The position numbers and the translations under genes are program-made. Below are positions 1 through 64,000 of a stretch of 64,000 nt of DNA, in pieces. The stretch is from the NCBI GenBank assembly GCA_965652295.1, contig CBFGTS010000008.1, positions 128,001-192,000 of the forward strand. The letters are read 5' to 3'. Position 1 is the stretch's first letter, and every line of letters begins with the position of its first letter. The DNA is from an uncultured Haloferula sp. Lineage in GTDB: Bacteria > Verrucomicrobiota > Verrucomicrobiia > Verrucomicrobiales > Akkermansiaceae. Under the pieces are notes generated by a model that saw nothing but the letters and a program-made list of their open reading frames with translations, was not told where the DNA came from and ran no database searches.

Positions 1-941
1 AGAATGATGGTGGCGATGGAAAGCAGCAGCCAATCGCCCCGGAAATAGAGCACGAGCAGTGCGGCGAAGGTGGCCAACAGGCCGATGAGCAGACCGGCGA
101 GGAGATCGAAAAGCCGCGCGTAAACCGATGTTCCTTCCTTTTTGTGAAGCGGGTTGTGCTGCCTCAGCCAGTCCTGGAAACGGCGGCCGACGAGGAAGAT
201 GGTGAGAAACGCGAGGATGGCGAGCAGGAGGTTCACACCCTTGCCACGCCAGAAGCCGGAGACGCCCTCGGAGAAGGATTCGACGAAGCTCTTTTCGCGG
301 CTCTCCCGTTCGGCGAGCTGGGCCGTCAGCGCCTCAAGTTCGCCGCTGGCCTCGGTTTTCCGGCCTTCCCACAGGCGGCGCACGCCTTCAATTTGAGCCG
401 CCACCTGCGGATCGATCTCCGCGCTGGGCGGGTAAGCGGAGAGCCGCGTGAGAGCTTGCTCGGCGATGGCGAGGCGATCCTTCCAGGTATCGATGTCGTC
501 GCGCAGTTTGGAGAGCTCCCGCGGGCCGGAGGTGGCGCTGCGGAGCTGGTCGAGCACCGGGCTGAGGACGTCCTGGACTTCCTCGTTGAGGGTGCGGGGC
601 GCGGCGGGTTCACGGACCCAGGCATCTTCCGGGATGCCGGAGGCGATCGAACGGATGTTGCTTTCGATGTTCTGGATGCGCGCGCGGCGTTCGCTGATTT
701 CGCGGCGGATTTCGGCTTTTTCCTCCTCGGAGCCGGCCTTGTTGCGCAGCTCATCGCGCAGGGCGTTGAGCTTCTGCTGCTCCTGCTCGATGACCGGAAG
801 CTGGGCCTCGATGGCGGACAGGCTGCGCTGGACGGTGCTCGGTTTTCCCGCATCCGCCACCGGCTCCTGCGCGCCCAGCGTGCCGAGAAAAACGACGGCC
901 GGGGCGAGGAGGCGGATCAGAATCGGAGAAGGGCGATGCAT
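1..941 (-). CDS. Probable mechanosensitive channel (MscS-family) protein, N-terminal part; runs off the window edge
   Basis: Not in the ORF track. Manual minus-strand translation from ATG at 941 gives MHRPSPILIRLLAPAVVFLGTLGAQE (signal peptide), a long coiled coil, then TM helices (NLLLAILAFLTIFLV; LLIGLLATFAALLVLYFRGDWLLLSIATIIL). The channel domain is not visible, so the product is inferred from architecture. Confidence 0.55.
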   Translation of the reverse strand, partial: MHRPSPILIRLLAPAVVFLGTLGAQEPVADAGKPSTVQRSLSAIEAQLPVIEQEQQKLNALRDELRNKAGSEEEKAEIRREISERRARIQNIESNIRSIASGIPEDAWVREPAAPRTLNEEVQDVLSPVLDQLRSATSGPRELSKLRDDIDTWKDRLAIAEQALTRLSAYPPSAEIDPQVAAQIEGVRRLWEGRKTEASGELEALTAQLAERESREKSFVESFSEGVSGFWRGKGVNLLLAILAFLTIFLVGRRFQDWLRQHNPLHKKEGTSVYARLFDLLAGLLIGLLATFAALLVLYFRGDWLLLSIATII

Positions 942-964
942 CGGGGGAAGTGGAGGCGTGGAAC

Positions 965-1774
965 TCAGAGCGGGCGGGCGTAGGTGTCGCAGCGGTTGAA
1001 CCAGCCCGCGCGCCAGCGGCCTTCACCACGCTCGGCGGGCGCGTTGTCGATCCGCCGACCGAGGACCCGTTTTGCGGAGGCGGCGAATTCAGCGGCGGCG
1101 GGTTGCCCGGCCGGCACGTCGCGCATGCCGGCGAGGACCTGGAGCAGCCCCCAGCCGCGGCCCTGGTAGCGCTCGGCCGGGTTGGTGCCCTCGCCCTTGA
1201 AGTTGACGTAATCGATCAGCGCATACTGCCCGTGGGCGGTGGCGGCGACCTTGTGGTAGTTCGCCTCGATCCGGGCGCGGTCTCCGGCCGGGGCCGCGGC
1301 GAGGATCTTCGGTAGCGCGGCGCGGGAGCGGGCGATGATGAAATCGGTCTGGAGGGTCACCTGGACGGCGAGCCACTGGCGGAGTTGGGACATTTCCGCA
1401 CCACGGAACGAGGCTTGGAAGGCTGCCTTGCTGGGCCACGGGGCGGCAGGACGGAGGCCGATCGGAGGAACCTCCGCGCCGCGCTGGCGGGCGTAGGCGG
1501 TGAACTTCGGCCAGCTTTCCTCGAAACGCCCCGAAACCCCGGCGGGGTACCAGATGAAATGGCCGATGCCGAGCGACGGGAAGTTTTCCCCCGCATTCCA
1601 CGTGGTCAGGCCATCGACGGTGCCCCCGCATTCGTTCTGCCAGATTTGCCGTCCGATCGCGGACTTCTGACCGGCGGAGAGACCGGAGGGGTTTCCCGCA
1701 GCGGGGGTGGTGGATACCGGGCCGCAAGCGGCGACGAGGAGCAGAACGAAGGCTGCGGCACGGGATGGTTGCAT
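965..1774 (-). CDS. Conserved hypothetical lipoprotein, possible lysozyme-like fold
   Basis: Start reassigned to MQPSRAAAFVLLLVAAC (lipobox-like). Motifs WQNECGG...SLGIGHFIW and ALIDYVNFKGEG. Confidence 0.7.
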   Translation of the reverse strand: MQPSRAAAFVLLLVAACGPVSTTPAAGNPSGLSAGQKSAIGRQIWQNECGGTVDGLTTWNAGENFPSLGIGHFIWYPAGVSGRFEESWPKFTAYARQRGAEVPPIGLRPAAPWPSKAAFQASFRGAEMSQLRQWLAVQVTLQTDFIIARSRAALPKILAAAPAGDRARIEANYHKVAATAHGQYALIDYVNFKGEGTNPAERYQGRGWGLLQVLAGMRDVPAGQPAAAEFAASAKRVLGRRIDNAPAERGEGRWRAGWFNRCDTYARPL

Positions 1775-1817
1775 GCCGGAGGCTAAAACCTGAAGGTGCG
1801 GCCCCGCAAGGAGAGTC

Positions 1818-2219
1818 ATGATGAACCGGATCCCCTGGCACGAGGTGCTCAAGTTCGAGGCGAAGGACATCGTCAAGGTCCTGCTCACCGCCGTGGTGAT
1901 CGTGGTGGTGACCAAGGTGCAGGTGTTCAGCGAGCGGCTCTCCGCCCTGTTGATCGCCCTCCCGCTGGCTTCGTTGATCGCGATGATCTGGATGCACGCG
2001 GAAAAACAGCCGCCCGGGCGGATCGCGGGGCATGCCGAGTCCACCTTCTGGTTCGCACTGCCGACCCTGCCGATGTTTTTGATTCTGCCGTGGATGTTGC
2101 GCCACGGCTGGGGTTTCTGGCCGGCGCTGGGGATCAACTGCCTCCTGACCGCCGGGTGTTTCTGGCTGATGGTGGTGGGGTTGCGGCAGGTCGGAGTGGA
2201 CCTGATGGCACGGAAATAG
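1818..2219 (+). CDS. DUF3147-like small membrane protein
   Basis: Four hydrophobic segments; KVLLTAVVIVVV...ALLIALPLASLIAMIW...FWFALPTLPMF pattern. Confidence 0.7.
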   Translation: MMNRIPWHEVLKFEAKDIVKVLLTAVVIVVVTKVQVFSERLSALLIALPLASLIAMIWMHAEKQPPGRIAGHAESTFWFALPTLPMFLILPWMLRHGWGFWPALGINCLLTAGCFWLMVVGLRQVGVDLMARK

Positions 2220-2396
2220 TTTCCGCCCCGGGCAGGGGAAAATATCCCTCGATGTCCAGTTTCCCCTTGTCAAGGGGACGGAAAGCCGATTCTGTCCGCC
2301 TCCCGGCCGAGGAGGGCCGGCCGGCATGGCATGTCTGAAGAAAACATCATCCCCTTCGAGCAGCCAAAGCCCCATTCCCGGTTTGCAGGCACACCC

Positions 2397-2603
2397 ATGA
2401 AAAGCGATCTTGTCGAGAAGGCGTCCGAAGTCGTGAACGATCCCTTGGTTCTCATCAATATGGTGTCCAAGCGCGTTCGCCAATTGAACAGCGGCCGCTC
2501 GCCGCTGATCCCGACCGTTCCGAGCATGGGTGCCGCCGACATCGCGCTTACGGAAATCATCGAGGGCAAGATCCGCCTGTCCGGCGAAGCAATCAACGGC
2601 TGA
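2397..2603 (+). CDS. rpoZ: RNA polymerase omega subunit
   Basis: 68 aa with LINMVSKRVRQL...IALTEIIEGKI, the omega signature. Confidence 0.88.
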   Translation: MKSDLVEKASEVVNDPLVLINMVSKRVRQLNSGRSPLIPTVPSMGAADIALTEIIEGKIRLSGEAING

Positions 2604-2646
2604 GACGGCCCTTGCCGTTCTCCCGTCCCGGGCCATCCTTTCGCCC

Positions 2647-3105
2647 ATGAGCGCGGAAATCGCCAGCAATCGCAAGGCGCGCCGCGACTTCCACATCTCG
2701 GAAACCTACGAGGCCGGCGTCGAGCTGAAGGGGACCGAGGTGAAGTCGATCCGCGAAGGCAAGGTGAACATCGCCGACGCCTTCGCCCGCGTCGAACGCG
2801 GCCAGATGTTCCTTTTCGGCTGCCACATCCAGCCGTGGGAAACCGCCGGCAAGTGGTTCCAGCACGATTCCCGCCGGCCGCGCCGCCTGCTGCTCCACAA
2901 GCAGGAGATCCGCAAGCTCGAGCACGCGCTCGAGGTCAAGGGCTCGACGTTGCCCTGCCTGAAGATGTACTGGAAAAACGGCCGGGTGAAGGTCGAGCTG
3001 GGCGTCGGCAAGGGCAAGACCCACTCCGACCAGCGCCACGACCTGAAAAAGCAGGTGGAACTCCGCGAAGCGCAACGCGAGGTCGCGCGCTTCAACCGGC
3101 AGTAG
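2647..3105 (+). CDS. smpB: SsrA-binding protein
   Basis: NRKARRDF...YEAGVELKGTEVKSIR...RRLLLHKQEI...KVELGVGKGK. Confidence 0.97.
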   Translation: MSAEIASNRKARRDFHISETYEAGVELKGTEVKSIREGKVNIADAFARVERGQMFLFGCHIQPWETAGKWFQHDSRRPRRLLLHKQEIRKLEHALEVKGSTLPCLKMYWKNGRVKVELGVGKGKTHSDQRHDLKKQVELREAQREVARFNRQ

Positions 3106-3145
3106 GTGCGGCTTGACCCCGACAGCTGAAGTCTGAGACTCCGCC

Positions 3146-4345
3146 ATGCGCCGGCTCCGGACCGATCTGCCCTACTCGTTTCGTCCGCCGCAATTCCGCG
3201 GGTGGTTCCGTCCGCTCGGCCTCTGGGCGAACCGGGAAATCTACCTGCGGCGGAAATACCGGCTCGCCGGGATTTCAGACGCCGGGCTCGATCGGGTGAA
3301 ATCCTTGGTCGGAAAGGGTGACGCGGTGCTTCTCGCGCCCAACCACGCCGATCACTCCGATCCGCACCTGATGATCGAAATGGGCAGCCGCCACGAACTG
3401 CCGCTGCATTTCATGGCCGCGCGGGAGGTGTTCGAATCCTCGCCCGCCGCCGCTTGGGCGCTGCAGGCGATGGGCGTGTTTTCGGTCGATCGCGATGGTC
3501 CGGATCTCTCCGCGATCAAAACCGCCATCGGTCTGCTGGATTCCGGCACGCCCCTGGTCATTTACCCGGAAGGCGAGATCTACCACCACCACGAGCGGCT
3601 TGATCCGCTGATGGAGGGCGTGGCCTCGATCCTCCTCAAGGCCGCCGGACGCATGAAGGACGGGAGGCGCGCCTGGCTGGTGCCGGTGGGAATTCATTTC
3701 AAACACCGGCCGGAGATCGAGGCTACTTTCGGGGAGCGGCTTTCGCGACTGGAGGATCGGATCGGCTGGACACCACGGCCCGCGATGGCGATCGACGACC
3801 GCATCATTCGGCTAGGCACCGGCGTGCTGGCGTTGAAGGAAACCGAATTCCTCGGAGAGGCGGGGCAGGGAGGTATCCAGTCGCGCCTCGAACAGCTCTG
3901 CGAACGCCTGCTTTCCGCCGCCGAGGAAAAGCACGGCCGCGACCCGCGCGCTGGCACCGCCCCGGAGCGGGTCCGTTCGCTGCGCTACCGCATCCGCCGG
4001 CGCTTGCTCGATTCCGAAAACCCGGCGTCGCCCGCGGAGCGAGTGGCTTTGCTGGATGACCTCGACGCCGTGTTCACGGCGTTGCAATCGCACAGCTACA
4101 TCGGCGACTACCTGCTCTCCCATCCCAGCCTCGACCGCCGTGCGGAGACGATCATGAAGCTGGAGGAGGATCTCTTCGGGTTTCCCGAATACCCGTGCCT
4201 GCGGGACGCCTCGGTCACCGCTGCCGAGCCCATCGCGGTCAGCGACCTGCTGGCCAGCGGCGCGCTGCCGCCCCGGGGAGGAGCCGCCGCCCTGACGGCT
4301 CTGCTGGAAGAGCGCCTGACCGCCCTGCTGCCCGTGCCGGAGTGA
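3146..4345 (+). CDS. Glycerolipid acyltransferase (PlsC/LPLAT family) with C-terminal extension
   Basis: NHADHSD (HX4D), GVFSVDR and IYPEG acyltransferase blocks. Confidence 0.85.
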
Positions 4346-4463
4346 TTCAGCTTGTCCGATTTCAAGCCATTCTATCCTTGCAATCCGGGCGTTTTCCGCT
4401 TTCCTCCGCCGTCCCGACCAAGGGCGGACCGGCCAAGGTGGCTGGACTGAACCAAACAAGCAA

Positions 4464-4721
4464 ATGAGCGAAAGCACCATCAATCCCGCGGACTACAAGG
4501 TCCATGACACCGACACCGGCAGCGCCGACTTCCAAGTCGCCAACCTGACCGTCCGCATCAAGCACCTCACCGAGCATCTCGGCACCCACAAGAAGGACGC
4601 ATCGTCCCGCCGTGGCCTGCTCAAGCTCGTCGCCCAGCGCCGCAAGCTGCTCGACTACATCAAGGCGCATGACGAGGATCGCTACCAAAAATTGATCAAG
4701 GGACTCGGCCTCCGCCGCTAA
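4464..4721 (+). CDS. rpsO: 30S ribosomal protein S15
   Basis: [40 protein letters not shown]; upstream of pnp. Confidence 0.98.
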
Positions 4722-4734
4722 ACCCGACCTTCTC

Positions 4735-4770
4735 TGAAACGGCCACGGATTTCCCGTGGCCGTTTCATTT
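4735..4770 (+). terminator. Hairpin after rpsO (terminator/processing stem)
   Basis: Perfect 14-bp stem TGAAACGGCCACGG/CCGTGGCCGTTTCA with a 5-nt loop and a short T tail. Confidence 0.7.
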
Positions 4771-4900
4771 AGCGCCGGGCGGCATGATTGGCCATCCGGC
4801 GCGGGGCATTTCCGCCAACCAAATTGAAAAACCGGGAACGCCTCGAATCCATGCCCCCGTCCGAGTGGACGGGATACTGAAGTCAGTTAGAACACATAGA

Positions 4901-7039
4901 ATGAATATCCATCAAGTTACGAGCCAGGTCGGCTCGAATCCCATCACATTTGAAACGGGCAAGCTTGCCAAGCTGGCCGACGGCGCCGTCGTCGTCACCT
5001 GCGGCGAGACCGTGGTCCTGGTGACCGCCGTTTCCCAAACCAAAGTGCGTGCCGGCCAGACCTGGTTCCCGCTTTCCGTCGAGTACAAGGAAAAAGCCTC
5101 CGCTGCCGGCCAGTTCCCCGGTGGTTACTTCAAGCGCGAAGGCCGTCCTACCGAAAAGGAAATCCTGACCTGCCGGATGACCGACCGTCCGCTGCGGCCA
5201 CTGTTCCCGAAGGGCTACCTCTACGACACCCAGATCATCGCGCTGCTGCTGGCGGCCGACCAGATCAACGACTCCGACATTCTGTCGATGAACGGCGCTT
5301 CCGCCGCTCTCGCGATCTCCGACATCCCCTTCGCCGGTCCGATCGGCGCGGTGCGGGTCGGCCGCGTGGATGGCGAGTTCGTCATCAACCCGACCTTCGA
5401 CGAGCGCGATGAAAGTGACCTCGACCTGGTGTACGTCGGCAACAAGACCGACGTCATCATGATCGAAGGTGCTGCCGATCAGCTCCCGGAAGATGATTTC
5501 ATCAAGGCCCTGCACTTCGCCCAAGAGGCGGTGCAGAAGTTGGTCGAGGCCCAGGAAGAGCTGGTCCGCCTGGCCGGCAAGCCGAAGCGCGAATACACCG
5601 TGACCGTCGCCAAGGACGAACTCCTGGAAGTCGGCTACGAGATCGCCGGCGACCGCATCGAAGACGCGATCTACGCGCCGTCGAAAGTCGAGCGCGGCAA
5701 GAAGGTCGGTGCCCTCCGCGATGAAGTGGAAAAGGCGATCATGGAAAAGTATCCGGAAACCACCGAGTTCGAGATCGAGCAGGTGTTCGAATACATCCAG
5801 AAGAAGGCGTTCCGGGTGGCGATCATGGAGAAGGGCATCCGCGCCGACGGCCGCCAGATCGGCGAGCTCCGCCCGCTGTTCGCCGAAGCCAACTCGCTGC
5901 CGCGGGTTCATGGCTCCGCGATTTTCGCCCGTGGGGAAACCCAGGCGCTCGGCATCTGCACGCTGGCACCTGCCGACGAGAAGCAGTTCTACGACAACTA
6001 CGCCGGTGGCGAGGACAGCAAGCGTTTCATCCTCCACTACAACTTCCCTCCGTTCTCGGTGGGTGAAACCGGCCGCATGGGTGGCATCAACCGCCGCGAG
6101 ATCGGCCACGGTGCGCTCGCCGAGCGTTCGATCGCTCCGGTCATCCCGGACGTGGAGGATTTCCCTTACGCAATGCGCGTTTCGTCGGAAGTCATGGAGT
6201 CCAACGGATCGACCTCGATGGCGACGGTCTGCGCCGGCACCATGTCCCTGCTCTGCGCCGGTGTGCCGCTCAAGGCTCCGGTCGGCGGGATCTCCGTCGG
6301 CCTGGTCACCGAGTGGAATGAGGACGGCACGATGAAGGCGCACAAGGCGCTGCTCGACATCATTGGCTCCGAAGACTTCTACGGTGACATGGACTTCAAG
6401 CTCTGCGGCACCGAGGCCGGAGTGACTGGCTTCCAGCTCGACCTGAAGCTCCAGGGGCTGCCGCTCTCGATCCTTGAAGAAGGCATCCGCATGGCCAAGG
6501 ACGCCCGCGGCACGATCATCGCCAAGATGAACGAAGCCGTGGCCGGCCCACAGGACCTCAGTCCGCACGCCCCGCGCATCGTTTCCGTCAAGATCCCGGC
6601 CGACCGCATCGGCGAACTCATCGGGCCTGGCGGCAAGAACATCAAAGGCATCCAGGCCGAGTCCGGCGCCGACATCAACATTGAGGATGACGGCACCGTG
6701 CACATCTACGCCTCGAAGGAGGAAGGCCTCCAGCGCGCCAAGGAACTCATCGACCGCATCTTCGCGGAAATCGAAGTGGGTGCGGTTTACACCGGTCCGG
6801 TCGTTTCGGTGACCAACTTCGGTGCGTTCATGGAAGTGCTGCCCGGCAAGGACGGTCTGATCCACGTTTCCGAACTCCAGGAAGGCCGCACCGAGCAGGT
6901 CGAGGACGTCGTCAAGAAGGGCGACATCGTCACCGCCAAGTGCATCGGCGTGGACGAAAAAGGCCGCGTGAAGATGAGCCGCCGCGCCTATCTCCGCGAC
7001 CAAAAGGCCGAGCAAGCCGAACAGCCTGCCGAAGCCTGA
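4901..7039 (+). CDS. pnp: Polyribonucleotide nucleotidyltransferase (PNPase)
   Basis: FETGKLAKLADG, RREIGHGALAER, ESNGSTSMA and GDMDFK motifs, then KH (IGPGGKNIK) and S1 domains. Start set at MNIHQV. Confidence 0.98.
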   Translation: MNIHQVTSQVGSNPITFETGKLAKLADGAVVVTCGETVVLVTAVSQTKVRAGQTWFPLSVEYKEKASAAGQFPGGYFKREGRPTEKEILTCRMTDRPLRPLFPKGYLYDTQIIALLLAADQINDSDILSMNGASAALAISDIPFAGPIGAVRVGRVDGEFVINPTFDERDESDLDLVYVGNKTDVIMIEGAADQLPEDDFIKALHFAQEAVQKLVEAQEELVRLAGKPKREYTVTVAKDELLEVGYEIAGDRIEDAIYAPSKVERGKKVGALRDEVEKAIMEKYPETTEFEIEQVFEYIQKKAFRVAIMEKGIRADGRQIGELRPLFAEANSLPRVHGSAIFARGETQALGICTLAPADEKQFYDNYAGGEDSKRFILHYNFPPFSVGETGRMGGINRREIGHGALAERSIAPVIPDVEDFPYAMRVSSEVMESNGSTSMATVCAGTMSLLCAGVPLKAPVGGISVGLVTEWNEDGTMKAHKALLDIIGSEDFYGDMDFKLCGTEAGVTGFQLDLKLQGLPLSILEEGIRMAKDARGTIIAKMNEAVAGPQDLSPHAPRIVSVKIPADRIGELIGPGGKNIKGIQAESGADINIEDDGTVHIYASKEEGLQRAKELIDRIFAEIEVGAVYTGPVVSVTNFGAFMEVLPGKDGLIHVSELQEGRTEQVEDVVKKGDIVTAKCIGVDEKGRVKMSRRAYLRDQKAEQAEQPAEA

Positions 7040-7064
7040 TCGGCCTCCGCCGAGAAACATCTCC

Positions 7065-7099
7065 AAGCCGCCATCCCGCGAGGGATGGCGGTTTTTTTT
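7065..7099 (+). terminator. Rho-independent terminator of pnp
   Basis: GCCGCCATCCC-GCGA-GGGATGGCGGT stem-loop followed by a T run. Confidence 0.92.
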
Positions 7100-7164
7100 G
7101 GAGAGGCAGAAACTGGGGCTCTCTCAAGAGGATCGCCTGCGAAGCGTTCCTTCCGGGATGCAGT

Positions 7165-7404
7165 CGTATTTACCTGAGCGGATCGTCTGACCAGACCGTG
7201 AAGGTCTGGGACGCGGAGAACTTCGAGCTGGCGGAGGAACTCAAGGTGCTTTCGCAACGGAATTGGGCGGCAACAAGGCCCGGCAAACTGGAGCCGACAG
7301 CGATGTCCGACGGGGCGGGCGAATTCCTGATGTGGATCGGCCGAGACCCCGTGAGCAAGCGATTGAAGGCGTATCCTTACGAAGCGCTCGCGAGTCGCGA
7401 TTAA
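7165..7404 (+). pseudogene. C-terminal remnant of a WD40-repeat protein
   Basis: LSGSSDQTVKVWD is a canonical WD40 repeat end. There is no plausible start and the frame runs back into the pnp terminator. The left boundary is approximate. Confidence 0.6.
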
Positions 7405-7428
7405 AGCGGACGGGATCGTCCGCTCTCC

Positions 7429-8907
7429 CTACTCCTTCTTCTTCAGCAGCGGGAACAGCACCACGTCGCGGATGGTCGGGGCGCCGGTGAGCATCATGAT
7501 GAGGCGGTCGATGCCGATGCCGATGCCGCCGGCGGGGGGCATGCCGTGCTCGAGGGTTTCGATGAAGTCGTAGTCAACCAACTGCTCTTCCTCGCCGCCA
7601 GCCTGGTGCTCGAGGCGCTGGCGTTGGACGTCGGGATCGTTGAGTTCGCTGTAGCCGGGGCTGATTTCCTGGCCGTTGATGATGAGTTCGTAAACTTCGA
7701 CCGTTCGGCCGCCGGGCGTGACTTTGGCCAGCGGCACCAGCTCGCTGGCGACGCGGGTGACGAAGCAGGGGTCGAAGGTGTGCTCCTCGACCTTCTTCTC
7801 GAAGACTTGCTGGATCACCTCGTAGTCCTCCATCTCATCGGAGAGCTGCACGCCGAGTTCGTCGCACTTAGCGCGACGGGCCTCCGGGGTGATGTCGAAG
7901 AAGTCGTCGCCGGCGACCTCCTTGATGAGGTCGTGGTAGTTCGCGCGCTTCCACGGGCGGGAGAGATCGATGGTGCGGAGCACCTCGCCGTTCTCGTCCT
8001 TGTGCTCGATCTGGAGGCCGCCGCAGAAGGTCTCGGCGAGGTGGCAGACGAGGCTTTCCACCAGCTCGGCCATGATCTCGAAATCGGCGAAGGCCTGATA
8101 GGCCTCCAGCATGGTGAACTCGGGGTTGTGGCGGCGGGAGATGCCTTCGTTGCGGAAGTTGCGGTTGAGTTCGAAGACCTTGGTGAAGCCGCCGACGAGC
8201 AGGCGCTTGAGGAAAAGCTCGGGGGCGATGCGCATGGTGAGCGGCATGCCGAGGGCGTTGTGGAAGGTCTCAAACGGACGTGCGGCGGCACCGCCGGCGA
8301 CGCTTTGGAGCATCGGCGTTTCGACTTCGAGGTAGCCGCGCGCGTGGAAGAAGTTCCGGATTTCCGCGACCATGCGGCTGCGGGTCACGAAAGTGGCGGC
8401 GCTTTCCTCGTTCGACATCAGGTCGAGGTGGCGCTTGCGGTACTTGATCTCGCGATCGGCGACGCCATGCCACTTGTCGGGCATCGGGCGGAGCGACTTG
8501 GAAAGCACGGTGAAGCCGGAGACCTTGATGGTCGGCTCGCCGGTGCGGGTGATGAAGGTTTCGCCCTCGATGCCGATCCAATCGCCGCGGTCGAGGCAGT
8601 CGAAGACGGCCTTCTGCTCCTCGGAGAGTTCCTTGATGGCGAGGAATCCCTGGATTTGCCCGAGCACGTCACCGAGATGGAAAAAGCACGAACGACCCAT
8701 GTTGCGCAGGCCCGAGATGCGGCCGGCGACCTTGACCTGGACGCCTTCGGAGAAATCCGCGCGGAGTTCGGCGGGGGTGTGGGTGGTTTCGAAGGCCGAG
8801 CCGAAGGGGTCCACTCCGAGTTCGCGAAGCTTGGCGAGCTTTTCGCGGCGGACGGCGATCAGTTCGGCTTCGGTCGATTGGCTTTGAGGAGCGGTGTCTT
8901 CGGACAT
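7429..8907 (-). CDS. lysS: Lysine--tRNA ligase (class II)
   Basis: [57 protein letters not shown]. Confidence 0.98.
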
Positions 8908-8973
8908 GGCGGGGGTGGCTTTAGGCCATCCGACCGGGCTCCGCAAGGGTAGGGATGACGGAACGTTGTCCGT

Positions 8974-11679
8974 TCAGCGGAAGTCCGAGAGGGGTACTTT
9001 CGAGTTCTCGCCTTTCTCGATCCATTTGTCGCGGCCGTTGATTTCGAAGTGGATGCGCAGGCCCTTGTTCCAACCGGGGTTGGGATCGGCTCCGAGTTCC
9101 CGCGGGTTGACCCAGAAATCGCGCCCCTCGCCCTCGACGATGGTGCGGACGCGCTGGGTGACGTCGGCATCCTTGCCTCCGGTGCCGTAAATGGCGCGGA
9201 GGATCCGTATGGGGCTGAGGCGGGGGTTTTCCGCGGAGGCGATCCGCTCGAAGGTGCCGAGCCAGACGGTGAGGTCCTTCATTTCGTCCAGCTCCTCGCG
9301 GAGCTGGTGGGCGATTTCCATCTGGCCCGTCTTGCGCATGGCGTCGGCGTAGGCATCGAGGCGTTGGAGGAAGGCGTCGTGGATGACGGAGGCTTGTTTC
9401 TCGAAGGCCCGGTCGATCTTCGCCTGCTGGTCGAGCGCGGCAGTGCCGATGCGGGTGATGCCTTCGTGAAAGTGGTCGCTGCCTTTTCTGGGAATGCCCG
9501 TAGGGATGCGGTGGTCGTGGATGCGCTGGAGGATGCGGTCCACATCGACTTGCCACCGTTCGGCGTCGCCCTTGGTGAGGCCGCGCAGCCAGACGCCGAT
9601 GTCCCATCGCAGGACCTGCTCGTTTTTCTCCAGAGCGGTCTGACGTTTGGCGTCGAGCGCCACGAGGAGTTCCTCCGTCTTTTCCCGGATCTCGGACGGC
9701 GGAAGCAGGCCGGAATCCGGCGGGGGATCGGGGGTGGGAACAGGACCCCATTCCAGCACGCAGCCGGCGACCGGCTCGGAGGGGTCCGAATCGGCCCAGC
9801 CGTTGCCGGCTTCGATCGTGAGCGCGCCGAAGTCGCCCGAAGGATGGCCGTCGGCCCAGCGGGCGAAGGTCCAGGGCTGGTCGCCGGGCCACTTCCATTC
9901 CAAACCGTCGCGTTCGCCGCCCAGCCAGAGACGGGAGCCCGGGGGCAGCTCCGCGGTGGCACTCGCGAGCCAGTCGGCTGCTTCAGGGGTGGTCGGTGCC
10001 ATCAGCCGGGCGTTGCCGGCGACAGCCAGGGCTCGGGCATCGGCGTGGGTCATGGGATCGAGGACGACGAGGCGGTGGTTATCGCCATGGGCTTCGGTGC
10101 CAGCGGGAAACCAGGACTGGCCGCCCTCGATCGATGCGGCGGTGCGGGCGAGGATGTGGCGGAGGTCGGTGGGATCGGAGCCATCGCGAGCCCATTCGAT
10201 GAGAAAGGGGAGCGGCTGGTCGGCGGCAACGGCGGCGAGACGGCCATCGGTGGTCAGGGATGCGGCCGTGCCGTCGCCTTGGATCTCGGTCGCGGCCGGC
10301 CACGCCGAGCCATTGATCGCTTGCCAGGTGCCGTCCGGGCGGCGGGAGGAGCCGAGCCATTGCGGTGAGTCGGAGCGTTCGGCAATCCATCCGATTTCGG
10401 CGGGGTCATCAATGAGCGGCAGGTGGCCGCCATAGTCGGCGGCAAACCGACGTGCCTGGTCCCAGGTCATCGCGCTGGTGACGGGGAAGTAGTGCGAGGT
10501 ATCGGAGGTGAGGGTGCCGGTGGGCAGCTCATCGAAATCCCCGGCGGTGAGCGATTCGCGGAGGCGGCGCAGCGATTGGGCGGGCGTTTCCGCGGGGGCG
10601 GCGGGCGCTTTCTCCGGGGTGGGAGCGACGGGTGCCTCCGGCGTGGAGGGAGGTGGAGGCCTGCTCGCGGCGGGAGGGGAAATGCCGGCGGTGGCGGCGG
10701 GTTTCGGGGGCGGCGGCGGGGAAGTCAGCTCGTGTTGCTTCGTTTGGTAGGCTTTCCAGGTGAAGGCGATCGCGATCAGGAGGATGGCGATGATGACGAG
10801 GTTCCGGATGAGTGGCGCGGGCGAGAGGTTCCGGCGGCGTGGTGCGACGGAGCGGGTGGGCTCGGCGGAGATTTCGGGGGTGGGAGCGTGAAGCCAGGCG
10901 TCGAGGGCGTCGGCCATTTCGCTGATGCTTTCAAAACGGTCGGCGGGGTCGGGTCGGGTGGCTTTTTCGCAGATGGCGTCGAGGGCGGGATCGCAGCCGG
11001 AGACGGCGGACGGGGGCGGGTCCTCGGGCGCGGGGAGCTTTCCGGTGAGCAGCTCGTGGAGCATCACGCCGACGGCGAAAATGTCGGAGCGGGCGTCGCC
11101 CTGGGTCAGACCTTGGAGCACCTCGGGGGCGAGGTAGTCGGGCGTGCCCATCACGAGGCCGGCGTGTTCGGCATCGTGGGGCACTGCGAGGCCGAAATCG
11201 CCGAGCTTGGGCTCGCGGCGGGGTGTGAGGAGGACATTGGCGGGTTTGACGTCGCGATGGACGATGCCGTTCTCGTGCGCGTGGGCGAGTCCGCGGCAGA
11301 TGGAGGCGATCATTTCGGCCGACTGGTCCGGTGCGACGGCGAGTCCGTGAGCGGAGTGATGCAGAGATTTTCCCGGCACGTACTCCATGGCGATGTAGAG
11401 CAGGCCGTCCACCTCGCCGAAGTCGTACACGGCGATGAGGTTCGGGTGGTTGAGTCGCGCCATTGCCCGGGCCTCGGTTTCGAAGGAGCGGCGGAAGACT
11501 TCGTCGGCCCCGAGTTCAGGCGGCAGGATCTTGATGGCGGTCGGCCGGTCGAGGGTGCGCTGGTGGGCGAGGTAGACGACTCCCATGCCGCCTTGGGCGA
11601 TGAAATCCCGGACTTCGTAGGCCGGTAGAAGCTGACTCAGAAAACCGGGATCGGGGGCTTGGAACGAGGGATCGGTCAT
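8974..11679 (-). CDS. Membrane Ser/Thr protein kinase with extracytoplasmic C-type lectin-like domains
   Basis: Hanks motifs GGMGVVY, AIK, HRDVKPANV, DFG, GTPDYLAPE; one TM helix; Pro-rich linker; MTWDQARRFA...GGHL and WLGG..WKW...WTFARW CTLD-like segments. Confidence 0.9.
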   Translation of the reverse strand: MTDPSFQAPDPGFLSQLLPAYEVRDFIAQGGMGVVYLAHQRTLDRPTAIKILPPELGADEVFRRSFETEARAMARLNHPNLIAVYDFGEVDGLLYIAMEYVPGKSLHHSAHGLAVAPDQSAEMIASICRGLAHAHENGIVHRDVKPANVLLTPRREPKLGDFGLAVPHDAEHAGLVMGTPDYLAPEVLQGLTQGDARSDIFAVGVMLHELLTGKLPAPEDPPPSAVSGCDPALDAICEKATRPDPADRFESISEMADALDAWLHAPTPEISAEPTRSVAPRRRNLSPAPLIRNLVIIAILLIAIAFTWKAYQTKQHELTSPPPPPKPAATAGISPPAASRPPPPSTPEAPVAPTPEKAPAAPAETPAQSLRRLRESLTAGDFDELPTGTLTSDTSHYFPVTSAMTWDQARRFAADYGGHLPLIDDPAEIGWIAERSDSPQWLGSSRRPDGTWQAINGSAWPAATEIQGDGTAASLTTDGRLAAVAADQPLPFLIEWARDGSDPTDLRHILARTAASIEGGQSWFPAGTEAHGDNHRLVVLDPMTHADARALAVAGNARLMAPTTPEAADWLASATAELPPGSRLWLGGERDGLEWKWPGDQPWTFARWADGHPSGDFGALTIEAGNGWADSDPSEPVAGCVLEWGPVPTPDPPPDSGLLPPSEIREKTEELLVALDAKRQTALEKNEQVLRWDIGVWLRGLTKGDAERWQVDVDRILQRIHDHRIPTGIPRKGSDHFHEGITRIGTAALDQQAKIDRAFEKQASVIHDAFLQRLDAYADAMRKTGQMEIAHQLREELDEMKDLTVWLGTFERIASAENPRLSPIRILRAIYGTGGKDADVTQRVRTIVEGEGRDFWVNPRELGADPNPGWNKGLRIHFEINGRDKWIEKGENSKVPLSDFR

Positions 11680-11741
11680 CGGCACGTCTCCGTCACACTA
11701 GCGACGAATCGGTGTGAGGCGATGTTTTCCGGGCAGCTCCT

Positions 11742-12863
11742 TCAGGCCGCCGGAAACCGCAGCTCGATCTCGGTGCCGCCGGTGGCGGGGGAAGTGGCGG
11801 TGATGGAACCGCCATGGCGGTCCATGATCTGGCGGCAGATGCTGAGGCCGAGGCCGCTGCCGTCGGCGTCGGTGGCGTTGTCCCCGCGCTGGCGGGGTTC
11901 GAAGAGGCGGTCGATGTCGGCGGCGGGAATGCCGCGTCCGTTGTCGGAAATCCTAACCAGCACGGACCCGGAGTCGCGGGACGAGTGGATCCGGATCCGA
12001 GGCGGAGAGTCCGCCGCGTATTTGACGGCGTTCTCGATGATGTTCCCGAAGAGCTGGACCAACTGGATGTGGCGGCCGTTGACGACGGGGAGGGGGCGCT
12101 CGATCTCGACCTGGGCACCGGCTTGGCGGAGCCGGCTCTGGAGGCCGGCCAGCGTGGTTTCGAGGACCGCTTCAAGATCGACAGGTTCGAGCCGGTCGAG
12201 GTGGTTCTGGGTCAGGGCTTCGGCGTGAAGCTCCCGGATCATCCGGTCCATGTGGCCGAGGGAATCAAGCAGGAACCCCACCTGCTCCTTGGCATGTCCT
12301 AGGTCGCCTTTGTCCACGGATTCACGCAGCATCTCGGCGGCGAAGAGCGAGCCGCTCATGGGATTTTTCAGGTCGTGGGTGAGGACGCTGGAGAAGGCTT
12401 CGAGATCGTGATTCGTGCGACGGAGCATCTCCTCCATTTCCCGTGTCTTCGCCAGTTGGACTTCGAGTCGTTCGTTGACCCGCCGCAGGCCGGGAAGCTC
12501 CAGGGCCTTCGGTGCCGCGCGGATGATGGCAATGACGGTGATCCAGGAAACGGTGGCGGTGACGGCCTTCATCAGTCCCGAAAAGCGGTAGATCGGGTGG
12601 TAAAAGATGATTGCCTCCACGAGATGCGTGGTGCCGCAGCTGAAAATGAAAGCAGCGAAGAGCCAGAAGAGCCGGGGAAAGGCGAGTTCGGAGCGTTTCA
12701 CCCACCAGAACGCCGCGAGGGCGAAAGGAATGACCGAATAGGCCGCGGCGATCGCAATGTCGGAAATGATGTGGGTCCAGCCGTGGGCCGGTGACCAATC
12801 GCCACAGTTCCAGCGCGCCGGGAAGTCCGAGGTGTCGAAGAGGAGTTTGAGAAACTCGGGCAT
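11742..12863 (-). CDS. Sensor histidine kinase with ETR1-type ethylene-binding-like membrane domain
   Basis: SDIAIAAAYSVIP and FIFSCGTTH in TM1/TM2; H-box THDLKNP, N-box NIIENAVKY, DNGRGI, GSGLGLSIC. Confidence 0.9.
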   Translation of the reverse strand: MPEFLKLLFDTSDFPARWNCGDWSPAHGWTHIISDIAIAAAYSVIPFALAAFWWVKRSELAFPRLFWLFAAFIFSCGTTHLVEAIIFYHPIYRFSGLMKAVTATVSWITVIAIIRAAPKALELPGLRRVNERLEVQLAKTREMEEMLRRTNHDLEAFSSVLTHDLKNPMSGSLFAAEMLRESVDKGDLGHAKEQVGFLLDSLGHMDRMIRELHAEALTQNHLDRLEPVDLEAVLETTLAGLQSRLRQAGAQVEIERPLPVVNGRHIQLVQLFGNIIENAVKYAADSPPRIRIHSSRDSGSVLVRISDNGRGIPAADIDRLFEPRQRGDNATDADGSGLGLSICRQIMDRHGGSITATSPATGGTEIELRFPAA

Positions 12864-13090
12864 GGTGGTAAGCCAGCCGTTTTCTAGGGAGGCCGGGCAG
12901 GGTTTCCTAGGCAGAATTTCAGGGAAGCAGAACCGTCTGGGTTGCGGATTGCAATTTGCGGAGCAGGTCCGGGCATTTTGCTCTGAAATGGGAGCGGATG
13001 CGGCAGGGGAAACGGCCAAGGAATGGCGCAGTCTCAGGCGTTTGGGCAGGTGTCGGAACTTGGCCCGCCGGTTGCGATGAGGCAGCCGCT

Positions 13091-13456
13091 ATGACCGATT
13101 TCCAATCACCCCAGTATCCGGGCGGCACCCAGCCGGACCATCCCCGTAGCGAGCCTTCCATGGTTCTCCCCGGCGGCATGCCCGAGGAGCAAGGAAAGCT
13201 GCAGAAGGTTGCCGATACGGCGCGGGATCGATTTCATAAACTTACCTGGCCGGAGATTGCCGTCGCGGCGCTTGCCGGCTTCGCAGTCGGTTGGTTGGTT
13301 GCATCGCCGCGACGGCATCCATCCCTGCATGACATCGTTGACGACTCGCTGCGTCCGTGGGCATGCCGCGGTCTCCACAACGCGGCGGATTCGATCCGCC
13401 ATAGCCGACCGGTGAATCTGGTGCAGGAAGGGATCTCGAAACTCCGTGCCTCCTGA
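13091..13456 (+). CDS. Hypothetical small protein with one TM segment
   Basis: IAVAALAGFAVGWLV hydrophobic segment; stop is 3 nt before the next gene. Start uncertain. Confidence 0.6.
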   Translation: MTDFQSPQYPGGTQPDHPRSEPSMVLPGGMPEEQGKLQKVADTARDRFHKLTWPEIAVAALAGFAVGWLVASPRRHPSLHDIVDDSLRPWACRGLHNAADSIRHSRPVNLVQEGISKLRAS

Positions 13457-13459
13457 ATC

Positions 13460-13792
13460 ATGAGCGACATCGATCCCAAGAAACATCCGGAGCAGTGGCT
13501 GGAACGGAAAGCCAGCGAGCAGGCCGAAAAGGCACGGAGCTGCTGTGATGAGATCAAAGCTTCGACACGCGACAATCCGACCCAGGCGCTGGCGATTGCA
13601 TTCGGTGCGGGCTATTTGGCGCGGAGCCTCCCGGTTTTCCGCACCGCGGGTTACACGTTGCGGGGAACCATGCATCTCGTGCCCTATGTTTTAGGGATTC
13701 TAGGCGCGGCGCGGCTGTATGAAATCGTGCGCGACGAGTATCTGGATCGCGAGGAAAACCAGCCACCACCCTCCTCGTCAGGAGCGGGCTGA
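13460..13792 (+). CDS. Hypothetical protein, weakly DUF883/ElaB-like
   Basis: RDNPTQALAIAFGAGYL resembles the ElaB/YqjD C-terminal motif. Confidence 0.6.
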   Translation: MSDIDPKKHPEQWLERKASEQAEKARSCCDEIKASTRDNPTQALAIAFGAGYLARSLPVFRTAGYTLRGTMHLVPYVLGILGAARLYEIVRDEYLDREENQPPPSSSGAG

Positions 13793-13806
13793 GAAACCCG
13801 AAATTC

Positions 13807-15690
13807 TCAGGAGAGAAGCGCCTCCAGCTCCTCCCAGCGGGCATAAAGACGAGAGACTTCGTCGCGTGCCCGGTCGAGATCGGAGACCAGCTGGGGGACT
13901 TCGTTGAAACGCTCGGTCTGGAAGATCGGGTCGTTGAGCTTCAGTTCCATCGCTTCGACTTCGTGCTCGGCGGCGCTGATGCGGTCCTCGATTCCCTCGA
14001 GTTCCTTCTTTTCCGCCAGGGTCAGCTTACGCGGTTTGTCCGCGGATTTGCCCGCGGTCCTGCGGCGGGCATCGGCCTCGCGAGCGGCGGCCTGGGCGCG
14101 CTGGATGGCTTCGCGCTGCTGGCGTTTCTCCAGATAGTAGGAGTAGTTGCCGGGCGTGATGTGGACGCCGTCGTCCTCGAACGCGATGATCCGATCGCAG
14201 ATGCGGTCGAGGAAATAGCGGTCGTGCGAGACGACGAGGACCGCTCCTTCGAAGTCGGCGATCGCTTCCTCCAGCATGCGCAGCGAGGGCAGGTCGAGGT
14301 CGTTGGTCGGCTCGTCGAGCACCAGCAGGTTGCCGCCGGTCTTGAGGACCTTGGCGAGCATCAGCCGCGCACGCTCGCCGCCGGAGAGGAGATCGACGCG
14401 CTCGTTGATCCGATCGTCGGTGAAGAGGAAGCGCCGCAGGTAGCCTCGGGCACCGATGATCTGGTCGCCGAAGTGGACCTTCTCGTTCCCCTCGGCGACC
14501 TCGTCGAGCAGCGAGCCCGAGCCATCGAGTACCATGCGCGTCTGGTCGATGTAGTTGACCTTCACCCGTTTCCCGACCTCGGCCTTACCTTCGCTGGGCT
14601 CGATCTTGCCGAGGCAGAGCTTGAGCAGGGTGGTCTTGCCGACGCCGTTGCGGCCGACGATACCGGTGCACTCGCCGGGGCGGATCGAGAGATCGAGGTG
14701 GCGGAAGAGCCAGCGCGGGGAAGCGCCGGATCCGACGTTGATGCCGGCTCCCTCAAGCTCCACGACCTTGTCGCCCAGACCCGGCGGCGGCGGGATGAGC
14801 AGGTCCATTTCCCGCTCCTCGGGCGGGGCTTCCATGCCCTCGATTTCATAGAACTTGTCGAGCCGGTGGCGTGACTTGGTGGTGCGCGCCTTGACGCCGG
14901 CGCGGACCCACTCGAGTTCCTCGCGGAGAAAGCGCTGGCGGCGTCGCTCGGTCTGCTCGGCGATCTGCTGGCGGATTGCCTTCGATTCGAGGAAAGCGGT
15001 GTAGTTGCCGGGGTGCGAGTAGGCCTTTCCCTGATCGATCTCGATGATGCGGGTGGCGATGACATCGAGGAAATAGCGGTCGTGGGTAACGAAGATGACC
15101 GCGCCGGTGTAGGTCTTGAGGAAATCCTCGAGCCAGCGGATCGAGTCGGCGTCGAGGTGGTTCGTCGGTTCGTCGAGCAGCAGCAGGTCGGGCTGCGAGG
15201 CGAGCGCGCGGCAGAGGGCGACGCGGCGTTTTTCCCCACCGGACAGCGGGCCGGTCTGGACTTCGAGCGGTGGGGTGCCGAGCGCGTTGCAGAGGGCCTG
15301 GATGCGGGAGTCGAGGTTCCAGCCATCGGCGTGGTCGATGAGATGAAGCAGGTCGGCGAGTTCGGCCTCGGAGCCGTCGCCATTCTCGTAGCGGCGGATG
15401 GCATCGACCACGTCCTGCGCGCCGCTGGCGATGTTCTCGTGAACGGATTTTTCGGGATCGAGTTCGAACTCCTGCGGCAGGTAGCCGACACGGAGCTGGC
15501 GCTGGCGGGCGATGTCGCCGGAGTCGGGCGCGTTGTGGCCGGCCAGGATTTTGAGAAGCGAGGTCTTGCCGCAGCCATTGCGGCCGACGAGGCCGACTTT
15601 CTCTCCTGCCTCCACCGCGAGGGTGACGTCATCGAGCAAGGTCTGGTGGCCGTAGGCGAGGCGGAGGTCTTTGGCGGAAAGGAGCGACAT
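13807..15690 (-). CDS. ABC-F family ATPase (Uup-like)
   Basis: Two ABC domains (GRNGCGKT, LSGGE, LLLDEPTNHLD; GRNGVGKT, LSGGE, VLDEPTNDLD), no TM segments, C-terminal coiled coil ending YARWEELE. Confidence 0.93.
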   Translation of the reverse strand: MSLLSAKDLRLAYGHQTLLDDVTLAVEAGEKVGLVGRNGCGKTSLLKILAGHNAPDSGDIARQRQLRVGYLPQEFELDPEKSVHENIASGAQDVVDAIRRYENGDGSEAELADLLHLIDHADGWNLDSRIQALCNALGTPPLEVQTGPLSGGEKRRVALCRALASQPDLLLLDEPTNHLDADSIRWLEDFLKTYTGAVIFVTHDRYFLDVIATRIIEIDQGKAYSHPGNYTAFLESKAIRQQIAEQTERRRQRFLREELEWVRAGVKARTTKSRHRLDKFYEIEGMEAPPEEREMDLLIPPPPGLGDKVVELEGAGINVGSGASPRWLFRHLDLSIRPGECTGIVGRNGVGKTTLLKLCLGKIEPSEGKAEVGKRVKVNYIDQTRMVLDGSGSLLDEVAEGNEKVHFGDQIIGARGYLRRFLFTDDRINERVDLLSGGERARLMLAKVLKTGGNLLVLDEPTNDLDLPSLRMLEEAIADFEGAVLVVSHDRYFLDRICDRIIAFEDDGVHITPGNYSYYLEKRQQREAIQRAQAAAREADARRRTAGKSADKPRKLTLAEKKELEGIEDRISAAEHEVEAMELKLNDPIFQTERFNEVPQLVSDLDRARDEVSRLYARWEELEALLS

Positions 15691-15794
15691 GGGTGCGGGC
15701 GGACCATCGATGCTCTGGAGCGGGATGGCGAGCGTTCGTCTTGGCGGGATCGATTTCGTGAAACCTTTCCTATGTCCCCGGCGTTTCTGCTTCC

Positions 15795-16727
15795 GTGCGG
15801 AGCTTGTTGATTTTCCTGATTTTTACGGCGGGCGTGGTGGCGCAGATCCCGCGCGAGCCGCGGTTGCATGATCCGTCCACGGTGGTCCGTGAACGTGGCG
15901 ACGCCTGGTGTTTCTCCACGGGGCCCGGCATCGGGGTGCTGAAGCAGGACGGAAACGAATGGCGGCATGTGGGGCCGGTATTTCCCCGCGGCTCGCAGCC
16001 GGATTGGCACGAGGAGAAGATACCCGGAAACCGCGGGCATCTATGGGCTCCGGACGTGATCGAGATCGGCGACCGCTGGTGTGTCTATTACTCCGTCTCG
16101 ACCTTTGGCAAAAACACCTCGGCAATCGGCATGGCGAGCCGGAAGACGCTCGGTCCCGGCACAGAGGACGAGCCGTGGGAGGACCTGGGAGTGATCATCA
16201 CCTCCGGCCCCGGCGACCGTTTCAACGCGATCGATCCGGCGCTGATCGCCGACGGGCGGAGGCTGTGGATGAGCTTCGGGAGTTTTTGGGACGGCATCAT
16301 GCTGGTGGAGCTGGATGCCAAGACCGGGCTGCGGAAGGACCCGGATGCCCCCCCCGTGAAGCTCGCGAGCTACCCGGAGATCGAGGCACCCTTCATCCAC
16401 AAGCAGGACGGCTGGTATTATCTCTTCGTCAACTGGGGCAAATGCTGCCGCGGGGTGGAGAGCACCTATGAAATCCGCGTGGGCCGGAGCAAATCGATCG
16501 AGGGGCCCTACGAGGACCGTGAGGGCACACCGATGGTTCAGGGCGGAGGGACGCAGGTCTTGGCAAGTCGGGACCGGTTCATCGGGCCGGGTCACGCCTC
16601 CATCTACGAGAAGGGTCGTAGGCAGTGGCTGGTCCATCACTACTACGACGGCGAGGATCACGGGAAATCCAAGCTGCGCCTCGTGCCACTGGAGTGGGAG
16701 GATGGTTGGCCGGTGGTGAAGGAGTGA
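15795..16727 (+). CDS. GH43 glycoside hydrolase (endo-1,5-alpha-L-arabinanase-like)
   Basis: Signal peptide; HDP, WAPD, NAIDP, FGSFW, IEAP, GPGH GH43 motifs. Confidence 0.9.
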   Translation: MRSLLIFLIFTAGVVAQIPREPRLHDPSTVVRERGDAWCFSTGPGIGVLKQDGNEWRHVGPVFPRGSQPDWHEEKIPGNRGHLWAPDVIEIGDRWCVYYSVSTFGKNTSAIGMASRKTLGPGTEDEPWEDLGVIITSGPGDRFNAIDPALIADGRRLWMSFGSFWDGIMLVELDAKTGLRKDPDAPPVKLASYPEIEAPFIHKQDGWYYLFVNWGKCCRGVESTYEIRVGRSKSIEGPYEDREGTPMVQGGGTQVLASRDRFIGPGHASIYEKGRRQWLVHHYYDGEDHGKSKLRLVPLEWEDGWPVVKE

Positions 16728-16739
16728 GCGCGGTGATGT

Positions 16740-17087
16740 TCAGGGCGATGACGGTTTCGTCGGAATCCCCCGGTGGAGCAACCAAGCCAGCGCGAGGAAG
16801 GTCACCGAATAGCTTGCCGTTGAGGCAATCGACAGGATCTCGTTCACAACCGGGATGTAGAAGATGCTGGAGGGATTGAATCCTCCGAGCGGAACGAGGG
16901 TGAGAAGCCAGACGGCGTGGTGAAAAAGCCAGATCAGGAGCTGAATGACGCTGGCGACGAAGCCTGCGAGAGTTGCGGGAGAGCGGGCGACGTGGCGTAG
17001 TTGCCAAAAAGCCAGCGGGAGCACGATCAGGATGACAAGCCAGGCAAGCCCGATCGCAGCAGAAAGAGACTGAAACCAAACGTCCAT
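16740..17087 (-). CDS. Hypothetical membrane protein
   Basis: 115 aa with three hydrophobic segments; start overlaps the upstream stop. Confidence 0.6.
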   Translation of the reverse strand: MDVWFQSLSAAIGLAWLVILIVLPLAFWQLRHVARSPATLAGFVASVIQLLIWLFHHAVWLLTLVPLGGFNPSSIFYIPVVNEILSIASTASYSVTFLALAWLLHRGIPTKPSSP

Positions 17088-17476
17088 CAGGGGGTCAGGG
17101 AGAAGCGGTGTTCACGGATCAGATCGCGGACATGGCGTAGAAAGCCGAGGGCGACGAGCAACACGCCGATGTTGCAGAGAAAGGTGAAGATACGGGAGAG
17201 CATGACGAAGGAGGCTGACAATTGGACGTTGCCTATGAAAATCGCGGGAGTGGATCCTTCCTCCGGCACGCCTCCGGTCAGCATCTGGTCGAGCGTCTCG
17301 CTCCCGAAGAAAGCTTCTGCCAGCGGGAAGATTCGTGCCCCACAGGCGATGAAGACTCCGACGATCATCAGTCGGGGGAGCCGGAACTTGCGATGGCGAA
17401 GGATCGCCACGAGCAGCACCAGCAGGGTTGCGGTAACAACCAATTCATAGACCTTGTGGGCAATCACCATCGCCAT
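17087..17476 (-). CDS. Hypothetical membrane protein
   Basis: Start reassigned to MAMVIAHK; three hydrophobic segments. Confidence 0.6.
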   Translation of the reverse strand: MAMVIAHKVYELVVTATLLVLLVAILRHRKFRLPRLMIVGVFIACGARIFPLAEAFFGSETLDQMLTGGVPEEGSTPAIFIGNVQLSASFVMLSRIFTFLCNIGVLLVALGFLRHVRDLIREHRFSLTP

Positions 17477-17529
17477 CCAAACCGTAGGGGCGGTGCGGGA
17501 GCGAGCGAAATCGGAACGGAGAACTGGCG

Positions 17530-18600
17530 TCAGGTTTGCCCTGAGCTGGAGCCGACATAGGTCGAAAGCAACCGGATCGCCGCGCGGATCGAGGCGAAGG
17601 AGGCGGTCTCGTGGGTGGTGTGATAGCCGGTGGTGGGGATCTGGAGGGTGGTGCCGGTGATGTCGCCGCCGGTGGCGGCGGCGAGCCTGCCCAGCTCGGT
17701 GCGGCCGAGTGACAGCGGTTTCGGGCGCGACGGGTTTTCCTTTTCGATCCACTCGTCCTTGTAGGAGTAGCGGATGTCGAGGCGCTGGCAGATTCGGGCG
17801 ATTTCCGCGGTGAAGCCGGGATCGAAGGTGGCGGTGGCGTCCTTTCGGCGGAGGACGAGTTCCTGCTCGTCGGCCGTTTCGGTGGTGGGGTATGGGCTGG
17901 TATCGAGCACCAGCAGCCGCCGGGTGGAAATGGACTCCCGCTGGAACCAAGCGAGGGCGTAGCGCCAGCTGCGGCCGGCCTCCTCCTGGGAGGTGAAGAG
18001 GGCGGTGCCTTGGAAACCGCGACGGAACAGATGGATGATGAGGGCCACGCTGATGACGTTGTCGAGCTGACCCCAGACGTGCTTTTCCCCGACCTGAAGC
18101 CGGTCGAGGAAGGAAACGGGCGAGCCGGGCTGGAGGAACTCCAGGCCATCGATCTCAAAGATCAGGTTGTTGCGCTTGGGGCAATGGTAGCTGTTGGAGA
18201 TGACGCCCTGGCCGAGATAGAGGCCGGTGTAGGGCATGTGCGCCTGCACGCGCTCGCCGGCGAAGCGGTCGGCGATGGACGCGATCATCTGCTCGGAGAC
18301 CGAGTCACCGGAAAGCTCGCCGCGGTTGCCGGCGATGAAGGCGGCGTATTGGAATTCGTTCGGTCCGGTGCAGAGCAGGCCGTGGCGATCGACGTGGGCG
18401 GAGAGGACCAGGCTCTCGGGTTCCGTGCCTTGGGCGATCAGCAGCCCGAGGTGGCGCTCGATCCGGATGTCGAGTTCCTCCAGCTCGCGGCGGATCACGC
18501 GATAGAACGAATCTTCCGCGCCGACGACCGAAGGCTCGCGAATCAGGTGGCGCAGGATTTCGAGAAATCCGGCAAGGTCGGCGGGGTCGCGGGCGGTCAT
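17530..18600 (-). CDS. M42/M28-family metallopeptidase
   Basis: PSVVGAE, SAHVDRHG, GQLDN, QEEAG, VLD and YHT metal-ligand motifs. Confidence 0.82.
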   Translation of the reverse strand: MTARDPADLAGFLEILRHLIREPSVVGAEDSFYRVIRRELEELDIRIERHLGLLIAQGTEPESLVLSAHVDRHGLLCTGPNEFQYAAFIAGNRGELSGDSVSEQMIASIADRFAGERVQAHMPYTGLYLGQGVISNSYHCPKRNNLIFEIDGLEFLQPGSPVSFLDRLQVGEKHVWGQLDNVISVALIIHLFRRGFQGTALFTSQEEAGRSWRYALAWFQRESISTRRLLVLDTSPYPTTETADEQELVLRRKDATATFDPGFTAEIARICQRLDIRYSYKDEWIEKENPSRPKPLSLGRTELGRLAAATGGDITGTTLQIPTTGYHTTHETASFASIRAAIRLLSTYVGSSSGQT

Positions 18601-18640
18601 GGAACTGGGTCGGAAATGAGCAAGATGAGAGCCGGGCTCG

Positions 18641-21600
18641 TCAAGGATCACTCCGCGACCAGATCCTCAATTTCAGATCGGAACAGGTCCCGGCCAAGCG
18701 TCCATCGGGCAGCAACACGAGGGTGTGGACGCCGAATCCGGCGGGCGGATGGACCCATAGTGGATTGCCTGTTTCCAGCTCGAATTCACCCACGCACGCA
18801 TCGGGGTCGCTGTTCGCCACGAAGACCGATTTCTCGTCGGCGGAAAAGATCGAGCAAGAGGAGGATCCCGCGGCGCGGGCGATGACCTGCCCGTGGGAAA
18901 GCAAGCCGTTTTCCAACTGCCAAATGTAGGTCCAGCCATTGCGCAGTGCTGCCAGCAGGTGGCCGCCGTCGCGGCTGATGCGCAGGCTGTTGACCCGCTC
19001 GGGCAGGGACAGCTCGCAGGTCACGTTGTTGTTTTCCCAATCGCGCACCTGGATGTGATCGGGCTCGCCACTACGGTCGAGGGAGATGATCAGATGGCGG
19101 CCGTCCGGCGTGAAGGCGAAGGTGTGACCGATGTGGGGAAGGTCGAACGCCCGGTCCGTCAGCTTCTTGAAGTCCGGAAGGCTCCAGAACTGCACATGGC
19201 CGTCGAGGTTGCTGGTCATCAGCGTCCCGTCCGGCGTGAAGCCGAGGTGAACGACCGGGATGCTACGAAGCGTGAAGTAGGTCTCGGTGGTGCCGTCCGG
19301 AAGGGTGCGGGACTCCGGCTTGAGGGGTGAGGTGGAAAGCGTGCTGACTTCTCCTGATGCCGGGTCGTCGATGATGAGATTGCCCTGATTGTTCGTGGAG
19401 ATGAGCATGCCGCCGTCCGGGGTGAGGGCCAGCGAGGTCAGGGGTGCCTCCTGGGTCCAGTAGTCGCCGGTGGAAAGGCTCTTCCCCAAGAGGGGGCCGG
19501 GTTCCAGTGTTTCGAGATCCCACTGGCGCACGCCGTCCTCGGCGCGGGTGTAGAGTTTGTTGCCGGGAGCATCGAGAACCATGGCCCACAGTCGCCAGGC
19601 CGGGTCCGAATGACCGGCGAGGGTGGCGTCGAGGGTCCAGCGGGTCCGGGTGAAATTGCCGAGCAGATTCTCCGCCCGCAGCCGGGCCTCGGCGGAGGGA
19701 GAGGAGCGGGCCAGCTCCTTGATGGCAGGCAGTGCCTCGGGCATGGCTGCCAGTTTTTCCTCGGCCTCGTCGCGCAGGCGCACCCGCGGCGCGGCCAGCT
19801 GCTCCAGCAGCGCTGCGATTTCAGCCTGGTCCTGTGCGCGAGATGGCGGGGCGGTGAAAAGGCAGGCCAGCAGGGCGGTCACGGAGATCATCGAGCGGCG
19901 GCGGAGCGCCCATTCCAGAAAGAGCAATCCGAGCAGCAGGGCGAGCAACGGCCAGCGGGGCCACAACGGCTGGTTCCACGAAACCGCAGCCTGCCTGCGG
20001 CGCTCGTCGGCGACCTCGGCGAGCCAGCCGACGGCATCGGTCGGTGACTCCAGCACGCGGCCGGCCCCTGCGGCGGCGAGTTCCTCCATGAAGGCGGCAT
20101 CGGGTTTGGTCTCGGTGAATTCGAGCTGCGAGTGCCGCAGACCCACCGCCACGGTGTCGGTGTGGGCGGCCTGTTCGGTGGTGGCGTCGAAGTAGATCGT
20201 CAACTGATCGCCGCGGGCGTCGGCGGGCACGGGCAGGCTGCCGATGAATTCCCGCTCGTCGCGGTCGTATTCCAAGCGGACCCGCGGGCTGCCGGGGAGA
20301 TCGAGACGTGCTCCCACATCGAGCGCGAGCAGTTCGTCGAGTTTGGTCACCGAGAGGACCTCCGCCGCCACGGGGAGCAGCTCGCCGGGCTTGGCGGCGG
20401 ATGCTTTGGCGCGGCCAGCGAGCTGGTCCTGGTGCCAGCGCACGCTGTTCTCGCCGAGCCACTTCACGAGGTTGACCCAGTAGTTCCCATACCACGGAGC
20501 CGGATGCGGTGGCTCGGGAGCCTCGGGCGAGCGCGCGGCATCGGCATTGAACTGGAACTCATACCCATGGCCGAGCTCGGTGTGGCGACCCTGTGGCGGC
20601 CCGCCGCGTGGCCCCCAGGTAATGTAATCCCGAGCCCAGCCGCCATTCGGATCGGGCAGCCAAGCGATCGAGCGGCCGCGACCATAGGTCTGCGCGGCCA
20701 TCACCGGCTCATCGCCCTCGGCATCGGCCCGCACCGCCAGCACGATCGCGCCCGGCTTGGCACGTTTGACCCGGTTCATGCCGGTGAAGACCGGATGGGC
20801 GTCGAGCGCACGCTCGTTTTCCTCCGGATTCTCACAGAATCGCCACAAGGGGTGATGCCGCACCGCGTCCGGGATGCGGATCGGGAAGGTCTTTTCCATC
20901 GCCCCCGCCCCGTAGGCGAGCATGTCCACCGGGGTGATCCGCTCCCATGGAGTCTGGTCGTAGTGGCCGACGTCGAAGGTGGTGTAGCCGCCGCCCATCA
21001 GAAAGCCGCCGCCACGCTCGTTGACCCAATCGACCACCCACTGCATCTGCTCGTCGGAGAAATTCCCCACCGGCACATCGCTGATCAGCATGACATCGTA
21101 TCGGTATAATTCCTCGCGGGTGGCGGGGAACGATTTCGAGGGGTCCGGCAGCATTTCGCCGTTGTGGAAAGTCACGCCTACCAGGTTCGGCGAGTCGTTG
21201 TATTCGCTCATCGGCGTCAGGCACTCGTATTCGATGTCACCGCTGGCGTCCCACGCGCGGGTCATCAGTTCCATGTCATTCCACCAGTGTCCCTCGAGGC
21301 CGACCGTGCGCTTCACGTGGGTGCCCTCGACGAAGAGCACGCGCAGTTTGTTCGAGGAGACCTCGACGGTGAAGCCGAAGCGGTTGTCATCGGTGGCGAC
21401 CTCATCGGCCGCTGGCACCAACTCCAGCGTGTAGCGGGTGGTGCGCAGGCCGATGCCGAAGGTCAGCGTCTTTTCCACCGAGCCTCCATCCGCCGACGGG
21501 TGGAAATCGCTGCGGGCCACCTCGGGGCCGTCTTCTTCCCGCAGCACCAGTGCCAGCGGTTCATGGGAGGAAAGGCCGGTGGCGGCGAGTTCGATGTGGA

Positions 21601-22264
21601 GGGCCACCTGTGCCTTCGGCCGGACGCTGCGTGGCGCCTGCACGGCGGCAATCCATGAATTGCGCGGCGGCGTGTCCGTGCCGACGAGCTTGGTGGAAAT
21701 CCTCGACCCGAGGTCGCGGGCCGCGGTCAGGGCAAGGGCGAGCTGATCGCGGTCGTGCGCCCGGCCGTCGGAAACGATCACGATGTCCCGTGGTGCCTCC
21801 TTGCCCCGCCAAAGTAGCTCGCCGAGTGCGTCAGCAAGGCGGGTTTCATCGCCCTGAGGGTGAAGGTCGGTGAAATCCGTGACGTTCTGGATTTCATCTG
21901 AAAACACCGCGAGCGACGGCGCGGGAAGCCCGGCGGCAGCGAGGGTCTGAACGGTCCAGTCCGTGGCATCGGTCCAGCGGGTCGAATCTTCATCAGTGGC
22001 CAGCCTCATGCTTGCGGAACGGTCCACGAGGATGAGCGAGTGGCTTTCCGGGGTGGTGCGGGTGACGCGGCGGACCGGGTTCAGCAGGATCAGGGCGAGC
22101 AGTGCGATCGTGCCCAGCCGCAGCACCACCACAGGCACCTGGAGCCAGCCCGGCTGCATCCGGCGGCCGCGGAAGGCCCGCAAGATCAGGAAAATCACCG
22201 AGAGACCCGCGAGGGCGGCGATGATCGGGAGGGGGAAGGCGGGGTCGAAATCCGGAAGGGTCAT
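18641..22264 (-). CDS. Large membrane protein: vWA + GATase1-like domain, fused to a helical and WD40 beta-propeller module
   Basis: LVDRSASM and IVSDG (MIDAS); GGGFLMGGG...GRGRS GATase-like region; LEWALRRR; C-terminal WD-type repeats (GVRQWD, GHVQFWS, LKLRIWS). Confidence 0.8.
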   Translation of the reverse strand: MTLPDFDPAFPLPIIAALAGLSVIFLILRAFRGRRMQPGWLQVPVVVLRLGTIALLALILLNPVRRVTRTTPESHSLILVDRSASMRLATDEDSTRWTDATDWTVQTLAAAGLPAPSLAVFSDEIQNVTDFTDLHPQGDETRLADALGELLWRGKEAPRDIVIVSDGRAHDRDQLALALTAARDLGSRISTKLVGTDTPPRNSWIAAVQAPRSVRPKAQVALHIELAATGLSSHEPLALVLREEDGPEVARSDFHPSADGGSVEKTLTFGIGLRTTRYTLELVPAADEVATDDNRFGFTVEVSSNKLRVLFVEGTHVKRTVGLEGHWWNDMELMTRAWDASGDIEYECLTPMSEYNDSPNLVGVTFHNGEMLPDPSKSFPATREELYRYDVMLISDVPVGNFSDEQMQWVVDWVNERGGGFLMGGGYTTFDVGHYDQTPWERITPVDMLAYGAGAMEKTFPIRIPDAVRHHPLWRFCENPEENERALDAHPVFTGMNRVKRAKPGAIVLAVRADAEGDEPVMAAQTYGRGRSIAWLPDPNGGWARDYITWGPRGGPPQGRHTELGHGYEFQFNADAARSPEAPEPPHPAPWYGNYWVNLVKWLGENSVRWHQDQLAGRAKASAAKPGELLPVAAEVLSVTKLDELLALDVGARLDLPGSPRVRLEYDRDEREFIGSLPVPADARGDQLTIYFDATTEQAAHTDTVAVGLRHSQLEFTETKPDAAFMEELAAAGAGRVLESPTDAVGWLAEVADERRRQAAVSWNQPLWPRWPLLALLLGLLFLEWALRRRSMISVTALLACLFTAPPSRAQDQAEIAALLEQLAAPRVRLRDEAEEKLAAMPEALPAIKELARSSPSAEARLRAENLLGNFTRTRWTLDATLAGHSDPAWRLWAMVLDAPGNKLYTRAEDGVRQWDLETLEPGPLLGKSLSTGDYWTQEAPLTSLALTPDGGMLISTNNQGNLIIDDPASGEVSTLSTSPLKPESRTLPDGTTETYFTLRSIPVVHLGFTPDGTLMTSNLDGHVQFWSLPDFKKLTDRAFDLPHIGHTFAFTPDGRHLIISLDRSGEPDHIQVRDWENNNVTCELSLPERVNSLRISRDGGHLLAALRNGWTYIWQLENGLLSHGQVIARAAGSSSCSIFSADEKSVFVANSDPDACVGEFELETGNPLWVHPPAGFGVHTLVLLPDGRLAGTCSDLKLRIWSRSDP

Positions 22265-23679
22265 TCGGCGCGGAGAGCGAGGGTGTGTTCGATGCGGTTC
22301 AGCCGGGTCTTCACCTTGTTGATGCCGGTCCGCAGCGCGTCCTGGAGCGTGGCGAGATCGGTTACTTCCCGGCCGTTCACGCTGAGAATCTCCATGCCCG
22401 GCTCCAGTCCGGCGCGGCGAGCTTCGGCCGAGTCGATGGCGGCCACCGAGATCGCGCCGTCGGCTTGGCGGAAGGTCACTCCGGGCAACTTCTCCACGCG
22501 AATGTCATTGAGTTGCTCGTCGGCTTCCGGTTCCTCCGCGGCGGTCAGGGTCACGTCGTGCTCGGCCTCGTCGCGCCAGTAGACCAGCTCGATCGATTCC
22601 CCCGGTTCCAGCCGGGCCAGCTCGAAGCGCAGATCGCCGCGGGTGATGACCGGTTTGGCGGCAGCGCGCACGATCACATCGTCCGCTTGCAGTCCCGCGC
22701 GCCCAGCCGGGCTGTTTTCCATCACGGCTTTCACGGCGGCACCCGCGACCTTGGGCAAACGAGCTGCCTCCGCCACGTCGTCATCGACATCGCCGCTGCT
22801 GATGCCGAAGAACCCGCGCTTCACTCGTCCGTGTTCGGCGAGCTTTGCGGTGATCTCGCGGACGAGGTTCGAGGGAATCGCGAAGCCGATGCCGACGTTG
22901 CCGCCGATGCCGCCCCAGATCGCGGTGTTGATGCCGATCAGCCGGCCCGAGGCATCGATCAGTGCACCGCCCGAGTTGCCCGGATTGATGGCGGCATCGG
23001 TCTGGATGTAGCTTTCGTAGGCGCTCGATCCGCCAATACCGAGGTTCGACCGCCGGGTGGCGGAGACCATGCCCATGGTGCAGGTCATGCCGACCTGAAA
23101 GGGGTTTCCAACGGCGAAGACGAGGTCGCCGGGCCGGACCTGCTCGCTGTTCGCGAAGATCAGCGGGGTGAGGTTCGTGGCATCGATCTTGAGCAGTGCG
23201 AGATCGGTGGCGGGATCGGAACCGGCGATGGTGGCGTGGAAGCGGCGATGGTCGTGCAGTTCGACGAAAAAGGTGTCGGCGATGCGGCCGTTGGGCATGT
23301 GGACGACGTGGCTGTTGGTGACGATCCAGCCGTCGGCGGAGACGATCACGCCGGAGCCCATGCCGGTGACGCGTTCCTGCGGGCCATCGGACTCGTCGCC
23401 GTCCTCCTCCTCGCTTCGATCCTGACCGAAGAAGCGCTCCAGCGGTCCGGCTTCCGCGTCCTTGCCGAGGATCATCGCGGGGAAAACCGAAACCACCGAG
23501 GGAGTCACCGTTTCCAGCAGGGGGGCGAACGAACCCGCCCGGGGAACGGAGACCGGAGCGGCGGGGGAATCGTCGAGCTGACAGAGTGCCGCCGCCTGGT
23601 GGGCGAGCAGGCGCGGGCCGTCTTCGGCCGCGGCGGCGAGGACGAGGGCGGGAAGGATCAGGAGGGTCGGATGGAGCAC
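22261..23679 (-). CDS. HtrA/DegP-family serine protease with PDZ domains
   Basis: TNSHVV, DPATDLALLKI and QTDAAINPGNSGG catalytic triad motifs. GTG start with a signal peptide. Confidence 0.93.
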   Translation of the reverse strand: MLHPTLLILPALVLAAAAEDGPRLLAHQAAALCQLDDSPAAPVSVPRAGSFAPLLETVTPSVVSVFPAMILGKDAEAGPLERFFGQDRSEEEDGDESDGPQERVTGMGSGVIVSADGWIVTNSHVVHMPNGRIADTFFVELHDHRRFHATIAGSDPATDLALLKIDATNLTPLIFANSEQVRPGDLVFAVGNPFQVGMTCTMGMVSATRRSNLGIGGSSAYESYIQTDAAINPGNSGGALIDASGRLIGINTAIWGGIGGNVGIGFAIPSNLVREITAKLAEHGRVKRGFFGISSGDVDDDVAEAARLPKVAGAAVKAVMENSPAGRAGLQADDVIVRAAAKPVITRGDLRFELARLEPGESIELVYWRDEAEHDVTLTAAEEPEADEQLNDIRVEKLPGVTFRQADGAISVAAIDSAEARRAGLEPGMEILSVNGREVTDLATLQDALRTGINKVKTRLNRIEHTLALRAE

Positions 23680-23683
23680 GGAT

Positions 23684-26600
23684 TCAGCGTTGGTTTTCCC
23701 AGACCTCACCGCCGAAGTCATCGGAGAGGTCGCGGAAGTAATCTTCGATTTCACGGCGGCTCTCCTCGGGCAGCTTGCCGCGGGCGGAGGCGATGTTCGG
23801 GTCGGTCGGAAGGCGTTCGATCAATGCCCGCAGGCGGCGGTCGGCGGCATCCACGAGGGGTATCGTACTTCGGTCGAAGGGGGCGGCACGCAGCGGGATG
23901 GCCAAGCGGCCGACGCCGTCCTCGCCACGGTCCTCGAGCAACTCCAGCGTGTCGGCGAAACGGTGGAGGGTGGGACCGCCGGTGATGCCGGGCGCATCGC
24001 CGCCGCCTTGAGCTCCGGGCGATTCCGAGGACCCGCTGCTTTCGGCCTGGTTTTCCTGGGATGCCATTTCGCCCTCACCCTGCCCACCGGGTGTTTCGCC
24101 CTCGCCTCCCTTGCCGGGCTTGTTGCCTTCGCCGCTGTCTTGGCTGGCCAGGGCTTCCTTCAAAGCGGCGGCCTGTTCACGGGCTTCGGTGAGTTCGGTC
24201 AGGCGACTGGCGTCGAGCTGGTCGGCCGCCTCGCGGAAACGTCCGGCCAAGGCCCCGAGCCGGGCGGCGGCACCCTCGCGGGCCGCCTCGCCGGCTTCCC
24301 CCTGTTGCTGCTGTCCGGCCAGTGCCTCCAGCTCCTGGGCCAGCTCGGCGAGGCCCGCGCGCTCGGTGAGTGCTTCCAGAGTGGACTCGGTCGCGGAGGG
24401 CGGTCCGTCTGGATCGGCGCGGCCGGACTCCGCCTTCTTCGCGAGTTCCTCGAGAATCTCGGCGGCCAGTTCGGTTTCCCGGGCTGCTTCCGCGGCGGCC
24501 TGGCCGGCCGCTTCGGAGGCTCCGCCGGAGCTTCCGGGCGCGGGTTGCTGCGACTCGCTTGGTTGCTGCTCGCGGGCACCTTGTTCGGCACGGTCGGCCA
24601 GCTCGCGGAGCGTTTCCGAGAGCCGTTGGAGGTCGAGTGATTCGAGGAAAAGGGCGAGGTCGAGGAGGTTCCGTTCCGCCGCAGCGAGATCGGGTGCGGC
24701 GGCGGTCGGCGGCTCGGAGCGCAGGCCCTTGTCGGCACGGGCTGCGGCTTTCTCCGCCTCGTCGATCAGCCGTAGCGCGCCCTCGCTGCGCTCGGGATGA
24801 TCGACCAGAATCGCGTAGAGTTCGCCGCTGTCCGCCAGTGCGACCTCCTGTTGCCGGCGGGTCGCCTGGATGTTGTTGCCTGCCATGTTCTCCGGCGTGA
24901 TCTGGCTGGCGACGTTCTGTTCCTCGGCGGCGATCCGGCGGGCTTCCTTGGCCAGGTCCATCATCGAGGGCGGAGGCGGATCCTTCGGGGGGTGCGGGCT
25001 TTTTCCGCGGCCGACGATAGTGATGAGTTCCTTGCGCAGGCGGAGCAGGGTGGAGAGCGCGCGGTCGGCCGAGTCGAACCCCTTGGCCAGGTCGGGCCGG
25101 GCGAGGATTTCCGCGGCCTCTCCCATCTGGGTGCCGGCGGTTTCGAGAAGCATGACGTCGTCCAGCGGAATCCCGCCCTCGGCATTCCACTCGGCGGCCG
25201 TGTTGAGGGTTTCGTTGTAGAGTGCCGCCTCGCGCATCGACTGCTCGCCCACCTTCTCCAGTGCTTCGGGGGTGAGACGGTTGCGGTGGGACTCCTTGGT
25301 TCGGAAAACATCGGAGACGATGCCGCGCTGGCTGCCGATGATCTCGTCGAGCTTCATGATGGCATCGCTGACGGCCTCGGGGTCGGCTTCGTCTTCTTCC
25401 TCGTCGCCCCCACCGCCGACGGCGAAATACCAGCGCATCTGGAACTGGCGGATATCGACCGCCCGCAGCGGGCTCACCGACCGCGGGCCGCCGCGGGGCT
25501 TGTGGTCGAGCGCATAGGCATGGAAGCGGACGTTGTCGGTGATCGCGAGCGGGACCTGATCGAGCATCAGGCGGGCGATTTCGTTGATCTCGCGCTGGTT
25601 CTTTGGATCGACCACTCGCTCGAGCAGCCAGCGGCGTTCGCCGCCGGCATCGAGGATGAGACCGATCTCCGAAACCCCGAAGTCGTCCGTGGCACGGATG
25701 CGGACCGGCATTTCCGCGGTGGCGATGAGTTCGAGGTCCTTGCCGGGCTCGATGATCTCGACCACCGGCAGCTTGTCCACGACGCCCTCGACCTCGAACC
25801 GCCAGGCGTCGAGCCGCTCGCCATCAGCGTGATGAATCACCAGCTCCGCCCGGGTTGTTCCGGGCACGATCGCGGTGGAGGTGGAGAACACCGCGCCCTC
25901 CTGCGGGGACAGCTCGACCGGCGGGGCACCGCCGAGGCTCCAGGTGACGCGGGCGGGGAGCGCATCGAAGGCGAAATTCCAGGTCGCCGTGCTGCCCTCG
26001 ACCGCGCGGACATCGCCGCCGGCCACGGTTTCGGAGGGCAGCCCGGTGTAGTCGGGGAAACGAAGCTCGGCCTCGGCCTTGACCAGCTTCGGGATGGGTC
26101 GGTAGGCGATCGTTTTCTCCTCCACCCGCGCATCGCCGGCGAGGATCCGAAGGCGGATGTCGGCGGTCTTTCCGGTGAAAACGGCGTCCCAGGTGCGGCC
26201 ATCCTCGCGGCGGGTCAGATCGAGCGGTTGCCAATCGCCATCGCCCACCGCGACCTGAAGCTCCGGCTGGGCGGCACGGCCGTGGACGGTGATCTCGACC
26301 CGCGGCGGGTGGGTCTCGTCGAAATGGCGCGGCAGCGAGTTCCACGCGATGGTCGTATAGGTGAGGTCGCGGTGAGGCTGGGCGAGCCGGTGCAGGGCAT
26401 GGCGGAAATCGGCCTGGAACACCGCGGTCGCTGCTACGGCAAGGATCGTAGCAAGGGCGAACGCCTGCCGCGTGCGAAGCCGCCGTGTGGGCAGCAACGG
26501 TGCCATCGGCGTCAGGTGCAGCGTCTTGCCGGTCTCACGCATCAGGCGCTCCGCGAAGGCGGCTGACTCGGCGGATGGCGCTGGCGGCCGGGTTGATACA

Positions 26601-26914
26601 TCGAGCGCGGTGCGGATTTTCTGGCCCAGATCGGGATGGGCGGCCTCGACCACGAGGGCGGCCTCGTGGAGGTCGTGACGGCGGGTGCGGCGCAGCCAAC
26701 GGAGGTAGAGGAAGGTGAATCCGGCGAGGGTGATCCCGACCAGCAGGAGACGCACCGGGGGCTGCCATTCCAGCCAGGTGTCGAGGCCGGCGACGGCCGC
26801 GACGGCCCCAGTGAGGATGGCCAGCGCCGTGGCCAGGGCGATCCGCCGCGCGTGACGGCGGCGGGCCTGGGCCAGGGTGGCGAGGGGTGCGAGGACGGGT
26901 GGTGGCGGCTTCAT
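23684..26914 (-). CDS. DUF4175-like large membrane/coiled-coil protein of MoxR clusters
   Basis: N-terminal TMs, FPDYTGLP, ATDDFGV, long helical region, C-terminal IEDYFRDL. Confidence 0.72.
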   Translation of the reverse strand: MKPPPPVLAPLATLAQARRRHARRIALATALAILTGAVAAVAGLDTWLEWQPPVRLLLVGITLAGFTFLYLRWLRRTRRHDLHEAALVVEAAHPDLGQKIRTALDVSTRPPAPSAESAAFAERLMRETGKTLHLTPMAPLLPTRRLRTRQAFALATILAVAATAVFQADFRHALHRLAQPHRDLTYTTIAWNSLPRHFDETHPPRVEITVHGRAAQPELQVAVGDGDWQPLDLTRREDGRTWDAVFTGKTADIRLRILAGDARVEEKTIAYRPIPKLVKAEAELRFPDYTGLPSETVAGGDVRAVEGSTATWNFAFDALPARVTWSLGGAPPVELSPQEGAVFSTSTAIVPGTTRAELVIHHADGERLDAWRFEVEGVVDKLPVVEIIEPGKDLELIATAEMPVRIRATDDFGVSEIGLILDAGGERRWLLERVVDPKNQREINEIARLMLDQVPLAITDNVRFHAYALDHKPRGGPRSVSPLRAVDIRQFQMRWYFAVGGGGDEEEDEADPEAVSDAIMKLDEIIGSQRGIVSDVFRTKESHRNRLTPEALEKVGEQSMREAALYNETLNTAAEWNAEGGIPLDDVMLLETAGTQMGEAAEILARPDLAKGFDSADRALSTLLRLRKELITIVGRGKSPHPPKDPPPPSMMDLAKEARRIAAEEQNVASQITPENMAGNNIQATRRQQEVALADSGELYAILVDHPERSEGALRLIDEAEKAAARADKGLRSEPPTAAAPDLAAAERNLLDLALFLESLDLQRLSETLRELADRAEQGAREQQPSESQQPAPGSSGGASEAAGQAAAEAARETELAAEILEELAKKAESGRADPDGPPSATESTLEALTERAGLAELAQELEALAGQQQQGEAGEAAREGAAARLGALAGRFREAADQLDASRLTELTEAREQAAALKEALASQDSGEGNKPGKGGEGETPGGQGEGEMASQENQAESSGSSESPGAQGGGDAPGITGGPTLHRFADTLELLEDRGEDGVGRLAIPLRAAPFDRSTIPLVDAADRRLRALIERLPTDPNIASARGKLPEESRREIEDYFRDLSDDFGGEVWENQR

Positions 26915-28848
26915 GCGCCGGGGCTGGGTTGAAGGGGTGGAGGACGGCGGGTGGCGACGATACCTTCGGCCACGAGCAGGAGGAAACAGAAGAGGACCAG
27001 CCAAGGCCACCACTCGCCGGTCTTCGTCCCGGCGGCTTGGTCGGGCTCCGTTTGGACGGAAGGCGCAGGTGCGGTGGCATCGGGCAGCCCGTAGGCTTTG
27101 CGGAAGGTGGCGGCATCGACGGCGGCGACCGAGGCCTCGCCGGGGTCCGCCGCGACCACTTCGGCCGCGCCGTCGGGCAGGGAGTAGCTGCCGATTTCCC
27201 GGTTCTCACGGAGGCCCGGATGGCGAACGACCGCGCTGTGTTGCTGCGGTTGATAGCGGGTGAGGTGAGCGAAGAGGCTTTTCACCAAAGGCACGAACAA
27301 CGGCTCGCGGGGAAGATCGGTCCACTCGCGGGTCAGGCCGTGCGCGAGCACGATGACCGGCCCGGCGGCGGGGTCGGTGGCGACTTTTTCCAGCAGCACC
27401 GGATGCCCGCCTTCAAGCGTGGCGAGCGGTTTCCAGCCCTCGCCATGATGGATCAGGAACGCATCGCGCCAGGTCAGCAGTCGCAGGTCACCGCCATCAG
27501 GCTCATGGAAAGGCGATAGGGCGGGGTGCTCCCGGTCCCACGAGGCGAGGTGGCGCTCCAGCATGCCGCCCCGGAGATCGACGGAGGACGGGAAAAGCCC
27601 GAGATCGGCGAGCAGGGCGGTGGCTTCCGGCGTCCAGCGGGCGTCGATGGCGATGAAAAGCCCGGCTCCGGCGGCGACGCGGGCGGCGATCTCGCGGGCA
27701 TCGCTGAAGGAAATCTGCGTGGGACCGCAGAGGGCGATGGCGGAAAACGCGTCGAGATCGATCGCCCCGAGCGGCGCGGCACTGGTGTCGTCCCCGGTGG
27801 GCTCCCGTCCGGCGATACCGTAGCGGATCTCCGGGCGGAAGGGCGAGAGTCCGTGGGCGGCTCCGGACGCGGCGAGGGCCTTGTCGAGGAAGTAGCCTTG
27901 GCCCTCGAACGGGGTGCTGCCCGGCGAGCCGTCGAGGATGAGCACCGGTTCCGGTTCCATCCAGCGTATGGCGAAGGGCCGTTGGTCGTCGGCAGGCCAA
28001 GCGTCGTTTCCTGCCAAGGACACCGTGCCGCGGACGACCTCGCGTGGCGGACGGAAGGAAAACAGCGCCCGCGCCAGACCCGCAGGGACGGCTTGCTTCA
28101 GGTTGAGTCCTTCGGCCGAAAGGGTGATCTCGCGTGGATGATCGGCGGGCGTGACGCGGGCCTCGATCTGCATTTCCTCGGTGACGAAGGGCGTGATCAG
28201 CTCGGCGGACAGGACGGCGTCATTGTTGTCGGAGGGCGCCTCGATGGCGATCGCCTCCACCGGCACCCGCGGCGGCCAGACGCGCGGTGGCGAGCTGGGA
28301 AGGGCGGCGGTCGCGAAGTGTCCGGCGATGATCACGCGACCGGATTCCAGGCCTTCGTTTCTCAAGTGCTCGAGTGCCCAGTCGAGCGCTTGTCCGACAT
28401 CACCCGCCGCCCCGGGAATGGAGCGGTAGTCTTCGAGGCGATCGAGCACTTCGACGCCATCGGTGAAACGGGCGAAGGTTACGGTTTCGTCGGGATCGAG
28501 CGCCTTGCGGGCTGCTTTGGCCGCTTCTTCCGCCATCTCGCGGGTCATGCTGCCGGAGGCGTCGAGAAGGACGATGGTTTTCCCTCCGGCGGAGTTCGTT
28601 TCGGTCGCGCTCGGGAAGAACGGCCGGGCGAAGATCAGCGCGAGAAGCGCGACCGCGGTGACTCGCAGCAGCAGGAGCAGGCGTTCCTCGATGCGCAGCC
28701 GACGGGTACGTTTCTTTTCCGCGAGGTGGAGAAAGCGCAGCGTGCCGATGGCGAACTCCTTGAATTTCCGTCGCTGGCTCAGGTGGATGACCACCGGAAT
28801 CACGGCGGTGGCCAGGGCGAAAAGAAAGGCGGGGTGGAGCAAGGACAT
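26911..28848 (-). CDS. BatA-domain / vWA protein
   Basis: N-terminal LHPAFLFAL..IPVVIHL...LLLLLR..ARP (BatA), LLDASGSM MIDAS, C-terminal TM. Confidence 0.85.
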   Translation of the reverse strand: MSLLHPAFLFALATAVIPVVIHLSQRRKFKEFAIGTLRFLHLAEKKRTRRLRIEERLLLLLRVTAVALLALIFARPFFPSATETNSAGGKTIVLLDASGSMTREMAEEAAKAARKALDPDETVTFARFTDGVEVLDRLEDYRSIPGAAGDVGQALDWALEHLRNEGLESGRVIIAGHFATAALPSSPPRVWPPRVPVEAIAIEAPSDNNDAVLSAELITPFVTEEMQIEARVTPADHPREITLSAEGLNLKQAVPAGLARALFSFRPPREVVRGTVSLAGNDAWPADDQRPFAIRWMEPEPVLILDGSPGSTPFEGQGYFLDKALAASGAAHGLSPFRPEIRYGIAGREPTGDDTSAAPLGAIDLDAFSAIALCGPTQISFSDAREIAARVAAGAGLFIAIDARWTPEATALLADLGLFPSSVDLRGGMLERHLASWDREHPALSPFHEPDGGDLRLLTWRDAFLIHHGEGWKPLATLEGGHPVLLEKVATDPAAGPVIVLAHGLTREWTDLPREPLFVPLVKSLFAHLTRYQPQQHSAVVRHPGLRENREIGSYSLPDGAAEVVAADPGEASVAAVDAATFRKAYGLPDATAPAPSVQTEPDQAAGTKTGEWWPWLVLFCFLLLVAEGIVATRRPPPLQPSPGA

Positions 28849-28933
28849 CGGCAGCTTGCATGAGCTATCAACATTGCCGGGCGAGGCAAAGGAAGAGTTG
28901 CCACCCCCGGCCATCTTGTTAGCGTGCGCCAGC

Positions 28934-29785
28934 ATGCCGGAAAGCCACGCCCTTGCGCAGCGATCGCGCCGTCACCGCCTCATGCGGTGCGGAGTGGCAG
29001 CTGCGCTGGTGCTGGCTCCGATGGCCCTCGCCGCGCCGAAAATCTGGATGTTCACCGGCGATCCGGGCGATCAGGAACACCATCAGCGCTTCGAGAAGCA
29101 ACTGACCGAGTGGCGGCGGATATTTCAACGGACTTATGGGGTGTCTGCGGCGGACATGAAGGTGTTCTACGGCCCGCTCGACGCCGGATATCATGGAGTT
29201 TGCACCAAGGAAACGCTGCTGGCGGAGTTGAAGGAAGCGGCCGCTGCGACGCGGGATGGGCATGAGGTATGGCTGATCTTCCAAGGTCATGGGAACACGA
29301 TCCCAGGTGGCGCGCTTTTCAATCTGCCCGGTCCCGATGCCTCAGCGCGCGAGATTTCCGAAGCGTTGGAGACGGCCTCGCCGGACACGCCGATGGTGGT
29401 CTTTGTCACCATGGCGGGGAGTGAAAACTACCTGCGGCCCCTGGCGGTGCCGGGGCGGGTGGTGGTGACGGCGAACTCCAAGGGCGACCCGGAGAACGAG
29501 AACGACTTTCCACTGGCCTTCACCGCGGCGCTCGAGGAGCGGGAAAGTGATCTGGATGGTGATGGCATACTCTCCGTCACCGAGCTGTTCCGCGCCTGCC
29601 ATGCCCGCATCGAGGCCATGGCCACCAGCAAAGGTTACATGATCCGCGAGCATGCCCAGATGGATGGCAATGGCGACGGCCGGGGCAGCCGCCGGCCGGC
29701 ACTGGCCGATGCCGAACCTGCGTCACGGATCGGTCTGCGCATCGGCGGCGGTGCCGCCGACGGTGCTCCACCGGACTTCGATTGA
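28934..29785 (+). CDS. Secreted hypothetical protein, caspase/C13-like fold
   Basis: Signal-like segment, LIFQGHG, GRVVVTA, DLDGDGILSVTE. Start could be 28982. Confidence 0.6.
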   Translation: MPESHALAQRSRRHRLMRCGVAAALVLAPMALAAPKIWMFTGDPGDQEHHQRFEKQLTEWRRIFQRTYGVSAADMKVFYGPLDAGYHGVCTKETLLAELKEAAAATRDGHEVWLIFQGHGNTIPGGALFNLPGPDASAREISEALETASPDTPMVVFVTMAGSENYLRPLAVPGRVVVTANSKGDPENENDFPLAFTAALEERESDLDGDGILSVTELFRACHARIEAMATSKGYMIREHAQMDGNGDGRGSRRPALADAEPASRIGLRIGGGAADGAPPDFD

Positions 29786-29812
29786 TCTCCTTTTTTCCTG
29801 CAAACAGACCCC

Positions 29813-30790
<978 letters not shown>

Positions 30791-30794
30791 TTTC

Positions 30795-31673
30795 ATGACC
30801 GCGACTTCCGTCATGGATCCCGAGGTATTCCTCGCGGTGGACGATCTTGAACTCGTCGGCCGTGGCTTGGCGGAATCGGTCTGGCACGGCCGTCATGGAT
30901 CACGACGGAGTGGCTCGGGGACCGAGTTTCACCGTCACCGCGGCTATCTGGCGGGTGACGATCTGCGGCGGGTGAACTGGGCGCTCTATGCCCGGCACCG
31001 GCGGCTCTACACGAAGGAAAGCCGGCTCGAATCGCGGCGGCCGCTGCATGTGATGGTCGATGCGACCGGCTCCATGGCCACGGCGCACGGGCGGTGGACG
31101 AAGCTTCATTACGCCGTGCGGATCGCGGCGGGGTTGAGTTGGTTGGCGGAGGGCCAGGGCGATCCGGTTGCCCTGGCGTTGGTCCGGGAGGGCCTGGAGG
31201 GCGTGGTCGAGCCCGGCAGCGGGCAGCGTCACTTCGCCGGCATCTGCGCCGCCCTGGCATCCGCGGAGCCCGAAGGTACGGGTGATCTAACGGTGGTCGC
31301 GGAACAGATCCCGGTCTTTTGCAAGCAGCCGGGATTCGTGGTGGTGCTGTCGGATTTTTTCGAAAACGAAAACCGCTGGCTGGCGGAACTCGCGGGACTG
31401 AAGGCGCGGGGTCACGATGTGATGGCGCTGCAGATCCTCGACCCGGCGGAGGTCGAGCTGCCGGAGAAGGGCGACTTCGAATTCCTCGACCTTGAATCCG
31501 GCTCGCGGCTCAAGACGAGCGCCGAGGCGCTGCGGACCGAGCACAGGGAGGTGGTCGCCGGTTGGCGCGCGGGCTTGAGGTCCGAGGCCCACGCCCGCGG
31601 CATCCGCTGGACGGGCGCGACGACGGACGAGCCGATGGTGCCGCTGCTGCGCGAGTGGCTGGACCGCCGATGA
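30795..31673 (+). CDS. DUF58 domain protein
   Basis: GRHGS..G.GTEF...Y..GDDLRRVNW; VVLSDF; directly after MoxR. Confidence 0.93.
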   Translation: MTATSVMDPEVFLAVDDLELVGRGLAESVWHGRHGSRRSGSGTEFHRHRGYLAGDDLRRVNWALYARHRRLYTKESRLESRRPLHVMVDATGSMATAHGRWTKLHYAVRIAAGLSWLAEGQGDPVALALVREGLEGVVEPGSGQRHFAGICAALASAEPEGTGDLTVVAEQIPVFCKQPGFVVVLSDFFENENRWLAELAGLKARGHDVMALQILDPAEVELPEKGDFEFLDLESGSRLKTSAEALRTEHREVVAGWRAGLRSEAHARGIRWTGATTDEPMVPLLREWLDRR

Positions 31674-31691
31674 AGGAACCGGCGCTGCTTG

Positions 31692-32258
31692 TCAGAACCT
31701 CCAACCGAGGCCGACGGTGACGCCGAGGGCGTCGATGCCGGGGTTCGGGGAGGTCTGGCCGCCGTTGGAGTGATGGACAAAGTACGCGCCGCCTAGTAGC
31801 GAGACGTTTTCACACAACTCACGGCGCAGGCCGAGGTTGGCGAACCAGTTCAGGGTGAAATCCTGGCCCTGGCCGCCGGGAACGCGGGTGGAGTCGGTGA
31901 GGCCGATGCCGCCGCCGATGGAGAAGAACGCGGACGTCGCCTCGTCGGCGAACCAATACTCGATCGAGGGCGCGCCGGAGACGCCGAGGTAGGCGGTTTC
32001 CGGACCCACGGTGAAAAGCTCCATCATCAGCGAGTAGCGACCGCGGACGACAAGGCGGGCACCGTTTTCCCCCTCCCACCAGTGGAGCTGGGCGGGGGTG
32101 CGGAAGGTGAACTGGGTGGGAACGATTTCGTAGTCGATCGGCGTGTTCGAGCCGACGTTCCAGAGGTAGCCGGACTCGAGGGTGAACTCCCACGACTCGG
32201 AGGGGTGGTCGGCGAGGGCGGTGGCGGAGCCGGCAAGGAGCAGCAGGAGCGGTTTCAT
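31692..32258 (-). CDS. PagL-like lipid A 3-O-deacylase / acyloxyacyl hydrolase outer-membrane protein
   Basis: Signal peptide, HHSNGG..PNPGID motif, terminal Phe. Confidence 0.82.
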   Translation of the reverse strand: MKPLLLLLAGSATALADHPSESWEFTLESGYLWNVGSNTPIDYEIVPTQFTFRTPAQLHWWEGENGARLVVRGRYSLMMELFTVGPETAYLGVSGAPSIEYWFADEATSAFFSIGGGIGLTDSTRVPGGQGQDFTLNWFANLGLRRELCENVSLLGGAYFVHHSNGGQTSPNPGIDALGVTVGLGWRF

Positions 32259-32292
32259 GGGGAAATCGGTAATCTGAAATCAAAAAATCCTT

Positions 32293-32808
32293 TCATGGCG
32301 TGTCGTCTTCGTCTCCGGGAACAGGGGGGATGAGGTCTTCTCGCAGCAGCAGGCGCTCGATGTCGAGATCGTCGAGGAGGTCGGCAGGGGTGCGGACGAT
32401 GGTGACGGCGTAGGGCGTGAGGCGGTCGAGTTCGGCCACGGCGCAGTGGACCATCGAGGTGATGATGTCGCCGTCGTACTTCTCGCGATCGAAGAGGTTG
32501 GTGATGCGGAAGACGAGGCGACTGCGGTCGAGATCGAACTCGAAGCCGCCGAGGTTGAGGTTTTTGTTGGCGCGGGCGAGGAGTTCGAGTACGGCGTGTT
32601 GGTGGTCCTCGTCGACCGGCAGGGCGGTTTCGCCGATGATCGCGAGCGCGTTCATGGGCGGGTAGGCCTGGGCGATGAGCTCGATGCGGGTGTGGTGGCC
32701 GGAAAAGACGGCCCGCAGGACGTCTTTTCCTTCCACGGGTTCGCAGTGCCAGCTGTTGCGCCCGAAGGCTTCTTCGACGGAGAGAATCTGGAGCGAGGGT
32801 GGTCGCAT
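32293..32808 (-). CDS. YbjN-domain protein
   Basis: VLELLARANKNLNLGGFEFDLD...VFR pattern. Confidence 0.7.
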   Translation of the reverse strand: MRPPSLQILSVEEAFGRNSWHCEPVEGKDVLRAVFSGHHTRIELIAQAYPPMNALAIIGETALPVDEDHQHAVLELLARANKNLNLGGFEFDLDRSRLVFRITNLFDREKYDGDIITSMVHCAVAELDRLTPYAVTIVRTPADLLDDLDIERLLLREDLIPPVPGDEDDTP

Positions 32809-32968
32809 GGCCGGAGCTTGGGTGAGGGCGGCGGTGAGGGAAATGCCGAAATGGGAATGAAACTCGGACGGCCTGAATGCTTGCGGTGCCATGGAAGCAC
32901 GGGTAGCTTGCGCCTATCCGATCCGTCGCCCGGAGTGGCGCGGCGGGATGAATTCCCAAAAACCTGTG

Positions 32969-33559
32969 ATGAAGAACAACCTGAAATACCCGGCCCGGCG
33001 TCGTGGCTTCACCCTGATTGAATTGCTCGTCGTGATCACCATCGTGGCGGTGCTGGCGGCGATGAGCTTTGCGGGGGTGAGCGTGGCGATCAAAAGACAG
33101 CGCACCGTCGAAGCGCAGACGATCGCCACCGGTCTGGAGACGGCGATCAACTCCTTTTACAGCGACTACAACCGCCTGCCGGATTTCACTCAGGATGAGA
33201 TCAAAACCAACACCGCGCAGGGTGAGGACCTTCTCCGGATCCTGCTCGCGGAAGAAGCCGGTCAGCGGGACCTCGATAACAGCCGCAAGGTGCGTTATCT
33301 GGAAGTGAAGGAAGGCAAAAGCAATCGCGGCGGCTTGATCCGCAGCAAGAGCGGCCAGCAATCGCCCGAGGCCCTCTACGACCCGTTCGGCAATCCCTTC
33401 ACCGTGGTGCTGAATCTGGATTACGAAGACGAACTTCGCTTCTCCATGGGCGGCAAGCAGTTCCGCCTGCGTGGCAAGAACGTGGCGATCTACTCGCCCG
33501 GCGCTGACGGCGAAGAGGGTACCTCGGACGACGTGACCACTTTCAACAAGCAGCCCTGA
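32969..33559 (+). CDS. Type IV pilin / GspG-like prepilin
   Basis: RRG|FTLIELLVVITIV cleavage site; DPFGNPF and YSPGADG...DD GspG-like C-terminus. Confidence 0.9.
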   Translation: MKNNLKYPARRRGFTLIELLVVITIVAVLAAMSFAGVSVAIKRQRTVEAQTIATGLETAINSFYSDYNRLPDFTQDEIKTNTAQGEDLLRILLAEEAGQRDLDNSRKVRYLEVKEGKSNRGGLIRSKSGQQSPEALYDPFGNPFTVVLNLDYEDELRFSMGGKQFRLRGKNVAIYSPGADGEEGTSDDVTTFNKQP

Positions 33560-33584
33560 ACGAAGGCTGCCTGAAGCATTTCCG

Positions 33585-33617
33585 ATCCCCGCAGGTTTGC
33601 GACCTGCGGGGATTTTT
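33585..33617 (+). terminator. Intrinsic terminator between convergent genes
   Basis: 12-bp stem ATCCCCGCAGGT/ACCTGCGGGGAT followed by TTTT. Confidence 0.8.
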
Positions 33618-35341
33618 CATTTGAACAGCGAGTCGATGCCCATGGCGGACTTGCGGAGGAACTTGGGCATGTCCTGTTTCCGGCGGGGCTTGAAGGCGCG
33701 GTAGGCGAAGCCGAGCAGGTGGAGTGTGAAGAGGTGGTCGATGAGCCGGTAGCCGCGCTTTTTCCGGAGCAGCAGGCCGGCCAACCAGCCGAGCGTCCGG
33801 CGTTTGACCTGAAAGGGCGTGAAGGAGAGTTTGATGCGGTAGCGCTGGCGTGCGGTCTTCGGCCACTGGCGCTTGTAGGCGGCCTTGGCGGACTTGAGGG
33901 CGGTGACGATTTTCTCGTCGTAGGGAAGGAAATAGTAGCGGCGGGCGAGGCAGACGATCCGGCAGAAATCGCGCCAGTGTTCGATGTCGCGGACCGGTAG
34001 GCCGGCTTCCTGAGCCAGGCGGATCATCCGCGGGAAAAGGTCCAGCGCTGCCTCGCCCTCGCGGAGGGCACGTTCGGGATCGCGGACGAAGCTCCGCAGA
34101 ATCTTGCGAACCGGGTGGTTGATGAACAGGCAGTCCCAGTAGAGATGAAGCAGCGGGGGGATGCGGACGCGGCGGAAGAACAGCTTCTGTTCGGCGAAAT
34201 CGCGGATATAGAGCAGCTCGTTGACGACCGTTTCGGCGTTGCGGAGCAGCTCGACGACTGCCGGCGCGCGTTCCGGACCGAACATCTCGCGCATGGCCTC
34301 ATCGGTGGTCTTTTCCTCCGCAAGGATGGCGGGGATAAGACGGGCGTTGATGCGGATCCAGGTATCGTCGCCAGCCTCCGGGAGAAACGCGAGCCGCCGG
34401 AAGCGGTGCCAGCCGCCGGTTTGGCACCAGGTGGAGATGCCGACGAGGTTCTGCGCCTGCCGCAGCTCGCGGGCGAAACGTTCGCAGTCGGTGCCGACGG
34501 GGGCGGGATACTCGCCCGCGCCCTCGTATTCGCGGCGGGCTTGGAACTCGATGATCTTCGGGTGCGGAATCCGGAAGAACGCCCGGTTCAGCGGCAGGTA
34601 GCGGAAGAAGTCGCTCTCGCCGTATTTCATCGAGACGATGAAGCGGGACGAATCGATGCCCTCAAGGGTTTTGGCGAGGGTGCGGCGGTGCCAGATGAGG
34701 TCGCCCACGCGATACGCGCCCACGGTCCAGGTGCGGAGAATCAGGTTTTTCCCGGCGGCCTCGGCGATGGGAACCAGCGCTTTCAACGTGCGGTTGGTAT
34801 GGGCGGTGGTGGTGAGGTGGAGGCGCGTGCGGATGGGGTCCTGAACGTCGATGCCATCGCTCTCGCCCAGCCGCAGGATCAACCCGTCGAGCGCGGGGAA
34901 ATCGACAAAAATGTCACGTACAAGTCCCGCGTAGTAGGTATCGAGCGCCTGGCGGTCGGTGCCGAGGATTTCCGCCAGCCGCGGTGTGAGCGGCAGGATG
35001 TCGGAGGTGAGGTAAATGCCGAGTTCCGCGGCGCGGATGATCTCGAAGATGGCTGCAAATTCTTCGCGGAAGACGGCGATCCGTTCGGCGATTTCCGGTT
35101 CATGCTCAGGGTGGGGAGCGAGGTGCCCGAGGTCGTCGAGGGTGACGGCGTTGTATCCCAAGTCTTTGACCTCCAAACAGAAATGCTGGATGTCTTCACG
35201 GACTCTGTGCCATTGGGCGGTACGACGAGGTCCCTCGGTGGCGAGGTGGGTGAAGGGGATCTTCGACCAGTTGATGCGGGATTTCTCATGCCCGCGGAAG
35301 AAGGGTCCGATGGCGTCGATGAGTAGCAGGCGGGGCGGCAT
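33617..35341 (-). CDS. Hypothetical protein, possibly distantly GH67-like barrel
   Basis: 574-aa ORF with normal composition; GYNAVTL, DGLILRLGESDG, SMKYGESDF, IEFQARREYEG. Confidence 0.6.
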   Translation of the reverse strand: MPPRLLLIDAIGPFFRGHEKSRINWSKIPFTHLATEGPRRTAQWHRVREDIQHFCLEVKDLGYNAVTLDDLGHLAPHPEHEPEIAERIAVFREEFAAIFEIIRAAELGIYLTSDILPLTPRLAEILGTDRQALDTYYAGLVRDIFVDFPALDGLILRLGESDGIDVQDPIRTRLHLTTTAHTNRTLKALVPIAEAAGKNLILRTWTVGAYRVGDLIWHRRTLAKTLEGIDSSRFIVSMKYGESDFFRYLPLNRAFFRIPHPKIIEFQARREYEGAGEYPAPVGTDCERFARELRQAQNLVGISTWCQTGGWHRFRRLAFLPEAGDDTWIRINARLIPAILAEEKTTDEAMREMFGPERAPAVVELLRNAETVVNELLYIRDFAEQKLFFRRVRIPPLLHLYWDCLFINHPVRKILRSFVRDPERALREGEAALDLFPRMIRLAQEAGLPVRDIEHWRDFCRIVCLARRYYFLPYDEKIVTALKSAKAAYKRQWPKTARQRYRIKLSFTPFQVKRRTLGWLAGLLLRKKRGYRLIDHLFTLHLLGFAYRAFKPRRKQDMPKFLRKSAMGIDSLFK

Positions 35342-35470
35342 GGAATCTGCCTATCTCGGCTATGGAAGCCCCGCTTGCAAAGAAGGTGAATCTGTCAGGA
35401 TCGTCACTTCCAGCAGTTCGCATCCCGAGGCTTGGCGACCGATGAAAAGCATGATCTTCTTCGATAACTC

Positions 35471-36127
35471 ATGGATATGAGAGGTCGTTATATCCCCCCT
35501 GTTTCACGTCATCTTCGGGTCAGTCGCGGCGCGGGCTTTTCGCTGGTGGAAATGCTGGCGGTGGCGCTGATCATTTCGGCGCTGCTGGCGGCGGGTGCCG
35601 GGCTTTTCCAGCGGACGGGTTCGGAAGCGGTGAAGACCGGCACGGAGAAGTTCGCTGCGCTGGTAGAGCAGGCCCGGACTTCGGCGATCACCCGCCGCAA
35701 ACCGGTGGCGCTGGCCTTGATTTCGCCTGGCGACCTGAGCCAGGGGGACGAGCTGTGCCGGATCGGCGTCTTCGAGCTGGAGGATTGGAAGAGCGGCGAG
35801 AAGGTCGAGGGGAGGCTGATCCAGCGATGGCGATCTCTGCCCGGCGGGGTGGGGTTTGTGGCAGGAGAATACGAGACGCTGGAGAACGTGATGGACGTCT
35901 CGCGTCCGTCCCTGAGCTGGAAGAACGGGGACGAGGAGGCCGAAGTCCCCTTATTGGTCTTTTCGGCTCGCGGCGGTTTGATGTCGCCGGCCGGGTCGAA
36001 GCCGGTGGTGGTGATTCTTTCCTCCGGAGTGCATCAGGACGGGCGGTTCATCCCGAGAAATGGCGGGGGACGACGTGTGATCCGAATCGGGAGGGTGGTG
36101 GCGAGGCCATGGATTCTGGACGTATGA
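35471..36127 (+). CDS. Minor (pseudo)pilin, GspH/FimT-like
   Basis: G|FSLVEML; EQARTSAITRRKPV. Confidence 0.85.
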   Translation: MDMRGRYIPPVSRHLRVSRGAGFSLVEMLAVALIISALLAAGAGLFQRTGSEAVKTGTEKFAALVEQARTSAITRRKPVALALISPGDLSQGDELCRIGVFELEDWKSGEKVEGRLIQRWRSLPGGVGFVAGEYETLENVMDVSRPSLSWKNGDEEAEVPLLVFSARGGLMSPAGSKPVVVILSSGVHQDGRFIPRNGGGRRVIRIGRVVARPWILDV

Positions 36128-36612
36128 AAACGGCGGGAGTCCGGCGTCAGCGGGGCGTTTCACTGGTGGAGGTGGTGGTTGCGATCTCGGTGCTGGCGGT
36201 CGCGGTTCCGCTTTCGCTGGCGGCGATGACCAAGGCGGCGGGAGTCTCGGGCAAGGCGCGTGCGGAGACCCGCTCGCCCTCGATCGCGGAATTCGTGAAG
36301 CTGGAGCTGGAAATGGCGCGGCGGGACCGTTCGGAGATTTTCGGCAAGCTCGAGGAAGGCCAGCTTTTAACGGAGGGGACGGCTCCGGTGCTGGGATTCG
36401 GGCGGGATGGTGCGTTCGTCGCGAAACTGGAGGCGGAGGAGTATCGCGACGGCGTCGAACGTAGATCCGGCCGGGACGAGATCTTTTTCGTGGCCCTCGC
36501 CACGACGCGCGAAGAGGAGCGGGGGACCCTCGTCACGGTCCACGTCTGCCACCCGGCCGCCCGCAAGGCCGAGGATCGGGAAGAAGTCGCCTTCCACACC
36601 TTGCTGCCGTGA
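36124..36612 (+). CDS. Minor (pseudo)pilin, GspI/PilV-like
   Basis: G|VSLVEVVVAI; ATGA overlap with the upstream gene. Confidence 0.85.
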   Translation: MKTAGVRRQRGVSLVEVVVAISVLAVAVPLSLAAMTKAAGVSGKARAETRSPSIAEFVKLELEMARRDRSEIFGKLEEGQLLTEGTAPVLGFGRDGAFVAKLEAEEYRDGVERRSGRDEIFFVALATTREEERGTLVTVHVCHPAARKAEDREEVAFHTLLP

Positions 36613-37355
36613 GAAAGGACCGTGGATTCACTTTGATCGAGCTGATGGTGGCGATGGGCATCGGCATGGTGGTCCTGCTGCTGGCGGTGACGAGTCTCGA
36701 CTCGGCGAGCACCGGGTACGGGCGGAACACCGATGGCATCGCCGCCGAGCGCGAGGCCCGGGCGGTGCTCACGCAGATCGCCGGGGATCTTTCCTCCGCG
36801 GTGTGGCACGAGGACACGGTGCTCGAGAACAAGGGCGGGGATCGACCGACGGATCGCCTGGGTTTTCTGATGCTCCAACCGGCCGACGCCCAGACGGAAG
36901 GCAAGCGGATCGGCGATCTGTGCGCGACGGTGTATTACATCAAGGACATCGAGACCAGCGGGCGGTCGATGCGCTGCCTGATGAGGGGCTTCCGGAACAG
37001 CGAGGCGACTTTCGACGCGTTGCGGGACCACGACGTGCCCTCGCTCTTCGCCGAGGAGGAGGCGGACGAGCCGGTTTCGTTCGGGGTGCTGTCGTTCGAT
37101 GTCTCACCGTTGCGGCGAAACGCGAACGGAGGCTGGGAGGAGTGGCAGGAGGATATCGTTGAGGCGTCTCCGCGCGTGCCTGAACCTGACGCGGTGAGAA
37201 TCCGGCTGGTGGTGGCCCGGCGTGAACTCGCGGCGAAATTAGTCCGCGCCGAGGACTGGACGGCCAGCCCGCGGCTGCCCGCCCACGACAGGGTCGGGGA
37301 ATCGAACCAAGTGGAAACCTATGAGATCGTCCAAGCATTCGCCCACCCCTCCTAA
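36609..37355 (+). CDS. Minor (pseudo)pilin, GspJ/PilW-like
   Basis: G|FTLIELMVAM; GTGA overlap with the upstream gene. Confidence 0.85.
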   Translation: MRKDRGFTLIELMVAMGIGMVVLLLAVTSLDSASTGYGRNTDGIAAEREARAVLTQIAGDLSSAVWHEDTVLENKGGDRPTDRLGFLMLQPADAQTEGKRIGDLCATVYYIKDIETSGRSMRCLMRGFRNSEATFDALRDHDVPSLFAEEEADEPVSFGVLSFDVSPLRRNANGGWEEWQEDIVEASPRVPEPDAVRIRLVVARRELAAKLVRAEDWTASPRLPAHDRVGESNQVETYEIVQAFAHPS

Positions 37356-40287
37356 CCGTGGCTTCACGCTGGCTGCGGTGCTGGTGGTGATGGCGGCGAT
37401 CCTGCTCCTCGCCGTCGGGGCGCTGGCGCTGGTGGGCATCGAGCGCAAAACAGCGCGCTCGTACGTCGATGCCCGGCGGGCGGAGTGGATGGCGGAGTCG
37501 GGCATGGAAGACTTCCGGGTCCGCCTGAAGGAGCTGACGGCCAACGACCACTATCTGGTTTTCAGCAAGGCTGATGAGGAGGTGGACCCGCTCCGCGAAC
37601 CGGCGGATTATCTTTTTCTGGCCCGCGGCAGCGGTGGCGGGGACGGCCTGACCTTCGAGGTGACGCCGCTTTTCAGCGCCGAGTTTGGGACCGAGGAAGT
37701 GGGGGATCTTGAAGAAACCGGGGACGTGGGCGATTTCCGCGGGATGGAACCGACGGCCTTCGAAACCCTGCCGTGGGCCGATGAGGTGCAGGTCGATTGG
37801 ATCGAGGTGAAGGACGATGCGAACCGGGTGGTGGGGCGCTATGCTTATTGGGTCGAAGACTTGCAGGGGAAATTGGACGCCAGCAAGGCGGCCTCCGACC
37901 TCGCCAGGGTGGAGCATCCGCTGACGGCCCCGGGAGTGGCGCTCGATCCCGACGATGGAGCCCGCGAGGGAGTGGAGCTGGCGTTTTACGCGCTGGATCC
38001 GGAGAGCGAGGGCGACGAAGACGACAGCACCCTCGACGACCGATTGGAGGAAGGGCGGGAGCTGCTCGTCTCGCCGGGTGCCGTGTTGGCTGCGGCGGGG
38101 ATACGTCCGCCGCTGGAGCGGGATGAACAAGGGGCGCTTGAGGATGAGCTCGCGGGTGTTCTGGAACGTCATGTGGCGGTGGGCTTGCAGCCGTATGAGG
38201 AGCGGCCGGTGGTGCCGTTCACGGCGGGCATTTCCGACGAAGCCGCGGGACAACCGAAACGGAACCTCAACGAGATGCTGCTCGATCAAAGCACGGAGGC
38301 TGCCGTGAACTCGTTCGCCGACTGGGTGGATGAAGCGTTGCCGGAGTTCGCCGAACGCGGTGGGGGATTCCCCGACGACTACCTCCGTACCATGGCGGCC
38401 AATGCCCTCGACTACGCCGATGCCGACAACGAGCCGACGCTTCGGGAAGGCGTTTATCGAGGCCTGGATGGCTATCCTTTGGTAAGCGAACATCTCGTGC
38501 GTTACCGATGGGACAAGGTTTCCACCCGTGACGGCCGGAAGTATGTGGAGATCACGGTGAAGGTGGTCGCGGAGCTTTGGAACATGACCGATCAAGCGGT
38601 CGGCGGGGAAATGCAGCTCAGCTACGAGACGAACTACCAGTTTCCCCTCGGCCCGGTGCCGGATCTGAACCTCGGGGCACCCGAGTTCATCGAGGATCCC
38701 GACGTGTTCTCGCCGCAGTTGGAGAAATCCAACGGCTACTACTGGTTTCCCGCCCAGAACGTGGCGATGGAGCCGAATGAGTATCGCCTCATGGTTTTCC
38801 CGGAACTCAAGTATGTCATCGATGCAGGGCCTTCGAGCGTGTTCGTCCCCAGCCCGATCTACATGACCGGTGAGGATCTCTGGACCTCCGCCGGAACCAA
38901 CGTCGGCTACCGGATGCGCTGGAACGGGAAGATGGTGGACCAGTCCCGCGGTTATGTGGTCCACCCGGACATGTCGCTCAACTATCCCGCGGACACGCAA
39001 AAACAGCCGCGCCAGAATGTGTGGGGGACGATCCCGGGGCACAGCTATTCCACCGCCCCGTTCCAGCATGCCAACAACATGGGGGACCCGCGCATGGCTT
39101 TCTACATCGGCCTGCCTCAAGATCCGAATGATTATCCGGACAACTACAGCCCCAACCGTCGCACCGTCCGCTGGGGGAATATCTATCAGGGAGACGGATC
39201 GACGAAGGCCAAGGTATATGGCCGCGTGATGCCTTCGGAATGGCCGGACGGCGGACACAATACGGGCTTCGGATCGATACCGTCCGCCGTATCGGCAGGA
39301 CGGGGAGGCCAGGACGGAGACCAGCGGATTGATCCGGACCACGCCCAGTTCTTTCAAAACATCCCGGAAACCGAGCCTTACAAGGCGCCCATGCGGATCT
39401 CGAACCTGGGTCGCTTCGTTTCCGAATCCGAACTCGGTCGTGTCTACGATCCCGTCATGTGGCTGCCGACCTATGACAACACTTCGGAGACGAACCAGAT
39501 CCGTCGTGGTCTCATGCCCGGCTCCCGGGCATCCTGGCCGTTGGTGGTGGAGGCGGCACCGCCTTCCGGCGACTACGGTGGGGGTAATAGTTTGCGCATC
39601 GGGCGGCCGGAGCATCCGAAGTTCGATGTGCCGGGACTGCACGCCGCGCACCTGTTGGATCTCTTCCACGCAGGCATGGAGGGCGATGAAGATGATATCA
39701 CCGGGGATCGGGTGAGGATTGATGGCAAGGTGAACCTCAATACCGCCTCGCGCGAGGTGCTGAGGGCGCTGGCTGTGGGCTACCTGAAACAGGATCCCGT
39801 CCTGGCGGAACAGCTCAGCCGGTCGCATCAGCCGACCCATCTGATGGCACCTCCGACGCGGAGCGCGGAAGAGGGGGCGCCGCGGCTGGAGATCGCGGGC
39901 GATGTGCTGGCGGATGCCATCATTCTGCGCCGCCCGATCACCTGCGCGGCTGAGCTGGCTGCGGTGAAGACCGCGGAGGATGAACCGGTTTTCGGAAACC
40001 CGGAATTCCATCAACTGGGCGAGGATCTGGAGTGGAACGATTCGGCCGCCGAGGAGGTTTTCGAGCGGGTTTACAATGCCTCCACGCTGCGCTCGCGGAA
40101 CTTCCGGGTGTGGGTCGTAGGCCAGTCACTCGCGCCGAAAGAGGCGGACTCGACCTCCGCTCCGGTGGTGATGGCCGAGTCACGCAAGGTCTTCACCATC
40201 TTTGCCGACCCGGGCGACCGCACGGACTCCGGCGACATCGATTCCTCCAACTACCGCCCGCGTGTCATCCATGAAAACGGTTTCTAA
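37321..40287 (+). CDS. Large PilX/GspK-like pseudopilin (Verru_Chthon cassette A-like)
   Basis: G|FTLAAVLVV (no Glu5); GRYAYWVEDLQGKLD; GKVNLNTAS; TLRSRNFRVWVVGQ. Confidence 0.82.
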   Translation: MRSSKHSPTPPNRGFTLAAVLVVMAAILLLAVGALALVGIERKTARSYVDARRAEWMAESGMEDFRVRLKELTANDHYLVFSKADEEVDPLREPADYLFLARGSGGGDGLTFEVTPLFSAEFGTEEVGDLEETGDVGDFRGMEPTAFETLPWADEVQVDWIEVKDDANRVVGRYAYWVEDLQGKLDASKAASDLARVEHPLTAPGVALDPDDGAREGVELAFYALDPESEGDEDDSTLDDRLEEGRELLVSPGAVLAAAGIRPPLERDEQGALEDELAGVLERHVAVGLQPYEERPVVPFTAGISDEAAGQPKRNLNEMLLDQSTEAAVNSFADWVDEALPEFAERGGGFPDDYLRTMAANALDYADADNEPTLREGVYRGLDGYPLVSEHLVRYRWDKVSTRDGRKYVEITVKVVAELWNMTDQAVGGEMQLSYETNYQFPLGPVPDLNLGAPEFIEDPDVFSPQLEKSNGYYWFPAQNVAMEPNEYRLMVFPELKYVIDAGPSSVFVPSPIYMTGEDLWTSAGTNVGYRMRWNGKMVDQSRGYVVHPDMSLNYPADTQKQPRQNVWGTIPGHSYSTAPFQHANNMGDPRMAFYIGLPQDPNDYPDNYSPNRRTVRWGNIYQGDGSTKAKVYGRVMPSEWPDGGHNTGFGSIPSAVSAGRGGQDGDQRIDPDHAQFFQNIPETEPYKAPMRISNLGRFVSESELGRVYDPVMWLPTYDNTSETNQIRRGLMPGSRASWPLVVEAAPPSGDYGGGNSLRIGRPEHPKFDVPGLHAAHLLDLFHAGMEGDEDDITGDRVRIDGKVNLNTASREVLRALAVGYLKQDPVLAEQLSRSHQPTHLMAPPTRSAEEGAPRLEIAGDVLADAIILRRPITCAAELAAVKTAEDEPVFGNPEFHQLGEDLEWNDSAAEEVFERVYNASTLRSRNFRVWVVGQSLAPKEADSTSAPVVMAESRKVFTIFADPGDRTDSGDIDSSNYRPRVIHENGF

Positions 40288-40954
40288 ACTGCTCGCCGCC
40301 CTCGTGGTTGCGGGTCCTCTTTTTGCTCAGGACCCTCCACCGAACATCGGCTTCATCCGCATGGTCAATGCCGTGGCCGCCGGCGAGGGAAACACCGAGG
40401 TGCTGGTGGACGGAGAGACACTCTACCCGAAAGGCTACAAGTTGGGTCAGAAGACGGGCGGCATCGGCCTGCCGGCGGGCAGCCGCCGGATCACGATCCG
40501 CAAGCAAGGCGTCGAGGAGGGCTCGACCTCGCTGGGCGTGGCTGCGGGGGCGACCACGACCCTGATCGCGTTTGCGGAAAGGGTGGAGCCGAAGGATCCC
40601 GAGGAGGAGGTCACGTACCGGGCTCGGATCTTACGGCTGAAGCAATCCGACCCCGAGCGGGGCTATCGGCTCACCGTGATCAGTGTGTGCACGGAGGAGG
40701 AAGTGGCCTTCAACGTCGCCACCGCGGCCCGGCGGGTGTTCGAGAAGACGGCGGTGAAGCGTTTTGATACCCGGACGATGGACCTGGGGAACGGACGCGG
40801 AGACGTGCAGATCAAGTTGCGCGGACGGCAGGAAACCCTTTGCGGCATGTCGCTCGCCGCGCCGGGCAACTATGTGGCGGTGTTCTACAACGACGCCGAA
40901 GGCAACATCAAAGCTCTCACGTTCTACGATCCGAAGTTCGTGATCGCCGGGTGA
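40271..40954 (+). CDS. Secreted hypothetical protein of the pilin cassette
   Basis: Signal peptide MKTVSKLLAALVVAGPLFAQD; GFIRMVNAV beta-rich start; overlaps the upstream gene. Confidence 0.7.
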   Translation: MKTVSKLLAALVVAGPLFAQDPPPNIGFIRMVNAVAAGEGNTEVLVDGETLYPKGYKLGQKTGGIGLPAGSRRITIRKQGVEEGSTSLGVAAGATTTLIAFAERVEPKDPEEEVTYRARILRLKQSDPERGYRLTVISVCTEEEVAFNVATAARRVFEKTAVKRFDTRTMDLGNGRGDVQIKLRGRQETLCGMSLAAPGNYVAVFYNDAEGNIKALTFYDPKFVIAG

Positions 40955-40961
40955 CGGACGT

Positions 40962-41612
40962 TCAGACGATCTCGACCACCTGTTCGCGGGGAAATCTCGC
41001 CTTGGGGCGGGCGGCGGTGTGATCGCTCTCCGCGCGGTGGCCGATGGCGCAGGCCACGCAGGTGGCGTAGCCGGTGCCGCCGAGGCCGAGCGCGACGTCG
41101 TATGCGGCGGGATCGATACCCTCCAAGGGGCAGGAATCCAGCCCCAGCACGGCGGCGGATGTCATCAGCTGGCCGAGCGCGATGTAGCACTGGCGGGTGT
41201 TCCAAGCGTGGCGTTCAGCGCGCGACATGCGGCCGGCGAAGCCTTCGATCATTCCCTTCATGGGGTCGAGCGCGTCCTTGGGCTGGCCTTGGGTTTCGGA
41301 AAGACAATCAATCCAGCGCTCGATGTCGTCCTGGGTCACATCGGTGCGGGCGGTGAGGACGACCAACTCGGCGGCTTCGGTGAGCTGGGGCTGGTTCCAC
41401 GAGGCGGCCTTGAGCTTCAGCCGCAGTTCCGGGTCGCGGACGATGAGGAATTTCCACGGCTGCAATCCGAATGACGAGGGAGTGAGCACCAAGCCCTCGA
41501 GCAAGGCCTCCATGGTCTCCTGAGGGACCGGCCGGGCGGGGTCGAAATGCTTGGTGGCGTAGCGGCGCTGGAGGGCGGAAAGAAGATCGTTGGGAGACAT
41601 GAAGCGGGTCAT
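40962..41612 (-). CDS. Nitroreductase / NAD(P)H-dependent oxidoreductase
   Basis: RYATKHFD, TPSSFGLQPWKF, GLDSCPLEG. Confidence 0.92.
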   Translation of the reverse strand: MTRFMSPNDLLSALQRRYATKHFDPARPVPQETMEALLEGLVLTPSSFGLQPWKFLIVRDPELRLKLKAASWNQPQLTEAAELVVLTARTDVTQDDIERWIDCLSETQGQPKDALDPMKGMIEGFAGRMSRAERHAWNTRQCYIALGQLMTSAAVLGLDSCPLEGIDPAAYDVALGLGGTGYATCVACAIGHRAESDHTAARPKARFPREQVVEIV

Positions 41613-44122
41613 TGGGCGTCGAGATCGAAGGGCACGGTGGCCGACGGGAAATCCTTGAGAGTGAAAGCGAAGACGACGCCGTATTCGTTGTCGATCCGGT
41701 TGTCCCTTGCAGTGATGCCGATCGAACCGACCCAGAAATCGAAGTCGCGGTGAATGGTGTACTGTTGGAGTTCGAGGGTGCCGTCATCCATTTCCCATAC
41801 TTGCGTGGCACCGAGGCCCCACTTGTCGTTCAGGCGCAGGAATGCCTGCGCATCGAGGCGGGTGGAATCGACCAGGATCGGGTGGTTGTTGAGGACCCGG
41901 TTACCCACGGTGAACTCGAAGTTTTCAGTGGGCATGAAGCGCAGCCGGGCGGCCACTTCCGAATAGCCGGAGCCATCGTCGACGATGGGGAACTGCGTTT
42001 CCAGTCTCAGGTCCAGCCATGGCAACGGATGCCAGGTGAGGTCGTTGTAGAGATTGGAAAACCGGCGGTTGAGACCTTCGGGATCCTCGAAAAACCCATC
42101 CATGTAGCTATCGAGATAAAGCCACTCAAAGCTCTGGCCGTCGCGCCGGGTGATGAGATGGTTGCGGGCACCGAGACGGATGATCGACCAACCGCGGAGC
42201 GAGTCGATGGCGGTGAAACGGTTCGGCGAGATGGTCCGCGGCCGGGTGCTGTAGGTTTCCCGGTCGATGGTGGGGAAGAGGGGATTGACGTCGTCAGTGC
42301 TGAGGTGGGAGAAGCGGGCGTAAGGCTGGAGGATGTGCAGCAGGCCTTCGAGGCCCCAGAAGCGGTCCTGATAATCGGCGTAGTCGCGCGAGAATTTCAC
42401 CGAGGTTTCCGCCCCGGTATAGAACAGGGCCCGGTCGAAAGAGCCGGCCGGTCCGTTGACCGAATCGTAACGGGAATAGCCGAAACCGACCTCGGGCGTG
42501 AAGTTGAGCCAACCGCCCAACTTGGTAGGCAGCGAGAACTCCTGGTAGGTGTGGAAGCGGTTGTAGCCGGGATTGAGCAACTGGGTGGTCAGGGCGGGGA
42601 TCAGCGGACTGCCGGCAGGGAGGGAGCGGAGCGTCTGGACGAGCTGCTGCTCATAGATCGGGAGGCGGTCGTAAAGGGTGGCGACGAGCGGGTTGCCCGG
42701 TGCCAGGGAAAGCAACGTCCGGGCGTCGTTGTCCGCGGCGGCTCCGATCCGCTCGTCGATCACGGCGAAGGAGGTGTTCCCCTCATGCAGGATCCGGGTG
42801 CCGAAGATCGGACGTCGCGATTGGTCGAAGGCGATTTCCGGCAGCCGCGTGTCGGAGCGGTAGAAATCGTTCGGCTGGAGGCGGGTGAAGAGGCTGAACA
42901 GCGAGCTGTCGTCGTGGCGGAAGATCCCGATGGTGTTGTCCGGTGCGGGATCGACGCGGAAGGCGCGCGGGTCGAAGTCCTCAAGGAAGTATTTGTCGCT
43001 CAGAACGTTCAGGTTGTAATCGGCGCGCCATTTGTCGCCGCCCTCCAGACCCAGCGGAACGCGATACTGGAGCGACGCCTGCCAGCGGTCTTCGTTCACC
43101 CGCCCGCGGGGAAGACCGGTGCGCGACACGGTTGGGTCGAGGTCGTTGGCGTAGTAGAGCGAGAAACCTTCGAGGTTCTTGTTGTCCTTCTGGCGGCGGT
43201 CCACCAGGTCGACGCCCATGCCCACGCCCCGCCGCGACCGGAGGTCGAGATTCCAGCGGGAGAGCAGCCAGGGATCCTCGTCGTCGCCGAGCAGGACGCC
43301 ATAGCTGTTGAGGAGGTAGGCACCCCAGTTGCTGCGGGCCCCGGGGATGAAATGGTAGCCGAGATCGGCGTCCAGTGGCTGCGCGAAGTAGGGCAGCCAG
43401 AAGATCGGCGTGTCGCCGGCGAAGACCTTCATGTTCTTGAAGGTCACGCGGTCGTCCGGGTAGACGCGGGTCTCGTCCGCCCGCACCCAGAAGCGGGGGT
43501 TTTCCACATCGTCGGTGGTGATGCCGGCGTGCTGGCCAACGAAGACCTGCCCGGCATTTCCCTGCTCAAGCACGAAGCCATCGGCCTCCAGCAGCAGCGG
43601 ATCGACTCCGGTGCGCAGGCCGGAAGCGTCGAGCTTGCCGGTTTCCATGAAGTAAACGACCTGGCGACCCCGCTGGACGCTCTGGCCTTGGTAAATGGAG
43701 ACGTCGCCCGTGAGTGTGACGGTTTTCGATGTGTCATCGAGTTCGCCTCGGTCGGCGAAAACCTCGACGCCGGTCTCGGTGCGCAGTTTCACGTCGCCGG
43801 TGACGACGAGTTTCTTGTCGTTGCCGCGGTAGACCGCCTTGTTGGCGCGGAGGGTCATTCCGGTGTCGGCGGTCGCCACGATGGCTCCCTTTGAAATCAC
43901 GGAGTTCGTCGATTGTTCCGCATCGAAGCCGCCGTCGAAGTCGATCGTGACCGATTCCGGCATGGCCGGTTGGATGTCCTCCGCGAGCATCAGGTCGGAA
44001 TCCGTCGGCAGCGGCACCGGGGTGATCGGACCGATCTCCGGCGCGGATTCGTTGACCTCCGGCAGCACGTCCTGGGCGGCGAGGGGAAGGAGCGGGAAAA
44101 GCAGGGCGGCGGCGAACCTCAT
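41609..44122 (-). CDS. LptD-like LPS-assembly outer-membrane protein
   Basis: Signal peptide, OstA-like N-terminal beta region, PIFWLPYF motif, long beta-barrel. Confidence 0.78.
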   Translation of the reverse strand: MRFAAALLFPLLPLAAQDVLPEVNESAPEIGPITPVPLPTDSDLMLAEDIQPAMPESVTIDFDGGFDAEQSTNSVISKGAIVATADTGMTLRANKAVYRGNDKKLVVTGDVKLRTETGVEVFADRGELDDTSKTVTLTGDVSIYQGQSVQRGRQVVYFMETGKLDASGLRTGVDPLLLEADGFVLEQGNAGQVFVGQHAGITTDDVENPRFWVRADETRVYPDDRVTFKNMKVFAGDTPIFWLPYFAQPLDADLGYHFIPGARSNWGAYLLNSYGVLLGDDEDPWLLSRWNLDLRSRRGVGMGVDLVDRRQKDNKNLEGFSLYYANDLDPTVSRTGLPRGRVNEDRWQASLQYRVPLGLEGGDKWRADYNLNVLSDKYFLEDFDPRAFRVDPAPDNTIGIFRHDDSSLFSLFTRLQPNDFYRSDTRLPEIAFDQSRRPIFGTRILHEGNTSFAVIDERIGAAADNDARTLLSLAPGNPLVATLYDRLPIYEQQLVQTLRSLPAGSPLIPALTTQLLNPGYNRFHTYQEFSLPTKLGGWLNFTPEVGFGYSRYDSVNGPAGSFDRALFYTGAETSVKFSRDYADYQDRFWGLEGLLHILQPYARFSHLSTDDVNPLFPTIDRETYSTRPRTISPNRFTAIDSLRGWSIIRLGARNHLITRRDGQSFEWLYLDSYMDGFFEDPEGLNRRFSNLYNDLTWHPLPWLDLRLETQFPIVDDGSGYSEVAARLRFMPTENFEFTVGNRVLNNHPILVDSTRLDAQAFLRLNDKWGLGATQVWEMDDGTLELQQYTIHRDFDFWVGSIGITARDNRIDNEYGVVFAFTLKDFPSATVPFDLDAQ

Positions 44123-44207
44123 TGCCGTCGGATTGCAGGGCGGGCCGGGCTGCAAGTAAAGGTGGAAAGCGATTGCGTGGCACCGCAGCCGGAGGATGTT
44201 GGAGAGC

Positions 44208-45095
44208 ATGGATGGAGGAAGTCTAGGAATCGTGGGTGCCAGCGGATTCATCGGCGGGGCGCTGGGTCGCCTCGCGTCCTCCAGTGGTTGGCGGGTGATC
44301 GGTTTCAGTCGGCACCCGGGGCTGGCGGAGGGGTCGGTGGCGGAGTGGCGGGAATGGGGCGCGTCACCGGATCTGAGCGGCCTGGGTGCCATCGTGAATC
44401 TGGCGGGCGAGGCGATCGATAAGCGCTGGACGGACGAGCGGAAGCGGCGCTTCCGCGAGAGCCGGGTGGGCACGACGCGGACTTTGGTCGACGCGCTGGC
44501 GAGGACGGACGACGGACCACGGGTGCTGCTGAACGGCTCCGCCGTGGGTTTTTACGGCAACCGGGGTGATGAGCGGCTGACGGAAGACTCGGAACCCGGC
44601 CATGGTTTCCTGGCGGATCTTTGTCGGGATTGGGAGGCCGCGGCCTTCGCTGCGACCCAGAAGCGGGTGATCACCTGGCGGACCGGCGTGGTGCTGGGCG
44701 CGGGCGGCGCGGCGTGGAAAAAGATGCGGCTGGCCTTTTCGCTGGGCCTCGGCGGCCGGCTCGGTGGCGGGCACCAGTGGATGCCATGGGTGCACATCGA
44801 CGACCTCGTCGGCGGGATGCTTCACGCGCTGGAGCGTGGTCTTTCGGGTCCGGTGAATGGAACCGCGCCTTCGCCGGTGCGGAACTCCGAGATGACCACG
44901 GAACTTGCAAAGGTCCTGCGCCGACCGGCTTTCATGCATGTTCCGGGATGGGCCTTGCGTATCGGGCTGGGAGAGTTCGCCACCGCCATCCTGGCCAGTC
45001 AGCGTGTCGTGCCGAGGGCTCTGGAGGCTTCGGGATATACGTTCCGCTTCCCCACGCTCCGGGCTGCGCTGGAGGATTTGGTGGACGATGACTGA
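44208..45095 (+). CDS. TIGR01777-type NAD-dependent epimerase (YfcH/SDR39U1-like)
   Basis: GASGFIG, VNLAGE, SAVGFYG, CRDWE, GGHQWMPWVHIDD. Start may be 44196. Confidence 0.9.
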   Translation: MDGGSLGIVGASGFIGGALGRLASSSGWRVIGFSRHPGLAEGSVAEWREWGASPDLSGLGAIVNLAGEAIDKRWTDERKRRFRESRVGTTRTLVDALARTDDGPRVLLNGSAVGFYGNRGDERLTEDSEPGHGFLADLCRDWEAAAFAATQKRVITWRTGVVLGAGGAAWKKMRLAFSLGLGGRLGGGHQWMPWVHIDDLVGGMLHALERGLSGPVNGTAPSPVRNSEMTTELAKVLRRPAFMHVPGWALRIGLGEFATAILASQRVVPRALEASGYTFRFPTLRAALEDLVDDD

Positions 45096-45152
45096 AGCGG
45101 GCGCTGCCTCGCATTGAGTTTCGTTTCCGGTTCGGCTGAAATGGGCCCGGCG

Positions 45153-47474
45153 ATGAAAAGGCAGGAGGATCTCGCACTGGAAAGGCACCCGGGTGTGCTC
45201 AAGGTCGAGGAGCGGCCGGACCACACGGTGGTCGATGTGGCGTTCGACCCCTCGGTGCTGAGCGATGGCGAAGTGAGGGAACTGATCCGCGAGCATGTGG
45301 GGCGGTCGCTGCCGGAGATGCGAAAATCCGTTTACCGCCTCGAAAGCCACGCCTGCGAGGCCTGTGCGGCGAAGTTGGAGCGGCGGGTGGCGGGTTTGCC
45401 GGGAGTCCGGCGGGCGTTGGCCACCTACCTCGGGAAGGTGCTTTCCATCACCTTCGATCCGGCGGTGGAAAGCGAGGAAGGCATGGAGCGCCGGCTGCGC
45501 GCCGCCGGGGCCAGGATCGCGCCGCTGGGCGAGCGCCGTCCCCAGCCTGCCGGTCTTGCCGAAAGGCTCCGGAGCGGCGCATTGAACGAGGAAATTTCCT
45601 GCGGTCTGGGGCTACTCTGTCTGATCGCTGCCATCCTCGTGGAGAAAACCGCCGGGATCGGGCTGTCGACTCATCTGCTCTACGGAGGGGCCTACCTTTT
45701 CGCAGGCCAAGCGGGGCTCCGGTCGGCGTGGGCTTCGCTGAGGGAGCGGGAACTCGATGTCGATGTCCTGATGGTGCTCGCGGCCTTGGGTGCGGCGGCG
45801 ATCGGTCAGCCATTCGAGGGCGCGTTGCTGCTGTTCCTGTTCAGCTTTTCAAACGTGCTGCAGCGCCACGCGATGGACCGCACCTCGCGTGCGATCGAAT
45901 CGCTGCTGACCTTGCGGCCGAGCGAGGCCTCGGTGAAGCGGAACGGCGGCTTGGAGATGGTAGCAGTCGAGGAGCTGCACGTCGGCGAGATCGTGGTGGT
46001 CAAGCCGGGCGAGCAGATTCCTGTCGACGGCGAGCTGATCGAGGGGCGGACCAGCGTCGACGAATCCTCGCTGACCGGGGAATCAATGCCCGTCTCCAAG
46101 GGCGAGGGTTCCCTCGTGTTCGCGGGAACGATCAACCAGACGGGTGGCATTTCCCTGAAGGTCACCAAGCGCGCCGAGGACTCGACGCTGGCGCGGATGG
46201 TCAAGCTGGTGGCGGAAGCACAGGCGGAAAAATCAGGGACCCAGCGGTTCCTCGAAAGGGCGGAGCGCTGGTATGCGCTGGGAGTCATCCTCCTGACGAT
46301 CGCGGTCCTGTCGGTGCCGTGGTTGTTGCATGGCGAGGTTTTCTCCCAGGCCTTCTACCGGGCGATGACCGTGATGGTGGTCGCCTCCCCCTGTGCCCTG
46401 ATCATCAGTACGCCGGCCACCGTACTTTCCGCGATTGGTGGAGCGGCGCGGAAGGGGATCCTGATCAAGGGCGGGTCGCATCTCGATCGGGCGGCGACGA
46501 TCGACATCGTGGCGATCGACAAAACCGGCACCTTGACCCTCGGTCGACCGTCCGTGACCGAGATCGTGACGGGCGGGCGGATCGAGCAGGCTTCGTCTCT
46601 CAGCGGGCAGGCGCGCGAATGGCTGAGGCTGTGCTCCGCGCTCGAGGCCCGGTCCGAGCATCCGTTGGCGCAGGCGATCGTGGCAGCGAGCGGCGGCGGG
46701 CTTCCGGAGGCGTTGGATTTCCAGGCGGTGACGGGAAAGGGCGCGGAGGCCCGCGTCGAAGGCCGGAGCTTCGTGGTCGGCAGCGCGCGCTTCATGGAAG
46801 AACTGGGTGCCACAGCGGTGCCGGAGGTTTCCGAGGCGGTGAGTCGGTTGCAGGATCAGGGCAAGACCTGCGCCTGGTTCGCCGAGCGGGACGGGGAGGG
46901 TGTGGTGGTCCGGGCGGTGATCGCCATGGCCGACACGGTGCGGCCGGGTTCGGCAAGGTTGGTCGCGGAGCTGAAGGCGTTGGGTGTGCGGCGGGTGGTC
47001 ATGCTGACCGGCGATCAGCAGCGGGTGGCCGAGGCGATCGGCCGTGAGACCGGCGTCGATGAGGTGCGCGCCGGACTGCTGCCGGAGGACAAACTGAAGG
47101 TCATCCGAGCGCTCAAGGAGGAGGGTCGGGTGCTGATGGCGGGGGACGGCGTCAATGACGCGCCGGCGCTGGCGGCGTCGGATCTAGGGGTGGCGATGGG
47201 CGCGGCCGGGACCGATGTGGCGATGGAAACGGCCGATGTCGTGTTGATGGGCGATCGGGTGGAAAATCTGCCGATCCTGCTGCGTCACGCCCGTCGGGCA
47301 CGGCGGGTACTGTTGCAGAACCTGGTTTTCGCGGCCTCGGTGATCGCGATCCTGGTGCTTGCCGCCCTCGGATTTTCCCTGCCGCTGCCGGTGGGTGTGG
47401 TGGGCCACGAGGGCAGCACGGTGCTGGTGTGCCTGAACGGCCTGCGACTGCTCATGATCCGGAGTGGGAGCTAG
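45153..47474 (+). CDS. Heavy-metal translocating P1B-type ATPase
   Basis: [31 protein letters not shown]-terminal CEAC. Start approximate. Confidence 0.95.
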
Positions 47475-47539
47475 TGTCCCCCGGGCTCTTCCTTTGCTCT
47501 TGCGGATGGCCGGGCGGCTGCTTGGCTGGAAGCCGCTCC

Positions 47540-48421
47540 ATGGCCGCACCCCAGAACCGCATCGCGCTGGTCTTCGACTACGACCAGACCCTCAGCCCGC
47601 GTTACATGCAGGACGACGTGTTGTTTCCCGAATTCGGGATCGACCCGGTGCAGTTCTGGAAAAAGTGCAATGATCTGGTGAAGGACCAGCAATGGGATGG
47701 CGAACTTGCCTACCTGAAGTGCCTCCTCGATTACCTGGAAATGGACCGCGTGACGAACGCACGGCTCAAGGAGCTGGGTGCGGGACTGCGGTATTTTCCC
47801 GGCGTGCCGGAAGTCTTCGACGAGCTTTCGAAGTCGGTGCTTTCCCCCGACCACGAGGCGGCCGGGATCACCGTCGAGTTCTACATCATCTCCTCCGGCC
47901 TCAAGGCCTTGCTTGACGGCTCGCCCCTCGCCAAGCGGGTCGAACGGATCTTCGGCTGCGAGTTCGGAGAAAACGCAGCCGGCCAGATTTCGTTCCCGAA
48001 ACGGGCGATCTCGCACACCACCAAGACCCAGTTCCTTTTTCGCATCAACAAGGGCATGCTGGATTATTCGCAGGACGTGAACGACCACATGCCGCCGGAG
48101 ATCCGGCCGATTCCGTTCGAGAACATGATCTATGTCGGGGACGGTCCGACCGACGTACCGTGCTTCACCGTGATTGCGAGAAACGGTGGGCACGGCATCG
48201 CGGTCTACAACCCGGAGGACCCGACCGGCCGCAGCTTCCGCAAATGCTTCCAGCTCTGTGCCCACGCCAACCGGGTGAAGCACATCGCCCCGGCCGACTA
48301 CCGCCAGGGCAGCCACTTGTGGCTCCTGATGACCGAGATGGTCCGGGAAATCGCCGACCGCATCCTGCGCAACCGCGCCGAGGAAAAGGCGCGCGGAACG
48401 ATTGCCGCGCCGACGTTCTGA
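47540..48421 (+). CDS. HAD-superfamily hydrolase
   Basis: [20 protein letters not shown] motifs. Confidence 0.85.
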
Positions 48422-48567
48422 GGTGACTTGGTGGACGATTCACCCGGCTTTCGGATGAGCCGCAAGGCGAATAGATAGTGCCAATGCTGGGTGCGTTGCA
48501 CCCAGCCTCAATTCCCGTCAAAGGAACACCCCCATCATCAATGTGGCAAAAATTCTTGCCATGGTCC

Positions 48568-48791
48568 GATGATTTATCATCTCTTGTCGCGTCCGCTCCG
48601 GCGGATGAGGACTTCAAAACCTCGCACTACGCGGTCGGCATCGGCCGTGAACGATGTCGCCAAACCGACAAAAAGGCCGGGGAGGCGGCGGCGTATGTCC
48701 AGGCCGCTGTCCCACGGGATGTCGGCTAAAGGCCGTTGCGGCCGACGTAGTGCGGCTTTTGAACTCCCCGTCCACCGGAAGGTAAATCATC
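48568..48791. repeat. Long imperfect inverted repeat (candidate structured RNA or REPIN-like element)
   Basis: 48597-48646 pairs with 48731-48779 (about 41 Watson-Crick pairs by manual alignment). Inner stems lie at 48665-48725, and an outer stem pairs 48568-48578 with 48781-48791. Confidence 0.75.
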
Positions 48792-48804
48792 CCCCTTCCT
48801 GATC

Positions 48805-49626
48805 ATGTTATCCCGTTCCCGTATCCCCCTTCTGTTCCCGGGGCTTCTCTTTTGCGCTGCTGCGGGTGGTGCCTTGGCCGAGTCGCCCCGGAACCCCGTC
48901 CGCCTTGAGGTCACGCCGGGCATTCCGGACCCGGCTGAGATTCTTTTCACTCCTCCTCCTCCGCCCCAGCCGGTGCCGGCGATGAGGGTCGATTCCGCGG
49001 TGGTCCGGCAAGTGGCGGGTCACCGGATCACGGTCGTGCGCGGAGAGCCATCGGCTCTGCCCGATATCCCCGTGCCTCCAGTGGCAGCCCGCTCTGCGGA
49101 GCCCGTCGACTTCTCCGGGCCCGCGGTGAAATCATTTTTCATCGGCATGTCGGTGACGGTGTACGATCACCGCATCAGCCAGGTGAAATGGTCCGATCCG
49201 GAGACCGGCGAACGCCATGAAGCATGGTGCGGCTGGGATTGGGAACTGCTCTCGCCCATCCAGCAGGTCGAGGGAGAAGGAGTTTCCTATGGTCTGTTTT
49301 TCAGTCCGTTGCATGAGCAACGCTCGGCCGCGTTCGATCTACCGGAGGGAGAGTTCCGGTTGACGCAGGGAAACCCGGAGTCCCCATGCGGGGAGGCTCT
49401 GATCGCCGCGATGCAGTCTTTCCACGCGGAGCATCGCACCCGGCTGCATGAGGTGCTGGCCGCGCGGCAAAGGTGCCGCGAGGAGGCGGTGGCGTGGAAG
49501 AAAGCGAATCCGCCCACGGCGCAGAATCACACCGTCTGGCTCCGGCCCCACCGCGGGAGCCGTTATTTGCGGGAAGCTGCCGGCACCATCACGCAGGCTG
49601 CGGGCGGAAAGGAGGAGTCGCGATGA
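48805..49626 (+). CDS. Secreted hypothetical protein (putative accessory gene of the downstream locus)
   Basis: Signal peptide, Pro-rich stretch, C-terminal WKKANPP; ATGA overlap with the next gene. Confidence 0.7.
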   Translation: MLSRSRIPLLFPGLLFCAAAGGALAESPRNPVRLEVTPGIPDPAEILFTPPPPPQPVPAMRVDSAVVRQVAGHRITVVRGEPSALPDIPVPPVAARSAEPVDFSGPAVKSFFIGMSVTVYDHRISQVKWSDPETGERHEAWCGWDWELLSPIQQVEGEGVSYGLFFSPLHEQRSAAFDLPEGEFRLTQGNPESPCGEALIAAMQSFHAEHRTRLHEVLAARQRCREEAVAWKKANPPTAQNHTVWLRPHRGSRYLREAAGTITQAAGGKEESR

Positions 49627-52289
49627 ATGCCGCGTCTTTGCTTCGTGTGGTCTTCCTTCTTCTTTTGTTCCTGAACAACGGCTTCGTCCGTGCCCAGGAT
49701 CAGAATTCGGAGGTCATCGTCGTCCCGCCCGGCGACAAGTTTCTGCGTTGGCACGGCCATGCCGGTCGGACGTATTTCATCCAAACCTCCGACCCCGCCG
49801 CCCACCTCGAATCGTGGTTCTGGGCCCCCGTGATCGAGCTCGGGAACGACGAGGAGATCAGCTACGAGGTCGGGAGTAGTGCCGGGAAAGGATTCTTCCG
49901 GCTCCACTACACCGACGACCCTTCTCCGGTCGGCGTTTCCCTTGAGGACTGGGACATCGATGCCGACGGGCTTACCAACTGGCAGGAGATCGCGACTTAT
50001 CACACCAACCCCTTGCTCCCGGATACCGATGGCGACGGGCTCTCCGACGGATGGGAAGTGCAGAACGCCCTCGATCCGCTCGATCCCTCCGGCAACAACG
50101 GCGGCGGTGGGGATCCCGACGGCGATGGCACCAACAACCGGGACGAACAGGACCATGACACCGATCCGGGAAACGCGGCGGACTTTCCACCGCAAGTGTG
50201 GTCGGTGACCGCCATGGTCAGCGGGAGCTCTTCGGCGCAGCTCCAGGCCGAAAAGCACATCCGCGAGCGGAACTGGAACGAAGCAACGTACGGTGAACCC
50301 GAGGATAGCGAGGGTCATCTCACGCCGGAGGATCTGAAATCCCGCGCCGAAGGCCTGCCTTTGCCCGGAACGCTGGCCGAAGCCATGGCTGAGCCCGACC
50401 ACATCCAGATGGGGGAGTATGAAGCCTACGCCCACGGCCATTTTTACGCTTCGACCAGTTATTATGAGAACAAGACCGGAAATCACACCGTGACCCGCGT
50501 CTGGGTCCGGGTGCCTCCGAAAAACGAGCAGCAGACCTTCCACTTCGCCAAGCTCACGTCCCGCAACGACCCGGACCCGAGCACCCTGCTTGAGGGGGAA
50601 GTCGTCACCTTTTCCGTTCCGGCCAATCAGACGGACTCCTTCTACATCGACATGAAGTGCGACAGCATCTCGGTGCTGGGGAAGGACGTTCATACCCAGG
50701 TCAGGCTTCGGGCGATCGAGCCGGCCCCCGCGGTGCTGGCGGTGAACTCGGACTTCGACGAAGGCCGGATTGATCCGGATACCGGCTACGCCATTCCCGA
50801 TTGCGACGATGTTCCCGGCGTGAACCGCGACACGGGGGCGGGCAATGATGAGATGGTGATCGGCACCCAGCGGGCGCACCTCGACGGACTGTATGCGAAC
50901 GGGGAGCACATTACGGATGACCTGCACAAGGGGTGGTTCGGAGTGAATCCCCACGACCTGGAGGATGAGTTTTGGGATGGCACGACCGTCACCATCCGGA
51001 AGCTCGACAAGATCGACCCCGCAACGGGACAGACGGAGAGCGGTCAGGTCCGTTTCTACTCCAAGTGGGGGGATACGAGGTTCGGGTCCTATTATGGAAT
51101 CACCCCTTACAACCTTGGAGGGTTCCAACCTAAAGACTTGGTCGTCAGCGGGGTGAACAAAAGGTCGGGCGAAGGAGTTTACGGCTCCACATCGACGATT
51201 CCCGAAGAAGCCACCTTCTGGATGGAAGGCGTCCGCCCCGGCAAGATCACGCTGCAGTGGCGTTTGACCAAAGAATCGGTGGATCTTATCTATGAACAGA
51301 CCTTCCTGGTGGAGACCCGACAGTCCGTGGAGGACTGGCGGGAGGAGGTCCGTTATCAGATCCGGTTGCAGACCAAGGCGAAGACAGGCAGCGAGGTGGA
51401 TATTGCGCTTTATGATCCGGCCAACGGCTTCCGCAACACGCTTTTTCCGAGCCCGCCGGAGAACGACAACGTACTACGGGTGCGGGCCATCTATTACTAT
51501 TACCAACAGCTCTTCCAGCAGATGCCGGAGAAGTTCATGTGGGCGGGGATGGCCAAGACCGCGGCCGCACCGATCTACGCCGCCATGAGCGACCTCACGA
51601 CCTGGTGGCAACTCCAATGGGCTCTGCCTGGAGGGGATGACGGTGCTGGTACCAAAGAACTCATCGAGGGACTGCTTTTGAGTGGCCAGAAGGCGATCTG
51701 CGCCGACAAGGGATGGGCGCATCGGGCCTACATGGCGAGTGGAATAGGGGCGTTGAATTGGGTTAAGGACAATGGCAATGCGAACGCGACGGATTTTGAC
51801 GCATGGGATGACTTGAATACAGGAATTTTATATGAGAGTCAGCCCACGATCAATCAGGCAAACCAGGACCTTCTCGAACGAGAACAGTTCGAAGTGGTCC
51901 AACAGTATTATTTCGACCACGCTACCAATGTTCGGATGAGACAATCCCCTGCGTGGATAGATTGGGGTGCCGCCGTCCATGTGGAGGAAGATGCCGACGG
52001 CTTGGTCAACGTCGGTGTGTGGCTTTCGGCGAATTCCAACAAGAACCCCATGCCGGGTGGTCCGGGGTTTCATGCGGTGGTTCCGGACGGTCGGATTGAT
52101 TTCGTCAACGACCGATGGGCCTGGACGAACAATGCGGTCAACGGAATGCTACAGATCTGGACGGGGGATGCAAGTTCTTCGGTCGCTCCCCATTTCGATG
52201 CCCCCACGCGCATGGCGGAGAACAACAAAACGATGTATTCGGCTGCCTCTGACTACTCGAATGACACAGGAGAATTACCCGTTGAATGA
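49623..52289 (+). CDS. Large secreted protein with TSP3-like Ca-binding repeats and a DUF2515-like C-terminal domain (candidate polymorphic toxin)
   Basis: Signal peptide; DIDADG/DTDGDG/DPDGDG repeats; C-terminal FMWAGMAK, GQKAICAD..WAHRAY, LLEREQ..VVQ, DRWAW. Confidence 0.7.
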   Translation: MNAASLLRVVFLLLLFLNNGFVRAQDQNSEVIVVPPGDKFLRWHGHAGRTYFIQTSDPAAHLESWFWAPVIELGNDEEISYEVGSSAGKGFFRLHYTDDPSPVGVSLEDWDIDADGLTNWQEIATYHTNPLLPDTDGDGLSDGWEVQNALDPLDPSGNNGGGGDPDGDGTNNRDEQDHDTDPGNAADFPPQVWSVTAMVSGSSSAQLQAEKHIRERNWNEATYGEPEDSEGHLTPEDLKSRAEGLPLPGTLAEAMAEPDHIQMGEYEAYAHGHFYASTSYYENKTGNHTVTRVWVRVPPKNEQQTFHFAKLTSRNDPDPSTLLEGEVVTFSVPANQTDSFYIDMKCDSISVLGKDVHTQVRLRAIEPAPAVLAVNSDFDEGRIDPDTGYAIPDCDDVPGVNRDTGAGNDEMVIGTQRAHLDGLYANGEHITDDLHKGWFGVNPHDLEDEFWDGTTVTIRKLDKIDPATGQTESGQVRFYSKWGDTRFGSYYGITPYNLGGFQPKDLVVSGVNKRSGEGVYGSTSTIPEEATFWMEGVRPGKITLQWRLTKESVDLIYEQTFLVETRQSVEDWREEVRYQIRLQTKAKTGSEVDIALYDPANGFRNTLFPSPPENDNVLRVRAIYYYYQQLFQQMPEKFMWAGMAKTAAAPIYAAMSDLTTWWQLQWALPGGDDGAGTKELIEGLLLSGQKAICADKGWAHRAYMASGIGALNWVKDNGNANATDFDAWDDLNTGILYESQPTINQANQDLLEREQFEVVQQYYFDHATNVRMRQSPAWIDWGAAVHVEEDADGLVNVGVWLSANSNKNPMPGGPGFHAVVPDGRIDFVNDRWAWTNNAVNGMLQIWTGDASSSVAPHFDAPTRMAENNKTMYSAASDYSNDTGELPVE

Positions 52290-53266
52290 AGTTGAAATGT
52301 GTCATGTGTTTCATCCTGCTTGTCTTTTCCGCATACGCGGAGGTGGCGAATCCGGTGCCCAGGCTGAATGACGAATACGACCCGGCGAAGTGGCCGAAGG
52401 CGACACTGAAGCTGTCGCAGGCAGCGACGTTGAAGAATGTCTTTGATTCGGGTCTTCGGCCGTACCGATTCCCAGGGCTTGAAAACACAACGCTGGAAGT
52501 AAAGCATCTGAATCTCATGGTCAGTCTGGGTTCGGGGAACAAGCTTCCCTTGATCCAGGCTGAGGTCATGCGAATCAAACCTTTCAGGGATGGAGAGATC
52601 GCCACCATCGAGGGATTTACGCCCAAACTCACTCTTGATCAGGCGCGTGCGGAAATGCTTAAGTGGCTTCCCTATGCCGAAAATGATAGGACGAAAAACG
52701 ATATCGAGATCTATTTAGATGCGGTAAGAGCGGATTATTTGGATTTTGATGATCCTTATCGCGGTATTTCCCATGGCTGCTCGGTGTATTGGAAGGAGCC
52801 GGGATGGAAAACAAAGGGCGGTGGACCTCAAGTGGTGGCTTGGTTTAGAAAAACGACCAGCGTGACTCATCCCTTACGTATCCATTTCAAAGCGACTTGG
52901 TCATCGAACCGTCCTCAGAAAAATCGTGGCACCTACCGTCCCGATCCGATTGAGCCCCCGCCCGGCTACGAAGATGTGGACATGACCGCGCCTGAGAACA
53001 TCGGGCCGGACAGCATGGTGGGACTTTTGCGCTCGAAGGGCGTGGACGTCGGGGATGGCAACGGCGGAATTCCCCAGGAGGAGTATTTCCGCTCGCTCAA
53101 GGGCCAGCAAGAAGCGGAACCGGAGGAACCGGAAACGGTCGTGCAAACGGATGAAGAGGAGCGTGGAAATCTTCGCATCTTCTGGTTGCTGGGAGCCGTC
53201 CTCGCGCTGGCCTTTCTGATTTGGCAGATCATGCAGAAACACGACCGCCGTGGTTCGGCCGGATGA
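52286..53266 (+). CDS. Hypothetical exported, C-terminally membrane-anchored protein (candidate immunity/partner)
   Basis: Signal peptide, C-terminal TM IFWLLGAVLALAFLIW with a basic tail, ATGA overlap, visibly lower GC. Confidence 0.7.
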   Translation: MKLKCVMCFILLVFSAYAEVANPVPRLNDEYDPAKWPKATLKLSQAATLKNVFDSGLRPYRFPGLENTTLEVKHLNLMVSLGSGNKLPLIQAEVMRIKPFRDGEIATIEGFTPKLTLDQARAEMLKWLPYAENDRTKNDIEIYLDAVRADYLDFDDPYRGISHGCSVYWKEPGWKTKGGGPQVVAWFRKTTSVTHPLRIHFKATWSSNRPQKNRGTYRPDPIEPPPGYEDVDMTAPENIGPDSMVGLLRSKGVDVGDGNGGIPQEEYFRSLKGQQEAEPEEPETVVQTDEEERGNLRIFWLLGAVLALAFLIWQIMQKHDRRGSAG

Positions 53267-53377
53267 AGGGGAAAGCATGTCGAATGGGTCCTCGCGGCGT
53301 TGAAGGAGCGATACGAGATCGTCGTCTATCCAGCGCCAGAAGCAGAACCGCACGAATGACAGGCGAACTAACCAGAA

Positions 53378-53510
53378 GCCGAACCGAGCCGCGCCGTGGT
53401 AACCGCTACCAACCTTTCTTTTCTCATGATCTACCGTAACTACACCACCAACCCTGAACTCAGCGTGCGCTGCCGTTGGTAGTGCTGAACGCGTTTTACA
53501 TTCGTTCGAG
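53378..53510 (+). mobile_element. attC-like integron cassette recombination site
   Basis: GCCGAAC...GTTCGAG core ends spanning 133 bp. Internal inverted pair CGCTACCAAC (53404-53413) / GTTGGTAGTG (53475-53484). ATG follows 3 nt downstream. Confidence 0.62.
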
Positions 53511-53513
53511 AAT

Positions 53514-54026
53514 ATGAACACGATCAAGCATACGCGTATTGTTAAGGTTCCCGCCGATTTTCTGTTCGATTATTCCCAACGGAATTCTTGCCGAATGGAC
53601 TGGGGTCCATTCGTGGCTGAGGTGCATCTGCATGATGACACCGACCTTCCGGCTGCGGGCACCGAAGTAACCGTTAAGACTTGGAATCGGATGGTTATGA
53701 CCTGTCGCTACATCCAATTTCGGAGACCAGATTGCATTGCCATCAAGATGCTGAGAGGTCCTTGGGCACTAGCGTCCTTTGGAGGTGGTTGGAGATTCGA
53801 GCCAGTCGAACCAAAGGAGACAAGAGCCTCCTTTTCCTACAGCTTCACCCTCAAAATAGGCCTCCGATGGCTCACTCCATTTGCCAAAGCGTATTTCTCA
53901 TGGGACATGCGACGGCGATTAAAGGCGCTCCAGAGCGGCGCTGATCGCGCCTATCGAGATTACGAGGACAAGGGAGTCTTGCCGTGGTCCATCCCAACCT
54001 CACAGATCATCCCTCCTAATGCCTGA
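53514..54026 (+). CDS. SRPBCC (polyketide cyclase/START-like) family protein, gene-cassette-like
   Basis: LFDYSQ...RMDWGPF, IKMLRGPW...FGGGWRF, RRLKAL; lower GC. Confidence 0.8.
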   Translation: MNTIKHTRIVKVPADFLFDYSQRNSCRMDWGPFVAEVHLHDDTDLPAAGTEVTVKTWNRMVMTCRYIQFRRPDCIAIKMLRGPWALASFGGGWRFEPVEPKETRASFSYSFTLKIGLRWLTPFAKAYFSWDMRRRLKALQSGADRAYRDYEDKGVLPWSIPTSQIIPPNA

Positions 54027-54039
54027 ATTAATTACCTCA

Positions 54040-54246
54040 ACCTTCCACGAAAACCTGCGCCACCGCTGCAAGTCCGGCAGCAAGCGCGGCTCGGAGCGGG
54101 AGAAGCGAGGACGACTCAAGAACCAGGTGATGATCGACGAGCGTTCGCGCATCGGAGACCGGGAGATGGACACGGTCATCGGTCGGCCCGGAGGACCGGT
54201 GCTCGTCACGATGGTCGAACGCGTCAGCCGCTACACACTGCGATGA
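54040..54246 (+). pseudogene. IS30-family transposase internal fragment
   Basis: RGRL..VMIDER-SRIGDREMDTVIG...LVTMVERVSRYT matches the IS30 first-catalytic-Asp region. No termini are present; boundaries approximate. Confidence 0.8.
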
Positions 54247-54515
54247 AGGGGAATGCGGCAATGGTGCCATCGGAGGGGCGCTCGGCAGGCTTGGCAGCCC
54301 ACAGGACTTTGCGATTTGGCTGGGGACTGTCACGGACCTGATCTGACCTCCGCGACCCAAAGGAGTGATGATCCAGCTTGAGGAATGCCGAGCGGTGGTG
54401 GAGTCCGGATTCGAGCGGTGCGAGGGTTCGCGAGTGGAGCAGCGGGCAGCGACGAAGAGCGTTGCCCGGCCTCCGCGCGTTTTTCGAGGCAGACAGTTCC
54501 CGGGCGGATTCCGCA

Positions 54516-54544
54516 TTGGCAGGGGCGATCCGTCTCCCTAGCTT
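54516..54544 (+). promoter_or_regulatory. Putative sigma70-type promoter of mpl
   Basis: TTGGCA-N17-TAGCTT, 12 nt before the ATG. Confidence 0.5.
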
Positions 54545-54556
54545 CGCGCCTCGAAC

Positions 54557-55948
54557 ATGGCCGGGGTTACCAACAAGCATTTTCATTTCGTCGGGGTGTG
54601 CGGCACGGCCATGGGGTCGGTGGCCGTGGCCATGAAGCGCAAGGGGTTCACGGTGACGGGTTCGGATGCCAACGTGTATCCGCCGATGTCCGATTTCCTG
54701 CGCGCCGAGGGCATCGAGCTTTCCGAGGGCTACCGGGCGTCGAACATCCCGGACGGCGCGGAGGTGATCGTGATCGGCAATGCGATCAGCCGCGGCAACG
54801 AGGAGGCGGAGGCGGCGCTTGAGCGGCGGCTGCTCTATTGCTCGCTGCCGGAGGTGATGAAGGAGTATCTGCTGCGGGGAAAACGGAACTTCGTGGTCAG
54901 TGGGACGCACGGGAAAACCACCACCTCGTCCATGCTTGCGTGGCTGTTCCAGTCGGCCGGGCGGAACCCGGGCTGGATGATCGGCGGCCTGCCGCGGAAT
55001 CTCGGTCGCGGAGCGGAGTTCGGCGAGTCGGAGTTCAACGTGCTGGAGGGCGACGAGTACGACACCGCCTTCTTCGACAAACGCTCGAAGTTCCTCCACT
55101 ACCTGCCGGAGGTCGCGGTGGTCAACAACATCGAGTTCGACCACGCGGACATCTACAACTCGCTCGACGAGATCAAGCTGGCCTTCCGGCGCCTGCTGCT
55201 GGTGGTGCCGCGGAACGGTCACGCCGTGATCAATGGCGACGACCCGAACTGCCTCGACGTGGCGGAAAAGGCACCGTGCCAGGTGATGAAGGTGGGGCTG
55301 GGCGAGGGCTGCGATTTGCGGATCACGGACATCGATTTCCAGCCGGGGCACAGCGCGTTCACGATCGGTGGCGAACGCTATCAGGTCGCGATGCCGGGAG
55401 AATTCAACGTCCGCAACGCGGCGATGGCGGTGACGGCGGCGCGGCTCGGTGGGCTGACGGTCGACGAGGTGCGTGCGGGGTTGCTGAGCTTTCAGGGGAT
55501 CGCCCGCCGCCAGGAACTGCGGGGAACGGCGGGAGGGGTGCGGGTGGTCGATGACTTTGCCCACCATCCGACCGCCATCCGCCAGGCCATCCGGGCGCTG
55601 CGGCAGCAGTATCCGACAGGACGGCTATGGGTGGTTTTCGAGCCGCGCTCGAACACGACCAAGCGGAAGGTTTTTCAAACCGAGCTGGCGGAGTGCTTCG
55701 AGGGCGCGGATGTCGCGATCATCGCCGCCATGCCGGATCCGGAAAAGGTCCCGCTGGAGGACCGGCTCGACCCGGAAAAGGTGGCCGCCTCGGTGCCGGG
55801 CGGGGTGGGGCGCTATCTGCCGACGGTGGATGACATCGTCGATGCCGTCGGCCGCGAGGCGACGGAGGGCGACACGGTCGCGGTCCTGAGCAACGGCGGC
55901 TTCGGTGGCATCCACAAGCGCTTGCTGGAGCGCCTGGAACAACGCTGA
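54557..55948 (+). CDS. mpl: UDP-N-acetylmuramate:L-alanyl-gamma-D-glutamyl-meso-diaminopimelate ligase
   Basis: GVCGTAMGS, VYPPMS, GTHGKTTT, EGDEYDTAFFDKRSKF, DDFAHHPTAI, EPRSNT, SNGGFGGIH. Confidence 0.95.
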   Translation: MAGVTNKHFHFVGVCGTAMGSVAVAMKRKGFTVTGSDANVYPPMSDFLRAEGIELSEGYRASNIPDGAEVIVIGNAISRGNEEAEAALERRLLYCSLPEVMKEYLLRGKRNFVVSGTHGKTTTSSMLAWLFQSAGRNPGWMIGGLPRNLGRGAEFGESEFNVLEGDEYDTAFFDKRSKFLHYLPEVAVVNNIEFDHADIYNSLDEIKLAFRRLLLVVPRNGHAVINGDDPNCLDVAEKAPCQVMKVGLGEGCDLRITDIDFQPGHSAFTIGGERYQVAMPGEFNVRNAAMAVTAARLGGLTVDEVRAGLLSFQGIARRQELRGTAGGVRVVDDFAHHPTAIRQAIRALRQQYPTGRLWVVFEPRSNTTKRKVFQTELAECFEGADVAIIAAMPDPEKVPLEDRLDPEKVAASVPGGVGRYLPTVDDIVDAVGREATEGDTVAVLSNGGFGGIHKRLLERLEQR

Positions 55949-55961
55949 GACCCAGCGCCTC

Positions 55962-56834
55962 TCAGGAGGCGTTCGAGAGGCGGTGGTTGAGCGAGATCGA
56001 GCGTCGCAGCGCCGCGATGACTTCGACCATCGGACGGAACTTCGCCGTGGCCTTGCGGCAGGCTTCATCGCGGCGGGCGTGGAGGCTGACGTGGCGGCCG
56101 ATCTCGGCGTAGAGTTGATACATCTCGGTCTCGACGACTCCAAGCTCGGCCTTGCAGCGGGAAATCTCGCGGTTCATGTCGCCGATCACATGGAAGGTGC
56201 CGGAGGTGTCCTCGCGTTGGACCTTGCGGTCGGCTTCGAGTCGCTTGTCCAGCTCGGTCACCTCGGCGTCGATATTCTTCACCTCGGCGGCGATCCGGTC
56301 GCGTTCGGTCTTGAAGCCATCGAACTGCTCCCGGAGCTCGGTCATGCGTTGACGTGACTTGGCGGCACTTTCTTCGTCGGTGCTTTCCTCCTGCTTCAGG
56401 ACTTCGAGCTTGGCCTTCATGCCGTCGTAGACGCGGCGCACTTCGCGGGCCTTGACGACCACCGCATCGCGCTCGCGGGCGAGGGATTCGAGCTTTTGCA
56501 CGAGTTGTGCGCGCTCCTTGATGATCGACTCGTTTTTCTCGGACGCGGCGCTCAGCAACTGCGAGCGTTCGTCATGAGCATCGCGAAGCTTGGCCTCGGC
56601 TTCCGCGAGGGTGGAGGTCAGCTCGTCGCGCTTCTTTTGGAGACGACGGAGATTCCAGTATTCGATGCCCAGCTCTTCGACGTTCTCGACCTCCATCCAC
56701 ACCTGAGCGCCAAGATGCTGTTCCGCCTCGCGGAGCAGGTGGGCCTCCGCGGCGGCGTCGGCCATGCGCTTCTGGCGACGGCTGATTCCGAAGGCGAGGG
56801 CGAGACGGGCGAGGAAATAACGGCCGGAGGTCAT
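55962..56834 (-). CDS. Hypothetical coiled-coil protein
   Basis: 290 aa of charged heptad-like sequence directly downstream of acs. Confidence 0.75.
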   Translation of the reverse strand: MTSGRYFLARLALAFGISRRQKRMADAAAEAHLLREAEQHLGAQVWMEVENVEELGIEYWNLRRLQKKRDELTSTLAEAEAKLRDAHDERSQLLSAASEKNESIIKERAQLVQKLESLARERDAVVVKAREVRRVYDGMKAKLEVLKQEESTDEESAAKSRQRMTELREQFDGFKTERDRIAAEVKNIDAEVTELDKRLEADRKVQREDTSGTFHVIGDMNREISRCKAELGVVETEMYQLYAEIGRHVSLHARRDEACRKATAKFRPMVEVIAALRRSISLNHRLSNAS

Positions 56835-56844
56835 GGGAAGGAAA

Positions 56845-58782
56845 TCAGGGCTTGGCCAGACGTTGTTGAAGGCTCTCGATCACCGAGAAGTCCTCCAGAG
56901 TCGTCAGGCTCCCGGAGACGCTGCCGGTGGTGACCAGCTCTTTCAAGAGCCGACGAATGATTTTTCCGGAACGGGTCTTCGGCAGCGCGGGTGCAAAATG
57001 GAGATCGTCCGGCTTGGCGATCGCGCCGATGACCTTGCCGACGTGGTTCCGGAGCTCTTTCTGCAGCTCGGCGGACTCCTCGAAGCCGGTCTTGAGGGTG
57101 ACAAAAGCGACCACGGCCTGGCCCTTGAGGTCGTCCGGGCGGCCGACGACGGCAGCTTCGGCCACGGCCTTGTGAGCCACCAGCGCGCTTTCGACCTCGG
57201 CGGTGCCGAGGCGGTGGCCGGAGACGTTGAGGACGTCGTCGAGGCGACCGATGATCCAGAAATTGCCGTTCTTGTCGCGCCGCGCGCTGTCCCCGGCGGT
57301 GTAGAGACCGTCGTAGTCGGACCAGTAGGTCTTCTTGAAGCGCGCCTTGTCGCCGTAGATCGTGCGGGCCATGGAGGGCCACGGTTTGCGGATTACGAGC
57401 CGGCCCTGCTCGTTCGCTTTGACTTCATTTCCGGCGTCGTCGAGCACCGCGGCGTCGATGCCGAAGAAGGGGAGGGTGGCGGTGCCGGGAGGCGTCGGGG
57501 TGGCTCCGGGCAGCGGGCTGATCATGATGGCGCCCGTTTCGGTCTGCCACCAGGTGTCGACGATCGGGCAACGACCGCCGCCGATCTTCTCGTGATACCA
57601 GCGCCAGGCTTCGGGGTTGATCGGCTCTCCCACCGAGCCGAGCAGGCGCAGGGAGGAGAGGTCGTGCTTCTCGGGGAAATGATCGCCCGCCTTGATGAAT
57701 GCGCGGATGGCGGTTGGCGCGGTGTAGAAGATCGTGACGCCGTGGTCCTCGATCATTTTCCAGAAACGGCCGAAGTCCGGGAAGTTCGGGGCACCCTCGT
57801 AGATGACCTGGGTCGCGCCCATGGCCAGCGGGCCGTAGACGATGTAGGAGTGGCCGGTGATCCAGCCGACGTCGGCGGTGCACCAATAGATATCATCGTC
57901 CTGCATATCGAAGATATACTTGCAGGTCGTGTAGGTGCCGGTGAGGTAGCCGCCGGCGGTGTGGAGGATGCCCTTGGGCTTCCCGGTGGAACCGGAGGTA
58001 TAGAGGATGAAGAGCGGGTGCTCGCTGTCGAAGGCCTTGGCTTCGTGCTTCACTGAAGCGGTTTCGGCCAGTTCGTGCCACCAGTGGTCGCGCCCTTTTT
58101 TCATGGCGACTTTCTGACCGGTGCGTTGATGGACGATCACGCTCTTGACGGCCTTGTTGCGTTTGATGGCTTCATCGACGTTGTCCTTGAGCGGGACGAT
58201 CTTGCCGCGCCGCCAGCCGCCATCGGCGGTGATGATGTGCTCCGCGCCGCTGTCGGCGAGGCGGTCGGAGATCGACTCCGCGGAGAACCCGCCGAAGACC
58301 ACCGAGTGGACCGCGCCGAGACGGGCGCAGGCGAGCATGGCGACCGCGGCCTCCGGGATCATCGGCATGTAAATCAACACCCGGTCCCTGGCTTTCACGC
58401 CTTGAGCGGCGAGGACGTTGGCGAATTGGCAGACCTCCTTGTGGAGTTGGGCGTAGGTGATCGTGCGGCGGTCACCCGGTTCGCCTTCGAAGATGATGGC
58501 GGCCTTGTTCTTGCGCGGGCCGGTGGCGTGGCGATCGAGGCAGGACTCGGTGATGTTGAGCTTGCCGCCGACGAACCACTTGGCATCCGGGGCCTTCCAC
58601 TCGAGCACCTTTTTCCACGGCTGGCGCCAGGCGAGCTCCTTGGCCTCCGCGGCCCAGAACTTCTCCGGTTGGTCGACCGACTCCTTCCACATCCGCTTGT
58701 ACTGGGCGAGCGAGGAGACGCGGGCGGCTTTGGAGAATTCCTTGGTGGGCTTGTAGACGTCGGGCGCGGTGCTTTTGCTCAT
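56845..58782 (-). CDS. acs: Acetate--CoA ligase
   Basis: [42 protein letters not shown]. Confidence 0.97.
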
Positions 58783-58887
58783 GAGTGCGGAGTTTTGTAA
58801 GGCCGCACCTTAGAAATCCCGCCCGGCGGGCCAATCAAAAGTTGACCGCGGGAGATGACTTTTTTGGGTTAGGGAAAGGCCAACCTC

Positions 58888-59727
58888 CTACCGCTTCGGC
58901 TTCTTCGTGGCCGGGCGTTTCTTGGCGAAGGATGCCAGCTTCTTCTTCGCGGGCTTGGCCCTCCGGCGGTCGGCGGGAACCTCGCGCTTCGCTTTGGCGC
59001 GCTGGCGGGTGTTGGGATTGGTGGTGAGGGCTTCGATCTCCGCCGCTTCGAGCTGACGGTAGCCGCCGATGGGGAGGTCGTTGAGAAAGAGCGAGCCGAT
59101 CCTCACGCGGACGAGTCGCTGGACGCCGTAGCCCATGGCTTCGAGCATCACCCGGATCTGGCGCTTGTAGCCGGTGGTGAGGACAATCCGCAGGCGGCGT
59201 GGCGAGAGACGTTCGATTTCCTTGGCCCGGAGCTTGATCTTGCCTTCCTCGACGAAGATTCCGCGGAGGAACTGATCGAGGTGTTCGTCGCTCACCGGCT
59301 GGTTGGCGGTGACGAAGTACTCCTTTTCCACGTCTTTGGACGGGTGGAGCATGCTTTGGGCGAGGTTGCCGTCGTTGGTGAGGACAAGCAGGCCCTCGGA
59401 GTCGCGGTCGAGCCGGCCGACGTGGTTGAGGTGGGAAAGGGTCACCGGCAGGGCCTCGAAGATCGTTTGCCGTCCAAGTTCGTCATCCTTGGAGCACACC
59501 AAGCCCTTCGGCTTGTTGAAGGCGATGGTGGTGGTGCGTTTCGGTTGGACGCGTTTGCCATCGACCCGCACGAAGTCGCCCGGGGAGACCCGCTCAGCCG
59601 GATTGAGGCAGGGCTGGCCGTTGATTTCCACATGGCCGTCCTGGACCATGGCATCGCAGGCGCGGCGGGATCCGACGCCGCAGGAGGCGAGGTATTTGTT
59701 GAGGCGGATGCCGTCGGAGTCGTTCAT
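58888..59727 (-). CDS. rRNA pseudouridine synthase (RsuA/RluB family)
   Basis: S4 domain RLNKYLA..GVGSRR; VGRLDRDSEGLLVLTNDG; RQIR; basic tail. Confidence 0.93.
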   Translation of the reverse strand: MNDSDGIRLNKYLASCGVGSRRACDAMVQDGHVEINGQPCLNPAERVSPGDFVRVDGKRVQPKRTTTIAFNKPKGLVCSKDDELGRQTIFEALPVTLSHLNHVGRLDRDSEGLLVLTNDGNLAQSMLHPSKDVEKEYFVTANQPVSDEHLDQFLRGIFVEEGKIKLRAKEIERLSPRRLRIVLTTGYKRQIRVMLEAMGYGVQRLVRVRIGSLFLNDLPIGGYRQLEAAEIEALTTNPNTRQRAKAKREVPADRRRAKPAKKKLASFAKKRPATKKPKR

Positions 59728-59756
59728 CGGAGTGGAAACGGGAGAGAGCCGGAAAC

Positions 59757-59791
59757 ACAAAAGGCGCGGCCCCGGCAAGGACCGCGCGCTT
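59757..59791 (-). terminator. Probable terminator after the small basic protein gene
   Basis: Minus strand GCGCGGTCC-loop-GGGCCGCGC followed by CTTTTG. Confidence 0.6.
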
Positions 59792-59818
59792 CTGTAAGGA
59801 ACAGGAAGCGGCCGGGAA

Positions 59819-59974
59819 TCAGGCCTCGCCCTTGGTCTTCGGGAGACCGATGGGGCTGCGGCCTTCCTGCCACTGGCCACGGGACTTGAGAACCTTGATG
59901 CGCTCGAAACGCTTCATCACAGAGCGCTTGCCTTCGGCGCCGCCCTTGAGCTTGAGACTGTTGTGCTTGGACAT
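59819..59974 (-). CDS. PVC-superphylum small basic signature protein (TIGR04137-like)
   Basis: Below the ORF-track cutoff. Manual translation: MSKHNSLKLKGGAEGKRSVMKRFERIKVLKSRGQWQEGRSPIGLPKTKGEA (51 aa). Confidence 0.9.
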   Translation of the reverse strand: MSKHNSLKLKGGAEGKRSVMKRFERIKVLKSRGQWQEGRSPIGLPKTKGEA

Positions 59975-60010
59975 GGGAAAAAATCGCGGTTTGCCTGACG
60001 CGGGGCGCGG

Positions 60011-60039
60011 AAACTAGGAGCAGACCCCGGCCATGGCAA
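60011..60039 (-). promoter_or_regulatory. Putative sigma70-type promoter of the small basic protein gene
   Basis: Minus strand TTGCCA-N17-TAGTTT. Confidence 0.55.
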
Positions 60040-60197
60040 GGCGAAAGACGCGGGAGATTTTTTGCCGAAGGTCCGGGGCGGGGGAATCGATCGGGTTTCA
60101 GATCAGGGGGAATAGGGGCTCGGAGGGAATGGCGTTGACAGGAGGAGAGGGGGGATGGATGAGGATGCGACATGCGTGGAAGAGTTTTTCTCAAGTC

Positions 60198-61763
60198 ATG
60201 AATGCGCGGAACCTTATCCTGGTGGGTGCCGCCTGGACGGTGGCGCTCGGGGCCGGTTTCGGAGTCCGGAGAGCCATGCAAAATCCCGGTCCCGGGGCAT
60301 CGGACCGTGATCCGGACATGGGCGAGGAACGAGCGGTGCCGGAAGCGAAGCATGGCAGCCCGTCTTCCCCGGGGGGAGTGGACGTGGAAAGCCAGGTCCG
60401 CGAGTTGATGGCACGGGCGGACGGGACGCGCTCGCGGGATACGCTGGAGACGATTCTGGAGATCGATCCCGTGGCGGAGTATGGCAGGCTGGCGTTGTGG
60501 ATGGTGGATGCCAGCGGGGAGGAAATCGGAAGCTACTGGGACGCCTACCGGCAGCGCGAAAACCGCAGCAACGAGGTCAACGACCTGATTTTCATCAACT
60601 GGACCCGGGCCGATCCCGAGGCGGCGGTGACGGCTTCATCCGGGACGGATGACGAGCACTATGCCTGGTGGGCATGGGCCTGCCATGATCCCGGCAAAGC
60701 CTTGGCGGAGGTGGTGGTGCGGGATCCGGAGCGGTTGAACAACGTCACCTGGGGCATTGGGGAATTCCACGCGGAGTGGGCGATGAAGCACTTCGATGAG
60801 ATTCCCGAGGAAGCGAGGGACAATATCTTCCGCGGGATGGTGAAATGGGACGACACCGCGGACCCGGGAGCGATCCTCGATTTCCTGAGTGAGCATGGCC
60901 GCGGGACCGACGGGCGGATGTTCCGGGCGTTGGTGCGCAAGGACCCGTGGGCGGCCTACGACCGGGTCATCGGAGGAGGCGGACGGGTTTCGGAGCCATG
61001 GACGGGCGACAACTCCATGGATGTTCTCATCTCCACGATGGCCAGTGCCCACCCGGATCTGCTGGAAAGGATGTCGCAACTGACGCCGCCCGGTGAGTTG
61101 AAGCGGAAAATGGAAGCGTCCGCTTTCGACAGCCTGCTCGACAAGGACCCCGAGGCGGCCGTCGAGCTGGCATTGGCCCAGAAGGCGCCGCTTGCCGCTG
61201 CGAATCAGCTCAGCAAGGTGGGAAAGAGCCTGCTTGAGAGCGATCCCGATCGGGCGTTCGAGATGGCGGAGCGCTTGTTCGATCTGCCGCAGGATGCCGT
61301 CCTTGGCAGGACCCGGGTGGAGTATTCATCGGGCACATCGAGCCACGGTGGAAACGGGGGAAACGACGGATTCCTCTCCCTGCTGGTTGCGGAGGACGCC
61401 CGGCGGACCATGGACCTGGCCATGAATGCCGGTGGGGCGGAAAGTGGTCATCACGAGACGGTGGAACTCGTCGCCGACAGCTGGCTGCAACAGGATCTCT
61501 ATGGGTTTTCGGAGTGGGCGGCGGAGCTTGAGACTTCTCCGCAGCGGACCGTGGCCATCAACTCGCTCGTCAACCACCTTTCCAACGAGAGTCTCCACCT
61601 CGAAGCCGTGCAGTGGTGTGCGACCGAGGAGACCTTGCGAAGTTCCTTGCCGTGGCGGGTGCAGAGGTGGGCCCAAGCCGATCCCGACGGAGCCCGTGCC
61701 TGGGTCGAACAGGCGGATCTGAACCCGGCGGAGCGGATCTCCATCGAACAACAACTCAAATGA
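60198..61763 (+). CDS. Hypothetical membrane-anchored helical-repeat protein
   Basis: N-terminal hydrophobic anchor; recurring W..xDPxAA motifs. Confidence 0.75.
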   Translation: MNARNLILVGAAWTVALGAGFGVRRAMQNPGPGASDRDPDMGEERAVPEAKHGSPSSPGGVDVESQVRELMARADGTRSRDTLETILEIDPVAEYGRLALWMVDASGEEIGSYWDAYRQRENRSNEVNDLIFINWTRADPEAAVTASSGTDDEHYAWWAWACHDPGKALAEVVVRDPERLNNVTWGIGEFHAEWAMKHFDEIPEEARDNIFRGMVKWDDTADPGAILDFLSEHGRGTDGRMFRALVRKDPWAAYDRVIGGGGRVSEPWTGDNSMDVLISTMASAHPDLLERMSQLTPPGELKRKMEASAFDSLLDKDPEAAVELALAQKAPLAAANQLSKVGKSLLESDPDRAFEMAERLFDLPQDAVLGRTRVEYSSGTSSHGGNGGNDGFLSLLVAEDARRTMDLAMNAGGAESGHHETVELVADSWLQQDLYGFSEWAAELETSPQRTVAINSLVNHLSNESLHLEAVQWCATEETLRSSLPWRVQRWAQADPDGARAWVEQADLNPAERISIEQQLK

Positions 61764-63502
61764 TGAAGGAACTTTCACCCACTCTCCGTTCCGCGGTCTT
61801 CGCCGGGGCGGGGGCGATGCTGTTGCTCGGCTGGACTCTGGGCGGAAAAAGGGAGGAGGCCGCCCATGAGGAGGTGCTCTCCCGCGCGGATGCCAGGCTG
61901 ACGGATCGCGCGGCGCGGCCCGACGGCAAGTATCGTACTCCGGACCACGCGGTGAGCCGTGTTGCGGCGATCCGTGCGCTTTCCTCCCGCGGCGAGCAGA
62001 TGCGGGCGACGATCGCCTTGGTGAACTCCCTGACGCTTGAGGAGCTGGCGGAGTGGATCGAAGGCCGTTGGTTCGATCACGGAGGGGACTTCAACCTCAC
62101 GCTCTTCAACAAGATCGCGGAGAAGCGTTGGCAGACCGAGGATCCGGACGGCTACCTCGCTTACCAGATCCGGCAGGGCGGGGGGTCGGCGTATGAGGCC
62201 ATGGATCGCCTTGCACGGGAGGACCCGGAGCGATTGTTTGCGTATTTCAGGGAGCATCCGGATGCGTCGATGGAGCTAAGCTTGCTCCAACGGGTCGCCA
62301 ACGACCACCCGGACCTCGCTTTGGCTCGCGCCCGCGAATTGATCGAATCCGGCGTGGGGCTGGGGGACTCGGTGCGGCACCAATTGGGCTACACGCTCCG
62401 AACCATCGCTGCCAAGGATCCTGCCTTGGTGGAGGGTTTGTTGGAATCCGTGCCGACGTTCTTCGCGCGCGAAATCGAACGGGGGATCGTGTCCAAGGGA
62501 CTGCAGGATTCGTTCTCAGAAACGATGCGGGATCTCTGGGGCCGGGCGGATGGCTGGAGCCTCTTCAGCGGGGCGGATTTGGAAGGAAAGGGCGGGAAAC
62601 TGCTGGCGGAGATCCACGATCTGCCTGCCGCCTGGAAAAACATGATCGCCCAGCAGCCTCATTCGGTCATCGACGGCGAGAACGCCGCCCAGTGGCTGGG
62701 CGTGGATTTCAAGGGGGCTGGTTTCACCGACAAACAGGCCAAGGATATCGTTTCCCGCTCTCTTATGTATCTTGCGAGCGAAGACCCTCAGGAGACGCTC
62801 CGCCAGATGGACAAGTGGGAGATCTCGGAGAATGACCGGAACAATCTGATTCAAAGGATCTTCGGAGCGAACTCTGTCGAGCAAACGAGGGCGCTACTGG
62901 ACAGCCTCCCCTCCGACCAAGAGAGGGCGAAAGCGGCGGGCATGCTGGAGGCGAGGATGCGACATGAAACGGTGGACCAAGTCACCGCCCCCACGACTCC
63001 GAAGGAGTGGATGGAAACGCTGAGCGGAATGGATGAGGCATCGGTTTATCCTCTGGTCAGTCAGCTGAGGAATTGGAACTCGGAGAAGATCGCTGAAATC
63101 ACGGCGGGGTTCCATGACCTGCCGGCGGAGACCAAGGACAAGCTGGCGGCCTCGCTGCTCGACTATGGCAACTCCGTGGATCCCGCGCTGCGGGGTGAGG
63201 CGGTGAGGCATCAACTGACATCGGCGTCGGACGAGAGTGGAAATCCCTCAGACGACCCCTTCCGCGGTAGGAATCCGGAGGAGCGTGCGTCCGCCCTCGC
63301 CGTGGAGTGGATGAAGTCGGACCCTGGAGCGGCTAGCCAATGGGTCAACTCACTGCCTGCCGGCGATGCGAAGCTCTGGGCCCAGAAGAACCTCGCGCGG
63401 AACTGGGCCCTCTACGATCCGGACTCGGCGAAGCTGTGGGTCAGCTCGCTGCCGGGCCATGCCAAGACGGAAGTGACGCAGTTCCTGAAAGACAAAGAAT
63501 AG
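61760..63502 (+). CDS. Hypothetical membrane-anchored helical-repeat protein
   Basis: ATGA overlap; N-terminal anchor; WMKSDPGAASQWV and WALYDPDSAKLWV repeats. Confidence 0.75.
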   Translation: MMKELSPTLRSAVFAGAGAMLLLGWTLGGKREEAAHEEVLSRADARLTDRAARPDGKYRTPDHAVSRVAAIRALSSRGEQMRATIALVNSLTLEELAEWIEGRWFDHGGDFNLTLFNKIAEKRWQTEDPDGYLAYQIRQGGGSAYEAMDRLAREDPERLFAYFREHPDASMELSLLQRVANDHPDLALARARELIESGVGLGDSVRHQLGYTLRTIAAKDPALVEGLLESVPTFFAREIERGIVSKGLQDSFSETMRDLWGRADGWSLFSGADLEGKGGKLLAEIHDLPAAWKNMIAQQPHSVIDGENAAQWLGVDFKGAGFTDKQAKDIVSRSLMYLASEDPQETLRQMDKWEISENDRNNLIQRIFGANSVEQTRALLDSLPSDQERAKAAGMLEARMRHETVDQVTAPTTPKEWMETLSGMDEASVYPLVSQLRNWNSEKIAEITAGFHDLPAETKDKLAASLLDYGNSVDPALRGEAVRHQLTSASDESGNPSDDPFRGRNPEERASALAVEWMKSDPGAASQWVNSLPAGDAKLWAQKNLARNWALYDPDSAKLWVSSLPGHAKTEVTQFLKDKE

Positions 63503-63503
63503 T

Positions 63504-64000
63504 TCAGGTCCCGAAGAGCCGGTCGCCGGCGTCGCCGAGGCCGGGGAGGATGTAGCCTTTTTCGTTCAGGCAGCGATCGAGCGCGGCGGCGAAGACGGGG
63601 ACATCCGGAAGAGCGTCTTCCATGGCCTTCACGCCTTCGGGGGAGGCGACGAGCACGGCCAGCGAAACATGCCGGGCTCCGGCCTCACGGAGGGTGCGGA
63701 TGGCTTGGATGGCCGAACCGCCGGTGGCGAGCATCGGGTCCAACACGATCACATCCGAGTTTTCCAGATCGGCCGGCGCTTTGAAGTAGTAGGGTTCGGG
63801 CAACAAGGTGCTCTCATTCCGCGCCAGACCGATGTGGGCGACGCGGGCATCGGGAAGCAGGTCGAGAAAGCCGTCGAGGAAGCCGATGCCGGCCCGCAGG
63901 ATCGGGGCGAGGACGATCGCCCGCTGCAGCGCGACGCCGGAAGTCACCTCCAGCGGGGTTTCGCAGGAAACCGCACGGGTGGGGAGGTGGGCGGTGACGG
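63504..64000 (-). CDS. upp: Uracil phosphoribosyltransferase (5' end outside the window)
   Basis: PILRAG, VLDPMLATGGS, GYILPGLGDAGDR. Confidence 0.96.
   Translation of the reverse strand, partial: VTAHLPTRAVSCETPLEVTSGVALQRAIVLAPILRAGIGFLDGFLDLLPDARVAHIGLARNESTLLPEPYYFKAPADLENSDVIVLDPMLATGGSAIQAIRTLREAGARHVSLAVLVASPEGVKAMEDALPDVPVFAAALDRCLNEKGYILPGLGDAGDRLFGT

Follow-up and report, generated by a model that had tools for sequence, protein, structure and literature searches.

The closest described parallels to the locus analysed here come from Neisseria and the Bacteroidetes. Maf loci consist of an exported upstream gene, a signal-peptide toxin with a constant N-terminal domain and a variable C-terminus, an immunity gene and orphan cassettes, as laid out in PMC3482391 and PMC9970974, and secretion of MafB requires MafA according to PMC7738311. 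The TANFOR toxins of Bacteroidetes, according to PMC7073777, combine Sec signals and a phylum-specific N-domain with variable tips, including peptidoglycan hydrolases, and with SUKH immunity proteins.

Here, we focus on a three-gene cassette of an uncultured Haloferula sp., found in a 64,000-nucleotide stretch of DNA (the window; contig CBFGTS010000008.1, positions 128,001 to 192,000). The cassette probably represents a polymorphic toxin/immunity family of Verrucomicrobiales, in which antibacterial activity and its neutralisation are putative roles read from gene content. Its features, and those of its immediate neighbours, are as follows.

48591..48780, + strand: conserved structured leader of 190 nt, upstream of gene 1
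48805..49626, + strand: gene 1, 273 aa, exported partner protein without a known family
49623..52289, + strand: gene 2, 888 aa, modular protein
49623..49694, + strand: signal-peptide-like N-terminus of gene 2 (residues 1-24), read from the sequence
49695..49922, + strand: N-domain (residues ~28-98), a ~65-aa beta domain here in N-terminal position
49923..50192, + strand: TSP3-like DxDxDG repeats (PF18884, E 1.3e-8, above cut-off)
50193..50717, + strand: stalk module (residues 191-365), common to the C7 paralogue at 58% identity
50718..51317, + strand: pre-toxin module (residues 366-565), moving together with the C-terminal domain
51318..52289, + strand: DUF2515-like C-terminal domain, or tip (residues 566-888), an all-alpha putative toxin
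52286..53266, + strand: gene 3, 326 aa, putative immunity protein of the cognate tip, bearing a signal peptide and anchored in the membrane by its C-terminus
53514..54026, + strand: gene 4, polyketide-cyclase/START family (PF10604, E 4e-13), low in GC

The layout parallels that of Neisseria mafA-mafB-mafI without detectable homology. Gene 2 has no match to MafB-N/DUF1020 in Pfam or NCBIfam at E<=1 (the presence of the DUF1020 model in Pfam is taken from the cited papers), and neither gene 1 nor its 110 relatives match any Maf family in Pfam. Whereas MafA is a lipoprotein, the exported upstream protein here has no conserved lipobox (3 of 99 relatives); most immunity proteins of the present family are exported, unlike those of Maf; and its N-domain, rather than being specific to toxins, is a phylum-wide C-terminal domain that has been relocated. 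The likeness to TANFOR lies in the Sec-signal toxin, the phylum-specific N-domain, the variable tips and SUKH immunity, the difference in the dedicated upstream partner gene of the present family; NCBIfam and Pfam gave no TANFOR match. The sequence-only reading had recognised the hallmark layout of polymorphic toxins and an absence of Rhs, CDI and T6SS markers, and both claims stood. The genomic features listed in PMC3482391 recur here, namely a constant N-terminal region followed by polymorphic C-terminal domains, and a toxin-immunity order in which the downstream gene is replaced together with the tip. Across the family they extend to Amidase_3 and SMI1/KNR4 domains above cut-off and a SitA6-like domain below it, and in relatives and other loci to orphan tip cassettes and strings of immunity genes. 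RHS/YD and haemagglutinin repeats were not found in gene 2, nor was VipB in the genome, which is 98% complete. A literature search, mostly of titles and the starts of abstracts and with subscription journals largely uncovered, returned no description of the system.

The three genes are co-oriented and joined by ATGA overlaps at 49623-49626 and 52286-52289. As had been proposed, all three products begin with a signal peptide, read from the sequence as a hydrophobic start ending in an A-X-A-like site (ALA/E in gene 1, VRA/Q in gene 2 and AYA/E in gene 3), and the exported gene 3 product ends in a hydrophobic segment followed by basic residues, in keeping with the suggested C-terminal anchor. The reported fall in GC is real but gradual, with an onset at ~50.9 kb rather than ~51.7 kb: GC is 0.62-0.66 in the flanking genes, 0.618 in gene 2 residues 1-190, 0.563 in the C-terminal domain, 0.541 in gene 3 and 0.524 in gene 4. 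In its 3′ portion gene 3 recovers to 0.59-0.61, and low GC extends into gene 4. The latter is likely a passenger rather than a component of the system; one contig from another study connects 53266 to 54268, with gene 4 absent. Another such contig connects 48422 to 54502 (short side 30 letters, with 18 in between), and this single short-sided joint suggests that an empty-site form exists in some related organism. In run X3 the tip is more divergent and a gap lies at 52178-52511; both may stem from different organisms and were left aside, as were runs X7-X16 with their small shares. No RNA data set was listed among those with the locus. Named relatives of the locus are Haloferula and Akkermansiaceae records. 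Two further candidate elements were set aside: a possible attC-like hairpin in the interval from gene 3 to gene 4, suspected from its motifs, is unsupported by folding (z +1.09), and two pieces of a supposed IS30-like remnant near 54040-54250, picked out by eye, have no Pfam match.

Gene 2 is modular. The DxDxDG repeats noted as calcium-binding in the sequence-only reading are recognised as TSP3_bac above the Pfam cut-off, and the region it took for a linker resolves into two modules, of which residues 191-365 go with the N-terminus and residues 366-565 with the C-terminal domain. A second cassette, on C7 of the same genome, has a gene 2 that is 59% identical up to residue ~365 and unrelated beyond; identity drops from ~60% to ~20% past residue ~360, placing the swap point near 365. 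The gene 1 of that cassette is 42% identical to gene 1 of the window, and its gene 3 is unrelated. A universal junction motif was considered and rejected: no more than 10 of 40 members (shuffle rate 0.02) and 15 of 31 tip carriers show an LLPVE-like sequence, and the window has RAIEP at this position.

The N-domain is homologous, by profile comparison, to an unnamed domain that ends 56 other proteins of the genome. The toxin N-domain profile weakly matched the last ~65 residues of many proteins in the same genome, and a profile iterated from ten such C-termini gave 66 genome matches at E<=0.05, of which 56 lie within 12 residues of the stop, 6 near the N-terminus and 4 elsewhere; reversed sequences gave none. 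The seed profile from these C-termini, free of toxins, already matches the window N-domain (E 4.8e-5 genome-wide) and the N-domains of relatives down to 3.5e-11. Within the phylum the C-terminal domain is found in 87 of 201 genomes, from an alignment that includes the window copy, and N-domain matches at E<=1e-6 occur in 80 of 251 genomes of the order, the weakest being likely C-terminal copies. The domain ends dozens of likely exported proteins of the genome and would thus be a general feature of exported proteins. Its alignment matches no consistent Pfam or NCBIfam family, and its sole structural relative, a weak and sequence-based one, corresponds to one half of a CBM32/discoidin domain (E 9e-4).

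Each of the six copies near an N-terminus belongs to a toxin-like protein, two of the gene-1 type and four of a second class. The class-II proteins (~960-1010 aa) carry a ~145-aa insert inside the domain and an HExxH tip, which is also found on the gene-1-type members P0019 and L005, and they have no gene 1. Their downstream genes are coupled, low in GC and encode a signal and an anchor, with tandem copies and an orphan fragment present. A homology of the class-II insert to gene 1, suspected by eye, was discarded at hhalign probabilities of 0.2% (4 sequences) and 0.04-0.4% (17 sequences). Type IX secretion (T9SS) uses a C-terminal sorting domain, a short beta domain ending dozens of signal-peptide proteins in one phylum. 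Its likeness to the present domain is positional, an analogy only: the latter matches no T9SS-CTD family in Pfam or NCBIfam, and PorV, the sole T9SS component searched for, was not found in the 98%-complete genome. From its position we infer that the ~65-aa domain may act as a sorting signal. The genome has four secretins and, on another contig, one ShlB-like gene.

Gene 1 is closely tied to this N-domain. Its profile matched 127 frames, 120 of them with a downstream open reading frame (duplicate contigs and a few spurious matches included), and in 106 of the 120 the next gene encodes the N-domain, as predicted for homologues that keep gene 1 upstream. The junction is an ATGA overlap in 96 of the 106, and a wider profile recognises the N-domain in 3 further genes downstream of gene 1. 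Starting instead from the N-domain, 27 of the 30 best loci have gene 1 immediately upstream, although the loci that went into the profile for this reverse test were themselves linked to gene 1, and roughly half of the 30 are also in that training set. Gene 1 had been called a dedicated accessory, and the near one-to-one coupling bears this out in part; it is absent beside 3 of the 30 N-domain genes and the four class-II toxins, and also beside L196. Of 301 genomes in the order, a single query found it in 23, and of 401 in the phylum a profile found it in 8; 604 cluster representatives matched it, and the present genome has just two copies. Neither gene 1 nor gene 3 of the window matches a Pfam family. 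A hydrophobic N-terminus is present in 80 of 99 gene-1 relatives and a lipobox-like motif in 3; an internal transmembrane-like stretch is seen in none of them. The structure model is a confident small mixed alpha/beta fold (pLDDT 88), not a barrel. No solved fold was found to resemble it above background (no Foldseek match; best VIA match with Z 4.0, rmsd 3.8 and 65 aligned), a result that speaks neither for a new fold nor for a lack of relatives. A 1223-aa protein in which gene 1 is fused to gene 2 (P0131) was dismissed as fusion evidence, and is treated as a likely frameshift because it retains an internal signal-like stretch.

Structure prediction supports a binding of gene 1 to the N-domain through strand pairing. 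Modelled together with gene 2 residues 25-150, gene 1 reaches a score of 0.69, the best of three controls giving 0.00; the score mark, which 116 of 157 solved complexes but just 2 of 215 mismatched pairs attained, is only roughly applicable to this complex because we supplied our own alignments. At least 90% of contacts are the same from run to run, and the partners have pLDDT values of 79 or more. In the model, gene 2 residues 79-85 (ISYEVGS) lie antiparallel to gene 1 residues 244-251 (VWLRPHRG), the invariant C-terminal strand of gene 1, and the invariant L246 of that strand contacts L41, I53 and A68 of gene 2. The modelled interface lends weight to the earlier suggestion that gene 1 is a chaperone or delivery factor; it may equally be a chaperone, an adaptor or an anchor.

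Behind the constant front end, C-termini swap as had been foreseen: N-terminal halves up to 92% identical bear unrelated tips, the extreme being L007 and L079 (92% identity across 398 residues). Downstream genes co-vary with the tips, and none of 8 multi-member gene-3 clusters spans two tip types. From 55 complete gene 2/gene 3 pairs, 40 were non-redundant and fell into 20 C-terminal and 28 gene-3 clusters, with an adjusted Rand index (ARI) of 0.61 against 0.24 for the best of 10,000 shuffles; kinship inflates this figure and the Mantel figure given below, one of the C-terminal clusters (L065) is an artefact of a frameshift, and three clusters with HExxH tips seem akin to one another. Gaps between genes 2 and 3 range from -8 to +31 nt. 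GC in the first 600 bp exceeds that in the last 600 bp in 35 of 40 members, and gene 3 lies below the N-terminal 600 bp in GC in 38 of 40 pairs. By a crude hydrophobicity rule, a signal was called in 34 of 40 gene-3 products; four long members (1294-1675 aa) have a gene 3 without a signal peptide, and amidase members an exported one.

Pfam scans of 38 tips identified Amidase_3 in four (E<1e-20), a DUF2380-like domain in one and a DUF6973-like domain in one, the others being uninformative, and 32 of the 38 matched no family naming a toxin or hydrolase. The DUF2380-like tip, that of L009, matches the SitA6 polymorphic-toxin model at E 1.6e-5, below cut-off. Motifs of HExxH, Cys-His-Asp, lysozyme-like and JAB-like type were read by eye. 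Many tips (amidase, HExxH, transglutaminase-like) could also be self-serving surface enzymes. Among 45 downstream genes scanned, two are SMI1/KNR4 (L009 and L121) and one is an orphan DUF2380-like fragment; 43 of the 45 match no immunity family. Orphan tip cassettes or immunity gene strings occur in relatives and in the same genome (L009, L199, C5, C14 and C1), none being seen in the window itself. In short, comparison across these loci shows a coupling of gene 1 to gene 2, swapping of tips and co-travel of tip and downstream gene.

The tip of the window (residues 566-888) has 49 other homologues, comprising 46 of verrucomicrobial type, all of which retain residues 366-565, and three WXG100 proteins (P0318-20). 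It also sits on at least three other verrucomicrobial N-termini and is present in 18 of 401 genomes of the order. Against DUF2515 (PF10720), residues 740-838 score 17.1 bits, below the cut-off of 24.3, and four tip homologues with 24-43% identity (P0312, P0314, P0316 and P0318) pass that cut-off. An Arthrobacter plasmid protein combines a weak WXG100-like start with a DUF2515-like end. Literature searches returned no paper naming DUF2515, and PF10720 gave only spurious matches; its role as a toxin tip is proposed here. The tip model is confident and all-alpha (pLDDT 94), and twelve residues are invariant in 28 of 28 aligned carriers (W572, Y627, W640, G642, A644, A702, G707, W728, E754, Q755, R831 and P886), Y627, E754, Q755 and R831 being the polar ones. 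No transmembrane-like stretch is present, the highest 19-residue hydropathy being 0.84. For the tip, too, fold searches stayed at background level (no Foldseek match at E<=0.001; best VIA match with Z 4.8, rmsd 5.1 and 134 aligned), which again speaks neither for a new fold nor for a lack of relatives, and the ESM Atlas held no usable match for the tip or P0318.

A gene-3 homologue follows the tip in 15 of 16 loci with downstream DNA, the exception being L197; the gene-3 profile was built from the same genes, 11 of which are matched directly by gene 3 and the rest linked by pairwise BLAST. Similarity matrices of tip and gene 3 correlate over 14 pairs (rho 0.38, reached in 8 of 5000 permutations). 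The full triplet of gene 1, N-domain with DUF2515-like tip, and gene 3 recurs in L185, L191, L195 and L198, with gene 1 frameshifted in L185, and L199 holds only a 74-aa tip fragment with gene 3, mid-contig. Since a signal-like N-terminus and a C-terminal anchor are consistent among verrucomicrobial gene-3 products, these are placed at the outer surface of the inner membrane. Downstream of the Arthrobacter carrier, the next gene has no signal peptide from its annotated start, for which reason a universally periplasmic target fits poorly.

Upstream of gene 1 lies the conserved leader, of which the genome has three full copies, each directly before an N-domain toxin-like operon; the other two (C1 and C5) are 83-84% identical and directly precede class-II toxin genes. 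By BLAST the element also precedes toxin operons at 12 other distinct loci, fewer than half of the loci examined. It folds with z = -4.68, and its consensus shows two-sided changes in 15 of 51 predicted pairs over 15 copies, relatedness not being controlled. There is a weak resemblance to the Rfam family sRNA-Xcc1 (28.8 bits against a cut-off of 53), an RNA that precedes the symE toxin in Xanthomonas cassettes according to 10.1101/2025.06.18.660453.

A working model can be built from these observations. All three products would cross the inner membrane by Sec. In the periplasm, the gene 1 strand VWLRPHRG (244-251) is predicted to pair with ISYEVGS (79-85) of the N-domain, completing a small beta sheet, and gene 1 likely serves export or surface display. 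The N-domain would be a tag for crossing or anchoring at the outer membrane, and its move to the N-terminus would thereby leave the C-terminus free for replacement. Calcium-binding repeats and stalk may hold the tip away from the cell. The tip would be a soluble enzyme acting outside the inner membrane, in the envelope of a neighbour, most likely on peptidoglycan or its precursor; this target, suggested because it would be shared with Actinobacteria, is a guess to which we give a little less than an even chance. Gene 3, likely a membrane-anchored periplasmic immunity protein, would block the tip in the producer's periplasm. A constant front end with many swapped tails, each with its matching gene, makes an antibacterial toxin-immunity weapon the likely function.

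The same loci could in principle display surface enzymes or adhesins, with variable tips for feeding or attachment and gene 3 as a tip-specific chaperone, or as an inhibitor protecting the producer's envelope during export. Such a use would suit the N-domain, which ends many exported proteins of the genome, as well as the amidase and HExxH tips with their housekeeping uses and the many tips and gene-3 products that match no toxin or immunity family. It is nevertheless improbable in view of the SMI1/KNR4 genes, the tandem gene-3 arrays and orphan tip fragments, the SitA6-like tip with its cytoplasmic downstream proteins, a window tip held in common with WXG100 substrates, and the lower GC of the 3′ end in 35 of 40 members. 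For the weapon that we favour, the target of the window tip might also lie in the cytoplasm or the membrane (pore, lipid or nucleotide) and not be peptidoglycan. The placement of verrucomicrobial gene-3 homologues on the outer face of the inner membrane and the low peak hydropathy of the tip (0.84 over 19 residues) make this somewhat unlikely, against its all-alpha fold, the missing signal peptide after the Arthrobacter carrier and the cytoplasmic partners of other tips in the family.

How the toxin would reach the surface allows further readings. Gene 1 may itself be an outer-membrane exporter or surface anchor like Neisseria MafA, with the N-domain as its docking site and not a general sorting tag. 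The mafA-mafB-mafI layout (PMC3482391 and PMC7738311), the near one-to-one coupling of gene 1 and N-domain and their modelled interface speak for such a role; it appears unlikely given a lipobox-like motif in only 3 of 99 relatives and a transmembrane-like stretch in none, a small mixed alpha/beta fold with no barrel, 56 C-terminal domain copies against just two of gene 1 in the genome, and class-II toxins that lack gene 1. A broader reading, which we put forward tentatively and hold to be doubtful as a whole, is an undescribed outer-membrane sorting route of Verrucomicrobiota. Its signal would be the ~65-aa domain (W..G..Y.I..S.DL..W...FYR) that ends dozens of exported proteins in each genome, hijacked by toxins that carry an N-terminal copy; because the signal is then no longer terminal, gene 1 would complete the beta sheet by strand donation, or the ~145-aa class-II insert would do so in cis. 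Periplasmic and cytoplasmic toxins would both use this route, and DUF2515 would be a new fold of envelope toxin that type VII substrates share.

Soil, roots and fresh water harbour abundant Verrucomicrobia, and literature searches found no interbacterial weapon specific to them. The family described here supplies a candidate, with ~20 tip types, mostly without a known family, and matching candidate immunity proteins, and it gives DUF2515 a testable role. What sets it apart is a constant domain that derives from an unnamed, phylum-wide C-terminal domain by relocation and is predicted to receive a strand from its partner. The analysis thereby brings to light a domain with sorting-signal-like behaviour, a possible lead to a verrucomicrobial sorting signal, and the naming of partner-interface residues makes the crossing of the outer membrane by large proteins in this phylum directly testable.

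Relatives of the cassette differ both in the domains carried by the putative toxin and in the arrangement of the genes around it. At L009:7227-15230, downstream of a 1294-aa family member with a SitA6/DUF2380-like tip there are three related cytoplasmic genes, as well as an orphan fragment of a tip and an SMI1/KNR4 gene. The entire cassette (gene 1, toxin and gene 3) is repeated in tandem at L057:661-7735 and at L060, and both tandem toxins of L057 end in Amidase_3. In six loci (L022, L023, L029, L032, L033 and L115) the N-domain ORF adjoining gene 1 is just 176-252 aa long and further ORFs follow; these are either split toxins or frameshifts. A short tail resembling EQNKAQHPTDG is common to the C-termini of otherwise unrelated gene-3 proteins (L062, L067, L079, L091, L011 and L055), which suggests read-through into a DNA element common to cassette ends. 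Outside Verrucomicrobiota, an Arthrobacter plasmid protein (L232:4401-6538; NZ_CP012477.1) has a weakly WXG100-like start and a DUF2515-like end, and the next gene encodes 170 aa of unknown function.

Features of the window and toxin-like loci of class II (N-domain, no gene 1 alongside) elsewhere in the source genome are as follows.
Window 37321-40954: 988-aa protein, then a DUF4397-like exported protein
Window 48591-48780: structured leader, conserved ahead of both gene-1-type and class-II toxin operons
Window 53514-54026: low-GC polyketide-cyclase/START gene, 3′ of gene 3
Window 60033-63502: two tandem proteins (576 and 629 aa), each with a hydrophobic N-terminal segment
C5:277000-286000: class-II locus L145
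C1:458000-466500: class-II locus L146
C14:58000-65500: class-II locus L147
C3:238000-244500: class-II locus L148

The leader is a weak match to sRNA-Xcc1. Downstream of the cassette, the polyketide-cyclase/START gene is missing from one contig of another study, and the reading frames at ~54040-54250, judged by eye, resemble the remnant of an IS30-like transposase; a Pfam scan of two pieces returned no match. The tandem 576- and 629-aa proteins gave nothing above cut-off in a Pfam scan. The 988-aa protein has a weak pilin-like N-methylation motif, and it and its neighbour are likely to form a verrucomicrobial pilus-like cassette.

Gene 1 is absent from all four class-II loci, in which a ~145-aa insert splits the ~65-aa domain, the tip carries HExxH, and the products of the coupled low-GC genes are exported and anchored. 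Loci of this type were found in 11 of the 301 genomes searched from the order. The ~65-aa domain itself, for which neither Pfam nor NCBIfam holds a model, is present in 87 of 201 genomes of the phylum; genome-wide, 56 proteins of the source genome end in it (examples, L149-L164), and it is a candidate sorting signal.
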